Assembly (NCBI GenBank): GCA_001179505.1
Contig: CDMY01000613.1
Coordinates: forward strand, 248,001 to 312,000
DNA length: 64,000 nt
DNA from: Vitrella brassicaformis CCMP3155
Lineage: Eukaryota > Protista > Chromerida
Reading direction: 5' to 3'
A model generated the notes under the pieces. That model saw nothing but the letters and a program-made list of their open reading frames with translations. It did no database searches and was not told the DNA's origin. A program made the position numbers and the translations under genes. Positions 1 through 64,000 of this stretch are shown here, in pieces (positions within the stretch are counted from its first letter, which is position 1; the number at the start of each line of letters is the position of its first letter).

Positions 1-107
1 CACAGGCACAGCCACAGCCGCTCACTCACCGCCAACCGGGGATGAGTCTGCGATCTCCTCTCCCCCTTCCCTCTCCCCCTCCCCCTCCCGCTCTCTCCCT
101 CCGTCAG

Positions 108-1443
108 CATCTGCCCCGGTGGGTTATTCGGATGCGTATCTGCGGTGGAATGCCGAGCACGAGGAGGCTTTGGCCAGAGGCGTGGAGCCCGTGCAGAAAA
201 CTGTGGGCGTTCTCCTGATATATCCGGAGCCTGAGACCCCCATGACGGTCAGATATGCAGCAGACAGACGGACAGACAGACGGATGGACAGAAACGGGAG
301 GGCAGGAGGACAGGAGGACAAGGTGCCCGGCTGTCTGTCTGTCTGTCTGTCTGTATGTGTGTGTGTGTGTGGTCGGCAGGTGGGTGTCTTTTCTAACGTG
401 ACCTACACCGAGCCGCAGGCGCGTGCGATGCTGTACGAGGCCGTCAATAGCTGCGGCGGCCTGTTTGCGCTGCAGTTCGTCAACAAGGAGGCCAACGAGA
501 TCAAAGCCGTCGGGTTGCTCGCACAGGTACGTGACGTGGTGGAGGGACGCGGAAGCCATCCAATCCATCTGTGTGGGTGGGTTGGATGGGTGTGTATCTG
601 GTATCATCCCGCCCGCTCAGATATGTGATCTGCGTACATCGGAGTTTGGCGTGCACGTGGCGTTTTGCACCGTGGACCGGACTGACCTGCGGCAGGTCGA
701 GCCAACGGCCACTGACAGTGGGGAGCCGTACACGCAGGGGCGGGTGACGCTCTGGCAGGACACACCCAACTCGTACAGGACCAGGGGCATGTGCGCAACC
801 ATGGCCGAACAAATCTACAACATGTACGCAGCCAGCCAGGCAGGCAGGCAGACAGACACCCAGCAACCATTGCGCGGTCCCCCTCTCTTTATTTCGTTCC
901 TTCGTTCTTTCTTTCAGGGATGTGCAGGCGAGTCGGCTTGAGGCCGAGCTGTGGCGCTACAACGGCAACCTGCATGAGGCCGCAAAGGCCGACGCCAGAC
1001 CTTCACTTGAACAACGGGTCGAGGAAATGATCAACTCGTACGTACCCAACACACACACATACACACTCCCTCTCTCTTTGTATCTCATTCCCTCTATGGA
1101 TCCTTCTTTCATCGGTTACTGCAGTTTGTACGAGAACCCGAGCACATGTGAGATTTGGACGTGTGTGTGCTGGGCGGCGCTGCTGTATCACTTCGACACG
1201 CCCGTGCGGTACGAGGCGCTGCAGACGCAGGACAGCGAGCAGCGGTTGGCCTTCATCTGGAAGGCCTACCAGGACCTCATCGACAAGCTCACCAAGGAGA
1301 GACAGCACTTCAGGCGCCAACAGGAGGCGTACGGGTCGAGTGAGGAGGGAAATGCATTGGGGGGGCTTGGGGGGAGGGCGTCAGCTTACTACGTTGGTCT
1401 GGCTGATGGCGATGTCGTTCGAGACGTCAAGGCCAGCTACTGA
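108..1443 (+). CDS. LON peptidase N-terminal (substrate-binding, PUA-like) domain protein; multi-exon, 5' end probably upstream of window
   Basis: Spliced exons read TVGVLLIYPEPETPMT|VGVFSNVTYTEPQARAMLYEAVNSCGGLFALQF...AVGLLAQ|ICDLRTSEFG...EPYTQGRVTLWQD...RYEALQTQDSEQRL. This follows the LON_substr_bdg pattern (FEPRYRAM...VGTLARI...PYL.AEV...QELLE..D..ERL). GT-AG introns; stop TGA at 1441-1443. No AAA or protease domain seen. Confidence 0.75.
255..372. repeat. Intronic microsatellites (AGAC)n, (GTCT)n and (GT)n; representative of dozens across the window
   Basis: Directly visible. Similar (AC)n/(GT)n, (AGAC)n/(GTCT)n, (GGAT)n and (AG)n tracts occupy most introns. Confidence 0.9.
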
Positions 1444-1804
1444 TGGATGGATGGTTGAACCACACATACGTGTAAGGACCCACCACCCACCATCATCTCG
1501 TGGCCAGCCAGGATCATGGCCGTCTCTCGCGGGAATCAACACAGGAAGTTGTCTGCATGCAGTGATGCAGTGATTCACTGAATGAATTGAATCACAATGA
1601 TCCATCATTGACATGTACAAAGCCGCCATCAACATGGACCTGTTAACCTTCTTTGCTGGTCATGAAGCCGAGGCCATGTTTCAATTCCTGTCATCTCTCA
1701 CGACACGCATATGGTCAGCTACATACCGACTGCCGTGACCAGAGAATGCGCAATCAAAGGGACAAGGGAGGTCGATTCCACTGACTTTAACACTCATGTC
1801 TCGC

Positions 1805-4800
1805 TCAGCTCGGCCTGGCCTCTTGGCTGCAGAAGATGCTGTCAGCCAGCGACAAATGTCTTCGCGCCCCTGCCTGGACACGGTCCATCTCCTGCCCCTC
1901 GCCTGGACACGGTCCATCTATACCGCCCTCTTCATCGCCATCCTCATCACAGACCGTCTCTGCCGGGCCGCTCGACCTCCCAAACTCACCGGTCGCCAGA
2001 CGCCCGGCGGTGTGGGCGAACGTCTCGCTGTCGCCATGATGCGGGCCACCTACCAGGGCCGAGCGGAATGGGATGGGTGTCGGAGGGATGATGGCCGCGG
2101 CCTCTTCACTGAAGGTGATTAAGCGGTCGTCCCGCCGGCCAGCAGCACTGGGGTCACCGTGGCCGTCAACTGTACTCACGCCGACTGTTGGCGTGCTCTC
2201 CTCGCTGTATTGTTGGACAAGGTGAGCTTCTCCCAAAGATTCGCCGTGTCGCCCACTTGCGCCGTCCGCGCCAGCACAAACGAGAGGAAGCCCTTCCGAG
2301 AACGGCAGCTTCAACTCTTCCCCATCGACGCCGCCTTGTTGCGCAGCATCGCATGTCTCCTCATCGCCCTGCCACCCATGGTCCATAAGGGCCGAATCGT
2401 CGTCCGGTCGATCTGGTTCGATAGCATCTGGAAGAAGAGACATGCCAGGCAACTGGGCTTCTTCTTGCAGGTCGGGTTCGTCGACAGCAGCACTAATTCG
2501 CTCTGATGGCAGATCGCCTTCAGCACCCAACGCATCCCCAACGCATCCTCAACGCACTCTGCTCTTCCTGTTTCGCCTCCGGTAAGGCTTCATCTCTGCC
2601 AGGCGCCGGTGTCTCGTCCTCAGGAAGGACATATGCATTAGATGGTCTTCTAGCCTCACCATGGAGTCCTTGGAACCACTCACTAGCGTCAACACCGTCT
2701 TGCTCAGTTTCCCACACCACACGTCTGTCGCCTTTGTCAGCCTCTACGACGTCGTCTTCTGCAGGGTTCTGGTCGTCTGGAAGTGAGGCTTTGGCTTCCT
2801 TCTCGTCTGAGACTGATGCCAGCTCAGCTGCTGCCTCTCCATCTGAGGCAGTATCCCCGGCCTCAGCCGGTAGATGAGCGGGCGAGAAGACCTCTTCTGT
2901 CAGCGATGCCGTGGCGCCATGGTCGACCTCATGTCCGTCAGCGAAGGCTGAAGACATGCTGTATTTCTCCGTGTCTCTGTCGCGGCCATCGTGTGCAGTG
3001 ATGTCTTTGTCTTCATGACTAAGGGGCAGGTCGATGGGCTCAGACGGCGGCACATCGTCTTGGTTGCTCGGAGACATCTCGTCTTCTCTCTGGTCTTCGG
3101 CTGCCAAGTCAGCAACCGCCCCTGTTTCAGCAGAGACGGGCTCTTCCCACCCTGGTGAATCGTCGCCACCTTCAAGCAGCAAGCTCTCTTCATCCACGTG
3201 TATCGGCGCTTGGCGGTCGTCAGATCCCTGCTCCTCCTGAGCTAGACCAACAGACACCCGGGCAACTGGCGTCTCAACCAGCAGCTCGCTGAAATGGTCG
3301 TCGGGCAGCGTATTCTTCTCATTAAGTGACGTCTTTTCCTGGTCGACATTGACGTCTTCTCCAGGCTCGCTGAGAGTGGCCTGCGCGACGGCTTGACCCT
3401 GTTCTTCATCCACCGCGGGCTCGGCATCTTTCTCCTCCAAGTTTTCATCAACCTCATCAGGCATCAGGTGGGCTGTGTCATCGTGTATAACGACGTCAAT
3501 GTCTGCACCGCCCTCAGGCTGGCCACCGGGTACTGAGGATTCTCCACCATCTTGCAAACGGTGGTCTGAGTGCACAGGGCTTTGCCTCTCTCCAGGCGTG
3601 GCATTGTCTCGGGCCTCGTCAAGGATGACGTGAGATGACGCCTCAGACTCTGGCAGAGACGGCTGCCGCTCCTCTTCGGGTAGAGCGTCTGGCGCAAAAG
3701 GAGCCCTATCCTCTTCATGGTGCTCCTCCGTCTCCTCTCCCCCTTCGCCAGGGATTTCCTCGGTCCCGGTGACACTCCCTCTCTCTTTCGCCACCTCTGT
3801 CTGCGACTGCGCCAGGGCCAGCCCATACTGGAGGACAGCGGCGTTGGACGGCGTGGTGTCCTCATCCAAATATTGAAAAGACACCAAAGCAGTTGAGGGT
3901 CTCTCCACGTCTCCTAGTTTCTCAGTTGTCTGTGGCTGCTGTGCCGCAGGTGCCGTGGGCAGGGCCGCCCTGTCTCTGTGCTCTCGGAAGCGGCGCTGGA
4001 TGATGCGAGCAGACGAATGGATGCGCATCAACAAAGCAATCTTGTGCAGCCTGAAGCCAGCCGGCCGATCAGCAACCGGAGCGGAAGGATTGAGCACTTC
4101 GAGCACCCTTACCTGACACGTAGCCGCACGGCTGTTCCCCGCCACGCTCTCTGTATGACGAGAGCAGCTCGAATTTGAACCTCCACAGGCACCCACTGAT
4201 CCCTCTGCAGGCAGCCAGACAGAATGTCATCAAGTACCCATCAGCACAGCACAGCACAGCAAACGAACAAGGGCCCGCCTGCCTGCCTGCCTACCTTTGC
4301 ATAGAGGAGGGCGGGGGGCATGCTTTTCCCTGCCGGCCTGGCCCATGCCCTAGAAGGACGAAGAGACTCTTGAACGTCCTCCCAAAAACACCGTCTCCTC
4401 CTCACCACCAGGCCTCCCATCGCTCCAACAGTCGACACAGTCGGGCTCAGCTTCCCCGGCAGAGGGCCTGGGGCATGGCTTGGCTGCTCATCTGGTCGCG
4501 CCGGTTTCGTCTGACCTGGAGGGTGCGGTGTGCGTCTTGAGTGGGAGGAGGAGACCTGCCGCCGGCGATGGCGGCCTGCGCCAGCGACGCCACCCGCAAA
4601 AGGTGTGTCGGCTGTATTCGGCCGGAGCGCACCCGCGGGTCGGCCTCTCCTCTGTGGCGGCCATGATGGCCTGTCTTGATCTTGATGACGTGGAGAGGAC
4701 AAGAAAGGCGAGGGAAAGGGCGTCGAGGAACAGGGTGGCACAGTCGACCCTGGGGTGGTCGACGCATTGGCAGTTCGTCTCTTTGACGATGAGCCGACGA

Positions 4801-7135
4801 AGGGCGTGGTGTGGGCGGACGGGGAGGGGGTCGACAGCGGGATGGAGCTAGGCGTCAGGGGCGGCTCCAGGGCGGGCAGAGTGGGGGGAGAAGCGCGTTT
4901 GGTGTGCGATGAAGGGGTGCGCAACCCGACACTCAGGGCGATGGATGATGATCTTTGTTGTCGTCGTGACGGCAGCGTGTCTCTGTCGTGGGCGAGAGAT
5001 GACTGTTCCGCTGCACTTTCCCTGCGACACTCCACTTGTCCCTTGACGAGCCTCGACCTCACCACACACCGCCGGCGACAGTGCTTTGCCGCCCCTTCTC
5101 TCTCGTCGGCCGCCTCTCCGTGCCTCTCGGAGCCGCCCATGAGTGAAAGTCGGCCATCGGCAGATTGCAATAGGGGAGACGAAGGCACAGCCCCGTAGGG
5201 GTACACTACGGTGATTGGGTCATCATCCCCTGGTTGGGGTGAGACGGATGGGGAGGGGGAGGGGGAGACACGTGGCCTTTCGCGGGTGGGTGGTCTGCTC
5301 GTGGCCGGGGGTGACAGCCGCAGCGGAGGCAGCATTCCGTCTTCCTGCCCCTCCTGCTGCTGCCCCTGCTGCTGCTGCTGCTCGTCAGCCGTATTCAGCA
5401 GTGAGTTGAGCGACTTGTCTGTCGGTCTCTTCTGACTTGAGCCTTCCATGCCGAACAACTGCGCGCTTGTGAAGGCACAGGAGTCCTCAATCCGCCTGGT
5501 GAGGGGATGCTCGCTGCCGAGGCTGCTGGCCGCCAGCTTGCAGGCCTTGCTGAGATAGCTCGTCGGAGCAGATGGGTCAAGCATGGCCGAGTGTCGCAGC
5601 TCCGATATCTGCCATTCGTTGGGATGGACTTGCGAAAGGGCCTCCACTGCATAGTTGTGGTATGCGACGCAAAGGTAGGCTGTGAGCCGGCGGTGTGAGG
5701 TGTCTTGGCCATGTGACAGGTAGCCCTCGAGCAGAGACATGACGTTGGCATTGCTCGATACGGCCTCGCTGGTCCTACACACACACACACACTCACATAC
5801 ACATGGATGGAGGGTGGATGGATGGAGGGGGAGGGGGCCTGCCGAACATACCTGCCATTCTCTCCGTAGAGAAACGCTGCGTTTAGAATGACGTGTGCTC
5901 GCATTTCGATCAGCCGCAATAGATGCACGTCATCTCTTTCATCGCTGCTGCCGTTCGGTACTGCATTGAAGGTCGTCGGTAGGACCTCCGATGGCCATTG
6001 CGAGAGGCAATGGAAAGCCCGAAACGTGGCCTGGAGCGCGGCCTCGTATTTGTTGCGGCTCTTGAACAAGAGAGACATGCTAGACGGACACACACACTCA
6101 CAGGGACAGAGTGAGAAATACCTGGTGCATTTGCTCTACCGATCACTTCCCACTTGGTATAGGTCTCTGCTCGCCTGAGAGGGTTGTACACGCCACATCC
6201 CTCGACGGCCATAGGCTCCCTCACAGTGCCCCCCCTCGGCTCACGCAGCGTTTCTGCGAACGCCTTGGCACTGTGCCGTCTCTTTCTCGCCGCGTCAGAG
6301 TGCCTTACGCCCCTCTCCTGCACCGCGACAAATCGCCGCGCTGCTCTCGTCCGGGTGGTGTTCGATGAGGGCTTTGTCAGCTCAAGGGCTGCCTGCAAGA
6401 GGTAGTTGGCGGCGTCGTGGCTGACGCCGGGAGAGGAGTGGATGATTTGGAGGGCAAGGTGGTTGAAGAGCCACACAACCATGTCCACTGTGGCAAGGAA
6501 CTGCACATGCAGGCACACATAGACAGACATGCACACAGGGAGGACCGTTTGTGCAATGCCATATGCCTGTGGCGGTGGTGGCCGGCCAGGCCAGTTGCCC
6601 ACCTCCTGATGCTCAGGTCCCAAGAGGTTCATCCACAGCATCACCACCTCCTGGTAAACCTGGACACACTGAATGGTCAGCCCTAGCAATGCCGTCCCGT
6701 TCCTGTCGCCGCCGCGCGGGGAGCTTCCGCACATGCTGCCGAACCGCATTCGAAGGGCGCTGCTTACACAACAATATCAGACTGACCAATGAGGCAGACA
6801 CCCGTGTATGTAGTGCCACCTTCCATCGTTGGTGAGCTCCTTCAGGCGCCTCAGCGTGTGCGTGAATCGTTCTGCCTCGCTCCGGGAGAGGAATTCCGCC
6901 GGGCTCTGCAGAGACAAAGGCTGAGACAGCCAGACCACACAACTCTCACGCACTCATCCCTCAGCGTGTGTGTGTCTGTGGCGTGCAGCCCCGAGCAGCC
7001 CCGCATTTCAACGCCTTCCATCTGTCTGCCTGCCGGTCAGTGATTTTTTATGCGTACCGCATCTTGTGTGCAACTGCCGAGCCACAGCCTAAGAGGCCTT
7101 CGCTCTGGAAACACGTGCGAGAACCGCAGATCCAT
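1805..7135 (-). CDS. Large protein with TPR-like helical repeats, an IQ motif and a long acidic low-complexity C-terminus; multi-exon
   Basis: Helical TPR-like exons (VQVYQEVVMLWMNLLGPEHQE, ANYLLQAALELTK, LCVAYHNYAVEALSQ...ASSLGSEHPLTRRI) and IQ-like SARIIQRRFREHRDR near 3950-3990. ORFs 2520-4196 and 1805-2530 join through a predicted 40-nt intron at 2518-2557. The start ATG at 7135 (MDLRFSHVFP) is tentative. Confidence 0.6.
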
Positions 7136-7218
7136 CGGAAAGCTAATCGGAACGCGGCGAGATGGGGTGGGGGCGTTGGGGGCATTTTGCGAGCTCGAGA
7201 GTTTTCCTGAGTTCTGCG
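7136..7218. promoter_or_regulatory. Putative compact bidirectional promoter between the IQ/TPR gene and the EF-hand/WD40 gene
   Basis: Divergent predicted ATGs at 7135 (-) and 7219 (+), 83 bp apart. The minus-strand start is tentative. Confidence 0.45.
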
Positions 7219-10200
7219 ATGTCGTGTGAGAGCCCGAAGGCCAACATGGATGAGCAGGGCGGGGTGGGGATGCCGGGTAGCGACGCGAGCCCCAGTCAGC
7301 TGCTGCAGCTCGACATGGAAGAGCTCCAGAGGCTGCAGGAGCAGTTCCACACACCCAACCACGTGCTCGTCACCCTCAACATGGAGGAGTGGCTCGCCGC
7401 CTTCTCGTTCAAACTCGCCACCCTTTCCCCAGCCAGGCAGCAGACGTACAAGCACGACCTGACCTTGCTCTTCCAGGCAAACAAAGCAAAACAAACAGAC
7501 AAACAGACAAACAGAGAGCAGAGCAGTCTGTATGACATTGTGTCTGCAGAAGATAGACGAGAGTTGCAAAGACGAGATCACTTGGGACGCGTTTACCGGC
7601 TTCATGCTGAGACACCTGCCTGTCGGCGGGTCGGAGATGGGCGCCGACGTCGACGGCGGCGACTTTGCGACGGTGGTCAAGACGGAAGGCCCGGCGGGTG
7701 GCGTGGCCAGCCCTGAGAGGGAGCAACACTCGGACTTCATCAACAAGATACTCGTCATCAGTGACAAAGACGCCAGCACCCAGGCGACGTCAAGCGAAGC
7801 TGCCTCGAGCGGCGGCCGCCCTCCCGTCGCTGCTGGCAACCGCTTCGCCGCCCGATACGTCACTGCAGGTATGTATCACATCACACACAGAGAGCCACCT
7901 AAACACAGATGCGTGTGTGTGTCCATGGGTCCATCCGTCCGTCCATCCGTCTGTCCATCCGTCCGTCCATCCGTCCATCCATCCATCCGTTCATTTCATC
8001 AGGTCGTGACGGCACTCTGCGGGTGTGGTCTCCTACGTTTCAGCTGCTGCGCCGCACGAGCCTCGGTTCCCACCGGCGGTGGTTCACGGACATCTGCTGG
8101 CTCAGACGCAGCCAGCGGCTGTGCGCCGCGGCCGCAGACTTCACCCTCTTCTTCCTCGACGGCAATGTGGAGCGGTGCATCGGCAAAATCGAGACGGGCG
8201 TGGCCACACCCACTTGCCTCGCATACACCGACAGCGGCCTTGCCTGCGCCTCACACCAAGAAATACTCATGGTAAAAGAGTCACAATGACAAGCACACCA
8301 CCTATATGTGACTCACCATGGGGTGTATGTGTCTCTGTGTTTCGGCTTCTCTGTTGTGATGCTGCAACGAAGGTAGGTAGGCGACGGTCACGGTGTGGTG
8401 ACACTCTACACCCTTGACACCCTCGCGGCCGCCGACCAGTCATCGACGGGCCACACTCTGCCCGAACTGCGCTCATTCAACTCCTCCGCATCGCTCCACG
8501 GGTCGGGCTCTCGCGCAACCAGCCCTAGCAGAGACATGGCCGACCACGCCAAGGACCTGCCACCCGTTCCCCTGCCGCAGAAGAGCGGCAGCAGAGACAG
8601 CTATGACGCCGCATCAGCAGCCGCAGGGGCGAGTGGGCAGCCGAGGGATGTTGAGCATGACAGTAGACGGATGAAAGGAGGGGCGTCTGGCGCTGTGCTC
8701 AACACGGGCGCGTTGGGAGCAGGGCGGAGCTACAGCGACCAGCGGGCGGCGGGACTTGTGACGGTCGAGCAGATCCTCCACACACCCAGGCCAATCCGAC
8801 CACTGCCGCACATCTGCAAGTGAGACTTACATGCAAACAATGGAAGATAGGATACTGTCGCTGCCTGCTCATCCATCCATCCCATGCCATGTGTCACATC
8901 ACAGGACGCGCTATCACGACAATTGGGTGACAAAGGTGGGGTTCGTGCCCGACCTGCAGTCGATGGTCACATCCGGGCTCGACGGCATCATCAACATAGG
9001 CGACATACAAGTAAGGTGGGCGCAATTGACTGACCGCTTCATGGCCATCCATGGTATGATGTGCCTCTTAGACGAACAAACGGAAGCGCGACCCCATCCG
9101 CCTGCATCGCCGCGGCGTTTATTGCTGGCAGTGGTGGGCACAGACATGGAGCGGCCGGACAGCACACATGCATATGCATGTCGGTGCATTGATTGATGTG
9201 TGGGTGTGGTGTATGGCTGGCCATAGGTGTTCGACGTTTCAGTTGTTTGCGTCCGGGGGTCAGGACCGCGAGATCCTCATATGGAACCCATACACCGTCA
9301 AGCCGCTCAACTTCCTCCACGGACACTCCGCACCCATCAAGCACCTACTGCTCAACGAGGCACGCCGCCCCACCCCTGTGTCAAACCCGCCCCATCTCAT
9401 CCGTCTCTCTCTGCCTCTGTCGCTGCTTATGGATGCAGCCGTGTTTCCAGCTGATATCTGCCTCGTCCGACAAGGTCGTGAAGGTGTGGGACATCCGCAA
9501 CTTCCGCTGCATGCAGACCCTCACCATGAAGGACAGCGACGACACCCATCCCATGGTGGACGGCGGGCTCGACGCCACCGGCGACGAGGGCTTCACCTCC
9601 ATTGCACTCCACTGCGGATACGAGCGAGAGGGACAGGACACAGCCGGTGGGGCTGCTGGCAGTGCTGGCAGCGAGACACGGCTGCTCCTAACCGACAGGA
9701 AAGTGCACTGCTGGCCTCTCTCTGTGCCGACGGAACACTTCAAGAGTCACAGACGTCCGGTGGTCAAGGCGCTATACAATGCAAATTTCCAACAGGTATA
9801 CGTACAACGAATAGGACCGGGCATGGCATAATATCACTGTGGGGCTGGCTATCTGGTGTGCTGCCTTCAGGCGGTGAGTGGCGACATCAGCGGGACAGTG
9901 CGTGTGTGGGACCTCAAGACGGGAGCACTCCTTCTGCAGTTCCATCAAGCACACGGCAAAGACAAGGCACGCACGCACCACAACCACAAGCACGTACACG
10001 TGTCTCATGTGCAAAAGATGATGTATGCGTGTATGCAGCTGACGAGCATGTGCTTCGACAGCACCGAGCGTCGGCTGCTCACGGCCTCCGACAACGGCAC
10101 CGTCATCTTGTGGAACTTCTCATCGGGCCAAGCCATTCGCACCTTCGCTCTCCACGAGCAACACCCCACCGAGCTGACCGAGCTGCGCGTCTTCTGCGAG

Positions 10201-13200
10201 ACACCACAGCAGCGAGATGAAGACGCCCAGCCGACCCACACGCACCAGCAGCAGCAGCAGCCCGTGGCCCGCAAAAATAGTGGCGAGAGCAGCAGCAGCA
10301 GCAGGGAGCCACGGCAGCCAGCCCCATCCCCCGCTCCACCCGCCTTGATGCGGCGGCGTCGGTCATCTCGCGGCAAGGAGATGAGCGAGCTGGTGGTGGG
10401 GGTCGGCGTGGACAAGCGGATATATGTGTGGCCGCACAGCAAGCGGGAGAAGATCACGGTGCAGATGGTGCTTGACGATCCCACCAACGACGCTGAGGGC
10501 GACATGACGTCATTCTGCTGCTGCCCCGCCTATCAGAGCCTCGTCAGCGCCGACTCGGACGGATTCATCTACATATGGAAGATACAGGTACGTGTGCCTT
10601 ACTTACAAGTAAGGCAGATCGATCTGCCATTCACACGCGAGGCGGCTCTCTTTGTTCGTTCTCGGTGTCTGTCTTCAGGAGTATCACGAGCAAACTCGGC
10701 CGCTCAAATTCCGTCTGCGGGACACTGTCATGCGCGGCATGTCGTCCAGCATGCCAATTCCCCCCTCCCCTCGCACAGTCGGGTTCTCCTCCACAAGTAC
10801 CCCCTTCAACCCCCGCACCTCCTCCATCGCCGAGACCAACCCCCGCACCTCACTCGCGGCCGACACCAACGCGCGCAGCTCACTCATGTCTTATACCGAC
10901 ACGCGCGCATCGCGCGTCAGCAGAAAAAGTGAACAGCCCCAGGTCGCTACCTACTTGCCGCAGATCGGGGGCAAGGGCCCACCCACTGGCTCGCTGCCTG
11001 GGTACAAGCGACTGAGTGTGGTGTCCCACCTGCCGACGCTGCCTCCCAGCCACAGCGGGACAGTGTCGCCGTCGATGCTCAGCCCTCGGGCGGCGGGGAG
11101 CGGCATACAGAGAGAGCAGCGGCTGAGTGTCTTTTCCACTGCTGGGCTGGGTGAGGGGGAGGACCGCACAGAGGGGTTCCTCGAAGGGCTCAAGCAGCTG
11201 CACGCGCCAGCCGGGGGCTACGCCCACCGAGTGGACCAGGTCATCTTTCTGGAGACCAAGCAGGTCCTGGCTTCCATCCATGCCGACGGCTACCTCCGGT
11301 TATGGAGCGTGGCCAAGGGTGAGCTGCTGAGCCGGACCAAGATGCCCTTCAGCCCATCAGGTGAGGACAGGCAACAAGAGATGGGGGCAGGTGCTGTCGA
11401 CGAACGCACCACCACACGCAAGACCACCATCCTCAGCCCTGTCTCTTCGGGCGGCGAAGTGGGGCGAAAGTGAGTACTTGAGAGAAAAGGAAACCCTCAG
11501 CCACTCACTCTAGGCCCGCATGCATTCCTGTGTGTGTGTGTCAATGTCGATCTGGCCTGGCAGGCACGGGAGCATGCCAGTGAACCAGCACACCCTCCCC
11601 TCCGCCCCCACCGACACAGCCCGCCCGTCCGCCGCCTCTCTGCTCAAGCGGCACACGGGCAGGCGAGTCAGCAAAAAGAAGGCCCCCAGGATCGAGATAT
11701 CCTCCCCGCGATACCACAACATCGCCCCAGACAGCCAGCGCACTGACCAGCCCGCCTCGCCCGACGGCCAAATCGCCACCGGCGGTCAGCAGCAGATGAG
11801 TGTGGCCGCTTCTGCCGATCGCGTGCGGCTGACGTGCGTCGACACCAACCGCGGCAACACGGTGCTGTTGGGTGGATCGGCGAGGGGCGAGGTGTGCATC
11901 TGGGACATATCTCGGCTGGAAGGGCTAGGCAGCGTCGTCACGCCCTCTCAGGCCGCCGCTGCAGCGACAATGTCGTTTATCACACCCCGCAACATGCTGC
12001 TCAAGGCCGCGGCTCATGGGGTCGTCATGATGAAGAGGGGAGGGGGGGAAGACGCAACCGCCGCACCTCAGCCGCCGGCTGGAGCCTCGCAACATGACAA
12101 GGAGAGGGAAGCCGAGACGGGCTCCGCGCGGGCGTCGACGGCTGGCGGGGGGCCGCGGAAGAGGGGCCACAGCAAGCTGGGGGCACTGATGATGCAGGCC
12201 GCCTCGATGGCCAGGGCGGACGCCATGGGCAGGGCTGAACCCATCACGCTCACAGCCAGAACGACGCTGCACGACGATGCGGTCAGGAGCGTTTGCCTCA
12301 TAGAAGGGGGGGTGTCGCCACAGCCAATGACGGTAACTGGTCTCATTCCAAGGAGCCCACACACAGCCCATCCCTCTCTCTTTGCCTGTCTGGGTGTCTG
12401 TCTGCCTGGTCGTGTGTGTGCAGCTTTCGTGTTCGGCGACGGCCATAGTGCTGTCGACGATCGACGGCACGCGAGTGGGCATCTTCTCGGAGCAGGCCTC
12501 CTCCAGATGGGCCCTGTGGCAGCCCGACACCTACCTCGACACGCGGCTGGAGCAGCAGAGGAGGGAGCAGGAACTCGCAGCCAAGAGGGGGCGCAAGCGG
12601 ACGGGCGATGATGAGCAGGCCCCGCTGGGGGAACAGGAGACGGCAACCAAGGAGCACGAAAGGCCGCCCTTGCCACAAATGCCGGTGCGCTAACCCACCC
12701 CCCACTCACCCACCCCCACAGCCGACCATTCAGGCATGCGTCTGTCTCTTTGTGTGCGTGGTGGGTGGTCTGATTGACGTGTCACATCAATCAGCGGCGG
12801 AGTGCAGCCGCTCGAGGGGGTGATGGGGAGGGCGGCGACGATGCCGAGGATGGGGGTGCACCTCGCGAGCCGGGCATGCAGGTGAGATTCACCCCGCCAT
12901 GGAAGAAGGAGCGCACCTCACAGTCCAAGCAGAAATCGCCCAGGAAACAGAGAACAGGTGTGTTCTTGACATGGCGGCAGACACACATGCAGACAGACAG
13001 ACAGACACAAATGTGCCTCCGTCCGTGTCTTGGTCTGTGCCGTCACCCCACGCATAAATCAATGCACTAATGCAGTCCAGAAGCGCGAGTGGCGCTATGT
13101 GCCACTGACGACGGGCGGCGTCCAGACAGGCAGACTCTCCGTCGACAGGGTAACTAACGTACAGACACAAACACGAGACACACACATGCCGCCCCCCCTC

Positions 13201-13651
13201 TCTCTCTGTCCGTCCATCTGAGTGTGTGTGTCTCTCCCTTTCCTTCCCTGTCTCTGTCATCCCCCAACAGTCGGCCCCAATGCACGCCGGCCATTCGTAC
13301 GGCCAAATGGCGTGCTCGCGCGTCTTCAGCGCCTTTTCGATGGACAGTGCCCGACCCAACATGCGGCTCAACGAGAACCTCAAGCAGGTCTACCCCAACG
13401 CCCGCGTGACCTCCTTCATCGACAGCGGGGCCGCCAACGCCGCCGCGCTCGACAGTAGCCTTGTGGTACTGGGGGACGAGCGACACCATCTCATGCACAG
13501 CCGTGGGGCTGGTGGGGGGGCTGGCGGGGGGGGTGGGAAGGTTGATGACCCGACAGGCCGTGACAGGTATGGCTCTGGCGCGGCACAGATGACGGTGCAG
13601 GTGGAGGATGTGGTCAGGGGCGTGCGCAAGTGGATCACCCAAACCACATGA
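7219..13651 (+). CDS. EF-hand + WD40 repeat protein (WDR49/EFCAB8/WDR64-like, probably flagellar); multi-exon
   Basis: N-terminal EF-hand-like LFQ|[20 protein letters not shown] is followed by WD repeats: YVTAG|[116 protein letters not shown] and [14 protein letters not shown]. Stop TGA ends at 13651. Confidence 0.85.
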
Positions 13652-14344
13652 CTGACATCACATACATAATCATCATCTACCTGTGGCTGTGGGTTCGTGT
13701 GGTGTGGTGTGGTGTCTCTTCCTCCCTCCTTTGTTTGCTCGTATGTGCTGCCTGCCTGCCTGCATGCGAGTGAGTGAGTGGAGGCGTGTGGGTGGAGGTG
13801 TGACTCTGAGTGAGTGAATGGATGGATGGATGGATACTTGCAATGCATTCACTGACGACCGTACGTGGTCCGCTCCGCTCGCTCACACCTACCATACACC
13901 CTGTCTGTCACGTCTACACACGTACGCATATATACATATGCAACCATGAGCACGGGAGGCAACAAGGGACGGAGGGAGGGAGGGAGAGCTGTCAGGACGG
14001 CCGGGGCCCGGTGGCTTGTATATATGTGTGTGTGTGTGTGTGTGTACAGGTCAACCAACAGACGACAAGAGGGTGGTTGTGGTGGTGGAAGGCTGGCCTC
14101 AAACAGCACACGGGCACCGAACCAAGGGAAAGAAAGACTGTCGGAAGTGCCAGCCAGGAAGGAAGACGGACAGGCGCAAAAAGAGCAAGGCGCATCAATC
14201 GGTGGGTGGCTACAAGCACGGGAAAATGGGCGCACCCACCAAGGGGTCTGTCTGTCCGTCTCGGCGGTTAAAAGGTTGCTGTAGGTGAATGGTGCTGAGT
14301 AAGTGTATGTGTATGTGTCTGTGGTACACATCCCATCTCCCCAG

Positions 14345-15323
14345 TCACTCAGGCGGCACATGCACCTGAGCAACCAAAGGAACACATTGTCTCTCTCTCT
14401 CTCTCTGTGTGTGTGTGCGTGCGTGTGTGTGTGTGTGTGTGCGTCTGCCGACCCACCCCGTGTTGCGCTGCATCCTCGACCCACTGCTTCAGCGTCAGCT
14501 GCTCGCCATAGTCCAGGTCCAGCCACTCCTGCATGTGCTCATACATCTTCTCGTCATCCAGCTCACTCATCGTCTGCAGAGCGCGCCCACTCATCTTGTA
14601 CTGCAACAAGCCGCCAGGCAGCCGAGCAAAACAGATAGACAGACAGACAGACACCACCGTATGCCACACGTGTGTCAGCATTGGATGCCTCCCTTCCCTG
14701 TGACCTTTTTCAGTTTCAACGCCATGCCAGACATGACCTCATCGGGGTCGGATGCGAAGACTCTCACCACCTGCTGGAGGGTCAGCTGCACTAGAGGTGT
14801 ACCCTGCACACGCCCACGACCCCCACCGCCCCCAGCACCACGGCCATGGCCACGGCCGCCACGGCCGCCAAGCCGACCCCCACCAGCAGATGCAGATCCA
14901 GACGCCGACGTAGACGCTTGACGACTAGACGACGCAGACGAGGCACCTGAAAGAATGAACGGATGGATGGCGACACAATCCATAGGATCGGACCCACTCG
15001 TCGTTTCGGCTGGGTGTGTCATAGGTATTGGTACCTGTCGCCTTCTTCCGCTTTGCTGCAGACTTTGGCACCGACTTCGCTGCGATCTCTATTGTGCGCT
15101 TCTTGTTCTTGGGCTGCTGGGGTGTCTCCTTGGCCTTCTGCTGCTTCTGCTTCTGCTCCGCCAGCCGATAGAGCGGTCGGCCTTCGGCATACGATGGCAG
15201 GATCGGCTGCTTGTCCTGCTGACGCTTCCGGTTCCTCGTGATGCGGTGGAAGGGGTCCTGTTCCTGAACCTCTTCCTCCTCCTCGACAGTGTCGTGTTGC
15301 TGCCGCTGGGCAGTGTCGTCCAT
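14345..15323 (-). CDS. Small basic protein with an RGG-rich segment and a C-terminal SAM-like domain; 4 predicted exons
   Basis: MDDTAQRQQ...KRKKATG|ASSASS...GGRLGGRGGRGHGRGAGGGGGRGR...LTLQQVVRVFASDPDEVMSGMALKLKK|YKMSGRALQTMSELDDEKMYEHMQEWLDLDYGEQLTLKQWV...|VHVPPE*. Splice phases are consistent. The SAM assignment rests on motif resemblance only. Confidence 0.55.
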
Positions 15324-17369
15324 CGTGGCGGCGGCGGTGGTGGTGTCTGCTGCAGTGGCGGGGGGACCGGACACCGTACCAACCTGAGGGCACACACCCA
15401 GGGAGGCACAGAGAGAAGGAGGCAATACACGTGTGTGGATGTTGAGACATGTGCGCAATCACTTGTTTCCCTCTTGCCCTCGGTGTGTACCTTGGTCTGC
15501 AGCACTCGGAGCCCTGACGGAGCGGAGATCGGCACGAGATGCGCTGATGGATGTGCAACTGCCTCACACCCACACACACAGAGAGGGAGGGGAGGGGAGG
15601 GGAAAGGCCGGATGATGCGGCACGATGCTGTGAGCGGATGCAGGCTCTCTGTCTGTCTGTCTTCCTCGGCAGATCTGACAGCTCTTTGTGAGGGAGCTCA
15701 CCTCGTTCTACGTGGCGATGTGGCAGACCACCGCACCTCTATCACTGCGCCGACGCTAAGACGCTCACACAGAAAGGCGCGTCATCCAAATCGCTCCGAC
15801 GGATCGCGCAAATTTCCGTTCGTCGAAAGAAGAGGTCCGCACCTGCACACCGACAACGGCGGCAAGAAGGCGCATTTGGTCAGGCATAACCGAACAGGCA
15901 GACAGCACCGACGCACCTGATCTGACGACGCTGTGTGTGCAGCGGAGGGGGCGCCACACGCGCCGTTCGTCCACTGGCCTGGCCGCACCACCGACGCAAG
16001 CAGCAGATGACCAACAAGCCCTGATCAACGACGTGGGCAACTGAGAGATTTCGGCGAGCACGCCAGACGCCGCATGAGAGAGCATTAGGCGGCTGTGCGG
16101 CTGCCGTTCATGGGATGCCGTCGGCGAAGTGCCTTGGCGGCCATCGCAGCTGACCGCCACTGCGTCAGAGGAGCAAGACCTCAGGGACCCTCTTACACGG
16201 CCGCTGTCCGTCGACGTCTTCAGTCAGTTGACTTGGCCGGAGAGACTGCCGAGCCCCCGGGCGGCAAGGGCGGTGCTGCAGTAATGAGCGGGCGGCGTCT
16301 GAGAGGCCAAGGGGACGCCGTGTGGGTCACCAGACGAGAGGGATGAGCGGAGCAAATGAGCACACTGTCAGGAGAGCGAAGAGGGTGAGGTGAGAAGGTG
16401 AGCCAGCAATCCACAGCATCACATCTCACGGCGTCCTCGATGTCTGACTGTGTCCGGGAGGATTGGACGGGAGGGAGATCTTCTTGTGTGCGACCCTAGC
16501 TCGCAAACGACTCATAAGGATTTTTGAGACCTTTTGTGTTGTTTGTGTTCAACGGGGAGTTTAGGAATTGGCGTGTGTGTGGCGATCTGAAAGGGGTAGC
16601 GGTGATCCGACGCTTTGTTGATTTGCACGGCTTCTGAAGGCTCTAAGGCTTCAAGAGATTTCACAGGTAAGATGGACACCTTCAGAGCCGCACGCACACG
16701 CACCTGTGGCTGTGGTGCTGCGGTGCGTCGCTTCTTTTATCAGCAGAGTGTGTGTGAGTGCGCCATCGGCCGGAGTCGTCAGAGAGGAGCCGCCAGCCGC
16801 ACGTCCAGCGGTCTTTTTGCCGAACAGATCTGTGCTTGTTCCGTGGGTCAGCTGCGCAACACAGAGAGCAACACAGCACTGCACTGTGACTGCAGCGGCC
16901 ATTGGAAGAGACAGTTCTTCTTTTCCTGTGTGCGCTTTCTTTCAGGTGAGTTGCGGCTGCAGTCTGAGATCATGCAGGGCAGTAACTGTTTGCCAGATGA
17001 CCGCTCGTGTCCTAAAGGGAAGCGAGGTAGAGTCGCTTGTATTGAACTGTGAGAGGCAGCTAGCTGCATCGGTGCATGTGTTAGCGCGTGGCTGCACGTA
17101 CATGTAGACTGAGACATGTGATCTGAGCAGCAGCAGCTAACGCGCTTCTTACGGTGATCGAGTGGGACACATGCAGTGCAGGTGGCATGTAGTTGTTAAG
17201 GGTCAGTCAATTCAGAAGAGGAAGCAAACGGCCAAAAGCCTCATTCATCCAATGTCCGCTAGTTACATACACACATACACACACAAACAGCGATACACTA
17301 CACCCCTCCTCGAACAAACACGAGGCGGCCTATCTGTCTAGCAAGAACGAACACCACTCATTGCCTACC

Positions 17370-20300
17370 CTACAGGGCACCGAACCATTGGGACAGCCAG
17401 GCGGCGTCTGCCACATCGTTGAGTGCGCCCGGCATGCTGGGCGCCTGCGGCCAGTCGACGGCATCGTAGAAGAGCCTGCTGCTGGAGAATAGAGGGGTGG
17501 ACCAGCCGGCAATGAACTCCAACGCCTCGTTGTACACTTCGTCTGCCTGCACACCACACCACACCACACCACACCGCACCACCAACAAACAAACGACGAG
17601 AGACGTGACGGACGGACACCACCACGAGCGGGCCAAGCTGCCTGTCTCTGCTCTCCGCGTATGTGGCCGTCCTTGCCTTGTCGTTGAGGTACTGTTCGAG
17701 TGCCATGGGGCCGATGCCGGGGTTGGAGGTCAGGTATGAGGACACAAGGTTGGCGGCCTCGATGGTGCGCATGTACAGGTGGTCGTTGAATGCACGAACC
17801 TTGCTGGGCTCGCTCATATACTGCCTGTCGAACTGCAGCCAGGGCACACGACACGGAAGAAACATGAGGTCGGTGAGACAGTGTGTACGCTGCGTGGCAG
17901 AGAATCGATCCCTGACGGGTGTCTGTCCCCTCACCACCTACTCTACTCACCCCTTTCTTCTTGGTGGTGACTTTTTCGGCGAACCTGTCGATCCTCTCGC
18001 CGACTTGTCTCTTCTGGCCCTCCCACCCGAGGTCCGCCACTCTGGTGGGCACCCTCTCCCCCATCATGCCCCCGCTAATCGTCCCGCCAGACGAGGGCTG
18101 CAGATGGAACTGCACGATAGTCGCCACATCCATGGCCGTCAAGCCGGGAAACAGTGGCGGCGTGACCCCCGGTATCCCTCCACCCAAAACCGGATCCAGC
18201 AAAGACGGACCGGTCTGGAGCGGCATCAGCTCGTTCAAGAGGTCCGTCTCGGCGGGCTGGAGGAGGGACGACGTGCCTCCTGTGAGGCCGGGGAGGAGTG
18301 ACGGCTGCTGCTGCTGCTGGGGGGTGAGGAGTGCCTCGGCCTCGCTGAGGATGCCCTGGGCGGCCGCAGCACCGCCGTCCACAATGCCAGAGGTGGTGGC
18401 AGCGATGCCGCCCAGGGGATCGACGCCCATGCCCATGCCCATGCCGCCCATGCCGACTCCCATGCCGATGCCTGCGAGCGGCTGGGTCACCATCGATTCC
18501 AGGCTCGATGCAGCTCGTCGCACGAGGTAGTCGTCCTGACAAGCATACATCAACACACACACACATACGTCAGCTTTGTGGGTAACTCAGTGAGAGACTG
18601 ACCACGAGATTGGTTGAGAGGAGGCTTGTGGATGTGGGGGCGAAGCCCAGCTGCAGCCTTCTCCTCCGGCTGTTGGCAGCCCTCCCCCTGACGAGGCCGT
18701 CGAAGAATGTCGTCACCTCGGTTCTGACGCTGGTCATGGCCTCGGTGCCGAGACTGGTGATGGCCGTGGGGGTCAGGATGGCCTGGATGACCTTGTCAAT
18801 GTCGCCCGCCTGGATGGAACCGGCCTTGTCCATGGTACCCTTGACCGCCTTCTCCGCATCGGTGCTTCACGAAGAGAACGAAAGACAGAAAGACACACAC
18901 ACACACATACACTCATGACGATGGACGGGCTGGGCTGCATCTGTGTGGTTGATACGATACCCACACAGACACGTGTCTGGATGCTTCTCACTTACTATTG
19001 TGGGTTGATGAGGGCATCGAATCTGTAGAGGTAGGCGCCCAGCAGCTCCTCACCCATCGACATGATGTAGTTGGCCGGCTCCTCAACTATACACACACAC
19101 ACACACACAGAGACTGCGAATATGTGTGTGACGTTCTGCCTCACTTGTGTGTGTGATGATGTTTTCGATGAAGGCCGTGATGTCCTTCATAAAGTTGGGA
19201 AGCTCTGAGAGCGGCAGTTGAGTCAAGTATGTGATGAGCTGCACACACACACACACACACACGCACAGACGAATGACAGACACACAAATGGAGATGACGT
19301 GCAATGTCTCCCTCCTCCCTCCCCTCCGAGGAATCTGTGCTATGCCAGGTCATGGTGCAGTGCACTGGACGCCCACTTTGTTTAGGTTGCCGTATGTGAA
19401 GGGTGCAACCATGTCGATGAAGCCGTGGAAGTGATCCGGGTCGAACAGAGGCATCATGCCCCACACCTGACACACACACAGACACCGTGAGACACATTAG
19501 ATGGGTGCGCGGGGAGGAGAGAACCTCTGCGCATCCACCCGTCCACCCATACCGTCTTTGCGACTTTCTCCAGGAAGGAGACCGCGAGTTTGAGGATCTC
19601 CATCGGGTGCCCCGCGAACTTCTTGAACCCTGCCAGCCACTTGGCCGTCAGCTCTTTACCCCTGTCCGGGAGCTTCCCCAGGATCTCGGTGAATTCCTTG
19701 AGGAAAGGGATGTCCGGGGTCACGATCGACCCGCCATAGGTCAGCACGTCCAGGAAGGGGATAGTGGGCGTCGGGAGGCTGCCCGCGAGGCCCGCCAGCG
19801 ACCCCGCGATCTTGCTGGGGACGACCAGGAGCTCCTCGAAGGGGTTGTAGATGGGCAGGCCTTTCGGAAACCCGGCCGGGGGCGGGGGAATGAGGTCAAG
19901 GAGGCCCTTGAAGTACTTGTCCACATGGAGGAGGTCCGGCACGTGGGGCAGCACTGGGGGCAGGTAGGGCAGCTTGAAGTAGGCCCCGACGAAGTGCTCG
20001 GCGATGGCGAGCCACTCATGGGCGAGCCTCTCGACGAGGCCCTGGATCTCTTTGACCACGGGCGGCGTCGTGATGGCCGTGGGGAGCAGCATCGACAGGT
20101 GGGAGCTGCTCAGCTGGCCCAGCAGGACGTGGTAGCCATCCACCTGACATACACACACATACACACACATATATAGCAAAGCATCTGTGGCTGTCCCATC
20201 CCACCCCCGATTCTTCCAACTATCCCTCACTCACCGCGAGTTTGGGCAGGTACTGGTCGAACAGTGTCTTCTGGTCATGTCCCGCCTCCTTGTGATGTCC

Positions 20301-23300
20301 GTCGCCGCCCAGCCGCAGCAGCTCCAAAAAGGGCGCCAGGACGTGCTCCAGGAAGCCTCCCCACTCATCCGGACTCAGCAGGTCCATGACCGGCTTGGGC
20401 AGCCCTGTCAGGAGAGAGGGCGTGATCTCGTAGCCACCCTTGAGAGCGTCCTGGAAGAGCTTGAACAGCCCCTTGTCGAAGCTGTCGGCCAAGCGCTCGA
20501 TCGCGGGAATGCGCAGCTGGGCGTCCTTGATGATCGCCGCGGCCACGTCTCTGAGGTAATTGGCGCGAGATTTCTCGTTGACGGGGCCTGACAGGTCGAA
20601 GTAGCGACGGAACTCGCGCAGCACTGCACACGCAACGTCATGCAACAGACACAGACACACCACGTAGCGGGAGGGTACATGTCTCTGCCGCTGCTGCTGG
20701 TGCAGAGGTGTGTGTCTGAATGTCTCACTCTTGCCGCCCTCATGCGAGACGAAGTTGATGGATGCGACGTCCCAGAATCCGCCGCTGAGAATCTTGCTGA
20801 ATGGCTCGAAGGCCTTGACGAGCTCCTTGACGAACATGTCCAAGATCTCCATAGTCTTGCTCAAAGGGCTCTTGAAGAAACCGGCCAAGGCCTTAGTCGC
20901 AGCGCCGCCACCAATGGGCTTCGTCAGCTCGGGCTTCGTCAGCTCACCCTACGCACACAATCGAGCAGAGATGCAGGCGGGACCCCCACGATTGCCCGTC
21001 CGGACCATCAGGTGGGATGCGAGATCGTCGAGGTGCGTGAGTGCGTCGAGGGGCTGGAAGTGGGGCACCTTGACGGGCGGGGGTGGCAGGAACGGCAGCT
21101 TGGGGAACATCTCGGCGTACGTCCTGGCCTCGTAGAACAGCTGCACTCACACACAACAAAGACGGAGGGGGACATCCATTGCTTCTGTGGGTCTGTGCTG
21201 TGTGGGGGTGCTGTGCTGTGCCGGGCTGTGCTGTGCTGTGCTGTGCTGTGTGTGTCTGGCGTCACCTCCTTGGCCAAGCGGGTCATGAACTCATAGACAT
21301 CGGTTGTCACCTCTGCCCGCAAGAACCAAGAAAAACTACATATTATAATCGACTGGTGCAGCAGCAGCACTCTCTTTCTCACTCTCTGCGTATCCGGCAG
21401 CTGGCTGGAGCAGCTTGAAGCCCTCAATAACATTGACGCTCATCATGTTTTCGAAGACGTGCTTCTCCGCCTCGCAGTCGGCCTTCTCGCATGAGTAGCC
21501 GCCCGCCGCGAGAATCTTGTGGAAGGTGGCGGCGAGCTGCTGCATCATGTGGACGAATGGCGCCAGGGCCTCCTGCAGAAAGGTGTGGAGCTCCAGGTCG
21601 GTATACTCGACTATCTTGCCGTTGCGGTCGCCCATGAAGATGTCGGCCAGGGGCTTCAGCAAGTCGTATCCAATGGAGATCGGCTGGATGGCGGTGCTGA
21701 GCAGCGTAGGCTCTCGCTCAATCCCCAGGTTCGTTATGTACACCTCGCCGGCGGCTTGGTTCTTGCTTGGGGGCTTGCTGGGGTCGTACATGAGGCGCCG
21801 TCTGGCCTTGGGGCCGAATGTCTGGCTGAAGAAGAGGTCGCAGAGGGACTTCTCAAAGGACTTGTCCGGGAAGCGATCGCAAGTGGGGATGCGGGCCGTG
21901 ACGCCGGCCAGGAGCTCCGTGGCGAGCTTCTCGAAGTAGCTCAGCAGCTCATTTCGAGGAAGCTTATCCACCCACCCCTTGCCCATCTTCAGAAACGTCT
22001 CAACATCTGAAGAAGGGATGTGGTGCGAGCGTGTGTGTATGGCGGGTTCTGTCTCTCTCTCTCTTGTCTGTCGATAGGGTTGCGTACACTTGGCAGCCGT
22101 GTGCGAGATGAAGTCGCGAAAAGCGTCCGCATAGCCTTTGAATTCGCCGGCGATGGTGGTCCACACGCCGAGGGCTTGATTGTACATGGGCATCACGAAG
22201 TCGTTGAGGAATGTCTCAATCGGCTCGATCATGACTTCCAGCCCCAAAGCGGGCAAAACCATTCCCAGTTCTTCCTTGCCGGTGGGCTGCCTGTTGGCAA
22301 ACATGCCCTGAATATACAGCCAAGGGAGACACAAGAGACGCGAAAGCAGGCTTTGTAGGTCATTATGGTTTATCAGCCCTTATATTGTGGATACGTGTCG
22401 TATACTACCGAGATAAGCTTGGTGAGATCGTCCAGCACAGAAAGCGGCAGGAAGTCGACTTCCGGCGATGTGTAGAGGCTCCAGCCCTTGGGCCCCAGCG
22501 TCTCTAGGTCAAAAGCGATCAGGCTCTGCAGGTCGACAATTTCGCCGGGGAATTTGGTGGGGATTCCTGTGAGCAGGTCCAACGCCTCCTGAGGCAGAAA
22601 ACAAGCCAGACAGCATGACACATCTTCTGCAGAAGTGAATGCTCGAGGAACATGATTAGTCAATTGACCGACTGTCGGCGTGTCTCGCCGTCTGTCTGTC
22701 TGTCTGTCATCCTTTTGGCTACCCTGATGATCGTGTCGCTATCGAATTTGAGCAGCTCCTCAATGCTGCCTGAAGCAAGCGTGAATGAGTGAGTGTCGAT
22801 CTTCTTATGTTTCCAGCTACTGTCAAGTTTGAGAGCTACCTTCGAAGTAGAAGTAGGGCGGCAGATGGCGGGCCAGCTCGGCAGCACGGGTCGTCACGTA
22901 GCCCAGCATAGACGACACCGTGTCCGGAGGGTGGCTGCCCACACGAATCGCCGCACGCGTCTTGGCCACAACTGCACCCACAACGGCACGCACAATCAAA
23001 ATGCGTCTTCATTATGCACACATGGCGATGCATGTCTCCCGTGTGTTGTGTGCGTATCGACCGAGCTGCAGGAACTCCAGGAGTTTGGGGTAGACAGTGG
23101 GCTCGTATCCCTGGAGGTCGGGGAGCTTCATGAGGCTCTCCAGCCTGAGTGGCGTGCCCACGACGATGGCCTTGCGCAGCAGGTCCTCCAGGCCCTCGGC
23201 CATAGTCTTGGGAGTGTCCATGCCGGCCTCCACTGCCGCGGAGAGCAGGCTGTCCAAGTCCCATCGCAGGGGGAACTCATCACTCAGCAACTCTGAACGA

Positions 23301-23763
23301 GGTACCACAAACGAAGAAGCAAACGAACAAGCAGAGAAACGAGCGCCACTCAAGTTGGTGCACGTAGCTCTTGCTTGTCCTCATCGTGTACTTGGCGGCT
23401 CGTAGTTTCGAATAGCTACTGGGAATGCAGTCGCAGTTGTGGCAACCAAACTGATCGTAACCCCAAGCAGACCAGAAAGCATTTGTGGGATGGCCAGACA
23501 ACACATGCATTCCAGATGCCCGCCCACCTTTGTGTGAATGCCGCCATGTCGGCAGCCGCCGCCCCCGCTGTGTCGATGAGAGTCGGCTCCAGGAAGGAGG
23601 TGGCACCTGACCATTACCCAAGCACACACACGGACGCATCTCGCCATGATACGTGCTTCACGATGACGTTGCGTGTCAGCTTGCCAGTACCGGGGGTCTG
23701 GGCCATCACGGGGGCCGCCAGGAGGCAGCAGAGGGCGGTCAGGAGCACGACGACGGGCTTCAT
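17370..23763 (-). CDS. Large secreted protein of unknown family (roughly 1,400-1,500 aa); many exons
   Basis: Signal peptide MKPVVVLLTALCCLLAAPVMA (ATG 23763). A chain of spliceable exons encodes amphipathic helical and Pro/Leu/Phe-rich segments, RRRLM and RRRRLQ motifs and a GMG repeat. Ends WLSQWFGAL* at 17370. A split into two genes cannot be fully excluded. Confidence 0.7.
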
Positions 23764-24010
23764 TAGCAGTGGGAGGGGGAAGAAAGGGAGGGAGGGAACT
23801 TCTCTGGGGCCGGGTGTTTTAGGGTAAGCTGTGAAGAGTAGTGAGACTAGCTCGCTCCCTTTTGTTGTCCCTTTCCTCCTTTCTCCTCCCTTTCTCCCCT
23901 TCCCCTCCTCCCCCCCCGTTTTTCCTTTCGCTCCCATCTCACCAACACCCACATGGCAGTCGACAGGTGCGCCTGGTGCAGCCATTGAGAGCTGTGCGTA
24001 CACTGCTGCC
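23764..24010. promoter_or_regulatory. Putative bidirectional promoter (orphan secreted protein / DUF676 hydrolase)
   Basis: Divergent ATGs at 23763 and 24011; pyrimidine-rich (CT) tract on the + strand. Confidence 0.4.
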
Positions 24011-25712
24011 ATGGATCTCCTTGTGTCTTCGTCAGGGATTCTCTCGTTGGCTCTCGTGCTCTACGTAGAGACGCGACAGCCCCCCCATCACGGCTTTCAC
24101 TCAGATTCGGCGACTCTCCACGAACAAGGAACTCCCTCGGCACGCCGTCACACGCTCCTGCCTTCCCCCCCTCCAAGGACAAGAGCTCGTCACAGCTCGT
24201 GGCAAATAGGGTCCTCTCACAACTCAAGAGGCACCCCTCGCGGCCCGGTGGTGTGCTTGGTCTGGTGTTGCGTGCTGGTGTCGTGTGGCTGCTGCTGATG
24301 GTGGCCTACGAGATCCACTGGCTGCATCAAGTCATGACGACACAGCAGACGTGGACGTGCCCAGACCGGCCTGCCGACCATGTCATCTTCCTCGCACATG
24401 GCTGGATCAGCCAACCAGACGCCATGGATGGTATGGTACACACCCAAAAACCCCAAGACACACACGTCCACACCTATAGCTGAGAAGCTTCGTGTGGACG
24501 TCTGTCGCTGTCTGTCTGTTTGTTTGTTTTGTGTGTCAGTGATGGCGATGGAGATCTCTGATCGCGCGCGGAGCCTTTACTCGACGAGCAACGGCAACAG
24601 CACTGACGATGGCGGCCCATGCGTCTTGATCCACAAGCTACACGCAAACTGGGGCATGGTTAGAAGCTGGTTTGCAACGGCCGACGGCATTGACTCCGGT
24701 GGACGGCGAATTGCCTCCGTAAGCCAGCACTCACCAAGGGAAAAGGCGACACACGTGTCGGACTCGATTGTTCTTGTGACTCTCTCTTGGCCTTTCCCTT
24801 GTCGGTCGCAGGAGATGCGTCAGGTGATTGCGTCGCACCCATCGCTCCGGAAGATGTCACTGGTGGCTCACTCGATGGGCGGGGTCTACGGGCGCTATGC
24901 TCTCGGCACCCTTCTCATGCAAGATGACCAGCGCGAGAAAGCCGAAGGCGGGGCCCTGATTGCCGGCCTCAGGCCAGTCAACTTCGTGACAATGGGCAGC
25001 CCTCACGCTGGCGTCGATGGCCACTTCTTCCCCGTCTTTGAGGAGCTTGGCGCCCTCCTGTACCTCGTGGACCTGCCCTTTGCCCTCGGCGACTTGCTGC
25101 GGCGTGTGCTTCCTCTCGGCGCCAAATACGGCCGCACCTTCACGCAGCTCTTTCTGAGGGACGGAGGCGAGTTTTTCGACCGCATCTCTGACCCCAACGG
25201 GCCGTTCTTTCGAGCTTTGGCAAGGTTCCAGGCGCGAAACGCCATTGCTGCTGCAGAGGTGACTGAGTGAGAACACACACGCACCTTCATCAATCGGTCC
25301 CCACGACGCATGCATATCTGACTGAGACGCTTGTTGGTGTCCTTTTCGCCGCCTGAATTCCCTGCAGCATGACTACCTTGTACCTTGCGCGTCATCGACA
25401 GTGCTGACGTCGTGTCCGTTTGAGTACAAGCACCTCGAGGACCCTGACTACCCCCACGTGATAGCGACCTACGCCACCATAGCTGATCCATCTCGAATGG
25501 CGCACCCCTCCCACCCCCCGCCCCCCGAAGTCCACGAGTGCCCAACCGTCCAGGAGCTGGGCCACGGCAAAGGCCTCTACCATCGGTCGACACTCGAGCA
25601 TACCTTGGTCACCCGGCTGGCCGCTCTCGAGTGGACGCACACAATAGTGCGGTACCAGGGCTTTGCCAAGCTGTTCGCCCACCAGCTGCTGGTATACATG
25701 TTCCGGCGGTAA
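24011..25712 (+). CDS. DUF676 family putative serine lipase/esterase (alpha/beta hydrolase); multi-exon
   Basis: DHVIFLAHGW (oxyanion region), KMSLVAHSMGGVYGRYALG (nucleophile elbow), PVNFVTMGSPHAG and a late HQLL His candidate. Hydrophobic N-terminal segments. Stop TAA ends at 25712. First-exon structure is uncertain. Confidence 0.85.
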
Positions 25713-26909
25713 GCTGCCAACACAACAGAAACACAACCCCTCTTTCCTCTGCACACACACAATGCTCATGGCTGTGTGTGTGTGTGTGTGTGGATGGATC
25801 GCAGGACGCTTGAGGTCATCGGCGGCAAGTACCACGAGGTCCCCAAGTATGTCGCCGAACAACTCGTCTTTTGATCGGTGTGTGGATGGATGCCGGGATA
25901 GCTAGCTGACAACCACCCGATCACCTACCTGGTGGAGCGGATGAAAGGAGGGCGATGTACGTTTGGCTGCTGAGCGTGCGTAGCGGAGGAAAAGCAGAAG
26001 GCAGTGCCATGGCGTGGCATGGCGCGACGTGGGGGGGTGGGTGATGTGGCTGACGGATGCAGTGCATGGGAGGGGCCGTGTTGTGGCGCCGGCGCCTCAA
26101 CCATGATGCCTGTAAGCAAGCAGCGTTCCTCGCGATCCGTGTGTGCGTCCGTGGTGTGGTGTGGTGTGAGCGGTTTTTCGCTTTCGCTCGGTCTGAGCCT
26201 CTGTGTTGCCTTGCTTGTCTCGTGAAGATCTCGATGTCTGATGTCTCTCTCTTGTCGTGTGTGTGTGTGTATGCGTGTTGAGTGACCCCGTGGTGTATTT
26301 GTTCGCCTTTATGCGGCCCGTATAGCTCACACTGCTGCATGTGGCGCGACGGCACATCGTCACGCCATCGGAGATGGATGATGCATCATGTGCGTGTGCT
26401 TCTTCCGGGTGGTGGGGTGTGAGTGATGTGGCTGTGTGGATGCATGGTCATGTCTGTGTCAGTGCATGTGTGTGTGTGGGTGGGTGGGTGTGTGTTGGTG
26501 TGTTGGTGTTGTGTGCATGTGGCTAGCCTTTTTCCAGTACCGTGTTCACTGCCGTAGGTCTCCGTGCACTAAGTTGCCTGTGCTTTGACTGTCTGGTGTT
26601 ATTTTGGATGTGTGTGGTGCATGCGGTGCGTTGTGGACACACTCAAGATAGATATAGTAGGCAACTATGAGTCAGTCCTTGTAGACCTACGCTGTGCAGT
26701 CTTGGTGTCTGGCACCAAATCGTGTTGCAATTAAACGTTCCGGTGCTTTCTAGAAAACGGGTTAGAGCTGGACTATTCCGCGAAAGGGAGAGAATTAAAA
26801 GTGCCCGTACAAGGATCGACTTCCCTCCCCTGCCTCCCGCCTTGCTCCCTGCTTGCTCCCCCGTCGAGTGCACCCCTGCATCCTTCCCCTATTCGCCACC
26901 ACCAGCATC

Positions 26910-28621
26910 ATGATGCGCATCGCCGTCGTCTTCGCTCTCCTCGCCTTGACAGCGGCAGTGGCCGATCCCTATCACCATGACAGTCACTACACGTGTCCCA
27001 AGGGCTGGACCCTCAAGGGGGATGGCAAGGACGCCGTCTGCTACAAGAAGACCACCACCCACGCCAAGGTGGGACACTCACGCACACGCGACAGGCGCAT
27101 GCACCCCTGGGGTGGCTTCGCGAGGGAAGGGGGGTAGATCTGGGCAGAGATCATCATCAGGGGGAGGCACGTGCAGTCAGGGAAGGCCAGTGGACGGCCT
27201 GGGATGCACGCATGTGGCCGGATCTGTGTCCGTGTCTCGCTCATGTGTGTCTGGTGGGGTGTGTGTGTGTGTGTCTGTCTCCTCCCTCACCCACCCTGCA
27301 GGAGGAGTGCCCCAAGGGCACCAAGCCGGAGGGCGGCTACCACAGGAGGAGGGGTGGTGTGGTCGCGGGTCTCCTCGGCATCCTCTTCGGCGGCAGTAGC
27401 AAGGGCAAGTACGTCGAACTGACCTGGTGAGTGAGAGTGCGTGTGTGAGTGAAGGGCATGGCATGCACCCATGCATCAAGGCGACACCGGCAACCAATTG
27501 GATGGATGTTCACATGTCCGCTGCTCTCTCTTCCCCCCCTCCCTCCCTCCCTCCCTGCTTGCCTACAACAGCTACCGATACGAGGAGCATCCCGCTGAGA
27601 AGAGCATGCACTGCCCCAAGGTGAGCGAGTACACACAAGCGGACAGGCACACTGGCGGAGAGGGGAATGGTCTGTCTGTGTGGGGTACGGTACAGGTTTA
27701 CGAGCAGTACGACCACGAGTGCAAGAAGACCTCCTATGCCGATCTCGACTCTTACTGCGAGAAGGGCTACGACATGACCAAGGGCGGCTGCTACACCTAC
27801 GAGTACAACGAGGAGGAGGTGGCCCACGAAGTCTACTGCCCAAAGGTGGGTGGACGGACGACTGAGTGGATGACACATTCGCCGCAATGTGTGCGCGTGT
27901 GCTGCAGGGCTACACTGCCAGCTCCAAGGACGGCAAGTGCGAGAAGTGCTGGACGGACAAGAAGGAGACCCACTGCGACTACAAGAAGATGATGACCAAG
28001 TGCCCCAAGGTGAGTCGAGCGACCAGAGCGCAGCACAGACTACACCCACCTCACACACACACCCCACACCCATTGCTGCACATCGCACTCGTTTTCTCTC
28101 TCACACAGGGCTACGACGAGAGACACTACGGCAAGGAGTACAAGTGCGTCAAGTACACGGAGGAGAAGCATGAGGGCCAGATGTACTTCAAGTGCCCGAA
28201 GGGGTATGAGCAGTATGATGACGTAAGTATGAGGAGCGGGGGGGGGCAAGGCCAGCGGAATGGAGAATGGAATGGAGGGCTCGGTTGTGCTGTGTGTGCC
28301 TCAGAAATGCATCACCTACCACACGACTGACCCTGAGTACGAGTGGCACTGCCCCAAGGGGTACAAGCTGTCTCGCGGCAAGTACTCCTACCGTGGCAAG
28401 AAGGGCCACCATGAATATGTCTGCAAGGCCAAGAAGGAAGTCCACCCCGACTACCATTGCCCCAAGGTGGTGATGAAGAACAGACAGACGATGGCCGTCA
28501 CATTCGCCTCGATCATCGACCGCTTGTGTGTGTGCAGGGGTATGAGCTGCACAAGCACGAGTGCGTCGGCTACAAGGAGATGCCCGCCAGGAAGCAACAC
28601 AAGAAGGGCTACGGCTATTAG
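26910..28621 (+). CDS. Oocyst wall protein (COWP/OWP)-like secreted Cys-repeat protein, Tyr/His/Lys-rich; 8 exons, about 300 aa
   Basis: Signal peptide MMRIAVVFALLALTAAVA, then about 9 repeats of C-P/E-K-G-Y/W-x(5-12)-C, the CPxGY...C unit typical of apicomplexan OWPs. Ends KKGYGY* (TAG 28619-28621). All exons join in frame. Confidence 0.8.
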
Positions 28622-29849
28622 AAGCATGGCGCCACACATAGCCGTCACTTGCGTGCGTGATGTATGATCGCACCCACCCACACTCCCATCGCACCGCTGA
28701 CATACACACTCACTCACACAAGGACTGTTCTCGGCTATCGCACCATTCGTCCACATCTATCGCACCACACACCCCCACCCCCTCACTCCGACACACACGC
28801 CTTCGTACGTACTTGGACAGGGCTTTCTGTCTGACTGATTAGGTTAGTAAGGGTCTGGCTGTCTGGCTGTCTGTTTGTCTGTCTGCCTGGCTGTCACTCG
28901 GTCTGGTGTTTGGGTGCGTTTTAAGCTTTATGTGGCTAGTTAGTACGCGGACGGGAGGGCGGGGGGAGGCATAGTTCATGTCAGTGTCTGCTCGTAGCGC
29001 ATGGGTGGCTTGGCTCTCATCCGGCGGGGCCCCCAGCTAGCAATGGCGACCAATTAGGACACCCGTGTTTTTCTGTGACACACACACACTCGCGCAATGA
29101 CGTGCATCGCCATTTGCTCAAGGCGCACACAAAGAAGGAGACGGCATTTCGGTGGTTTTCGGTTACTATGTAGCAAGCAGGAGGAAGGAGGGAGAGAGGG
29201 GGGCGAGAAGGGTGAAGGGAGGGAGGGACGGGGCGGGAAGAATGATGGATGCCTGAGCGCCTGATCTCATTAGGTCCACTCATTAGGTCTAGTGTTTCGG
29301 TGCATGCACTGTGCTGACTTTTATCTGTCCGTTACTTTTGGCCGTGGGGTTTCTTTCTTTCATTCCAGCACGGACGAGCACATAGATGGACGGGTAGGGG
29401 ACGATCCATGGGATGAGACACACAGTGGGGGACCAGAGACATCCACGAATATCACTTACGCAACCAACACACGTTGACGAGATGTAAACGGGCAGGAGAC
29501 ATTAGACATTCGTCCAGAGCATCTCCACCACGCCGACGCACCAAAGACGGATATATGGGTTGACTTGTGGCAGAGAGACAAACCAACCCTTGATTTGATT
29601 TGTGAACCACTGCCCAGCACCAACCTACAGATATGTCACACGCGTCCAAAGCACGAGTCCACATGAGCTAGTTCGTATGGCACATAATACAACAAAAGAC
29701 AAACACTTGAATCCAGCACATCAAAGTGAAGCGAACAGAAGCCCACAAAGACCACCCCAGTAATGACGACTTCAAGCAAGCATTCGTTCATTCGTTCGTT
29801 CGGTACATGCAACCATACCCTGCGCTGTGCGTGGACTGACTGTTACATA

Positions 29850-30915
29850 TTATGTCTCAAGTGGAGGCACGCCCAGCCCCGACTGCTCCCTTTGTATCTC
29901 GTCAAGCACCGCTTCGGCATCGTCGTCTGCCTTCGGGATGACCTCCACGACCTGATCGAACGTGTAATTCGCCACGTCGTATTGCCACTTGATGAGCTCG
30001 GGATTGGCCAGCACTTCGGCAAGCTCGGCGCCCTGCTTGACGTAGACCGGCCCCTGGACGGTCTTGTCCTCATCAACAACGGCCGACGCGACGATCCCAG
30101 TGTTCTGGTTGAATGTCACGACGCCCAGCTCTTCACTCGTCCCCTCAGGCGTGAGCTGCGGCGCATCTTCTCCTGTGGGGAACTCCAGACCCGCGAAGGA
30201 AGGGCTGGCCGGCAAATTCCCCATCATGTCGTCCGTCACGCCGAGAAAGGCTCCAAGGGCTGCCATGGAGTTGTCTCCCCCAGATGGGTTGAGAGGGGGA
30301 ATGTTCTCCATGTCGATGAGGCCGATAAGGGAGGGACCCTCCTCCGAGATGAGCTCGAAGAAAGCCGCCAGTTCCTCGGGGGGAGGGATTGGCAGGTCTC
30401 CTGGTATTCCTGTCGGGAATGGCGGCAAGTCGCCAAACCCTGGCGGGCCGCCGGGTGGGGTCGGAAATGGCAAGTCGCCAATGCCTGGCGGGCCAGGTGG
30501 CTCTTTCGCCCCCTCCTCTGGCAGCAGGCCCAGGGGGTCCTTGGGGAGGCCCTTCGAATCTTCCTTGGATGGTGGCCCTGGGGGGAAGAAATCTGGTGGC
30601 TCCTTGGCTGGCTCTTGTTCGGGGATGACGACGGCTTGCCAGCCAGCCGGCCGCCTTGCGCTTTCGCCGCGCCCCAGCCTCCGCCTCCTTGCCGGTCTCG
30701 CTGATTGTTGTGGAAGCAGGGAAGGCTCGTTGCTCTGCAGAAGCTTGTTGAGGAAGTCCGGGCATTTGGCTTCCAGCTTTGACCGAAGGGCTGGGATGGA
30801 GGGGTAGGTGACGAACCTCGTGTGGAGGCGGTACGGGACAACGCCGTCCCACCAACGGAGCTTGGGCAGCCTGAAACACAGGACGCCGCACGATAGGCCG
30901 CACTGACAGGAAGAC

Positions 30916-30948
<33 letters not shown>

Positions 30949-33900
30949 ATGAGAGGCACATACATACACACATACATACACACATACATACGGGGAAGGC
31001 AAGTCAAGTGTCATTGCTTGCAAGGCGGTCAATAGGTTGGTAAGTTTCTCCCTCTTTAGTGTCCCGTACCAGTTTGAAGTCGATTGCGGCTGTGACAGGG
31101 CATCCATCCTTGATGAGCTCGACGGGCGCGCACTTGTCATTGCTGGCTTGGTACTCAAGCGGCGCCTCCTCGCAGTGTGACCGCCTTGCGTACACGTGGT
31201 CCACCCACATCCAAGCGCTGCACTTTGGCCGCATGTTGACCTGCGATGCTTCGACTTGCAGCAGGCGCCTGCGTCTCCGTGCAGCGGGCTTGCTGTCCAT
31301 GTAGTCGCTGAGGTACTGGGCACCAATCCTCGCCCCGTTGAGGAAGGTGACGGCGACCTTGCCGCCGATGTTGTCCACATCATCGACTGATTGGATGTTG
31401 AGCGCATCGTCGACGCCCTCATTGACAAAGTCGAGCCCCCCGTTGATCTGCGCCAGGAATGGGTAATCTTCGATCGGGTTGGCCCCTGGCTGCTGCATGA
31501 CACCTTCTGAGAACTGATTCAGCAGCTGACCGGCACCAGTCATGGCCGCCTGGCCCTGGTCGGAGCCCAAGAACTCTGCCACCGCTGCCGCCTCTCCCAG
31601 GTAGCCGAGGTCGTCTCCCTCTCCGGTCTCGCCATTGGCCGCCTGCACAGTGACCTCCCACGTCGCCTCGCCCCTCACGGTCGTCGTGTCGTTGACAGTG
31701 GTCACCCAGCACCGACATATGACATTGTTGTTTGCCCCTTGGTGGCGAAGCTCGTTCTCGTAGAGGATGGTGTCTCCCGTCCTGTATACTCGCATGCCGC
31801 AGCTGCCTTCGCCCTTGAATATCGCTGTGGCGCAGACGTCCCCTCCGAAGTCGTTGGGGTCGGTGAAGATGTCGCTCCTCAGGGTCGCCTTGCACTGTTC
31901 GGTTCCGCTCAGATATGCAGGCCTGCGAAAAAAAGAAAGAAAGGAGCAAGACAGCCAGGAATGCTTTGCGTCATGTCTCGATGCCTAGCTTCCGCTGTAT
32001 GAAAAGAACTGCGCTTACGCGAACGCGCCTTCGTATTGGCCGTTGAGGGCCACTAATGGAATGCAGCACTTCATGCCTTGATTGAAACACTCAACCTTCG
32101 GCCTGCCCGCTACACGCGCATGCGCACACGAGATACAGACGAGAGAGAGACATGTACCAGCCAGAGTACCCATCTATGTGACATACATATATACGGCTGA
32201 TCTCCTTTTGTCTGACTTACATCCTGCGGGAGGCAGGCTCTCCAGTTTGAGGTTGGGGTCCTGGGCAGGCACAGGCAGCCGCTTGACCACGCCTGCGTCC
32301 CTCGCAACCAGTGCCAGCGAAGCCACCTGACCGACATCCACATACTTGGCGACTTCCATGCCCAGATTCAGACCAGTGGACAGCGCCTTTGAGCCAGTCG
32401 ACAGAAGTGCGGGCAGATCCTGGGCGAAGGCACTGTCCCCAGCCAGGGCAGCAGGGAAGGTACCCAAGGGGAACGGGGCTGCGGCTCCAGGGAGGAAGAT
32501 GCCACCGGCATTCGCCAGCCCCCCTGCCAGTCCCCCTGATGCCTGTTCGTTTTGTGCGCCTTGGTCGTTCTGGCACACCGCCGGACCGGACACGGTGCCT
32601 GGGGACGAAAACTGGCCGGTAGGGTTGCTGAAGAGGGTGCACTCGTTGGGCGGCCTGAACGAGAATTTGGTGCAAGCCACGGGAGTCAAGGTCTGCTCGC
32701 AGACGGCCTGGCAGGCGGCTGCTGTGTTGAAAGCCGTCGGTCTGTCGATGACAGTGCCGCCGTCCAGTACAGTGTTGTCCGTAAAGCAGTTCACAGAACC
32801 TGACACGCGTAAGCAGACGCACCGCAGGCACGATGTCAAGTACGCCAGCCGATGAAGTTGTCTGCTTGCTCACCTTGTGGTGCGGCTCCATTCGCTGCGA
32901 CAAGTGCGCTGAGCAATGCTGCAGCCGGATCGTTCTGCTGACCCACTTGCTGCCCCTGTCCGGCACTAATGGCGCCTGCCATTTGCCCCGCCAGCTGTGC
33001 ACCGGCACCAATGATGTCACCGATGGGGATCTCGCTGATGGGGATGCCCTGCAGGCGGCGTCTTCTTACGTCTCTGGCCGACTTTTTGCGCTGCTGGAAG
33101 TTGAACCAGGACTGTGCGTAGTCCTTGAAGAGAGGCATCGCGGGAACCTGGCCTGGCGTGAAGATGCGGCGGTTGCCGCTGAGGAGGGAGGCGAGAAGCA
33201 TGTCGGGCGCTACCATGTCTCCGAGGGCCGCCTGAACCATGGCTGCTGTTCCAAGAACAGACGCCGTCGCCAGGCTGGTGCCTGTGTAGGTAGTCTGTTG
33301 GCCGGATGAGTCCAGGGTGAGCAGACTGCCAGGAGCCCACAGCACGTTCCGTGTGATGAAAGGTATGTTGGTGTAGTCTGTCGGCTTCCCAGTCGCCGCA
33401 TCGATGGAGCACACACAGAGAAGGGCCGCACCGGGGACATCACAGAGGTTCCAGTCCAGGTAATTCTTGAGGCTGACTGGTGTCTTGGAGCCTTGCAGGG
33501 TGGGCAGTGGGGTCGACTGGAGCTGCGGCTGAATGCCTTCGTTGCCGCACGGGATGAAGAATACGTGGCCGAAGCGCGATGCCCTTTGCATGGCCGTCTT
33601 GAGGATGTGGGGTCCGGCTTTGGCCTGCTGTGACGAAGGGAACTCGCCGAACCCAAGGGCGAGGTAAGCCATCGATGCCCTCTGCTGAACAGAGTATTCG
33701 ATGGCCGCCAGCACATCAGCAAGGTCGGCTCCGCCCTTCTCTTCGTCCCAGACTTTCAGCGGCATCGCGAGCGGCGCAATGCCAAAAAGCTTTGCATTGC
33801 AGCCAATGCCCTTCACCGATGTGGTCGTGTCCTTGGTGTCGACCTTGCTGTCGCAGTTGCCGGCATAGAGCACTCCTGCCGCTGTGTCGTGGGTACCCAC

Positions 33901-34917
33901 CCCGCTGGCGAGCGCCTTTGCTTCGCTGTAGCCGCTTCCGCCCTTCTGTGGAGGCTTTGTGAAGTCGTAGCCGACGAAGTCGTCCACGAATCCATTGCCG
34001 TCGTCGTCGATGCCATTGTGGGGGATTTCGCCATTATTGCGAAAGAAGACGTCACCGACCAGCTGGTCGGCCGGCCGGCCCTCCTGCTTTTCCACTTCAG
34101 CCGCCTCCTGCACATTGGCGACTCCCTCCCAAGACGCGCCTCCCAGCTCCCCCATTGACATGGGTGCCATGGCCTCGATGAAGAAGTCCATGCCCGTGCC
34201 GATAAAGGAACTGAGGACCCCCCGCTGTCGCCCGGGAGCTTGATCAGAGCTCGTCTCTGCTCGTCTAGCATATTCTGACCCCTGGTAGGCGTTGAGGACA
34301 TCCTGTAGCGGACCGACCCCGCCGAAGAGCTCGTCAGTGGTCTGGCGGAACCATTGGAAGTCCATGCGCTCGGTTGTCTTTATGTCGCCGCTCGGCCCGT
34401 TGGGGCTGAGAAGGTTTCCCAAGAAGCCGCCTTGGGAGGCTTGCGTCTGGGAGATGCTGGTCATGAGGAAGGACGGCGTACACGTGACCATGTTCTGATA
34501 GGGCCTGAGCAAGTCCCTCAAACAAGCATACTGGGTCTCGTCTCGCACGCTGAAAAGCTCGATGCCAAGCGATGGGAGAAACTGGTTGCTGAATAGCTCT
34601 GGGCACAAAGCAATGCGCCCTCGCCATGCTGACATGAGGTCGTCCAGCAGGCTTACGCGATTGGCGTCGAGGTTGCGTTGTAAGCCGTCGTTGAATAGGC
34701 AGATGACGCGCCTTAGCGGGCCCTGGGAGCCTCCTTTGGACGGTTTGGGACCCTCTTGTGTGCCAGAGGTATCTCTGCCCGGCGGGAACGGGCCACCGAA
34801 TACGGGCGGGGATGGCGATGGAGGCCGCAACGGGAAGAGTTGCCCTGTCGCCGTGATGAACAGACAGAGCGACGCAAGTGTCAGCAGGCAGACACGGGAG
34901 CCCGAGGAAGCAGTCAT
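29850..34917 (-). CDS. Secreted multidomain protein: S8 subtilase (probably inactive) + PAN/Apple domain + ZP-module-like region + Pro-rich/acidic tail
   Basis: Signal peptide MTASSGSRVCLLTLASLCLFITATG. S8 hallmarks NGEIPHNGIDDDGNGFVDDFVGYDF, MPLKV, IPCGN, WAPG and GTSLA. Exons ~34917-32872, 32799-32221, 32173-32158 (16 nt), 31922-~31070 and ~30900-29850 join in frame; the last junction is the least certain. Stop ends at 29850. Confidence 0.75.
32158..32173 (-). other. Predicted 16-nt micro-exon (ATGGGTACTCTGGCTG)
   Basis: Flanked by cacatag| and |gtacatg. It converts the phase-1 donor at 32220 to the phase-2 acceptor at 31923, giving PPAG-YGYSGW-PAYLSG. Skipping it gives an immediate in-frame TGA. 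Confidence 0.65.
32572..32790 (-). other. PAN/Apple domain (six-Cys) within the subtilase gene
   Basis: CFTDNTVLDGG...AAACQAVCEQ...CTKFSF...ECTLFS...GTVSGPAVC matches the Apple-domain Cys spacing and the terminal VSGPxxC motif of apicomplexan microneme proteins such as MIC4. Confidence 0.85.
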
Positions 34918-35974
34918 GATCTGCTCAAGAACAAGCACGCGCAAGCAGTACATCATGACTCGCTGACAGAGGCATTGACATCCTCGTTCATTAATTACCC
35001 GATGTGATGAGATGTCGCGGTCCATTCAACGAGGTGCACGAAGAGGAGAGGACCGAGGAGGAGCTCAAGCGAAGCCGATAGGTCCGCGAACTTGCTTGAT
35101 GATGATCTCGGCCCCACGAGCTCGCAATGGGGCCGAGAAGAGCGGCAACAGATTTGGACAAGACGTACACCTGGGAGTGACGAGCAAATGCCGGAAAGAC
35201 ACACGACTGTCCAACGAAACCGAGGCAAATACTGTTGGCTGGTGAGAGACCGTCAACTAAGTTGGTGTATCCATCATTGCGTCACAAGTAGAGTTGTCTC
35301 CGGCCACTTGCTTGATGGTGTCTACTTGTACTCCGTGGCGACATTATCACGCCATTGGCAGGTCTTGCTTGGTAAGCAAGATCACGAAGCAAGATCTTTG
35401 ATTTTCCAATATACAGCGAACGAACGAGATGCGGCTGAGGCATGCAGTATACTTACGAGAATGGGCTGCTCGGAAGTATACTGTAGAGGAGTAGACACAC
35501 AGTAGTAGAGACGCGATAGAGGAGTAGTAGAGACACGGTATGAAGGTCAGATTAAGCGTGCCATATCCATTTTCAGATTGACCATTCAACATTCATTGAT
35601 CCATTTATCCATCTTGGCAAAGAGGTCCAGAAGTGAATGATTCATTCAATCATCCGTTCATCGCTGACACATCGAAGGTGATTGAGAGCGTGTCAGTGAT
35701 GAGTAAGTGGCAATGCGATATCACACTGGACGTGCGTCACGAGTTTGTTCATCATGACAACATTGACCGAGCGAAGTATTCATGACATGCATCAGAATTA
35801 GAGAAATCCATAGCGCATGATTTGACGAGAAAGCAAAGCAGAAGGCCAATCAAAGGCCCCAAAGCACATCCTCAATGACATGTCTACATCTGTGTACGAC
35901 GGCACGCTGCAGTGACTGCACATGACACGATCGCGAAGCCGCCGCATGGACTCTAGAGACATATGTAGGTCCAG

Positions 35975-38900
35975 CTAGTCTGTGATAATTGTGACGGGTA
36001 TGCTGTCATCACGGAAGTCGACAACGGTCCTATACTCTCCAATCATCGCCTCGACAATACCTTCTGTGGCAACGAAAGCCTCTCCTCGCTGCGCATCCAA
36101 GAAGAGTTTGACGGTCGGCGGCGTGATGGCGCCCAAACCGAGTTTGTAGGGCCTTGTTCTTTTGGTCGTCTTGGCGGGAATGCGCTCCGGATCACTGCGC
36201 CAATCCAGACTCGTTCGGCCAATCTCTCTGATAGTAGATGCACAGCAGTGACAGATTCATGAGCAGACTCCCGCCACAGGGCAGGGGACATTGATTCGTG
36301 TGGTGCATGACGTGTTCATCACTGACTGTCCATCTGCAAACATAGTTGTGTCGATGTAGAGCAGCAGCAGATCAACAGAGAAGGGGTTTTGGACGATGAG
36401 ACGAGAGTTGATGTCCGGGGGCCTGCCTGGAGCTGGCAATGCCTGCGAAGCAGCAGACACGTCAAGCGAGACATCAAGAGAGACATCAAGAGAGACATCA
36501 AGAGAGGTACACACAATGTGTGGCTGACCCCCATGGTGAGTTCTGCGCCCTGCATCAACTCGGCTGTCCCCCCTCCCAGCGCTATCCGTGACTCCCATCG
36601 ACTCAGCGCCTTCTTCAGCAGCTGCACATCCGTGCTGCCCTCACTGCCCTTGAGCACCACAGCAATGTCCTTGCCCGACACATATTGCGATATCACCCGC
36701 CGAGGGCCCTGAGCTTTATCACCCGACACCGTGGGGAATAATCGCACATCAATGGACATCTTCGCCTCTGTGCCGGGGAGCAGGGCCAGCTTGTAGATGG
36801 TGACCTCACCCACGTGCACCAGCGTGTCTCCACTTTCCGCTGGAGGCACCGCTTCCTCGACTGCACGCGGCGTGGCAGCAAGCGAGCCCCCTTCAGCAGA
36901 CATGGGGGGAGGGAAGAGCCGAGGCCGCTCCGGAAGATCCTTCTCGCCAACGTAGATATCCAGCCGCACGTCGCCTAGCTCGGCGCCGAAGGATGCGCCA
37001 CCCTTGAGACCGATCTCTGTGCTCATGATAAGGCCATCAGTCCGGCCACCTGAGACGGTGACGTTTCCTACCGCCAGGGAATCGTCGCTGATGCCACCCA
37101 AGTCTGCAGGGCGAGAGAAAAGCACAGCATATCATCAAGCACCAGCCATAGACGTGCTCAAGCCACTCCTTCTTCTGTCTGTCCGTGTGTGTGAGTGCAT
37201 ACGTTTGAGGTCCTGGTCGATGTTAATGTTGATGCCATCCAGGTTGAGCTCGCCGAGGTTGGTCGCGACCGCAATCGATGCCTGTCCGGCCAAGTAAAGC
37301 CTTGTTGCCCCAGGATCATAAAAGACAGCGGCGAGGAAGTCCTCGAAAGCACTCTCCTCACTCTCTGCGACCACGAGCAGGGCATCATCGAAGACTGCTC
37401 GGAATCGTAAGGGCTCTGGGGCTGAGAGGTCAGCTGTGGTGACGGTGAGCCGGCCGATTTGCACCGGTGCATCTTCAGGTTCGCCGTCCATCTCAGGGAG
37501 AAAGGCACGAGACAGGTCCGTGACCAAAGTGACCCGGATTATCTGAGCCAAAAGGAAAACATCACTTGCTTCTCACTCTCCCTGACTATGCACTAACGTC
37601 AAAGAAAATGTCGATTCCTTCCGGCAGCGCAAGTCCCACCGCCACATCGCCCTGCAGCACGGGGCTATCACCCCCCACAAACGAAATGACCAGGCCGCCG
37701 ATTTCCACGTCCCTCAGGAAAGACATTCCCGTGCTCGTGAGGAGAGATATTTTCAAGGATATTGCCATCTCTATCGCAGATATGGCCTGCTTCACCCAGT
37801 AGGGAGTCGGGGAGTCGTCTTTCTCCGCCCCCTTAAGTGTAATCGCAACGTCATCACCTGACACGACCGACGTCATCAGGCTGGCCGCCGTAGGGAGGTC
37901 AGTGTACCCGGGGGTGAGCTCTCCGACGATGTTAAGGTTGTTGCCGCCTGAGCTGAGTCTGAGATTGGGTGCGGTGAGACGGGCAAGGGGCTTGTCGTCG
38001 ACATAGGCATCGAGTTTGGCGGTCCCAATATCCATGTAGGCTATCAAGGGACCCGTCCGCCCCACCGACTCTGCCCCACCGACCTGCAGGTTGACGGCCG
38101 CGTCGAGCTGTAGGCCATCACTCGCATCAGACAAGCCCCAATTTTGCAGTCCTCCCTCATCGACACCGACACCAAGGCCGGAGAGAGTGATTTCATTGCG
38201 GAAGGGAAGATCGTACACGTAAATGCGGCCAAGGTCGGACATGACGGAGGCTTCTACCGTCCCATAGACGGTGAGGGGGAGGCCTCCCTCTCGCTTCGCC
38301 TTCCCTCCCACAAGGTCGGCAGCCAGAGCACCGAAAGCCCTCCCTTTGTCGGGGAAGATGAGATCCGTATCCTTGAAGGATAGAATAGCGACCTGCCTGC
38401 CGCCTGAGGATTCAGTGGTGACGTCCACGAGGCCGGTGTCCGCATATCCAATCAGATCGTCGCTCTGATTGAGCTTCATGATCACCCGGACCTGCTGCAC
38501 TGTGATAGGTAAGTCAGGCCCTAAAGGCGATTCAACCCCTGCTCGCACAATAGCTTCGAACATAACGGCATCATTCACAGAATCGTCGCTCCCGCGTCGT
38601 GCAGTGATGCCAATGTCCGAGACACGGACGTCACCAAAAGCCCCACCGCTGTCTCCGACCACATCTATGTCGACCTCAATTGCCTGGGCCACCTGCTGCA
38701 GCCACTCCGGGCTTGCCCGCCATGAAGCGGTGTCCTCTAGACGGATGGACTTACCCACCAGCTTCAGAGCTGCCGGTTTACCCCCAATGTACTGCGATAC
38801 GAACGAGTCGAGAGCGTCGCGGTCGCTGCCAGTCGTCGGCCGAACAAGTGAGCCCACTACTGCCATCTTGTTGGCGCCTCCCTTGAGTGCCAGCGGCTTC

Positions 38901-41900
38901 AAGCTGATGTCTCCAAGAATACTGCGTATGGCGTTCTGCCCGGGCGGCATATGTGTCACGTCAAAGACGGTAGTGCCGAAGTTGAGGCTTAACGGGAAGG
39001 ACTCTGGCAGGGCGAGATCTAGAGTTGAGACAATGCCAAGTCCGGTCCGGCCGGGGGGAGGATCACCGAACTGAATCTTGTCCAGTGAGGCGCTGGATAG
39101 GTCAATGGACCCAGCGTCGTCTCCCAACAAGGGCAAAATAGTCTCAAGAGGCATTTTTCCGATAGGCAGGGTGCCAAGAATGCTGCCAACCGTCACTGCG
39201 GCTGCACCGACAAGCTGCAGCGTAAGCTGCTGTGCTGACGGCCGGTCTTCCGATAGTAGCAACTTGACCAGGTCGGCAAATGCCTTGCCGTCTTCCTCTA
39301 CCTTCAGTGTGCCCTCAAACTCCCAGCGGATGTTGAGATGGTTTGTGTTGACGCCTGTCTCCCTGTTCATGAGCACTGCAGTCTGTGGTGGCACACGAAG
39401 AACGCCGATCTTCTTGCCATTTGGCCCTTGAAGATTGCCATTGATGGCGAGCTCTTGCACATCGAGACGGGAATCTGGCCCAAGCGGATCTCTGACCCTA
39501 ACCACTAGGGCCCCCCTGAGCTGCACATCGTCGTCCCCAACAGGCTCCAAGCTCAGAGACGAGGCGTCTACCGACTCGACAAGGGAGTCGCCACCCAAGA
39601 TGCTGAAACACGAGAAGGAAGGAATGAAGTGTTCCATGTACCATTGAGACTGATCAGCTCACCCAGTAGTCGGCATGGATAATGCGACGCCACTGAGCAC
39701 CCGGGTCAGCCAAACAGGCGGTCTCTGCCTCATGGACCTTGGCATGATTTTTATCGTCGCCATGTCATCGCTGCCGAAGAGCGCATTCACCAGCTCGCCA
39801 AAGAATGCCTCAGAGTCCACCCCCTGGGGCGACTGCAGCATGCCCCTGACCTCCAGACGCGACTCCTTTGGCGCTGGCGCCAGGTTGGTTTCCATTGTTC
39901 TGAAATCGCCTATCCTTTGCGTGGTCCCGCCGACGTCCCGCTGTACAATCCACTGCATATCGGCAAGTCCCAGGCCAATTGGCGCAGGATTGCGGATAGT
40001 CAGTGCCACCGAGATCACCATTCCGTTCGCACTCTCGCCGGACTGCTGCAATGACCGCGGCCCGCCTTCTTGTGGCTGAGGTTGCAAAAAGCCTGGTGCG
40101 ATGGGAGTATCGGAGCCCGAGGGGAAGAGAAATTCCTCGATCGTCAGATTGTGCATCTCGAACAGAGACGTGGCGGCATCTCCCTCGTCTCCTGAGCCCC
40201 CCATGGACAGCTCCCTATCGATCTCCACTTCGCCCAATTGCAAGCGGCCTAATGGGGTGTCGACAGTAGCATCTATCCTCCCGACTAACCGAACAACATC
40301 AACAGTGCCAGATGATGTCTCCTCGCCGACAGAATCGAAGATCCTCTGTTTGAAGGTCACGAAAGTGTCGAGATCGTCCACTACGAGGGGGACGGAGAGC
40401 GGGACCGTCACGGCAAGTCGGCTAGAGCCATCACTCTGAAGGAGACACAATGAGGCAGATGAAGTCCCGCCTTCTGTCGGAGGGTTTCTGCTTACACCAT
40501 TGACGTATCTCCTATCCTCCGTCTTGACGGGTGGAGACTCGATCCTCCCTAACACAGGCGCATCGTTTCTTGCTCCATTCACCAGTGAAAGAGACATCGC
40601 CACAGATTCGATCACAATGTCCTGAGATGAGCCCAAAGGGTTGTTGATCACGACGTCAAATGAGCCCTCCATGGGAATGGCAGACAGCTCAGCACCGTCC
40701 TGCACTTCGTCGAAGCGCAAATACAAGTCCTGGGTCTCAACCGATTCAATCAATTCTCCCCCACGGATAGACTCCGTCAAGCTGTCTAGGCTGAACGAAG
40801 AATTCCCCGCACAAATGAAGCCAGGAGACAGACAGATCACGAGGTGTATGGAATGACATGCGTCTCTTATGACCTTGTCATGGTCGTATCGAATTTCACG
40901 CCCTCCGCTACTTTCGTCACCCAGGCCGGCAGCATCTCTTGTTCCCCGCTACTGGTCCCGACAGGGTAGCCTAGTCGCACCCCTTCCAGTCCAATTCTCA
41001 AAGGGGTGGCTGCCAGAGCCGCCTGTATCAACTCCTGAGCTTGCCTCTCGTTGGCCTCTGTGCGCCATAGGTAGCCCCTAAGCCGCACTTGGTTGTCGCC
41101 CGGCTCGAGTACAAAAGGTGTGTTAATCTCCAGTGCACCGACGTCTTGGTTGCCATATCTCAATGCGCCCAACAGGGTCAGTTTGCCGAAGTCGATCGTC
41201 AACGCGAGGGTTGACGTCAGTGTGATGGCAATCTCTGTCGCAAGCTTGCTCTGAAGGACCGCCACTCTGCCGTATTCCCCAAAAACATTCGCCATTTCGA
41301 GGGCCGTAAGGTTGTCGAAGTCCTCGACGAGACGAAAGTCATCCACACTGACCTGAAGGCTTTCTTTTTGCTGACCATCCTCTGCCTCGCCAGACAGATC
41401 GAAATTTGAAGTTACACGTAATCCGTCGAGGTTCAGCCGGCCCAGTGGAGTCTGCACGTCGACTCTGGCACTACCTTGGATGCCAAGAGGGGCGGCAATC
41501 GTGGTCGTACGCTCCATGAGGCTGCTGACAGTATCGGCAAATAGCGATCCATCTCCCGTGGGGCTGAGAATGCCCTGCAGGGGGAAATCAAGACGGATCT
41601 TGCCGTTGTCGAGCACCTGCATGGACCGACCGACACACAAACTGGACACACTTCCATCCTACAATGTCAGATTGTTATCGGTGTCAGTTCACAACTCGCC
41701 TTCTGTTCGATCGCAAGGATCTTCGTCTGCTGTTTGACTTCAGCGAAGCACTCCCCGCGTCTCGACAGTAGATTAGCACTCAACTCGAGGTTTTCGACCG
41801 TCACGGGCGACCGTTCCCCCAACGGGTTGACAATGATTACCCCCACCTCAGCTACAACACTTATGGCTCGCTGTGGCTCTGTCAGGCCTCCTAGATCAGC

Positions 41901-44900
41901 CTGGAGACCGCGTATCGACACGTCCTCGACCAATTCACCTCCACCCGTCAAATCGCTCAGTGGGGGAAGCTTCGTCTCGATGGCCACCGTGCTCAATGCC
42001 TCCTCAAGCCACTTCGGCGGCCCTCTTTCTTGCACAAAGGGCACTGTCTTGACGATCACGGGAAGATTGCCGCCTTTGACATACTCGCTGAAACGCCGAG
42101 ACACAACGGCTAGGTCCGAGGCTGCCGGGTTGAGTCTCCCGGTGAGCTTGATGGGCGTCCTGCCTGGGCGCAGGTAGACCGCTCTTGCCTGCACGATGCC
42201 AAGCAGCACAGCCAAAGCCCGTGCCTGCAGCAGACGTCTGGCGGGATTGGCAGGGCCAGCGTCACTGGAAGGTGGCAGGTACAGTTCGAAGGAGAGGTCA
42301 CCCAAATATAGCGATGCCTCCGATGGGTTGAGGATGTCTGCCGTCGCCGAGATAGCAAGTCCCTGATCGTCCGGCGGTGGCCCCTCAAAGACGAACGAAT
42401 TCAGGTCGACCGATATGCCCTCGCTCTCCTGGCTGCCCATTGGGAGTGTCATATCGAGAGGTATGGCCGACAGCTGCAGGGGAATATCAAAGTATGTCCG
42501 ATCCCCATCGTCATTGACAGTGGCGCTGACGTCGATGTTCATTTCCGCCGTTCCACTCATCCGCAGCAAGGCATAACCCTCCCGAGCAAGGTCGGACACG
42601 AAAGCTGCGAACGGTATGGTCAGGCCTGGCTCGCGAAGGGCTGCATTGTCCAATGCGAGAGCCTCCCTCTCGAGAGTGATGGTGTCATTGATCTGGAAAA
42701 GCAGTCTGAGCTTGTCGTTGCCGTCCACTTGCTTAACCTCTTGGACTAGAGGAGCGCGGCTAGAGAGAATCAGGCGACCGATGGTGAATGAGGGAGAGTC
42801 CTCGCTCTCTCGATAATAGAGTGTGGAGTTGATGGAGACGTTGCGGACGGCGAAGGGCACGTCGGGGCCGAAGGGCCTGATGGCGGTGGCGTCAAGGACA
42901 CCTGAGATGATGATGGTGTCTTCATCCACCGGCTCCAGCGACAGGTTGAGAACGTCCACATCTTCCAAGAGCTCATCGCCCAGGCCACTACGAGAAAAGA
43001 CACACACACACACCAGAGGAGCATTTGTGTGTTCCTGATGAGTGTGTGACTACATCTTCAATTGGTGCGTACCCAGCCAGACTAAATTCCAATGCCAGCT
43101 GATCGACTATCGAACCCAGCCATGGAGGCATCTTCGTTTGCGTGCCTTGCTTGTCGTCATGGCCAGTCACTTGGATGGGCAGCGATCGACCCTGAAACAA
43201 ACCTTGTACCAATCTGCTCATCTCCTCCGGCACAGTAGACGCTTGCGCGTGCTCATCCGCCGCTATCGGACCTTCCAGGCGTAGCCGAGACACGTCTGGT
43301 GCTGGCACGATGGTGGGAGACACCATCTTCAGATCGCCGCGAAGGGCCAGTGATTTGAGGTATACATGCAGCGGTAGATCCAGGTCATCGAATATCACGC
43401 CGAACTCCGAAGGGTTCGCTACAGCAACGTCAATCAAGACCTCCATCGTGAGGTCTTTCGTCGCATACGAGCCCCCCGGTCCCCGAAACGGCGATGACGG
43501 GTTGATCTCCAGCTTCGTGACTTCGAACATGACGAGCTTAGGCCCTAGGCTGTCGAAGAGATTACCTGGCGGGAGGGATGTGACCTCGTCCACCGGCAGG
43601 TTGGAAAGGTCGAGGCGACCAATGGGCGTATCGACGCTTGCTGATACATTGGCGTTGATAATCAGCCCGACAGGTGCATTCGAAGCTCTCCCACCGAACA
43701 GAGTGTCTGTGGCAAAGGAAACAATTGTGTCGCCGCTCCCGATAAGGACCATATCGCCGATGAGTGGCATGCGTATAGCCAGGTTGTCTGGTGTGCTGGC
43801 GTTCATCATGATGGCCTTGCTGGGGTATGTATTGACGCGCGTGAGAGGGCTGCCGTCGGACCCGCTGATGGTAGCGGCCAGACTGTAAGTCTCCACAATC
43901 ACCTGCTGTCCTCGAAGGGGGTTCTGAATCTCGACGTCGAGGGTGATATTCAGTGCCAGCCGATCAGCGATCTCACTGATGGTGACAGTCACGCTGTCGT
44001 ACTCGAGACTTTGCACCAGCTCTGAGACACAGCCCGCCGTCTCACTTGTCTTTTTGGTCAGCTCGCACAGGGGTGGAAGCGTGGTGATGGTCTCGAAGGA
44101 GGACACAGCGTCATAAAACCATTGAGGCCGGCTTGGAATCCTCTCTGAAAAAGTCCACAGTGCGCCCTTCGGTGGCTGGACGATCGCCACTCGCAAAGAC
44201 AGAGGCTCCTCGCGCAGATAGGCTGAAAGCCCTTTAGAGACTGCAGGTAGGTCACTCTCGTCAGGCCTCAAGCGTCCCTCGAGAGCTAGTGTGTTGTTGC
44301 CTGGCATGATGTTGACATTGTACGCCACCAGGTAGCCGAGGAAAGCCGCGCTCTGGAGACGTCTCCCTCTCGACAACTGTGCATCGCCCTCCAGTGTGAT
44401 TTCAAAGGCAAGGTCCCCCAGCGAGATTGACGCGTCTGAAGGGTTGATCAGCGTGGCGTTGGCAGCAAGGTCAAGTGCATCTTCCTTGCTGGTGGATACA
44501 AAGTCGAAAGCCGACAACTCGATCGCCAGACCTTTATCGGCCCCACCTTCGCCGGTGTTGCTTCCCAGGCCCGTGAGCTCCTGTGCTGTCTCGATGGTCA
44601 GGTTGGGAAGAATAAGTGGCCCCAGTGCGGTTTCCAGTCGCACTTCAGCGGCACCTTCCTTGATCAACATAGAGACCGACGGCTCAGTCAGGAATGCTCT
44701 GGTGAAGGCGCTGAAGGGCTTCCCATTCTCTGTTAGCGTCATAGTGCCATCGAGGTCGAACTCCAATGGCCTCTCAGCAGACAGGTGGCGGCCCGCGTAT
44801 GGGTATCCAATATAGCTGGACGTCTGCTTGACGATTAAGCTGGACGCAACGTACGGGCCATTGCCATTCAGCCAATCGTACTTGGACATGTCTGCCGCAA

Positions 44901-46864
44901 ACACGCACTGGCAATGCACACAGTCTATTGGTTATCCCTCTGCAAATGCTCTGTTTACTTGGAGGCGAGTCGCCACGTGCGACTGGCTTGAGAAGGGCGC
45001 GCAGCTTGGCGATGCATGGCTCTCCTGCCGCATTGCCGTCATGGATGGAAGCGGTCATATTCACCTATGTAGCAGAGCACACCAGCAGCTTTGATGATGC
45101 GAATTAAACCCCTTGCTTTTCTTCTCTCTTTCCCTCCTTGCTTTCCCTCTCACCTGATCGACATCTATCGGAGAGTTTTCCCCCAAGGGATTCTCGAACA
45201 CCACCTCTACCCTGCCACCAAGGCCAACCGTCGTGCCGCTCGCAGTCGATGGTTGGTCATCCGGGGTTAGGTCGATCCGCAGGCCTTCGAAGGATAGAGA
45301 TTTGAACACGCCACCCAGGTTGGGCAGAGGACCGATCGATGGAGAGACCTCCAGTGCTTCGACAGCAGCTGTGATGTCGATACACACACACATGAAAATC
45401 GTCTTCTGATCAGCACAGCCCTCACATCTTTCTCCTTGACCCCCTCTGGCCGTGGCTTACTTACAGTTGAAGACTGTCTTGGTCGTCCCGTTGCCGTCCA
45501 CAATCACATTTTCTGGAAATGCGCCGTCAACCACGGCCGCCACAAATTTACTGATCACCCCCGCCCTCTCCGGAGACCCCTCCCCGGCCACAACCACCTC
45601 CAGCTTTCCGTTCATCTGCCACTTGTTTTGTCCTGGCTGTATGGACGCCTGGCTGGCTTTAAGGGATCCGACAGAGATGCCTTTGTAGACAAGGCTGAGA
45701 CTGACGTCGCCGAGCTGGTTGATAGTCAGCTTAGAGGCAGACTCGAATTGGGCGGTGAAGGAGATGTCGACCCCGCCGGAAACCTTGTCACTGCCGTCCA
45801 TTCTGATGTTTCCGGTACTAAAGTTCGTCAGAGCTGAGCCCAAGGATGATCCCATTGCTGCACACCGAGTACACATGAAGCCAGAATACATGTAAGAGCT
45901 TCTGTCTCGCTATGTTGTTGAATCGGTCACCATCGGCGTCCAGCGTCCTGTCGAATTCCAGGTCTGATATGCCGATCTTGATCCCAATCAAAGTGATGTG
46001 CACTGTGAAGGGCTTAGGAGCCACCACACGCCACGTCGGCCGGCTCCCATCGCCACTTTCTCGAACCAGCTGTGCGGTAAAGCGATTCCACGCATCGATG
46101 TCCGTGATGGTGAAGGAGGTGTTGAAGGCAAGCGCGGATCGGCTGCCCTTGAGCCGCATCTTTGGCATGGTAAACCTGCCGAGTCTGCTCTCACCGCTCG
46201 CCTCCACTCCATACGTGTCCAGCGAGAGTGGTGGCAAATCGGCCTCTATGTCCGAACCGAAACTGCTGCGGCGAAGCTCGGCATCGATCTTAATGTAAAA
46301 GCCGTCTTGTCTCGGTGCGGTGATATTGATGCTGTCGATGGCCAGCTCACTCGATCCAATGACTGACTCGACGATAGGCTTCAGGCCGACAGTAAAGAAA
46401 AGTGCCAGACCCACACCCATCAGCAGAAGCAAAGCCACGGCCACAATGGCCGATATACATAAGCAGCGCTGCCATCGATTGCCTCGAAGCGGCCGCGTCA
46501 GCCAAGCAATGACTGAGCCGCCTAGTCTCTTCTTCCCGGAGGGGGAGAGTTCGGTGCGCGAGGATGGAGCAGGTTGCGGGCTCCGTGGCGTAGATGATGG
46601 TGATGACGGCTGACCGGCTTCCAATCTGGATCTGCCCGTGCACGGAGAGGGGGTCGCGGCCGAGCGGTTGGCTGCAGGGCTGGCCGCTGCTGGGGCTGCG
46701 GCTGATCTTGCCCAGGACGTGAAGTTGAGGACGCGTTGGACGACAGATGCGCTGACCGTGGTATTTGTCCGCCCAGTTGATCCCGCATCGTCATCTGTTC
46801 TCAATGCGCTCATGGGGGATGGCTTTGGCGAATGAGTCTCCTGAAATTCAGCAGGCTGACTCAT
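35975..46864 (-). CDS. Giant type II membrane protein (about 3,300 aa) built of tandem DUF3712/Tag1-like (LEA_2-related) beta-rich modules
   Basis: ATG 46864 and an N-terminal TM (CISAIVAVALLLLMGVGLALFFTVGL). Then IVESVIGSSELAIDSINIT...LGRFTMP...FTITDIDAWNRFTAQLV, and recurring NPS/NPL, LGDL, F.+.+SQY+.G and PxWL..A+ motifs. Long exons with short GT-AG introns. Last exon ends EYRTVVDFRDDSIPVTIITD* (35975). Confidence 0.75.
36469..36507. repeat. Short 12-bp tandem repeat (GAGACATCAAGA, about 3 copies) in an intron
   Basis: Directly visible; lies inside the predicted intron near the 3' end of the DUF3712 gene. Confidence 0.8.
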
Positions 46865-47130
46865 CTTCGGCCGGCTGAACAGACGAAGTAAGGACTGGCT
46901 TCGGAAGCTGCGATGAGGGAACAGACGCGGTCGTGACGGTGCTGTGAGTCAGTCTCGGGGCTGAATGCGGGGGGTCTCGGGAGTGGCAAAGACGGATCGT
47001 TACAGCAAATGCCCGAAGTATGCGAGAGTGTGCATTTGGAGGGGGAGGGAAGGGGCTCGCGCTCAAGTTGGGGCCGTTCAGGCACGCAGTGGCCCCAAGT
47101 TCTGCGGGCAGCTCGCCGAGCTTCTGGAAA
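46865..47130. promoter_or_regulatory. Putative bidirectional promoter (DUF3712 repeat gene / GMC oxidoreductase)
   Basis: Divergent ATGs at 46864 and 47131 (266 bp apart). Confidence 0.45.
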
Positions 47131-50100
47131 ATGAGGACGAAAGCATTGCTCGTTCAACTTGTTGTTATCGCATGCTGCTTCACGGCGGCGCTCACAGAGC
47201 CCTGGAAACACCATTTTAAGAGGCACCCATACGAAGAGACGTTCAGCACCAAGCACCCCCCGAATCATTTGGAGGATGTCAGGGACGCCGACGGTACGTA
47301 GGGAGTAATGGCACATGGTCTTGCATTTCTTGTGTCCTTGCTATGTGTTGTTATCCATAGTTGAACTGCTCGAGGCACTGTTCGCACAGGGCGAGGCGTA
47401 CAAGGGCATGCGTAAGTCGTGCAGAGAGGAGAAGATGTCACACAGCGGAGCGACAATACTTTTCTCCGCTTCCATGTGCTCCCGTTCCTCCGCAGTCATC
47501 CCATCGTGGACCAAGAAAGGCGAGCCCGTCCGTGCTTCTGGTCTGCCGTGTCACGTCGTCTGTGGCCAAAAGGGCCACTTCCCATGCCCCTTCCTGGCGG
47601 AAGTTCAGCACACTGTGTGGGGAGGCAAGGTCAGTAATCAACTTACACACCGCCGCGAATACCAAGATGAGCCACCCGCCCCCCATACAATTGGTTTATT
47701 TTGCGTACGTGCATCTGGATGTCTGCAAGGTCTTCCACGTGGACCATCACACAGGGATGACCACGCTGGAGAACGTCCGCACCTTGGGCGGCAAGACCAT
47801 CACAGCAGAGGTGTACGAGAACGAAGGCTCCAAGAAAGATGGCAGGCCTTCCGTGATCTTCGACTACTCCAAGAGCCTTGTCGCCACCGTCAGCCAAATC
47901 ATCGATGAGATCAGACTGGTCAACAAGGACACCCTCCTCTATCTCGGTTCAAAAGAGGATGTGTCCATAGAAGAGAAGCAAGATGTCTATCGGTGGTGTC
48001 TCCGTCTGCTTGCAGGCAAGAGCTATATGATACAAGGAATGGGGAAGGAGCCCGTCTTGCTCGCGTATTTCGCCCTGGAATTCGACGCATTGGTCGACAA
48101 AAAATGCGACCACATTGTGGTACTGACAGAACTGACAGATTGGTGGTGGCACTCCATGCAGCTCAATATCCTCTGCGTGTCAGGTTGGTGGCGGCGCTGC
48201 GGGTACCGGCTTGGCGTTCACTCTCGCAGAGAGCGGCTACGATGTCTGCATTTACGAGCGAGGCGACTACCGCACCAAAACCTACCCGGGCCAGACGATC
48301 GACGGATTCAGCGTCAGTGAGGGAATGCCACCAGGAGTCGAGACACCGCCGTGATGAGTGTCCTGTACGCTTCTGTCTGTTTGCAGGATACTCTGGTCTA
48401 TCCCAAGATCGGCCAGATATACATCACGACCGAGGGTGTCCGCTCACATGTGGCCAACATTCTCTCGGGCGGAACCGCTCTCAGGTAGGCAAGAAAGACT
48501 GTGCATGTCCCCATGTGGGGTGCGACACGACACGAATGGGGCTCATTCCTCCATCATCAACCGGCTCCTCTCTCAGTGCGGGCATTCACATTGAAGAGGA
48601 GCCCGACTACTACCGCTACGTGGAGAGAGAGTTCAGCACCAAAAAGGGTAAAGTCGAATTCTATCAAGACCTCGTTGACGAGGTGAGATGAGCATATACA
48701 TATCCGTGAGATGCCTGCATGCACCGAAGTGGGTTGATGTCTGTCTCTCTGTGTCTGTCTGTCTGTCTGTCTCTCTGTCTGCCGGCTTGCCTGCGTCCGT
48801 CCACTTATGCCAGGCTTTCGAGTGGATCGAGAAATCGCTGCCCGCCGACCTCGTGAGCTATGATCCCGCCTACACTCCTCACTACCTGGAGGCCCTTATC
48901 GCTGCCGGCTTGGGGCCAGACCGCGGCTCCAACAGAAAGGTGCCTCTCGGCGCCGTGCGCGCGGGCAGGTATATATTGGACACAAGTCCATCGGCGGAAT
49001 TAAATTGTTGTCTTCCGTCCCTTGCTCGCTCTTCTTCCTCTCCGTCAGTTTGTTTGAAAACGATGGAAAGGAAATGTCGCCCCACCGAGAGCGCCGCGGA
49101 AGTGACGTGCTGCTGTGGGCGGGGGATCCCTCCAAGAACGGGGGATCTCTGACGGTCAGAGTGCGGCAGACCGTCCTGGAACTCGAATTCGACCATGATA
49201 GCATGAAAGGCGCCAAGGACAAGAAGGGAGGCAGGCCGAAGGCAGTGTGCATCATCTACGCCGACTCGCCGGACAAACTTCCTCTTGAGGACTCTTTGGC
49301 CAACCAGATGGGCATCAAAAAAGTGCTCACCGACGAGGAGAAGCCCATGAATCGGAAGAGGCAGTGTGTGAGCCCGGGAGGCGAGATATGGATGGCCGCG
49401 GGGGCCGTGCTCTCGCCTGTGCTGATGATGCGCAGTGGTGTCGGGCCTAAGGATGTGGTGGACAAGCTCATGGCCAACCAAGGCAAGGAGCCCGTCATGT
49501 ACATGGAGGAGCTGGGCAAGAAACTCTTCGACCGCAACTTTGTCCCCCTCTCAATGTTCCTCAAGACCCCATCCCCGGCCACCATCATCTCCTACGCCGC
49601 CATGCAGCTCGTCGGCGATCACTGCCCGGACGACAAGCACGGCAAACATGACACACTGCTCGAGTAGGCAATCTTGATTATCAATCGGAGCAGCACAAGA
49701 ATGCACGATGACCTGCCTGGTGGGTGGGTGTGCATGTCTCACTGATCCCGCTGTCTGTGGTGGGATGCGTGCAGCATTGGTGAGACAAGCAAACACTGCA
49801 CGTACATCAACCAGGAGGAGGTGCACGGCGGCAACACGATCCGCGGCCTGATCATGGCAACCCGAGCGCCTTTCCCGCCCCACCTGAGAAGCCTACCGTA
49901 AGCCAAAACTGGCACATGCACACACGCGCTGCATGCGCATATCTTGCCCCAGTGAGGTTGACTTTCTCGAGTACCTCCTCCTCGAGTGCGTTGACAAGGA
50001 AAACAGCGTCATCTGCGCCCCGGTGAAGCCACTGCTGCGCTGCCTGGGGTGAGTCTGCCGGCCAGCCAGCCAGCACCCACTACAAACACGTCGACAGACA

Positions 50101-51680
50101 CCCAAGCAATGACGACGGACAGAAAAAAGCAGACGAGCGCTCCCTCTTTCTGCTTGTGTGTCTTGTTGTTTCATCAAGGAAAGCCGCGGGCACTTTCGGG
50201 TTCTCTGCGGTGGTCAAGTCGCGCGGCTACGTCACCGTCAATGAGCACGGTTAGTGAGACAGACAGAGAACGCATGAGCGAAGACATACATGTACGTACG
50301 GTCACCCGCCAAAGGAATACACATAACTGTGTCTGTGTCTGTCTGTCTGTGTGTCGTTGCAGGCGATCCGGTCGTATCGGGTGGCTATTACAACGACCCA
50401 GAGGGCCACGACCTCTTTGCCGCAGTGGAGGCACTCAAGAGATCCATCCGCATGGCCGGCAGGTGACCATACATACCACACAGATGGATGGCGGGGGATG
50501 AGTGCACACACATACGAATGTGATGAAATCGATGAGCTTATCTGTCTTGTCTTGTCTTGTGGGTGCAGCGGTGCGTTTGACGACATCGTCGAGAAGAAGA
50601 CGAGCGTCGGCTGCCCCGCCGTGTACCTCAGCACGCTCCTCAACCTGATCGCCCTGGCAGGCAGACGCCTGCCCGGCGGGGGTTTCTTCACAGTAAGTAA
50701 ACAGATGGACACCTCGCCTCGCCTCGACGCAGCCACGACGTACTTCCCTCGTTCGTTGATCAGGATTGGGAGACGATTCGTCGCAACATCATTTGGACTC
50801 CGGGCGAGGAGGAACCTCTCACGGCCTTCCTGGGCGAACGCGGTCGCAAGCTGATGGCCGAGGACCCTTTCGTGTCGTTTCTGCACGGAATCCGCGACAG
50901 GGTGCTGCAATTCCGGGAGGCTTTGGGCCTCGACAAGGACTCCCCCGGCTGGCTGGGCGACGAGTCACCCGCCGCCAAGTGGCTGTTGGAGGAGATTGAG
51001 AAGGCCAATGATCCCCCCAAGAGACGCGAGATGGCCTGCGACTTGGACAAGTGGGGCAAGCCTTCGGGGCCGGAATGCGGCGACATGACGTTGGAGGAGA
51101 TGCAGATCGAGCACGCCAAGGACATCAACCTCTTCCCGCCACTCCCCAAAGTCATCAACGACCACACCCTGGCCGAATACGTCAAGACGCACGGAAGCTC
51201 CATTTGGCACTGGACCGGGTGAGTGGAGTGAGTCGAGAGGGCCGAGCGGGGGGGTGGACAAGAATGACACTTACACGCCCTCCGTTGGTGGATGTCATGT
51301 GCAGATCGGCACCGATGGGCACCATAGTTGACAGCCATTTCCGCGTGTTCGACATGGATGGGCTCAACATCTGCGACGCCTCCATATTCCCCGACGTACG
51401 TCGCGTCGGTCAATGCACGCGACACATTGGATCTTTCCCCAATGAATATCAATGTGTCTCCTCCCTCCCTGCGTGTGTTTCGACAGATCACCCGCATGAA
51501 CGTGCAGGCGCAGGTCAGTGAGCCAGCGAGCACTGCAGCATGAGACATAAACGGATGCTGACGCGACACGTCCTGGTTCTCTGCTTGCAGTATTTCATGG
51601 TGGGGCGATACTGCGGCTTGGTGCGGCGCAAGAAGGAGGGGTGGGGCGGGCCACACCATGGCCACGATGGCCACCACTGA
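47131..51680 (+). CDS. Secreted GMC (glucose-methanol-choline) FAD oxidoreductase, HOTHEAD/mandelonitrile-lyase-like, with an extra N-terminal domain; multi-exon
   Basis: Signal peptide MRTKALLVQLVVIACCFTAALT. FAD-binding DHIVV|GGGAAGTGLAFTLAESGYDVCIYERG, ANILSGGTAL and EIWMAAGAVLSPVLMMRSGVGP. Catalytic region SSIWHWTG...VDSHFRVFDMDGLNICDASIFPD...MNVQA...YFMVGRYCG. His-rich tail HHGHDGHH* (51680). Confidence 0.9.
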
Positions 51681-52491
51681 TTCTGAATCCGCCGGCTGCT
51701 GCCCCTCTCCCCATACTCACTCACTCTAGCCCGTCTTCACATTAAGTCGTGCGCCTGTTTGCTATAAGGGCGTGTATCTTGTCCTCCTCCTTTGATTGTC
51801 TGCTGCTTAGTGCTGTCTGAGCCAGGTCAATAATCATAAGGCCATAAATAACGTATGTAGAACGAATGGGTTTTAGGGGCAGTCACTAAGCTGGCTTGAA
51901 CGAGGCTTGAATGGGGAGGGGCGCGCAACCGAGCATCTGCTGAGTGGGCCGGTTGCTATATTCTGCCTGCAAGTGAAGTGGATTTGCAGACCTTTGCAGA
52001 CCTTTGCAGACCTTCGCTGGGATATTGCGGACTCGTGTGCTGTTCAAAAAACGCTGAGTCTGGCTGAGGTGCGTGGTCTGCACATTGATTCCTTCACATG
52101 AAGGCCTCGGCTCTCTGCACACACGTATGTGTGGAGATGTGTGTAATTGTGTATCTATGTCCCTCCCTCCCTTCCCCTTGGCCCACCGGCCGACACACAA
52201 GTACATCCATCCATCCATCATTTCTGCCTGCCTGCCTGCCCGCCTGCCTGGAGACACGTCGCATAAGTTACCCACAGTCATGAACCACACAAATGTATAC
52301 GGTCGGTCAGTCAGTCACGTCAGCGCATGCACCCAGCCATGCATGGCCTGGCAGGACCTACCACCCCACCTCAACAAAGCACCCTATCGATCTCGGTCGG
52401 CGGCAGGGAAGCTTCTCCAGCTGTCTGTCTGTCTGTCTGCCTCTCAGTCGTTTGTCCACTGGCTGGCTCATCCGATAGATCGATTGATCCA

Positions 52492-55400
52492 TCAGCCATG
52501 ATGTCCATGGCCTCCCCTGCCCGCCGCGCGCGCCGATCCACTCGCCGGCGTGACGCAGCCCAAATACGCACTCACGTCTTTGCTGTTGCTGTCCTTGCTG
52601 CCTGTGTCGCCCAGGCCCCCCTCCCCCCGACCGCCCTCGTGCCGGCTGGCTTCCTTCTCGCTATCTTTGTCGATCGTCCTGCGTCGGGGCAGCAGCAGTG
52701 GGGGCGGTGGGATGACCCTTTCCCTTTGGTCGTTGTCGTCGTCGTCCCTCCCCAGCAGCTCCCGGTGTGTGGTGCCTTCGCTCCACGAGAGGGACCTCTT
52801 GATGAGCGGAAACGACGACGGGTGGGGCGGGGTGGGGCTGTCGAAGGGCGACAACAGCTCAGACATCGACGAGAAGCGTCGGAACTCATTAATCAGCTTG
52901 GCGCGCCGCGCTTGACGGTCCGACGCTGAATAACGGCCGTGCACAATCTGCTGCTGGTGGCTGGCCTGGAGGGGCAGCATGGTGCTCTCTGTCTGCTGGG
53001 AGGGAGAGGTGGGCGGGTCGGTGCAGCTGCGGGAACACGCGTGTCGATCGGTTTTCGGGGGTCGCGTCATGTCGTCGTCCAGCTGCTGGCCGGCGTCATT
53101 GCCCACCCTGCGGCCACCTCGCTTGTTGAGAAACAGGCAGCTGCACACGAGCGGCTTGTCGTCGGTCGGCACGGTGCCCTCTCCTTGGTCGCTCCACTCA
53201 CTGCTCTCATAAGCGTATTTGCCCCACAAGTGCCGCTGGAACCGCCGCAGCAAGAGAAAGAGGACCAGCATCAGCAGCACGGCCGCAATCACCGATCCGA
53301 TCGCAATGGCCACTGAGGCGGCTGTCTCCTGGCCGGGCGACAGCTGCACCGCCTGACGACTCCTTTTGCCGTCGTCGGGCGAACGGTGAGGCTGTGCAGG
53401 GTGAGAGGGCGGCAGAAAAGAGGACGATGGCTGCTGGGAAGCGACCTTGGAGCTGCTGATGGTCATGGTGGCGGAGGGGGGGAGAAAGGCCGACAGAGAG
53501 GCGCGTAGGACGCTCGACGGCTCAGAGACTCCGGCACTCAACCCTGAGCAAAGAGGCACACAACACAGAGAGAGATGACGGGACACTCGTCAGCGGTCAG
53601 GTCTCTTACTGGTGGATATGGCTGTTGAGTTGAGGCGAGCTGGCCCCTGTGTCGGACCAGGCGCCTCACTGCCGTCACCGGCCGAAGCGGACGGCACCAC
53701 GATGACAGCCATCTCGGTGTTGTTGGTGGGGGTAGACGGGGCGGGGGGCTGGATGGGGGCGTTGTGGCTGACGGTGAAGGTCACAGACAACGGATCGCTC
53801 TCCTTGACCTTGTCGACTGTCACGTGCTCACGCTCGATCGAGAGCGTCTGCAGTCAGTAAGGTAGGCGCCAGACACAGAGGGAAGGGAACGGACACAATC
53901 GGCATGCTGCTGCTGTGGATAGATACCTGTGCCAACTCACCTCCGCCACGCCGCTTCGGATCGCCTCTTTGAGTCCCGACACGTCCGCCCCCTCTCTGAT
54001 GGGCTGGTCAAACGTCACTGTGTAAGACGACCTGTCCTTGTCCTTGTTCCCCCCCATTCGGCCGTCTCGATCTCCGCTGCCAATGACGCCGCGCACAAAG
54101 TCCACCGTACGGTTGAGAAGGTCAGCGAAGGCACCTGGGGGCACGTCCTCCTCGCTCTCGCTTGCCCGCGAAGACGTGCCGCTGCCGCTGCTGCTGCTGG
54201 TTTGTGGCTGCCCTTGCTGCGGTTGTTGTTGACCCTCCGACTCCTCTGTCAGCTTGTTCTCTTTGATGGTGTCATTTTCGTCCTTCTTGAGGTCGAAGAG
54301 GTCAGCGAAGAGGTCAAGGCCGCCCGCGATGAGACCAGCAAACCCTCCGCCGCCCTCGCTATCTTGGTTATGCCTCTCTCTCCTCCTCTCACCCCGAGCT
54401 CTCGGTGCGGCGGCCTCCAGCACCTCTGCGTCACGTTCCTCGTTCACAAATGCATCGTCCTCTGTCGCGACGGCCGTTGGGACGGTAGGTTCGTCGCCCG
54501 GCTCCTCGTCCAACAGCAGAACGTCACCCTCCTCCTCAGAGTCTCCTGTGGTGCCGCCCTCATCTGCCTCATCGAGGGGGGCAGCCGTCGTCGCCTCTTC
54601 TGGCGCAGATGACACTGCCTCTCTCTCGGCCATAGTCTCAGCCATAGCCGTGTCCTGGATGTCGTCATCGTCGCCCCCACTCTCGGGCATCGACTGTCCG
54701 TGAAGCGGCAGCTGCTCTGCCCCTACTGAAGCTGACGCTGACGTGGCTGGCGACAAGGCTGCAGGCGGAAGGACGGCTGCAGGGGGAGCAGGGTCAGCAG
54801 CCTGTAACTGTGAGGACTGCTTGGCTTTGATTGGCAGAGAGGGATACGCCGGCATTGGGACACTGCCGGCGGTGCCGTCGAAGTCGGGCGGTACGGGGGC
54901 CGAGAAGGACATGTCGTTGTCGCCCTCGTTCTCTGGTCTCTGCAGCTGGCCAGCGACTGAGTCGAGGGTCGAGTCGACAACCAGTCCAAGCCACTCCCCG
55001 CCGCTCTGCGGTCCACCACCCCCGGCTCCTCCGCCCGACGCTTCCGAGACCTCGTTGGTGACCTGACCGACGACCTCCATAAACCTGTTGAAGAGCTCCT
55101 TGCGGTCCACGTCGCCCCGCTTGCCCTTGCCGACGCTGCTCGAGGCCTTCTCGTTCTCGCTGCCAGCGAACCAAGCCGCGGCCCTGTCCTCGTAGCCCGG
55201 CCTGTCCTGGTCCACGGACAGGGCGAGGGGAGAGGGGGAATCCTGGTCCTCCTCTTGCTTCTTGCGTCGCTGGTCATCCCGACCCCCTCCTGCTGTTTTG
55301 TTGTCCTCCTTGGTCGTGGAGCCGTCGCCGCCATCCCTGTTGAGCACTGCCGCGAGCTGCTCCTCGAGTGAAGGGCCCTTTTCGCCTTCACTCCGGGCTG

Positions 55401-56303
55401 CTGCCGTGGCGGCGCCCGCTGAGGTCATTGAGTATGGCTCTTCCTCCTGCTTGTTGTGGTGCCTCTCTCTCTCCCTGGCACTGTAGCTGTTGTCCCTGTC
55501 TCGCTTGGCGCCACTCTCCTGCTTGCGCCTTGGGGGTACGGCGGGGGGCGTGACTTGTGACGCCATGTCGCCGGAGTTGTTGGGGTTGGTTAGCAACGCC
55601 GCGTCGGCTGGGGCGGATTGGGGCGATTGGGGCGATTGGGGCACTGTGGGCAGCTGTTGCTGTTGCTGCTCCTTCTCCTGCTGTAGTAGCTGTTGTTGCT
55701 GTTGCTGGGCGGGGCTGCTGCTGCCAGTGACCTCCTGAATGAATGAAGTACGTGGACACACACACACACGGACACACAAGTAAAATGGTGGGGCCGGTTT
55801 GGTTTTTCGTGGTGCTCACTGACCTCCAGCAGCTTGGCCATGCCGCCCATCAGCCGCGTCATGTTGCGAGCAGGCCGGTGGTCACCCTAAAGGAAGAAAC
55901 CGCGTACGCAACAAAATGCATCGCTCGGTTAGTGCCCGGCGGCTCACCTCGTTAGCCAGCCTTCCTCTTCGCTTGGCGGGTTTGGCAGCCGATGTGCTCT
56001 TCTCTGCCATCATATGAAGTCACACAGGCCACATGGAACGACCATGATGTCCAATCTGTGCGGCTTGTTTATCTTTGTCTGTCGGTCTGTCTGACTGTTT
56101 GTCTGTCTGCTCTTGCACGATATGCATGGCGCCACCGACTGACCTCTGAGGGCGAATCCGGCGATGGCATCGACGGCGCTCGTGACGCCCTGCCCGATAG
56201 CCGCCGCCAGCTCCGACGCTTGTGTGTCGGCCGGCTCATCAGCCGGCGCAGACTCGATGATCAAGAGCCACGACAGCAGCAACGTCCACACCAGCATCAT
56301 CAT
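52492..56303 (-). CDS. Type I membrane protein: signal peptide, long acidic/Gln/Ser-rich mucin-like ectodomain, SEA-like module, TM and cytosolic tail
   Basis: MMMLVWTLLLSWLLIIESA signal peptide. SYTVTFDQPIREGADVSGLKEAIRSGVAE|...ERE HVTVDKVKESDPLSVTFTV is SEA-like. TM IAIGSVIAAVLLMLVLFLLL followed by RR. The 3' end is uncertain. Confidence 0.65.
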
Positions 56304-56928
56304 GTCATGTACGCCAGTGGAGGTCTTCAGGGCATGCCTGGCTCTCACTTGCTCTCCTGTTCTTCCCACACGGACACTCCACTTCATTCGGCATGCGCCG
56401 TTGGAGAGTTTAGGGCTCCCGTCAATCAAAACACATGAATCCTGGCCAACTGTGCCAGGCATGGCTGTCGCTTGTGCTCTTCCCCGTCGTGTTTGTTTGC
56501 TGCGCGAGCATGCCTTCCCCTCCTGCGGCGCGCGTTGGCCACCCCACCGAGCGATGCACCTTGCACAGGACATCGTGATGTGGCCGTGGCCACGGCCGAA
56601 GACGGACACTCGTGGAAAGGTCTTAGGTGGTGTATGGCGTACGGGCGGGTGGGTGCGTACGCCTGTGTGTCTGCAGCAGGCCGAGAGTGCTACATAGTAT
56701 GGTATGTGAGATCGACATGAGCCCACTGCACGTGGATGAATTGACTTCAGCCCGCTGGTATGTACACACATGCGTCGCACCGCACACCAGAGACACCCAC
56801 ACCCACAACCACACTCGCACCCCACCCCTTTACTCAGCCCCGCTCTGCTCTCGTCCGCCTTTTACACCACCCGGCTTTGTCTGTCTATCTGTCTGTCTGT
56901 CTGTCTGTCTGTCTGTCGGACGCCCTAG

Positions 56929-59900
56929 CTACGCCCACTTGTTCCGCTCGACAAAGTGCACGAGCGCTGGATCGTCCACTGACACCGGTGGCAGATACTC
57001 ACCCTTGTAACGCCGATGCCACCAGTCACCTGTCATACACAGCACACAGAGCTCAGACAGATCCTTTGCAGACTGATATATGCGTCTTGGTGCGTGTGTG
57101 TCACCAGCGTAGCGTACCTTTGCCGAACCATCCGGTCTCTTTGGGTTTGGTGTACCGGTATTTGTAGTGTGAGGCCCTCACGAAGGTGGGCGGTTGGTCG
57201 GGGAAGGGGTTGTGCGCCATCAGGCGGAGGACCGCTTTTTCGTTCTTCAGCAGCTTGTATCCGAGGTGCACCAGCCAGGGGTGCTGTTTGTAAGATGAAA
57301 AGGCCGCAAACCACTGCAGGGGCGACGCCAGACAGACAACAGGACAGTTCAGGTGCCTTGGGTGTGGGTATGGGTGTGGGTATGGGCGTGGGTGTCAAGT
57401 GACATACCATCAGCCAGTCCAGTCTGTAGTGGTAGGGCGAAATGATGCATGGCCGACGATCGACCCTGCCCGGCTTGCATATGAAGCCATACTCCTGCCA
57501 CACGGCCTCAGGGTCATCCTGCCACGCACCAGGCACACACACACACACAAAGGCAGTTGATGGCTGGCTGTCGGTGTGTGTGTGCACCGGTCGATGCCCC
57601 CTGACTTGACTTGGCTTCACTTGACGTGCATACCGGTCGTGTGGCGTTGGTGCCCTCAAAGATCACCTCTGTGCGCTGTTTCGTGACGGAGCCGAATGCC
57701 CCGTAGGTGTTGACAAGCCTGAACCGATCGAAACTCGTGTTCATCATCTGCACGAAACGCGCAGGCCACGAACCACACAGCAGCAGACCCAGGGTGAGCG
57801 CCTTGTGCGTGCCGGCTCTCTCTCCCTCCCTCCCTCCCTCCCTGGATCCATCCCTCCGTCGCCTACTTGTCGAGACGATATGAGGTTCTGCACGACCGGT
57901 CTAGAAAGCTTGAAGAGCAGCACAAACACGCCCACCTCCACACACGTCCGCAGCACGCTCACCGCCACCAGCCAGACAGCAGCGCCGGGCCTCCTCTTCT
58001 CCCCCGCTCTCCCCTTCACAGCCCTCCCTCCCCCCTGCTGCTGCTGCTGCTCACGAGACTTTCTCTGCTTGTCAGTTGTGGTTTTCTTGGCATCTGCCTC
58101 TGGGGGCGTCTCGTGCGCCCCACCGTTAGTGCTGTCCTCTCTCCCGGCCGCAGTGGTGCGCCTGCGCTGCCGCAGCTGGCCAGTGGGGGTGACTGAGAAT
58201 GCCGTTGGGTCGCTTGCAGGGCCAGGAGGATGCTCGTCGCCTGAGGCGTGTGTCGAGTGGGTGTGGCTGGACTTGGCCGATGGCATGGCGGGGAGGGGCG
58301 GTGGCGGTGGCGGCGACTTGCCTGATGTGAGCTGGCGCACTCGGTCCACTGTGGCCTTGGGGAAGAGGAAACTGCCATCTCACAGTCATCCATCCATCCA
58401 TCCATTGGGGTATGTGATGTGTGGGGGCGTCTGCGTCGTGGCAGGTGCCGCACCTGAGTGAGAGGTCGTCGAAGCAGAAGATTGCAGGCAGGATCGTCAG
58501 CCAGTTAAGGAATGAGAGGTTGCCGGACACAATGAGCATCATCTGGAAGAGAATCTGACACACCACACGGCAATACACACAGATAGACTGTCGTCCTCCC
58601 TCCCTCTCTCCCTCCCTCTCTCCCTCTCCCTCTCCCTCCACCCACGTACTCACCTGGACGGCCCCGCCAAGGAGTCGGCACTGTCGGAGTGGAATGAGCA
58701 GGTTGAAGGACAGGCAGCACTCCACGATGTGGTTGACCAACGTCTCAGCCCAGTGGAACTCCTGCGGATTGTGGTGCAGATACCTGCAGGCAGAACAGAA
58801 CACGACAGGCCACCCACACCACACCCACGAATACGTTATGTTTCGCATACATAAAGTCGAGGCGTCCGTCGAGCAATGGACGAACGTACCACGAAACGGG
58901 GTTTGGGACGGGCTGCGTCTGATTGATGGTGATGGTGGGCCGGGTTAGTTGTCGACATCGATCAGATCGATGGACACACACACCAGGGAGGAATGGAGTG
59001 CAAGGCAGTGGCTGGCATGGCGCACATACATCTGACCTGCCTTAGCCTCTCACCTGGTAGTGGTACCTGCACGCAGACACACACACACACACACACATCC
59101 ATCCATCCATCATTACAGGGTGTCACTGATACCTACTCCATACAGGTCAGGTCGCGCCAGCACGGGTCCCCCCTAATGTGAATCAAGCCACACAATCCAT
59201 CCCGTCAACCGAGTGATGACTGACTGACCCGCAGAACACCCACATACACACAGACAGGTACCTGAGCTTGATCAGGCCGGCCCCCAACATAATACGAAAG
59301 ATGAGCCATCTGCAGATCAGCGCAGCCACACATGGGTACCCGGGGTGCTCACGTACGATGCATCTCTCACGTGAACGAACAGTTATGTAACGGTGCCTAG
59401 ATTAATCACTCTCACCTGTATCCCCATATGCACACGAGCGGCGTCGGCCAGCTGCTCGGCAGTCTCGTGAAGCCCCATGCCAGGGGGCACAGAAAGACTG
59501 CATAAACGGGCAGACAGACAGACAGACAGACAGGCCGACGCTCCCTTCTGGAGTGACTGACGGCCACCTCATCTCACCAACCCATCCCCGCTCACTTGCG
59601 AGGAATCCCGACTCGAGCAATTGCGATTCCCATCCAAAGGAATACCATCGCTGGCCGACGTTGACGATAGAATGATACAGTCCCCACAGCGCCGCCATCA
59701 GCCAGCACGGGCCGCCACCCACAACCACCAGCACCACCGACAAAGCCACGCCAGCCCATGCCACCAATGCCAAATTGAGGCTCGAACACTCAATGAACAG
59801 AAAGATGGACGGCACCTCGGCTACCCGCTGGTACCAAGGGAGCCCCTCCAGCTGCTGCTTCACTTGGCTCATGTAGGTGCGTGCCGGCAGCAGACCGGAG

Positions 59901-60088
59901 GGCCCGATGAGGCCGTCGTTCTGAAGGGCCGCGACGAGGAAGGCGACGCAGTAGATGAAGCCGATGAACCGCAGGAAGACGATTCTTGTCAGCCAGAAGG
60001 AGCCACGCAGCTCAGACTGGGGCGCCAGCGCCCTGAGGCCATCGATGATGGGCGACATACGCCGCTGCGCTGTGTTTCGAGAACTCAT
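56929..60088 (-). CDS. LMF1: Lipase maturation factor (LMF1-like ER membrane protein); multi-exon
   Basis: FWLTRIVFLRFIGFIYCVAFL...GLIGPSGLLPA, YSFGWESQLLESGFL, RWLIFRIMLGAGLIKL, QPVPNP, MLIVSGNLSFLNWLTI, MNTSFDRFRLVNTYGAFGSVTKQRTEVIFEG, KPGRVDRRPCIISPYHYRLDWLM and GEYLPPVS...KWA* (56929). Confidence 0.93.
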
Positions 60089-60405
60089 TCCCCGTCAGAC
60101 GTCGACGGTGATGGATGGATGGATGGATGGATGGATGGAGCGCGAGTCAGATCTGACTTCAAGAACTCACAAGCGCCAACCCAGATCTCACTCGAAGACG
60201 GCTCTCCTCTCGCGAATCAAAGGCTATTCCATATAGCTGCTTGTTCTGTGCGCCGCCTTCATCCCGACGAGGAGCGCCGCGGCACCATCCCTCCTTCTCC
60301 TCCTCCTCCACGTCGCGTGCGAGCTTGAGAGCAAGCAGAGACCGAGAAGCCATCTGCCCCGTTAGATTGATTCATCGTCGGCTGCCCGTGCGTCGGTGTG
60401 CGTCG
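60089..60405. promoter_or_regulatory. Putative bidirectional promoter (LMF1 / TMEM245)
   Basis: Divergent ATGs at 60088 and 60406 (317 bp apart). Confidence 0.45.
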
Positions 60406-62872
60406 ATGGCGAGCATCCGGAAGGAGACGGAGAGGGCGGTGGTGCAGTTCGGTGTGAACGTGATAGGCTTCCTCTTCATCCTCTGCATCTACTACAACTA
60501 CGTCATCCTCCAGGGCTACTTCTACGCCCTCTTCTGGGCAATCATCCTCAGCATCCCCCTATTCAGCATCAAGACCACCATCATGGACGTGCTGGCTCTC
60601 GAACACGACACGCACCAATACGGGTCGTCATCAAGCATCACCTACGTCCAGCAAAGGGTGGTGGCACCGCCGCCTGTGCAGCCGGTGCCAATGGCACAAC
60701 GGCAGAGAGAAAGGTCGAGGTCGCCGCGGCACTCGCAGTCACAGCCAGAGGCCCGGCCATCCCTTGTATCGCCCGGCAAGCGCCCCAACAACGGATCTGG
60801 CAGCGGCTCGTGGACAATGTTCATCATCTGGCGCATCCTGGTGCTGCTGTTCGAGCCCGTCTGGGGGCTCATCAACGGCGTCGAGAGCCGGCGCGCGTCA
60901 GACCCGTACTTCGGGGTGTTGTGGCGCAGCGTCATCACGCTCAAGGCGTGGCAGTTTATCTACTTTTATCGCGAGACGGTGGTGGTGGCTGGGTGCACCG
61001 GGGTGGCCATGTTTGTGGGGATGCGGTTCATCCGGTCGTCGGCCGTCGTCACCGAGATCAAGTCGTACATCCAGTCGCTGCTGCAGTCGATCCGTATACT
61101 GCTCTCCTGGCTGCCTCTCAACGAGATACTCGTCGTGTGCGTCATTGTGGGCTCCATTCTCGGATTCATGGCCATTGTCGGCTTCTTCGCCTTTCAGCTC
61201 GGTAGGTAGCTAACACAACATAACACGCCCACAGAGACAGACACCCACAGAGAGAGAGAGAGAGAGGGGAGTGCACTCGATAGATACCCCGTATAGACAG
61301 ACACCTTTGTGTCTGGCTGTCCCTGTGTGGTGCAGCCCAGGAGAGCGTGCAGCTGTGGGAGCTGATCAATCGGTTTTTCCGTTCCAACATCTTCGAGAGC
61401 GCCTTTTGGCAGGACAACGTCATCACGACCGTCGACTGGGCCTACAGCAACCTGGACATCGGCGGGGAGGACCTCACCGTCAAGAAGGGCTACGATCAGC
61501 TGGCCGAGTGGATCAAGAACACCGCCCTCCAGCAGCTCACGGCCATGGGCATCAACATCGACATGTACAGCCAGTACTACTTGCTCTTCACACAGGCCCT
61601 CACCGCTGACTACCCACACAGTGTGGCACAAGACGGAGGAGGAGGACCACCACAACAACCAGTAGGGGCAGCAGGGGCAGCAGGAGCAGCAGCCAGACAG
61701 GCGCCGCAGATCCCCCACCCACACCGACACTCACACACCAATCGGACGTCATCCACACCCACCATCGGCGCAGGGCACGCCCCCTTCATCCCCTTCTCCC
61801 CCTTCCACCATCACCACCAAGCAGACAGGCGGCCGCATGGCCATGGATGGATGGCCCCCGCACCCCAAGCACCCCAAGCGGCCCAACCAGGCGACCAACC
61901 GCCAAGGGCAGCCGAAAGCGCCCAGGTGCCCAGTGAGCCGGGCCGCAGCGGCAGCCAGCCGGAGTGTGACGACGACAGTCCAGAAGGGTGTGGCGAGCCG
62001 CCCACGGCCGACAGCAAGCCGAGTGCCGGCCAGCAGGACAACGTGTCGTCGCGTGTTGCGGCTGGGGGCGGTGTGAGGGGCGGGGGAGGAGGTGGCGGGC
62101 CGGCGACGACGTCGATATCGATGTCAGAGTTCTGGGGCCGATTCCCCACCACTCTCGAGTTCGTGTCGGAGCTGCGCCGGGGCAACATCACCGCTATCAC
62201 ACAAATCAAAAAGGTGAGTGACCGACACGCACGCCGACCCGACTCTCTGTGTGTGCGGTGAGGTGATCATGTAGCATGTAGCATGTACCACTGAATGTGC
62301 GTTCGTTGTGTTGTGTGCGGCGGGCGTGTCAGGTGTGGCGAGAGCTGTCAGACAAGCTGCTGGAGGGGACGACCAGTGAGGTGCAGGAGTGGGTCAACAG
62401 CATACAGTCATACCTCCACACCATGGTCTCGGGCGTCGTCGGAACCGGGTCGGCGCACACACGGACAGACAGACAGACAGACAGACAGGCAGCTTGCGAG
62501 AGAGGCAATGGTCTCATCTCACCATCATCCATCCATCGATCCATCCATCCATTGTGGAGTGCAGGTCTTACCCGATGCGTTTCCTGACGTTCGCGGCGAT
62601 GCTGCTCTATCAATTCTGCGTGTCCGCATTTGACATGGTCTTTCAGGTCAGCCCAGACACCGATGGCACGCACCAACACACAGAACATCTATCCATTGTG
62701 TCGCCTGTCTGTCTGTCTGTCTGTCTGTGTATCTCTGTTTGTGTGTGTGCAGGCACTGACCTTCTTCACGGCTCTGTACTACCTGCTCACCCCGCGTGTG
62801 TCGTGCCTCAACTACCTAGAGCAGGTGGGGGGCTCTCTGCGGGCGGCCAGCGGCCGTCCGCACGGCCGACTG

Positions 62873-62910
<38 letters not shown>

Positions 62911-64000
62911 TGTGCAGCTCCTGTCGCTGGTGGATCCCTCCCAGCTCATCTACGGCTGCATCGAGGGCGGCTTCAGAGCCATCCTCGTGTCGTCCATGAA
63001 ACGCTGCCTCTTCTACAGGCAGGCAAACAACACTACACACAGACACAGACACAGACACAGCAGAAGCTTCGACCGACCAAATCTCTCTCTCTCTCTCTCC
63101 CTCTCCCTCTGTCTATCTGTCTGCCTGTCTGCCTGTCTGATCAGCTTTTACACGTGGCACATCTTTTGTTGGTTCGACGTGCCGATAGTGTTTGTGCCGA
63201 CGGCTTTCGCGGTGCTGATAGCCCTGGTGCCCATCATCCCCCCCGAGGTGGTGACGCTCCCCGCCGTCTTCTACCTGTGGTTCCACGCCAGGCGCATCGC
63301 TGCTCTCGCACTCCTCTCCATCACCGGGTCAGTCAGTGAGGCGGTCGGCCGGTCGGTCGGTAGATAGAAAGATGGTCTATTGTGTGTATCTACTATCTTT
63401 GCTGGGGCGGATTGTCTGTCTGTCTGTCTGTGTGTATGTCTGTGTGTGCAGGTACGTGTATTGGTACGTGACGACGGCCATCTACGCGGAGATCCCCGAC
63501 TCCAACCCCTGGCTGGTGGGCCTCTCTGTGGTGCTCGGCATATGGGCTCTCGGGCTCAAGGGCGTCATCGTAGGTACGCCTGACGCACCCACCCACCCCA
63601 CCAGCCCGCCCGTCCGTCCGTCCGTCTGTCTGATGTGGGATGGATGAATGAATGAATGAATGATGCAGGCCCGTTGATCGCCTCCATCCCAGTGATTCTG
63701 TACAACATCGTGGCGCGGTACAACGCCAATAAGCGGCGTGAGACCCGCGCTATCAAGCGGCGGCGCGTCCGGCGGGCCACCCGGCGCATCTACCACTACC
63801 GCATGGCGTATGCCCACCCCCATCCCCACCAGATGCACCACCCCATGTACCACCCCGGCGGCCCCTACTCTCACCACTTGCACATGGCCATGCGGTCGTC
63901 CACCATGCACCCAGCAGGGGCCAGGACGGGCTTGAGGGCGGCGTCGGTGGACAGCACCACTGGGGGGTCGCCCAGGCCACCCGTACCCACCACCTCCACA
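60406..64000 (+). CDS. TMEM245: TMEM245-like multi-pass membrane protein (AI-2E transporter superfamily); 3' partial
   Basis: N-terminal YFYALFWAIILSIPL. C-terminal FYTWHIFCWFDVPIVFVPTAFAVLIALVPII...IYAEIPDSNPWLVGLSVVLGIWALGLKGVIVG|PLIASIPVILYNI parallels TMEM245 (HPYLTGLAVAGG...GLEGAIIGP). The frame stays open to the window end. Confidence 0.85.

What the first reader, a model, noticed from the sequence alone, without database searches (positions are those of the whole stretch)
30670..31922. Zona pellucida (ZP) module-like region in a unicellular alveolate secreted protein
Seen in sequence: after the Apple domain comes CKATLRS...VCATAIF...SCGMRVYRTGDTILYENEL...VICRCWV, which resembles ZP-N (CGT...YxN...CxY). 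A spacer follows, then VDNIGGKVAVTF...MWVDHVYA...HCEE...KCAPVELIKDGCPV...FRLPKLRW...YRLHTRFVTY...KCP. This aligns motif by motif with ZP-C (vxlG+xly+ev; +fv++CwA; LIxxGCP; FxfxxFxF; +y+hCx+x+C). A polybasic RPARRRRL follows, where ZP proteins carry their furin cleavage site. Established: metazoan ZP-C pairs C5-C7 and C6-C8, and PAN+ZP architectures occur in nematode and insect matrix proteins (LET-653, NOAH-1, NompA). Inference: the C5 and C7 positions are lost together (VYA, HT) while the GCP Cys and a later Cys are kept, as expected for a diverged true ZP fold. To my knowledge ZP modules are described almost only from animals, so this could be a polymerising wall protein outside Metazoa.
Basis: partly seen in the sequence, partly recalled or inferred. 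Interest (0 to 1): 0.88.

Follow-up and report, generated by a model that had tools for sequence, protein, structure and literature searches.

The report
ZP-like module in chromerid alga protein
A transcribed gene of a single-celled alga related to malaria parasites (Vitrella type) encodes a secreted protein whose middle part is predicted to fold like the two-part zona pellucida module that animals use to build egg coats. Relatives occur in Cryptosporidium, gregarines and Toxoplasma, although a 2026 review still treats this module as animal-only.

Summary
The quoted motifs are all present on the minus strand. They belong to a spliced, transcribed gene for a 1539-aa protein: signal peptide, degenerate subtilase, PAN/Apple, ZP-like module, Pro-rich tail.

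- **Fold.** An AlphaFold2 model of residues 865-1250 matches only ZP-module proteins at the top of PDB searches. Foldseek ranks 1-35 are all ZP (uromodulin E 2e-7). In an exhaustive VIA-align search the top 9 of 48,161 chains are ZP (ZP-N Z 9.5, 2.5 A, 21% identity).
- **Sequence.** Pfam ZP-N hits are below threshold (E 0.004 in this protein). The Pfam ZP-C hit (E 0.001) is in the Selenidium orthologue only. A family profile hits only a uromodulin-type chain, in both halves and in order (E 0.001).
- **Weak points.** ZP-C is the weaker half. Only its second half is recognisable, a stand-alone model failed, and the Cys at the C5/C7 positions that the apicomplexan orthologues keep are missing here. 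Polymerisation and cleavage at the RRRRL sites are inferred.
- **Relatives.** Orthologues exist in Cryptosporidium, Selenidium, Rhytidocystis and, with ZP-N only, coccidia.

The scan has already noted ZP-like modules at other loci of this genome. I read this as a new, divergent variant of a known module outside animals.

The parts
32874..34917 (-). Exon 1: signal peptide (34843-34917), then a degenerate subtilase (S8-like) domain. The Pfam match covers 33214-33879. First RRRRL site at 33052-33072.
   Evidence: Pfam Peptidase_S8 E 3.3e-5. The alignment to subtilase 3vv3_A keeps the GTS Ser motif, but there is no His at the HGTH position. The donor site is defined by an RNA joint.
32221..32799 (-). 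Exon 2: PAN/Apple domain (32573-32797), then a low-complexity Gly/Ala/Pro spacer.
   Evidence: Pfam PAN_1 E 9e-4 here. PAN_1 is above threshold in orthologues P0004 and P0006. RNA joints are seen at both ends.
32019..32109 (-).
   Evidence: RNA joints 32109>32221 and 31921>32018 in run X1, the latter also in X7. Present in P0021. This Cys is invariant in 8 of the 9 aligned family members and aligns to a Cys of uromodulin-type chain 28yj_A.
31652..32101 (-). ZP-N-like domain (protein residues 878-995). It spans the intron at 31923-32018 and has 8 Cys.
   Evidence: AF2 pLDDT 65-83. VIA-align vs uromodulin ZP-N gives Z 9.5, rmsd 2.5 A over 97 residues, 21% identity. Pfam ZP-N E 0.0041-0.0045.
31229..31651 (-). 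Long interdomain linker (residues 996-1136). It is mostly predicted disordered, with one family-conserved segment. Second polybasic site ARRRRRLL at 31259-31282.
   Evidence: pLDDT <50 for model residues 131-277. Conserved A/G/Q columns in alignment A1. Motif scan.
30750..31228 (-). ZP-C-like core (residues 1137-1240). It spans the intron at 30903-31069 and has 8 Cys.
   Evidence: Family profile vs PDB: the sole hit is uromodulin-type 28yj_A over ELIE.GCP...F.F..F.F...LxC (E 0.037 for ZP-C alone, E 0.0012 for the whole module). Pfam ZP-C E 0.00075-0.0012 in the Selenidium orthologue. pLDDT 60-75 in the whole-module model. Only ZP-C chains match this half (Z 4.2-4.6). The stand-alone model failed.
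30675..30698 (-). Third polybasic site, RPARRRRL, starting 22 residues after the last ZP-C Cys.
   Evidence: Sequence. Conserved in Vitrella paralogues but not in apicomplexan orthologues.
29850..30674 (-). C-terminal tail: Pro-rich region and acidic C-terminal segment, then the stop codon. No hydrophobic anchor.
   Evidence: Translation. No Pfam hit. RNA contig coverage.

Best explanation
The region is the core of a genuine but divergent zona pellucida (ZP) module, with ZP-N, a long linker and ZP-C. It sits in a secreted 1539-aa protein of a Vitrella-type chromerid alga.

The protein's order is: signal peptide, catalytically degenerate subtilase, PAN/Apple, ZP-N, a ~140-residue linker, a ZP-C core, a polybasic site and a Pro-rich tail. 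It belongs to a family shared with Cryptosporidium, archigregarines (Selenidium), Rhytidocystis and, with ZP-N only, tissue-cyst coccidia.

Shown here:
- the gene structure and its transcription;
- the family;
- a ZP-N fold prediction that is specific for ZP proteins;
- collinear ZP-N and ZP-C sequence and structure matches.

Inferred:
- The protein enters the secretory pathway.
- It is cut at one or more of its three RRRRL sites by a basic-residue or RRL-specific protease.
- Its ZP module then mediates homo- or heterotypic assembly into an extracellular matrix, such as the cell or cyst wall. This would resemble the PAN+ZP apical-matrix proteins of nematodes and insects.
For: **Gene model**
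- RNA joints define four of the five exon boundaries and an RNA contig ends at the fifth.
- The spliced CDS is 4620 nt with one stop.
- Independent protein P0021 is identical at 1538 of 1539 residues.

**Structure** (AF2 model of residues 865-1250)
- Foldseek vs PDB: ranks 1-35 are all ZP-module proteins (uromodulin 1.9e-7, ZPD filament, ZP3/ZP1, endoglin, ZP2, ZP3 ZP-N), with alignments of ~365 columns across both halves.
- VIA-align: ZP-N Z 9.5, against 4.6 or less for the non-ZP chains in that list.
- Exhaustive VIA-align over 48,161 chains: the top 9 are all ZP, ZP-N or VERL. The C-terminal half is matched only by ZP-C chains (3qw9, 5bup).
- AFDB clusters and the ESM Atlas return ZP families.

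**Sequence**
- Pfam ZP-N E 0.0045 here; 3 of 9 family members hit it, best 0.0011.
- Pfam ZP-C E 0.00075-0.0012 in the Selenidium orthologue.
- The family profile vs 177,635 PDB sequences has a uromodulin-type chain as best hit, E 0.0012. The ZP-N and ZP-C stretches are collinear and three ZP-N Cys, the GCP Cys and the LxC Cys align.
- The ZP-C-only profile has that chain as its sole hit.

**Family**
- Orthologues share PAN plus this module.
- Three of the four full-length apicomplexan sequences end in a hydrophobic C-terminus, by my reading. Selenidium P0006 does not.
- Cys counts stay even (8+8) despite substitutions.
- Cys variation in bona fide ZP-C domains has precedent (PMC7456536).
Against: - All Pfam ZP hits are below the gathering thresholds (17.8 vs 24.7 bits; 19.4 vs 24.6).
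- This protein's own ZP-C piece has no Pfam hit.
- The ZP-N-only profile finds no ZP protein in PDB by sequence.
- A stand-alone model of the ZP-C region failed (pLDDT 42.6, no Foldseek match).
- In the whole-module model ZP-C has only about five strands at pLDDT 60-75. The first half of a canonical ZP-C (strands A-C, IHP) is not recognisable.
- ZP-C-only structural matches are weak (Z 4.2-4.6).
- The alignment behind the model has only 10 sequences, so AF2 may lean on learned folds.
- The linker is about four times the canonical length.
- C5- and C7-position Cys are absent in this protein.
- No EHP-like strand or membrane anchor follows the polybasic site.
- The language-model feature search found nothing.
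- Secretion, cleavage and polymerisation were not tested.
Confidence: 0.72

Rival explanations
1. Only the N-terminal half is ZP-related (a ZP-N domain, as in PLAC1/Oosp/VERL-type ZP-N-only proteins). The C-terminal Cys-rich region is an unrelated small domain whose LIxxGCP / FxFxxF motifs resemble ZP-C by chance.
For: - The stand-alone ZP-C model failed.
- This protein's ZP-C piece has no Pfam hit.
- ZP-C-only chains score only Z 4.2-4.6.
- Coccidian orthologues keep ZP-N and the start of the linker, but no ZP-C is detectable within 10 kb downstream in T. gondii. ZP-N can therefore exist in this family without ZP-C.
Against: - The ZP-C-only family profile has a uromodulin-type chain as its single PDB hit.
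- The Selenidium orthologue hits Pfam ZP-C at E about 0.001 over profile positions 69-132.
- The only PDB chains matching the model's C-terminal half are ZP-C domains.
- Two-domain ZP chains align 157-205 residues, against about 97 for ZP-N alone.
- The order and position after ZP-N are as in ZP modules.
Confidence: 0.15
2. The module is a true ZP module but does not polymerise. It would act as a cell-surface or secreted binding module, as in endoglin or betaglycan, or the protein would work mainly through its PAN and pseudo-subtilase domains as an adhesin or ligand trap.
For: - No EHP-like strand and no C-terminal anchor in this protein.
- The polybasic site after ZP-C is not conserved in apicomplexan orthologues.
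- Endoglin and betaglycan are among the structural matches.
- From general knowledge, PAN/Apple domains in apicomplexans are typically adhesive.
Against: - The best structural matches are the polymerising uromodulin, ZPD and ZP3 modules, not the receptor type.
- The PAN+ZP architecture is that of matrix proteins such as LET-653 (PMC4970718, listed).
- From general knowledge, Vitrella has a thick wall that needs structural proteins.
Confidence: 0.25
3. There is no homology with ZP at all. The region would be a generic Ig-like beta-sandwich plus a Cys-rich stretch that AlphaFold2 forced toward a familiar fold from a shallow alignment.
For: - Mean pLDDT is only 50, from a 10-sequence alignment.
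- All sequence hits are below curated thresholds.
- The ZP-N-only profile gives only a weak FN2-like match (E about 1).
Against: - ZP proteins stand far above other Ig-like folds (Z 9.5 against 4.8 or less), with 18-21% identity.
- Pfam and PDB profile hits independent of the model point to the same two families, in the same order.
- Cys positions align with canonical ZP Cys.
Confidence: 0.05

Closest known systems
Polymerising ZP modules of uromodulin, fish ZPD and ZP3 (PDB 4WRN, 6TQK, 28YJ, 3NK3)
   Same: - ZP-N then ZP-C in one secreted protein.
- The ZP-N fold superposes at 2.5 A with 21% identity.
- Shared motifs: CG...Y.N in ZP-N, and LI..GCP, F.F..F.F and L.C in ZP-C.
- A polybasic site shortly after the last ZP-C Cys.
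   Different: - The linker is about 140 residues instead of about 30.
- There are four extra Cys in ZP-N.
- The C5- and C7-position Cys are absent, and three new Cys lie in the segment LCGLSCGVLC.
- The first half of ZP-C (with the IHP) is not recognisable.
- There is no EHP-like strand and no TM or GPI anchor.
- Scores are below the Pfam thresholds.
- The organism is an alveolate, not an animal.
PAN/Apple + ZP apical-matrix proteins of nematodes and insects (LET-653, NOAH-1, NompA)
   Same: The domain order is PAN/Apple followed by a ZP module in a secreted matrix-type protein. This architecture is known from the literature (PMC4970718 and PMC7665627, listed).
   Different: - The alveolate family has a pseudo-subtilase domain in front, except in coccidia.
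- It has a much longer PAN-to-ZP spacer and a longer ZP linker.
- No orthology is shown. Whether the shared architecture reflects descent, transfer or convergence is open.
ZP-like domains reported in choanoflagellates (Salpingoeca rosetta), as summarised in the 2026 review PMC13361971
   Same: They are non-animal, divergent and lack the full canonical Cys set.
   Different: - The review says the choanoflagellate domains lack the full bipartite architecture. Here both halves are detectable and collinear.
- The host lineage (Alveolata) is far outside Holozoa.
ZP-N-only proteins (PLAC1/Oosp, VERL repeats, ZP2 N-terminal repeats)
   Same: The coccidian members of this family (T. gondii ..._293560, Neospora, Hammondia, Besnoitia) appear to carry ZP-N without ZP-C. 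VERL and ZP2 ZP-N domains are among the structural matches.
   Different: The window's protein and the Cryptosporidium, Selenidium and Rhytidocystis orthologues also have the ZP-C-like core.

Membership tests
ZP module (ZP-N + ZP-C) | ZP-N immunoglobulin-like fold | tested here: met
   This is a predicted model only. VIA-align vs uromodulin ZP-N gives Z 9.5, rmsd 2.5 A over 97 residues. The top 9 of 48,161 PDB chains are all ZP, ZP-N or VERL, and the best non-ZP chain scores 4.8.
ZP module (ZP-N + ZP-C) | Four conserved ZP-N cysteines (C1-C4) at canonical positions | tested here: met
   Cys 882, 915 and 946 align to Cys of uromodulin-type 28yj_A in the profile alignment. Cys 974/976 sit in the last strand (ICRCW), where C4 is expected. 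These Cys are conserved across the family, except that C1 is not aligned in P0008. Disulfide pairing was not testable.
ZP module (ZP-N + ZP-C) | Score above the Pfam gathering threshold for ZP-N (PF23344) | tested here: not met
   17.7-17.8 bits against a cut-off of 24.7, E 0.004. The threshold is an operational criterion, not a structural one.
ZP module (ZP-N + ZP-C) | ZP-C fold | tested here: inconclusive
   The whole-module model has pLDDT 60-75 and about five strands in this region. Only ZP-C chains match this half (Z 4.2-4.6). Two-domain ZP chains align 157-205 residues. The stand-alone model failed (pLDDT 42.6, no matches).
ZP module (ZP-N + ZP-C) | Score above the Pfam gathering threshold for ZP-C (PF00100) | tested here: not met
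   The window's protein has no hit. The Selenidium orthologue scores 19.4 bits against a cut-off of 24.6 (E 0.00075-0.0012), covering profile positions 69-132 of 133.
ZP module (ZP-N + ZP-C) | Bipartite order ZP-N, linker, ZP-C within one extracellular protein | tested here: met
   ZP-N and ZP-C matches to the same uromodulin-type chain are collinear. Foldseek alignments span about 365 columns. The N-terminal signal-peptide-like segment was judged by eye.
ZP module (ZP-N + ZP-C) | Conserved ZP-C cysteines (C5-C8) | tested here: not met
   In this protein the GCP Cys and a late Cys (AKCP) are kept. The positions where orthologues have Cys (WPxxC, and RLGC aligned to LHC of 28yj_A) are V/Y and T. 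Apicomplexan orthologues keep them. Cys variation is known in true ZP-C domains (PMC7456536).
ZP module (ZP-N + ZP-C) | Consensus furin-type site, followed by an external hydrophobic patch and a membrane anchor | tested here: inconclusive
   RPARRRRL starts 22 residues after the last ZP-C Cys. No conserved hydrophobic strand follows it, and this protein has no anchor. Three of the four full-length apicomplexan sequences have hydrophobic C-termini but no conserved polybasic site.
ZP module (ZP-N + ZP-C) | Polymerisation into filaments | not testable with these tools
   This needs expression and EM, or wall proteomics.
Subtilase S8 (active protease) | Asp-His-Ser catalytic triad | tested here: not met
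   The Ser motif (GTSLAT) is kept. The position aligned to HGTH of subtilase 3vv3_A has no His. The Asp-motif position reads IGTGMD. The Pfam match is partial.

The most novel reading that the evidence does not exclude
The bipartite ZP module is not an animal invention. A PAN+ZP matrix protein family would already have been present in the common ancestor of chromerids and apicomplexans, either from an older eukaryotic origin or through an ancient transfer from an animal host. It would still build polymeric walls, such as the cell, cyst or oocyst wall, in Vitrella and in parasites such as Cryptosporidium. Assembly would be controlled by cleavage at RRRRL-type sites.
Probability: 0.3. Interest if true: 0.9.

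Novelty: new variant of a known kind. Interest (0 to 1): 0.76.

Why it matters
[quoted passage not shown] It knows only incomplete ZP-like domains in choanoflagellates and none in fungi or plants (PMC13361971). My full-text searches found no paper linking ZP domains to Vitrella, chromerids or apicomplexans.

A collinear ZP-N/ZP-C module in an alveolate family would have three consequences:
- It changes the known range of this polymerisation module.
- It opens the question of ancient origin against transfer from animals. From memory, transfer has been proposed for other animal-like adhesive domains of apicomplexans.
- It gives a testable candidate for wall or matrix assembly in these organisms, since the family reaches Cryptosporidium, gregarines and, as ZP-N only, Toxoplasma.

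The altered Cys pattern and the long linker would also widen what a ZP module can look like.

Tried and rejected
- **First splice model.** My first by-eye model missed the 91-nt exon, and RNA joints corrected it.
- **Direct sequence searches.** phmmer of the main exon against PDB sequences gave no hit. Pfam on whole orthologues at E<=0.1 gave PAN but no ZP; only domain-sized pieces gave ZP hits.
- **Language-model search.** The feature search (ESM Atlas) on the main exon and on the ZP-N and ZP-C pieces gave scores of 0.68 or less (about 0.5 for the two pieces), to TraU, MCR and viral families. I rejected these as noise from Cys-rich sequence.
- **ZP-N-only profile vs PDB.** The only matches were fibronectin type II repeats of MMP2 (C...CATT) and SmB, at E 1 to 3. 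Both were rejected as chance.
- **Stand-alone ZP-C model.** A model of residues 1085-1300, run to look for strands A/B and an EHP, gave pLDDT 42.6 and no Foldseek match. It is uninformative.
- **More sequences.** A metagenome scan for further family members returned pattern matches but no relatives, and the second scan could not be built. There are no paralogues inside the window.
- **C-terminal segment.** A C-terminal segment that looked conserved by eye is not significant pairwise (E 0.9).
Full report
**1. Gene and organism**

The finding lies on the minus strand of a GC-rich (about 60%) region.

The only close database relative of the main exon was an unnamed protein of Vitrella brassicaformis CCMP3155 (P0001, 73% identity over the ZP-C part). 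Its locus (L001, contig CDMY01000791.1) is a degenerate paralogue, about 88% identical in DNA. It lacks most of PAN, ZP-N and a 147-nt piece of the linker. The window is therefore from V. brassicaformis or a very close relative.

Assembled RNA contigs (run X1) carry three intron-removing joints with GT..AG ends on the minus strand: 32797>32872, 32109>32221 and 31921>32018. One RNA contig ends exactly at 30902.

This gives five coding exons:

| Exon | Window coordinates |
|---|---|
| 1 | 34917-32874 |
| 2 | 32799-32221 |
| 3 | 32109-32019 |
| 4 | 31922-31070 |
| 5 | 30902-29850 |

The CDS is 4620 nt and encodes 1539 aa. A 1539-aa protein held by JGI (P0021) is identical at 1538 positions. The P0001 gene model uses the same ...KL|CG... 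junction.

**2. Architecture**

The protein has these parts, in order:
- An N-terminal hydrophobic signal-like segment (residues 1-25, judged by eye).
- A subtilase-like domain (Pfam S8 E 3.3e-5). The Ser motif is kept, but the Asp and His motif positions are substituted (IGTGMD; no His opposite HGTH of 3vv3_A).
- PAN/Apple.
- A low-complexity spacer.
- The ZP-like module (about residues 878-1240).
- A Pro-rich tail that ends without a hydrophobic anchor.

Three near-identical polybasic sites (RRRRL) lie after the subtilase-like domain (616-622), in the ZP linker (1119-1126) and after ZP-C (1258-1265).

**3. Family**

An exhaustive phmmer search of 1.84 billion representatives with the main exon found only eight proteins:
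- a full-length Vitrella paralogue (cluster of P0002; P0009 = CEL97892.1, 1652 aa);
- P0001;
- Cryptosporidium proteins (C. muris CMU_016990, C. canis, C. serpentis);
- Rhytidocystis pertsovi;
- Selenidium pygospionis;
- one unnamed Logan protein;
- one spurious bacterial hit.

The apicomplexan proteins also carry PAN upstream. By my reading, three of the four full-length apicomplexan sequences end in a hydrophobic C-terminus; Selenidium P0006 does not.

A second search from the Rhytidocystis module added Toxoplasma gondii (..._293560), Neospora, Hammondia and Besnoitia. Their models stop after ZP-N and the start of the linker. tblastn finds no ZP-C within 10 kb downstream in T. gondii.

In the family alignment the ZP-N Cys and the CG, NN.xCxC and ATWE motifs are invariant. 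The ZP-C core is C..W...C.AW.S.CEE....C.P..LIE.GCP....F......G..SFSF....F.....R..C.......C.......C.

**4. Is it a ZP module? Sequence evidence**

Pfam on domain-sized pieces gives ZP families as the best hits, all below threshold:
- ZP-N: E 0.0045 for this protein once exon 3 is included, against 0.031 without it. It is E 0.076 for C. canis. Three of nine members hit it, best 0.0011.
- ZP-C: E 0.00075-0.0012 for Selenidium, over profile positions 69-132 of 133.

A profile of six whole modules, searched against 177,635 distinct PDB sequences, has one meaningful hit. It is the uromodulin-type chain of the ZPD egg-coat filament (28yj_A, E 0.0012), with two collinear stretches:
- ZP-N, in which three Cys and the CG...Y.N motif align;
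- ZP-C, in which ELIE.GCP, F.F..F.F and L.C align.

The ZP-C-only profile keeps that chain as its sole hit (E 0.037). The ZP-N-only profile finds no ZP protein by sequence.

**5. Is it a ZP module? Structure evidence**

AlphaFold2 on a 10-sequence alignment (residues 865-1250) gave pLDDT 65-83 for ZP-N, below 50 for the linker and 60-75 for the ZP-C core. The search results:
- **Foldseek vs PDB.** Ranks 1-35 are all ZP-module proteins, the best at E 1.9e-7, with alignments spanning both halves.
- **VIA-align re-scoring.** ZP-N against uromodulin gives Z 9.5, 2.5 A over 97 residues and 21% identity. Two-domain chains align 157-205 residues. Non-ZP chains in that list score 4.6 or less.
- **Exhaustive VIA-align.** This search of 48,161 chains is independent of Foldseek. 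The top nine are all ZP, ZP-N or VERL, and the best non-ZP chain scores Z 4.8. The only chains matching the model's C-terminal half are ZP-C domains (betaglycan Z 4.6, ZP2 ZP-C Z 4.2).
- **Predicted-structure libraries.** AFDB fold clusters return ZP-domain proteins for most named hits. The top hit is an unannotated 'Transmembrane protein', A0A023B6M6. The ESM Atlas shape search returns ten ZP families out of ten rows.

Against this, a stand-alone model of residues 1085-1300 failed (pLDDT 42.6) and matches nothing.

**6. Cysteines**

ZP-N has eight Cys: four at canonical positions and four extra.

In ZP-C the apicomplexan orthologues have eight Cys. These include one in WPxxC and one in RLGC, and the RLGC Cys aligns to LHC of 28yj_A. 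The Vitrella proteins have V/Y and T at these two positions and lack a third Cys (MPC). They gain three Cys in LCGLSCGVLC, so the count is again eight.

It looks more like disulfide reshuffling, which has precedent in nematode ZP-C domains (PMC7456536).

**7. Mechanism**

- **Shown:** a transcribed gene for a protein with a signal-like N-terminus, PAN, and a ZP-N/ZP-C-like module conserved across chromerids and apicomplexans.
- **Inferred:** secretion; cleavage at RRRRL sites, which fit both furin/kexin-type R-x-R/K-R and apicomplexan RRL-type motifs (from general knowledge); and ZP-mediated assembly into a wall or matrix.
- **Classical ZP activation.** The usual scheme is a furin site, loss of an external hydrophobic patch and release from a membrane anchor. 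Only the position of RPARRRRL supports it here. The site is not conserved in apicomplexan orthologues, no EHP-like strand is conserved, and the Vitrella proteins have no anchor.
- **Linker site.** The basic site in the linker is the more widely shared one: Vitrella, Rhytidocystis, Selenidium and the unnamed Logan protein P0008. Cleavage there would separate ZP-N from ZP-C, which is not a known ZP mechanism.

**8. Comparison and novelty**

The module resembles uromodulin, ZPD and ZP3-type ZP modules. In architecture the protein resembles the PAN+ZP matrix proteins of nematodes and insects.

I do not file it as a canonical member. The curated Pfam thresholds and the full C5-C8 Cys set are not met in this protein, and the ZP-C fold test is inconclusive. 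I file it as a divergent variant and homologue.

A 2026 review calls the canonical module a metazoan synapomorphy and mentions only incomplete ZP-like domains in choanoflagellates (PMC13361971). Full-text searches found nothing on ZP domains in Vitrella or apicomplexans.

Earlier notes of this scan report other ZP-like modules at other loci of the same genome. I did not test those. They suggest that this gene is one of several.

**9. Verdict**

- The polymerising-wall function is plausible but untested.

Noticed in passing
window 32874-34917 (-): The N-terminal subtilase-like domain looks catalytically dead. The Ser motif GTSLAT is kept, the Asp-motif position reads IGTGMD, and there is no His opposite HGTH of a solved subtilase. 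The same degenerate motifs occur in paralogue P0009.
   Followed up: partly
window 33052-33072, 31259-31282, 30675-30698 (-): Three near-identical RRRRL polybasic sites divide the protein into four parts: pseudo-subtilase, PAN+ZP-N+linker, ZP-C core and tail. They fit both furin/kexin-type and RRL (TEXEL-like) cleavage motifs. The linker site is the one shared with Rhytidocystis, Selenidium and the unnamed Logan protein P0008.
   Followed up: partly
L001:5014-7761 (V. brassicaformis CDMY01000791.1); window joint 31282>31430: A degenerate paralogous copy, about 88% identical in DNA, lacks most of PAN, all of ZP-N and 147 nt of the linker. It is annotated only as a 313-aa fragment (P0001). The 147-nt deletion joint appears in contigs of runs X2 and X3, which presumably come from that copy.
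   Followed up: partly
L002:15854-18261 (T. gondii contig KQ983281.1): The Toxoplasma orthologue (..._293560; also Neospora, Hammondia, Besnoitia) has PAN, ZP-N and the conserved start of the linker. No ZP-C-like sequence is detectable within 10 kb downstream, so it is possibly a ZP-N-only derivative.
   Followed up: partly
AFDB cluster hit A0A023B6M6: The best AlphaFold-DB cluster match of the model is an unannotated 713-aa 'Transmembrane protein', aligned over its residues 24-247. From memory of the accession series it may be a gregarine protein. This suggests further ZP-like modules in alveolates with other architectures.
   Followed up: no
window 29853-30137 (-): The acidic C-terminal segment (VVTFNQNTG ... 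EVIPKADDD ... LDEIQRE) lines up by eye with a segment before the C-terminal anchor of apicomplexan orthologues (... MEILP ... LLLDKYQ). Pairwise BLASTP is not significant (E 0.9).
   Followed up: partly
window 27866-28667 (+): Downstream neighbour on the other strand: ORFs with repeated Cys-containing motifs (KCPKGY, HCPKGYK, YHCPK), possibly exons of a small Cys-rich repeat protein.
   Followed up: no
window 41670-44919 (-): Two adjacent long ORFs match Pfam DUF3712 (E 3.9e-8 and 1e-3). They probably belong to one multi-exon gene.
   Followed up: no
window 30681-30683 (-), protein residue 1273: There is a single amino-acid difference (R in the window, P in P0021) just after the third RRRRL site. 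DNA runs X2 and X3 show a few other variant letters at 30211-30217, and X2 alone at 30651-30694; these may come from the paralogue.
   Followed up: no

What the first reader, a model, noticed from the sequence alone, without database searches (positions are those of the whole stretch)
32872..34917. Subtilase domain with a broken catalytic triad (probable pseudoprotease) heading the Apple-ZP protein
Seen: the Asp motif VAVIDTG reads SSFIGTGMDF (Gly at 34198-34200). The His motif GHGTHVAG reads SGVGTHDTAAG (Val at 33898-33900 in the His position, or a shifted HDT). Ser (GTSLA, 33274-33276), the oxyanion Asn (PCGN) and the Ca-binding DDDGNGFVDD loop are kept. Established: S8A activity needs Asp-His-Ser. 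Inference: a non-catalytic binding or scaffold domain, or an inhibitor/decoy for active subtilases. Signal peptide + dead S8 + RRRRLQ + Apple + ZP-like is an architecture I do not recognise from any described protein.
Basis: partly seen in the sequence, partly recalled or inferred. Interest (0 to 1): 0.7.

Follow-up and report, generated by a model that had tools for sequence, protein, structure and literature searches.

The report
Ancient dead subtilase on alga protein
The first exon of this Vitrella gene encodes a subtilisin-shaped domain that has lost its catalytic aspartate, and relatives in Cryptosporidium, gregarines and other apicomplexans share that loss, so it is an old, conserved non-enzyme module and not a one-off oddity.

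Summary
All motifs sit at the stated coordinates on the minus strand, inside an intact 729-codon reading frame (exon 1 ends at 32874).

- **Fold.** The domain is a true subtilase (S8) homologue: hhalign against 30 active subtilases gives E 2e-25, and structural alignment to deseasin gives Z 27.
- **Catalytic residues.** Gly276 occupies the column where 65 of 65 active homologues have the catalytic Asp. Val376 occupies the His column. His379, three residues on, leaves an unresolved alternative register. Ser584 and Asn495 are kept.
- **Relatives.** The protein is not an orphan. Proteins from Cryptosporidium muris and C. canis, Cardiosporidium, two Selenidium species and Rhytidocystis show the same order of parts: signal peptide, N-terminal domain, dead S8 domain, PAN/Apple domain, Cys-rich tail. 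All that cover the site have Gly there. Most have also lost His, Ser and Asn, and Pfam no longer recognises their S8 domain. Vitrella is the least decayed member and shows where the family came from.
- **Propeptide.** A propeptide-like N-terminal domain is predicted by AlphaFold only.
- **Function.** Most likely this is a non-catalytic structural or binding module that cannot process itself. Its actual function is inferred, not shown.
- **Literature.** I found no paper describing this family.
- **Earlier notes.** Other notes of this scan had already flagged the Asp-to-Gly change and the ZP-like part on this same stretch.

The parts
32874..34917 (-). Exon 1 from the likely start Met37 to the donor site. 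It encodes the signal peptide, linker, N-terminal domain, dead S8 domain, basic motif and a Gly/Ala/Gln-rich tail.
   Evidence: Open frame 35025..32836. CAAG|GTGAGC donor at 32873/32872.
34843..34917 (-). Predicted signal peptide, aa 37-61. A basic n-region, a 13-residue hydrophobic core, and A-T-G before the likely cut.
   Evidence: Read from the translation. No signal-peptide predictor was available. The relatives also begin with hydrophobic leaders.
34450..34716 (-). N-terminal domain, aa 104-192, predicted beta-alpha-beta-beta-alpha-beta like a subtilase I9 propeptide. It carries Cys residues conserved across the family (ICLF ... [DT]C).
   Evidence: AlphaFold model 2 secondary structure, pLDDT about 70-88. 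Z 23-24 matches that span this part plus the S8 part to unprocessed pro-subtilisin E 3whi and pro-Tk-subtilisin 2e1p. Not supported by Pfam or by hhalign.
33127..34368 (-). Subtilase (S8) fold domain, aa 220-633.
34198..34200 (-). Gly276 in the position of the catalytic Asp (subtilisin Asp32), at the end of the first core strand.
   Evidence: Column is D in 65/65 active homologues and G in all six family members that cover it. Both models end the strand at aa 276.
33979..34008 (-). DDDGNGFVDD calcium-loop motif. Kept nearly identical to the bacterial consensus here and not recognisable in the apicomplexan relatives.
   Evidence: Nearly invariant columns. The apicomplexan hits align only from query residue 369 onward.
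33898..33900 (-). Val376 in the column of the catalytic His (subtilisin His64).
   Evidence: MAFFT with 65 active homologues. hhalign.
33889..33891 (-). His379. By sequence alignment it matches the second His of GHGTH. In the alternative register it is the catalytic His, shared as HDTA with Selenidium serpulae.
   Evidence: The helix starts at aa 378-379 in both models, with local pLDDT about 45-62.
33541..33543 (-). Asn495, the retained oxyanion-hole Asn.
   Evidence: Column is N in 64/65 active homologues. The family reads N N N D D D D.
33274..33276 (-). Ser584, the retained catalytic-position Ser in GTSLA.
   Evidence: Column is S in 64/65 active homologues. The family reads S G G A Y S G.
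33049..33066 (-). RRRRLQ basic motif after the S8 domain. An R-x-L-[Q/E] core recurs at the aligned place in four of the seven family sequences aligned.
   Evidence: Family alignment: Vitrella RRRRLQG, S. pygospionis SRRLEG, S. serpulae RRSLQE, Cardiosporidium SRSLQV.
32800..32873 (-). Intron 1, 74 nt, GT..AG, phase 1.
   Evidence: Sequence reading. The frame continues into the Apple-like exon.
32573..32791 (-). PAN/Apple-like domain at the start of exon 2.
   Evidence: BLASTP to the Pfam-confirmed PAN of Selenidium pygospionis P0014: E 6e-6, 32% identity. Pfam on the Vitrella piece alone is only a faint PAN_4 hit, E 0.15.

Best explanation
Exon 1 encodes the N-terminal module of a secreted multidomain protein. 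The module has the full layout of a pro-subtilase: leader, a probable propeptide-like domain, then an S8 catalytic-type domain. It lacks the catalytic Asp, which is Gly276, and by sequence alignment also lacks the catalytic His, which is Val376.

It is the chromerid member of a family shared with Apicomplexa. In that family the Asp-to-Gly change is universal, and the other catalytic residues have been lost repeatedly, while the fold, several cysteines and family-specific motifs stay conserved.

The module is therefore most likely non-catalytic. It would work as a folded structural or binding domain at the head of a PAN/Apple plus Cys-rich (ZP-like) extracellular protein.

Inferred steps, not shown:
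- Without a working triad it cannot cut off its own propeptide. It would stay in a locked pro-form, as CspC of Clostridioides difficile does.
- It may be separated from the Apple-ZP part by another protease at the conserved basic R-x-L motif.
For: S8 homology:
- hhalign E 2.1e-25.
- All top Foldseek hits are subtilases.
- VIA-align Z 27.2 to 3vv3.

Triad columns:
- Asp: family G G G G G - G, against 65/65 D.
- His: family V Q Q A E H F, against 65/65 H.
- Ser: family S G G A Y S G, against 64/65 S.
- Asn: family N N N D D D D, against 64/65 N.

Gly276 lies at the end of the first core strand in both models, with block pLDDT 74-81 in model 1.

The relatives are real homologues with the same domain order:
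- phmmer E 2.5e-13 to 1e-8.
- Names and taxa.
- PAN domain downstream in all.
- The Vitrella PAN aligns to theirs.

An apicomplexan-only profile still matches active subtilases: hhalign E 4.5e-13, and 24 solved subtilases with best E 6.9e-8.

The domain is conserved without catalysis: 36 invariant columns and 41% mean column identity across six deep apicomplexan lineages.

The gene is maintained. It has an intact 729-codon frame, whereas a second Vitrella copy (L001) is 5'-truncated, frameshifted and carries deletions. dN/dS between the two is 0.38 over 330 codons.

Pro-form layout: matches spanning model residues 9..539 to unprocessed pro-subtilisin E and pro-Tk-subtilisin.

Precedent: CspC keeps an uncleaved prodomain because its triad is degenerate (PMC6636752). 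PIMMS2 is a subtilisin-like pseudoenzyme in Plasmodium (PMC5520436).
Against: - Ser584, Asn495 and a His at +3 are retained in Vitrella. S. serpulae also keeps a Ser, and a His in GHDTA. So a residual Ser-His chemistry cannot be excluded.
- Both AlphaFold models start the His helix at aa 378-379. That would put His379 near the catalytic position, though local pLDDT is only about 45-62.
- No coordinates were available, so I could not measure geometry or look for a substitute acidic residue.
- The propeptide assignment rests on AlphaFold runs whose alignment contained bacterial propeptides. Pfam and hhalign see no I9 similarity.
- The binding or structural role is inference from precedent, not from any test.
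Confidence: 0.75

Rival explanations
1. The domain is a divergent but still active protease. Ser584 and His379 would work as a dyad, or with an acidic residue recruited from elsewhere, at least for a single self-processing cut.
For: - Ser584 and Asn495 are retained, and the GTS motif is intact.
- HDTA is shared with S. serpulae GHDTA, whose His aligns to the catalytic His column.
- The helix starts at aa 378-379 in both models.
- The calcium loop is strongly conserved, as in working enzymes.
Against: - No Asp at the Asp32 position in any family member.
- hhalign and MAFFT both place Val376, not His379, in the His column.
- In five of the seven family sequences Ser is replaced by Gly, Ala or Tyr, and His by Gln, Ala, Glu or Phe, while the domain stays conserved. 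So the family's function does not need catalysis.
- From memory, not checked here: replacing Asp32 in subtilisin lowers kcat by about four orders of magnitude (Carter and Wells 1988, cited in PMC5520436).
Confidence: 0.1
2. The module acts as a decoy or inhibitor of active subtilases. It could do so through a released propeptide-like domain or by binding their substrates.
For: - Subtilase propeptides are potent inhibitors of their cognate enzymes, and a free-standing propeptide-like inhibitor of SUB1 is known in Plasmodium (PMC6993865, listed).
- A propeptide-like fold is predicted here.
- Another note of this scan reports many subtilase loci in this genome (not checked).
Against: - No sequence similarity of the N-terminal domain to I9 propeptides.
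- The module is always fused to PAN and Cys-rich extracellular modules. That points to a role within that protein, not to a free inhibitor.
- Nothing tested here bears directly on inhibition.
Confidence: 0.1
3. The reading frame is a decaying or mis-modelled gene with no function.
For: - A degraded duplicate exists elsewhere in the Vitrella assembly.
- No RNA evidence could be collected.
- This exact protein did not appear in the protein libraries.
Against: - A 729-codon open frame in 60% GC DNA, and clean GT..AG splicing into a conserved PAN exon.
- dN/dS of 0.38.
- Orthologues across Apicomplexa.
- Another follow-up of this scan calls the gene transcribed (not checked here).
Confidence: 0.04

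Closest known systems
Uncharacterised apicomplexan proteins: Cryptosporidium muris CMU_016980 (XP_002140295.1), C. canis KAJ1606442.1, Cardiosporidium cionae IE077_001636, and transcriptome proteins of Selenidium pygospionis, S. serpulae and Rhytidocystis pertsovi
   Same: Same order of parts: leader, Cys-containing N-terminal domain, S8-derived domain with Gly at the Asp position (motif [NS][AS][FI][IVM]G[TAS][GD][FM]), a PAN domain, and a long Cys-rich tail. phmmer E 2.5e-13 to 1e-8 against the Vitrella exon.
   Different: The apicomplexan members have lost the calcium loop, and mostly also His, Ser and Asn. Pfam does not detect S8 in them. Vitrella keeps the loop, Ser584 and Asn495, and lacks part of their GCDC...FPDG.ACP cysteine pattern.
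CspC and CspA pseudoproteases of Clostridioides difficile (S8 family)
   Same: A subtilase fold with a degenerate triad, a retained uncleaved prodomain and a non-catalytic role (PMC6636752).
   Different: They are bacterial spore proteins with a jelly-roll insertion. They keep Asp and lack His and Ser, the opposite pattern to Vitrella. They have no PAN or ZP-like partners and no close sequence relationship to this family.
Plasmodium PIMMS2 (subtilisin-like pseudoenzyme on the ookinete surface)
   Same: An alveolate surface protein with an S8-like domain. Its triad residues are variably missing among orthologues and are not essential for function (PMC5520436).
   Different: Its architecture is leader, S8-like domain, transmembrane segment and C-terminal extension. 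It lies between SUB1 and SUB3 and is known only from Plasmodium. It has no PAN or Cys-rich tail. I had no sequence to compare it directly.
Active subtilases with the DDDGNG calcium loop: deseasin MCP-01 (3vv3) and Plasmodium SUB1 (4tr2, 8coz)
   Same: Best structural matches, Z 26-27. They share the calcium-loop motif, the oxyanion Asn and the GTS motif.
   Different: They have a complete Asp-His-Ser triad and process themselves.

Membership tests
Peptidase family S8 (subtilases), as a homologue | Subtilisin alpha/beta fold and significant profile similarity | tested here: met
   - Pfam PF00082: 23.8 bits against a cut-off of 21.8.
- hhalign E 2.1e-25.
- All Foldseek top hits are subtilases.
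- VIA-align Z 27.2, rmsd 2.8 A over 276 residues.
Peptidase family S8, as an active peptidase | Catalytic Asp (subtilisin Asp32) at the end of the first core strand | tested here: not met
   Gly276 sits in a column that is D in 65/65 active homologues. The strand ends at aa 276 in both models.
Peptidase family S8, as an active peptidase | Catalytic His (His64) at the start of the following helix | tested here: inconclusive
   MAFFT and hhalign put Val376 in the His column. His379 is three residues on, and both models start the helix at aa 378-379 with low pLDDT. No coordinates were available to measure geometry.
Peptidase family S8, as an active peptidase | Catalytic Ser (Ser221) in GTSxA and oxyanion Asn (Asn155) | tested here: met
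   Ser584 and Asn495 fall in the conserved columns.
Peptidase family S8, as an active peptidase | Proteolytic activity or self-processing of the propeptide | not testable with these tools
   Needs recombinant protein.
Subtilase propeptide (inhibitor I9) | Beta-alpha-beta-beta-alpha-beta domain docked on the catalytic domain, with sequence similarity to PF05922 | tested here: inconclusive
   Topology and docking are predicted. Pfam gives no hit even at E 10. hhalign against 44 bacterial propeptides gives probability 0.1%. The AlphaFold alignment held bacterial propeptides, so the model may lean on them.
Alveolate dead-S8 plus PAN family (CMU_016980-like) | Gly at the Asp position within the shared motif, significant similarity of the S8-derived domain, and a PAN domain directly downstream | tested here: met
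   - Motif SSFIGTGMDF against NAFIGTGFD.
- phmmer E 2.5e-13 to P0008.
- PAN alignment E 6e-6.
Alveolate dead-S8 plus PAN family (CMU_016980-like) | Family cysteine pattern GCDC...FPDG.ACP after the His region | tested here: inconclusive
   Vitrella has AGNCDS...GIGCN, with two of the cysteines and a longer loop. The later cysteines, LCD and LCVCS, are kept.

The most novel reading that the evidence does not exclude
The dead subtilase could be an ancient cap, older than the Apicomplexa and locked in its pro-form, that controls assembly of the ZP-like polymerising part of the protein. It would hold the protein inert during secretion. An ASP5 / plasmepsin V-type or convertase-type protease would then cut it off at the conserved R-x-L-[Q/E] motif. 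That would parallel the way animal ZP proteins are released for polymerisation by cleavage. If so, a pseudoenzyme would be a built-in assembly switch for an extracellular matrix protein shared by free-living chromerids and parasites.
Probability: 0.1. Interest if true: 0.75.

Novelty: new variant of a known kind. Interest (0 to 1): 0.5.

Why it matters
Subtilase pseudoenzymes are known from a few cases, such as CspC/CspA and PIMMS2. This one marks a whole family kept from the common ancestor of chromerid algae and apicomplexan parasites, always attached to PAN and Cys-rich extracellular modules.

The Vitrella copy is the least decayed member. It identifies an otherwise unrecognisable N-terminal domain of Cryptosporidium and gregarine surface or secreted proteins as a former subtilase. 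That gives a handle for annotating those proteins.

It also raises a testable question: what does a protease fold do once catalysis has been gone for hundreds of millions of years?

It does not overturn anything, and the function remains inferred.

Tried and rejected
1. Word-index protein searches added no named relatives. The Vitrella exon gave only six weak bacterial subtilases. The Selenidium domain and a seven-sequence family alignment each found only the query itself. So I could not check for Toxoplasma, Plasmodium or Chromera members. The Toxoplasma relative mentioned in another note is unverified here.
2. NCBIfam gave only a far sub-threshold mycosin hit.
4. A sequence test of the propeptide idea failed.
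5. Cluster look-up of the closest active subtilases returned unnamed metagenome proteins, so I could not name the source lineage of the domain.
6. The chromerid genome paper does not mention subtilisin or Apple domains in its main text. Searches combining apicomplexan, subtilisin-like and pseudoenzyme returned only PIMMS2 and unrelated papers.
7. I rejected an unrecognised intron as the cause of the missing Asp. The motif around Gly276 and the residues after it are conserved in the apicomplexan relatives.
8. The joined, spliced protein was not searched.
Full report
**1. What is in the sequence**

The minus strand between 35025 and 32836 is one open frame of 729 codons.
- SSFIGTGMDF, with Gly276 at 34198-34200
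- DDDGNGFVDD, aa 340-349
- SGVGTHDTAAG, with Val376 at 33898-33900 and His379 at 33889-33891
- PCGN, with Asn495
- GTSLA, with Ser584 at 33274-33276
- RRRRLQ, aa 654-659

The likely start is Met37 at 34917, followed by a typical signal peptide. This is my reading of the translation, as no predictor was available.

The exon ends at 32874 with a CAAG|GTGAGC donor. After a 74-nt intron, the frame continues at 32799 into a Cys-patterned Apple/PAN-like domain.

**2. Is it really a subtilase?**

Yes.
- Pfam PF00082 passes its gathering score narrowly and covers only the His-to-Ser part.
- The only solved structure found by sequence is deseasin MCP-01.
- The exhaustive phmmer search gave 523 hits at E<=1e-3, nearly all ordinary bacterial subtilases.
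- hhalign of aa 226-650 against a profile of 30 of them gives probability 99.7%, E 2.1e-25 and 35% identity over 225 columns.
- An AlphaFold model of aa 226-650 (mean pLDDT 73.6, pTM 0.76) finds only subtilases with Foldseek.
- A second model of aa 95-660 (pLDDT 71.1, pTM 0.77) aligns to deseasin at Z 27.2, 2.8 A over 276 residues, and to Plasmodium SUB1 at Z 26.

Both models were built with alignments rich in active subtilases, so they lean towards that fold. The sequence statistics stand on their own.

**3. The catalytic positions**

I aligned the Vitrella domain with six relatives and 65 active subtilases (alignment A2) and read the key columns.

| Position | Active homologues | Vitrella |
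|---|---|---|
| Asp32 | D in 65/65 | Gly276 |
| His64 | H in 65/65 | Val376 |
| Asn155 | N in 64/65 | Asn495 |
| Ser221 | S in 64/65 | Ser584 |

Gly276 closes the first core strand in both models (aa 270-276 and 271-276). Block pLDDT there is 74-81 in model 1 and 77-78 in model 2. That is where Asp32 sits in subtilisin, a point I take from established knowledge of the fold. The loss of Asp is therefore solid.

The His position is less clear.
- MAFFT and hhalign both read GVGTH-DT-AAG against GHGTH--VAG. Val376 then sits at the catalytic His, His379 at the second His, and DT is an insertion.
- The four residues HDTA are shared with Selenidium serpulae GHDTA, whose His falls in the catalytic column.
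- Both models begin the helix at aa 378-379. That would place His379 near the catalytic position.
- Local pLDDT there is only about 45-62, and the tools return no coordinates.

**4. It is not an orphan**

Below a 108-aa fragment, the strongest hits of the exhaustive search were long eukaryotic proteins that align from the His region onward. The cluster look-up names them:
- Cryptosporidium muris CMU_016980
- three C. canis 'signal peptide-containing' proteins
- Cardiosporidium cionae IE077_001636
- transcriptome proteins of Selenidium pygospionis, S. serpulae and Rhytidocystis pertsovi

They share the Vitrella order of parts:
- a leader
- an N-terminal domain with conserved Cys (ICLF ... [DT]C)
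- a motif [NS][AS][FI][IVM]G[TAS][GD][FM] matching SSFIGTGM
- a well-conserved block from the His region to beyond the Ser helix
- a PAN domain, recognised by Pfam in five of the six scanned, all but C. muris
- a long Cys-rich tail

The Vitrella exon-2 Apple-like piece aligns to the S. pygospionis PAN with all cysteines matched, E 6e-6.

In these relatives the catalytic columns read as follows:

| Column | Six relatives |
|---|---|
| Asp | G G G G - G |
| His | Q Q A E H F |
| Asn | N N D D D D |
| Ser | G G A Y S G |

Pfam sees no S8 domain in any of them. An apicomplexan-only profile still matches active subtilases:
- hhalign probability 97.9%, E 4.5e-13
- 24 solved subtilases and nothing else, best E 6.9e-8
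- language-model features also point to S8

Across these six deep lineages the domain keeps 36 invariant columns and 41% mean column identity. A conserved fold with freely decaying catalytic residues is the classic mark of a pseudoenzyme kept for another role.

Because every member has Gly at the Asp position, the simplest history is one loss before chromerids and apicomplexans split. This is inference, as no tree was built.

Vitrella is the least decayed member. It alone keeps the calcium-loop motif almost identical to the bacterial consensus, and with S. serpulae it keeps Ser.

Small residues (S, G, A) dominate the Ser column. Retention of Ser may therefore reflect packing and not chemistry (inference).

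**5. The part in front of the S8 domain**

Model 2 predicts aa 105-190 as beta-alpha-beta-beta-alpha-beta with pLDDT about 70-88. Chains of unprocessed pro-subtilisin E (3whi, Z 24.2, 329 residues aligned) and pro-Tk-subtilisin (2e1p, Z 23.2) align across model residues 9..539. That span covers the N-terminal and S8 domains together.

This suggests a retained propeptide docked as in pro-enzymes. The support is weak outside AlphaFold:
- Pfam finds no I9 match even at E 10.
- hhalign of the family's N-terminal region against 44 bacterial propeptides finds nothing.
- The alignment fed to AlphaFold contained those bacterial propeptides.

I rate this part at about even odds.

**6. Is the gene alive?**

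The 108-aa top hit (CEM33779.1 of Vitrella brassicaformis CCMP3155) led to contig CDMY01000791.1. That contig carries a second, partial copy of this gene. It is 76-90% identical in DNA to window 34009..29937. It lacks the 5' third, carries two deletions, and switches frame three times within the subtilase part.

Against that decayed copy, the window gene has kept its full frame. dN/dS between the two is 0.38 over 330 codons. Since one partner is visibly decaying, this points to real constraint on the other.

Another follow-up of this scan calls the gene transcribed, which I did not check.

**7. How it most likely works**

Shown:
- an S8 fold without its catalytic Asp
- conservation across chromerids and apicomplexans
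- constant fusion to PAN and Cys-rich extracellular modules

Inferred:
- The module does not cut peptide bonds. It serves as a folded structural or binding domain.
- Lacking a triad, it cannot remove its own N-terminal domain and stays in a pro-like state, as shown for CspC of C. difficile (PMC6636752).
- It may be separated from the rest by another protease at the basic motif. The aligned position reads RRRRLQG in Vitrella, SRRLEG and RRSLQE in the two Selenidium species, and SRSLQV in Cardiosporidium.
- That R-x-L core resembles the PEXEL/TEXEL sites cut by plasmepsin V and ASP5 (role of these enzymes: PMC8540915). It equally fits a dibasic convertase site. This is a lead only.

**8. Comparison with what is known**

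- It is a homologue of family S8. It fails the membership test for an active peptidase at the Asp position.
- CspC/CspA are bacterial, keep Asp and lose His and Ser, and have a jelly-roll insertion.
- PIMMS2 is Plasmodium-specific, has a transmembrane segment, and has no PAN domain or Cys-rich tail (PMC5520436).
- Its true family is the set of uncharacterised apicomplexan proteins listed above.
- In the open literature I could search, I found no description of that family. UniRef's automatic name for three of the relatives is 'subtilisin', so automated pipelines have noticed the domain.

**9. Verdict**

The pseudoprotease reading is supported for the Asp, probable for the His, and strengthened by comparison with relatives. 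The 'unrecognised architecture' is in fact a conserved but undescribed alveolate family.

This is a new variant of a known kind, of moderate interest.

Other notes of this scan had already flagged the Asp-to-Gly change and the ZP-like part on this same stretch.

The joined spliced protein was not searched. Exons were treated separately by reference.

Noticed in passing
L001:5017-7728 (Vitrella brassicaformis CCMP3155, CDMY01000791.1), matching window 34009..29937: A second, decayed copy of this gene. It is 5'-truncated: it starts inside the calcium loop and has no leader, N-terminal domain or Gly276 region. It is 76-90% identical in DNA, has two deletions, and switches frame three times in the subtilase part. 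The assembly annotates a 108-aa piece of it as CEM33779.1.
   Followed up: partly
window 33049-33066, and the aligned sites in P0014, P0157 and P0012: The basic motif after the dead S8 domain has a conserved R-x-L-[Q/E] core in Vitrella, both Selenidium species and Cardiosporidium. It resembles the PEXEL/TEXEL sites cut by plasmepsin V / ASP5, and also a dibasic convertase site.
   Followed up: partly
window 33979-34050: The calcium-loop stretch (NNGEIPHNGIDDDGNGFVDDFVGYDF) is close to the bacterial consensus, while the rest of the domain is about 25-30% identical to active subtilases. The apicomplexan relatives have lost it. Why a dead domain keeps this loop so well is unexplained.
   Followed up: no
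window 36319-44919, minus strand: The upstream neighbour looks like one very large multi-exon gene of long repetitive beta-rich ORFs. Two of them hit Pfam DUF3712: one at E 3.9e-8, the other a weak hit at E 0.001 below the gathering score. The rest have no family match.
   Followed up: partly
window 29850-31007 and 30236-30985, minus strand: Short tandem repeats that translate as runs of MYVC or CLSV lie between the coding blocks downstream of the ZP-like part. They are probably intronic microsatellite-like sequence.
   Followed up: no
P0016 (Cryptosporidium canis KAJ1606442.1): Its 90% cluster also holds about 200-aa TRAPP subunit 5 / '41-2 antigen' proteins of several Cryptosporidium species. 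The C. canis gene model has probably fused the dead-subtilase gene with its TRAPP neighbour.
   Followed up: no
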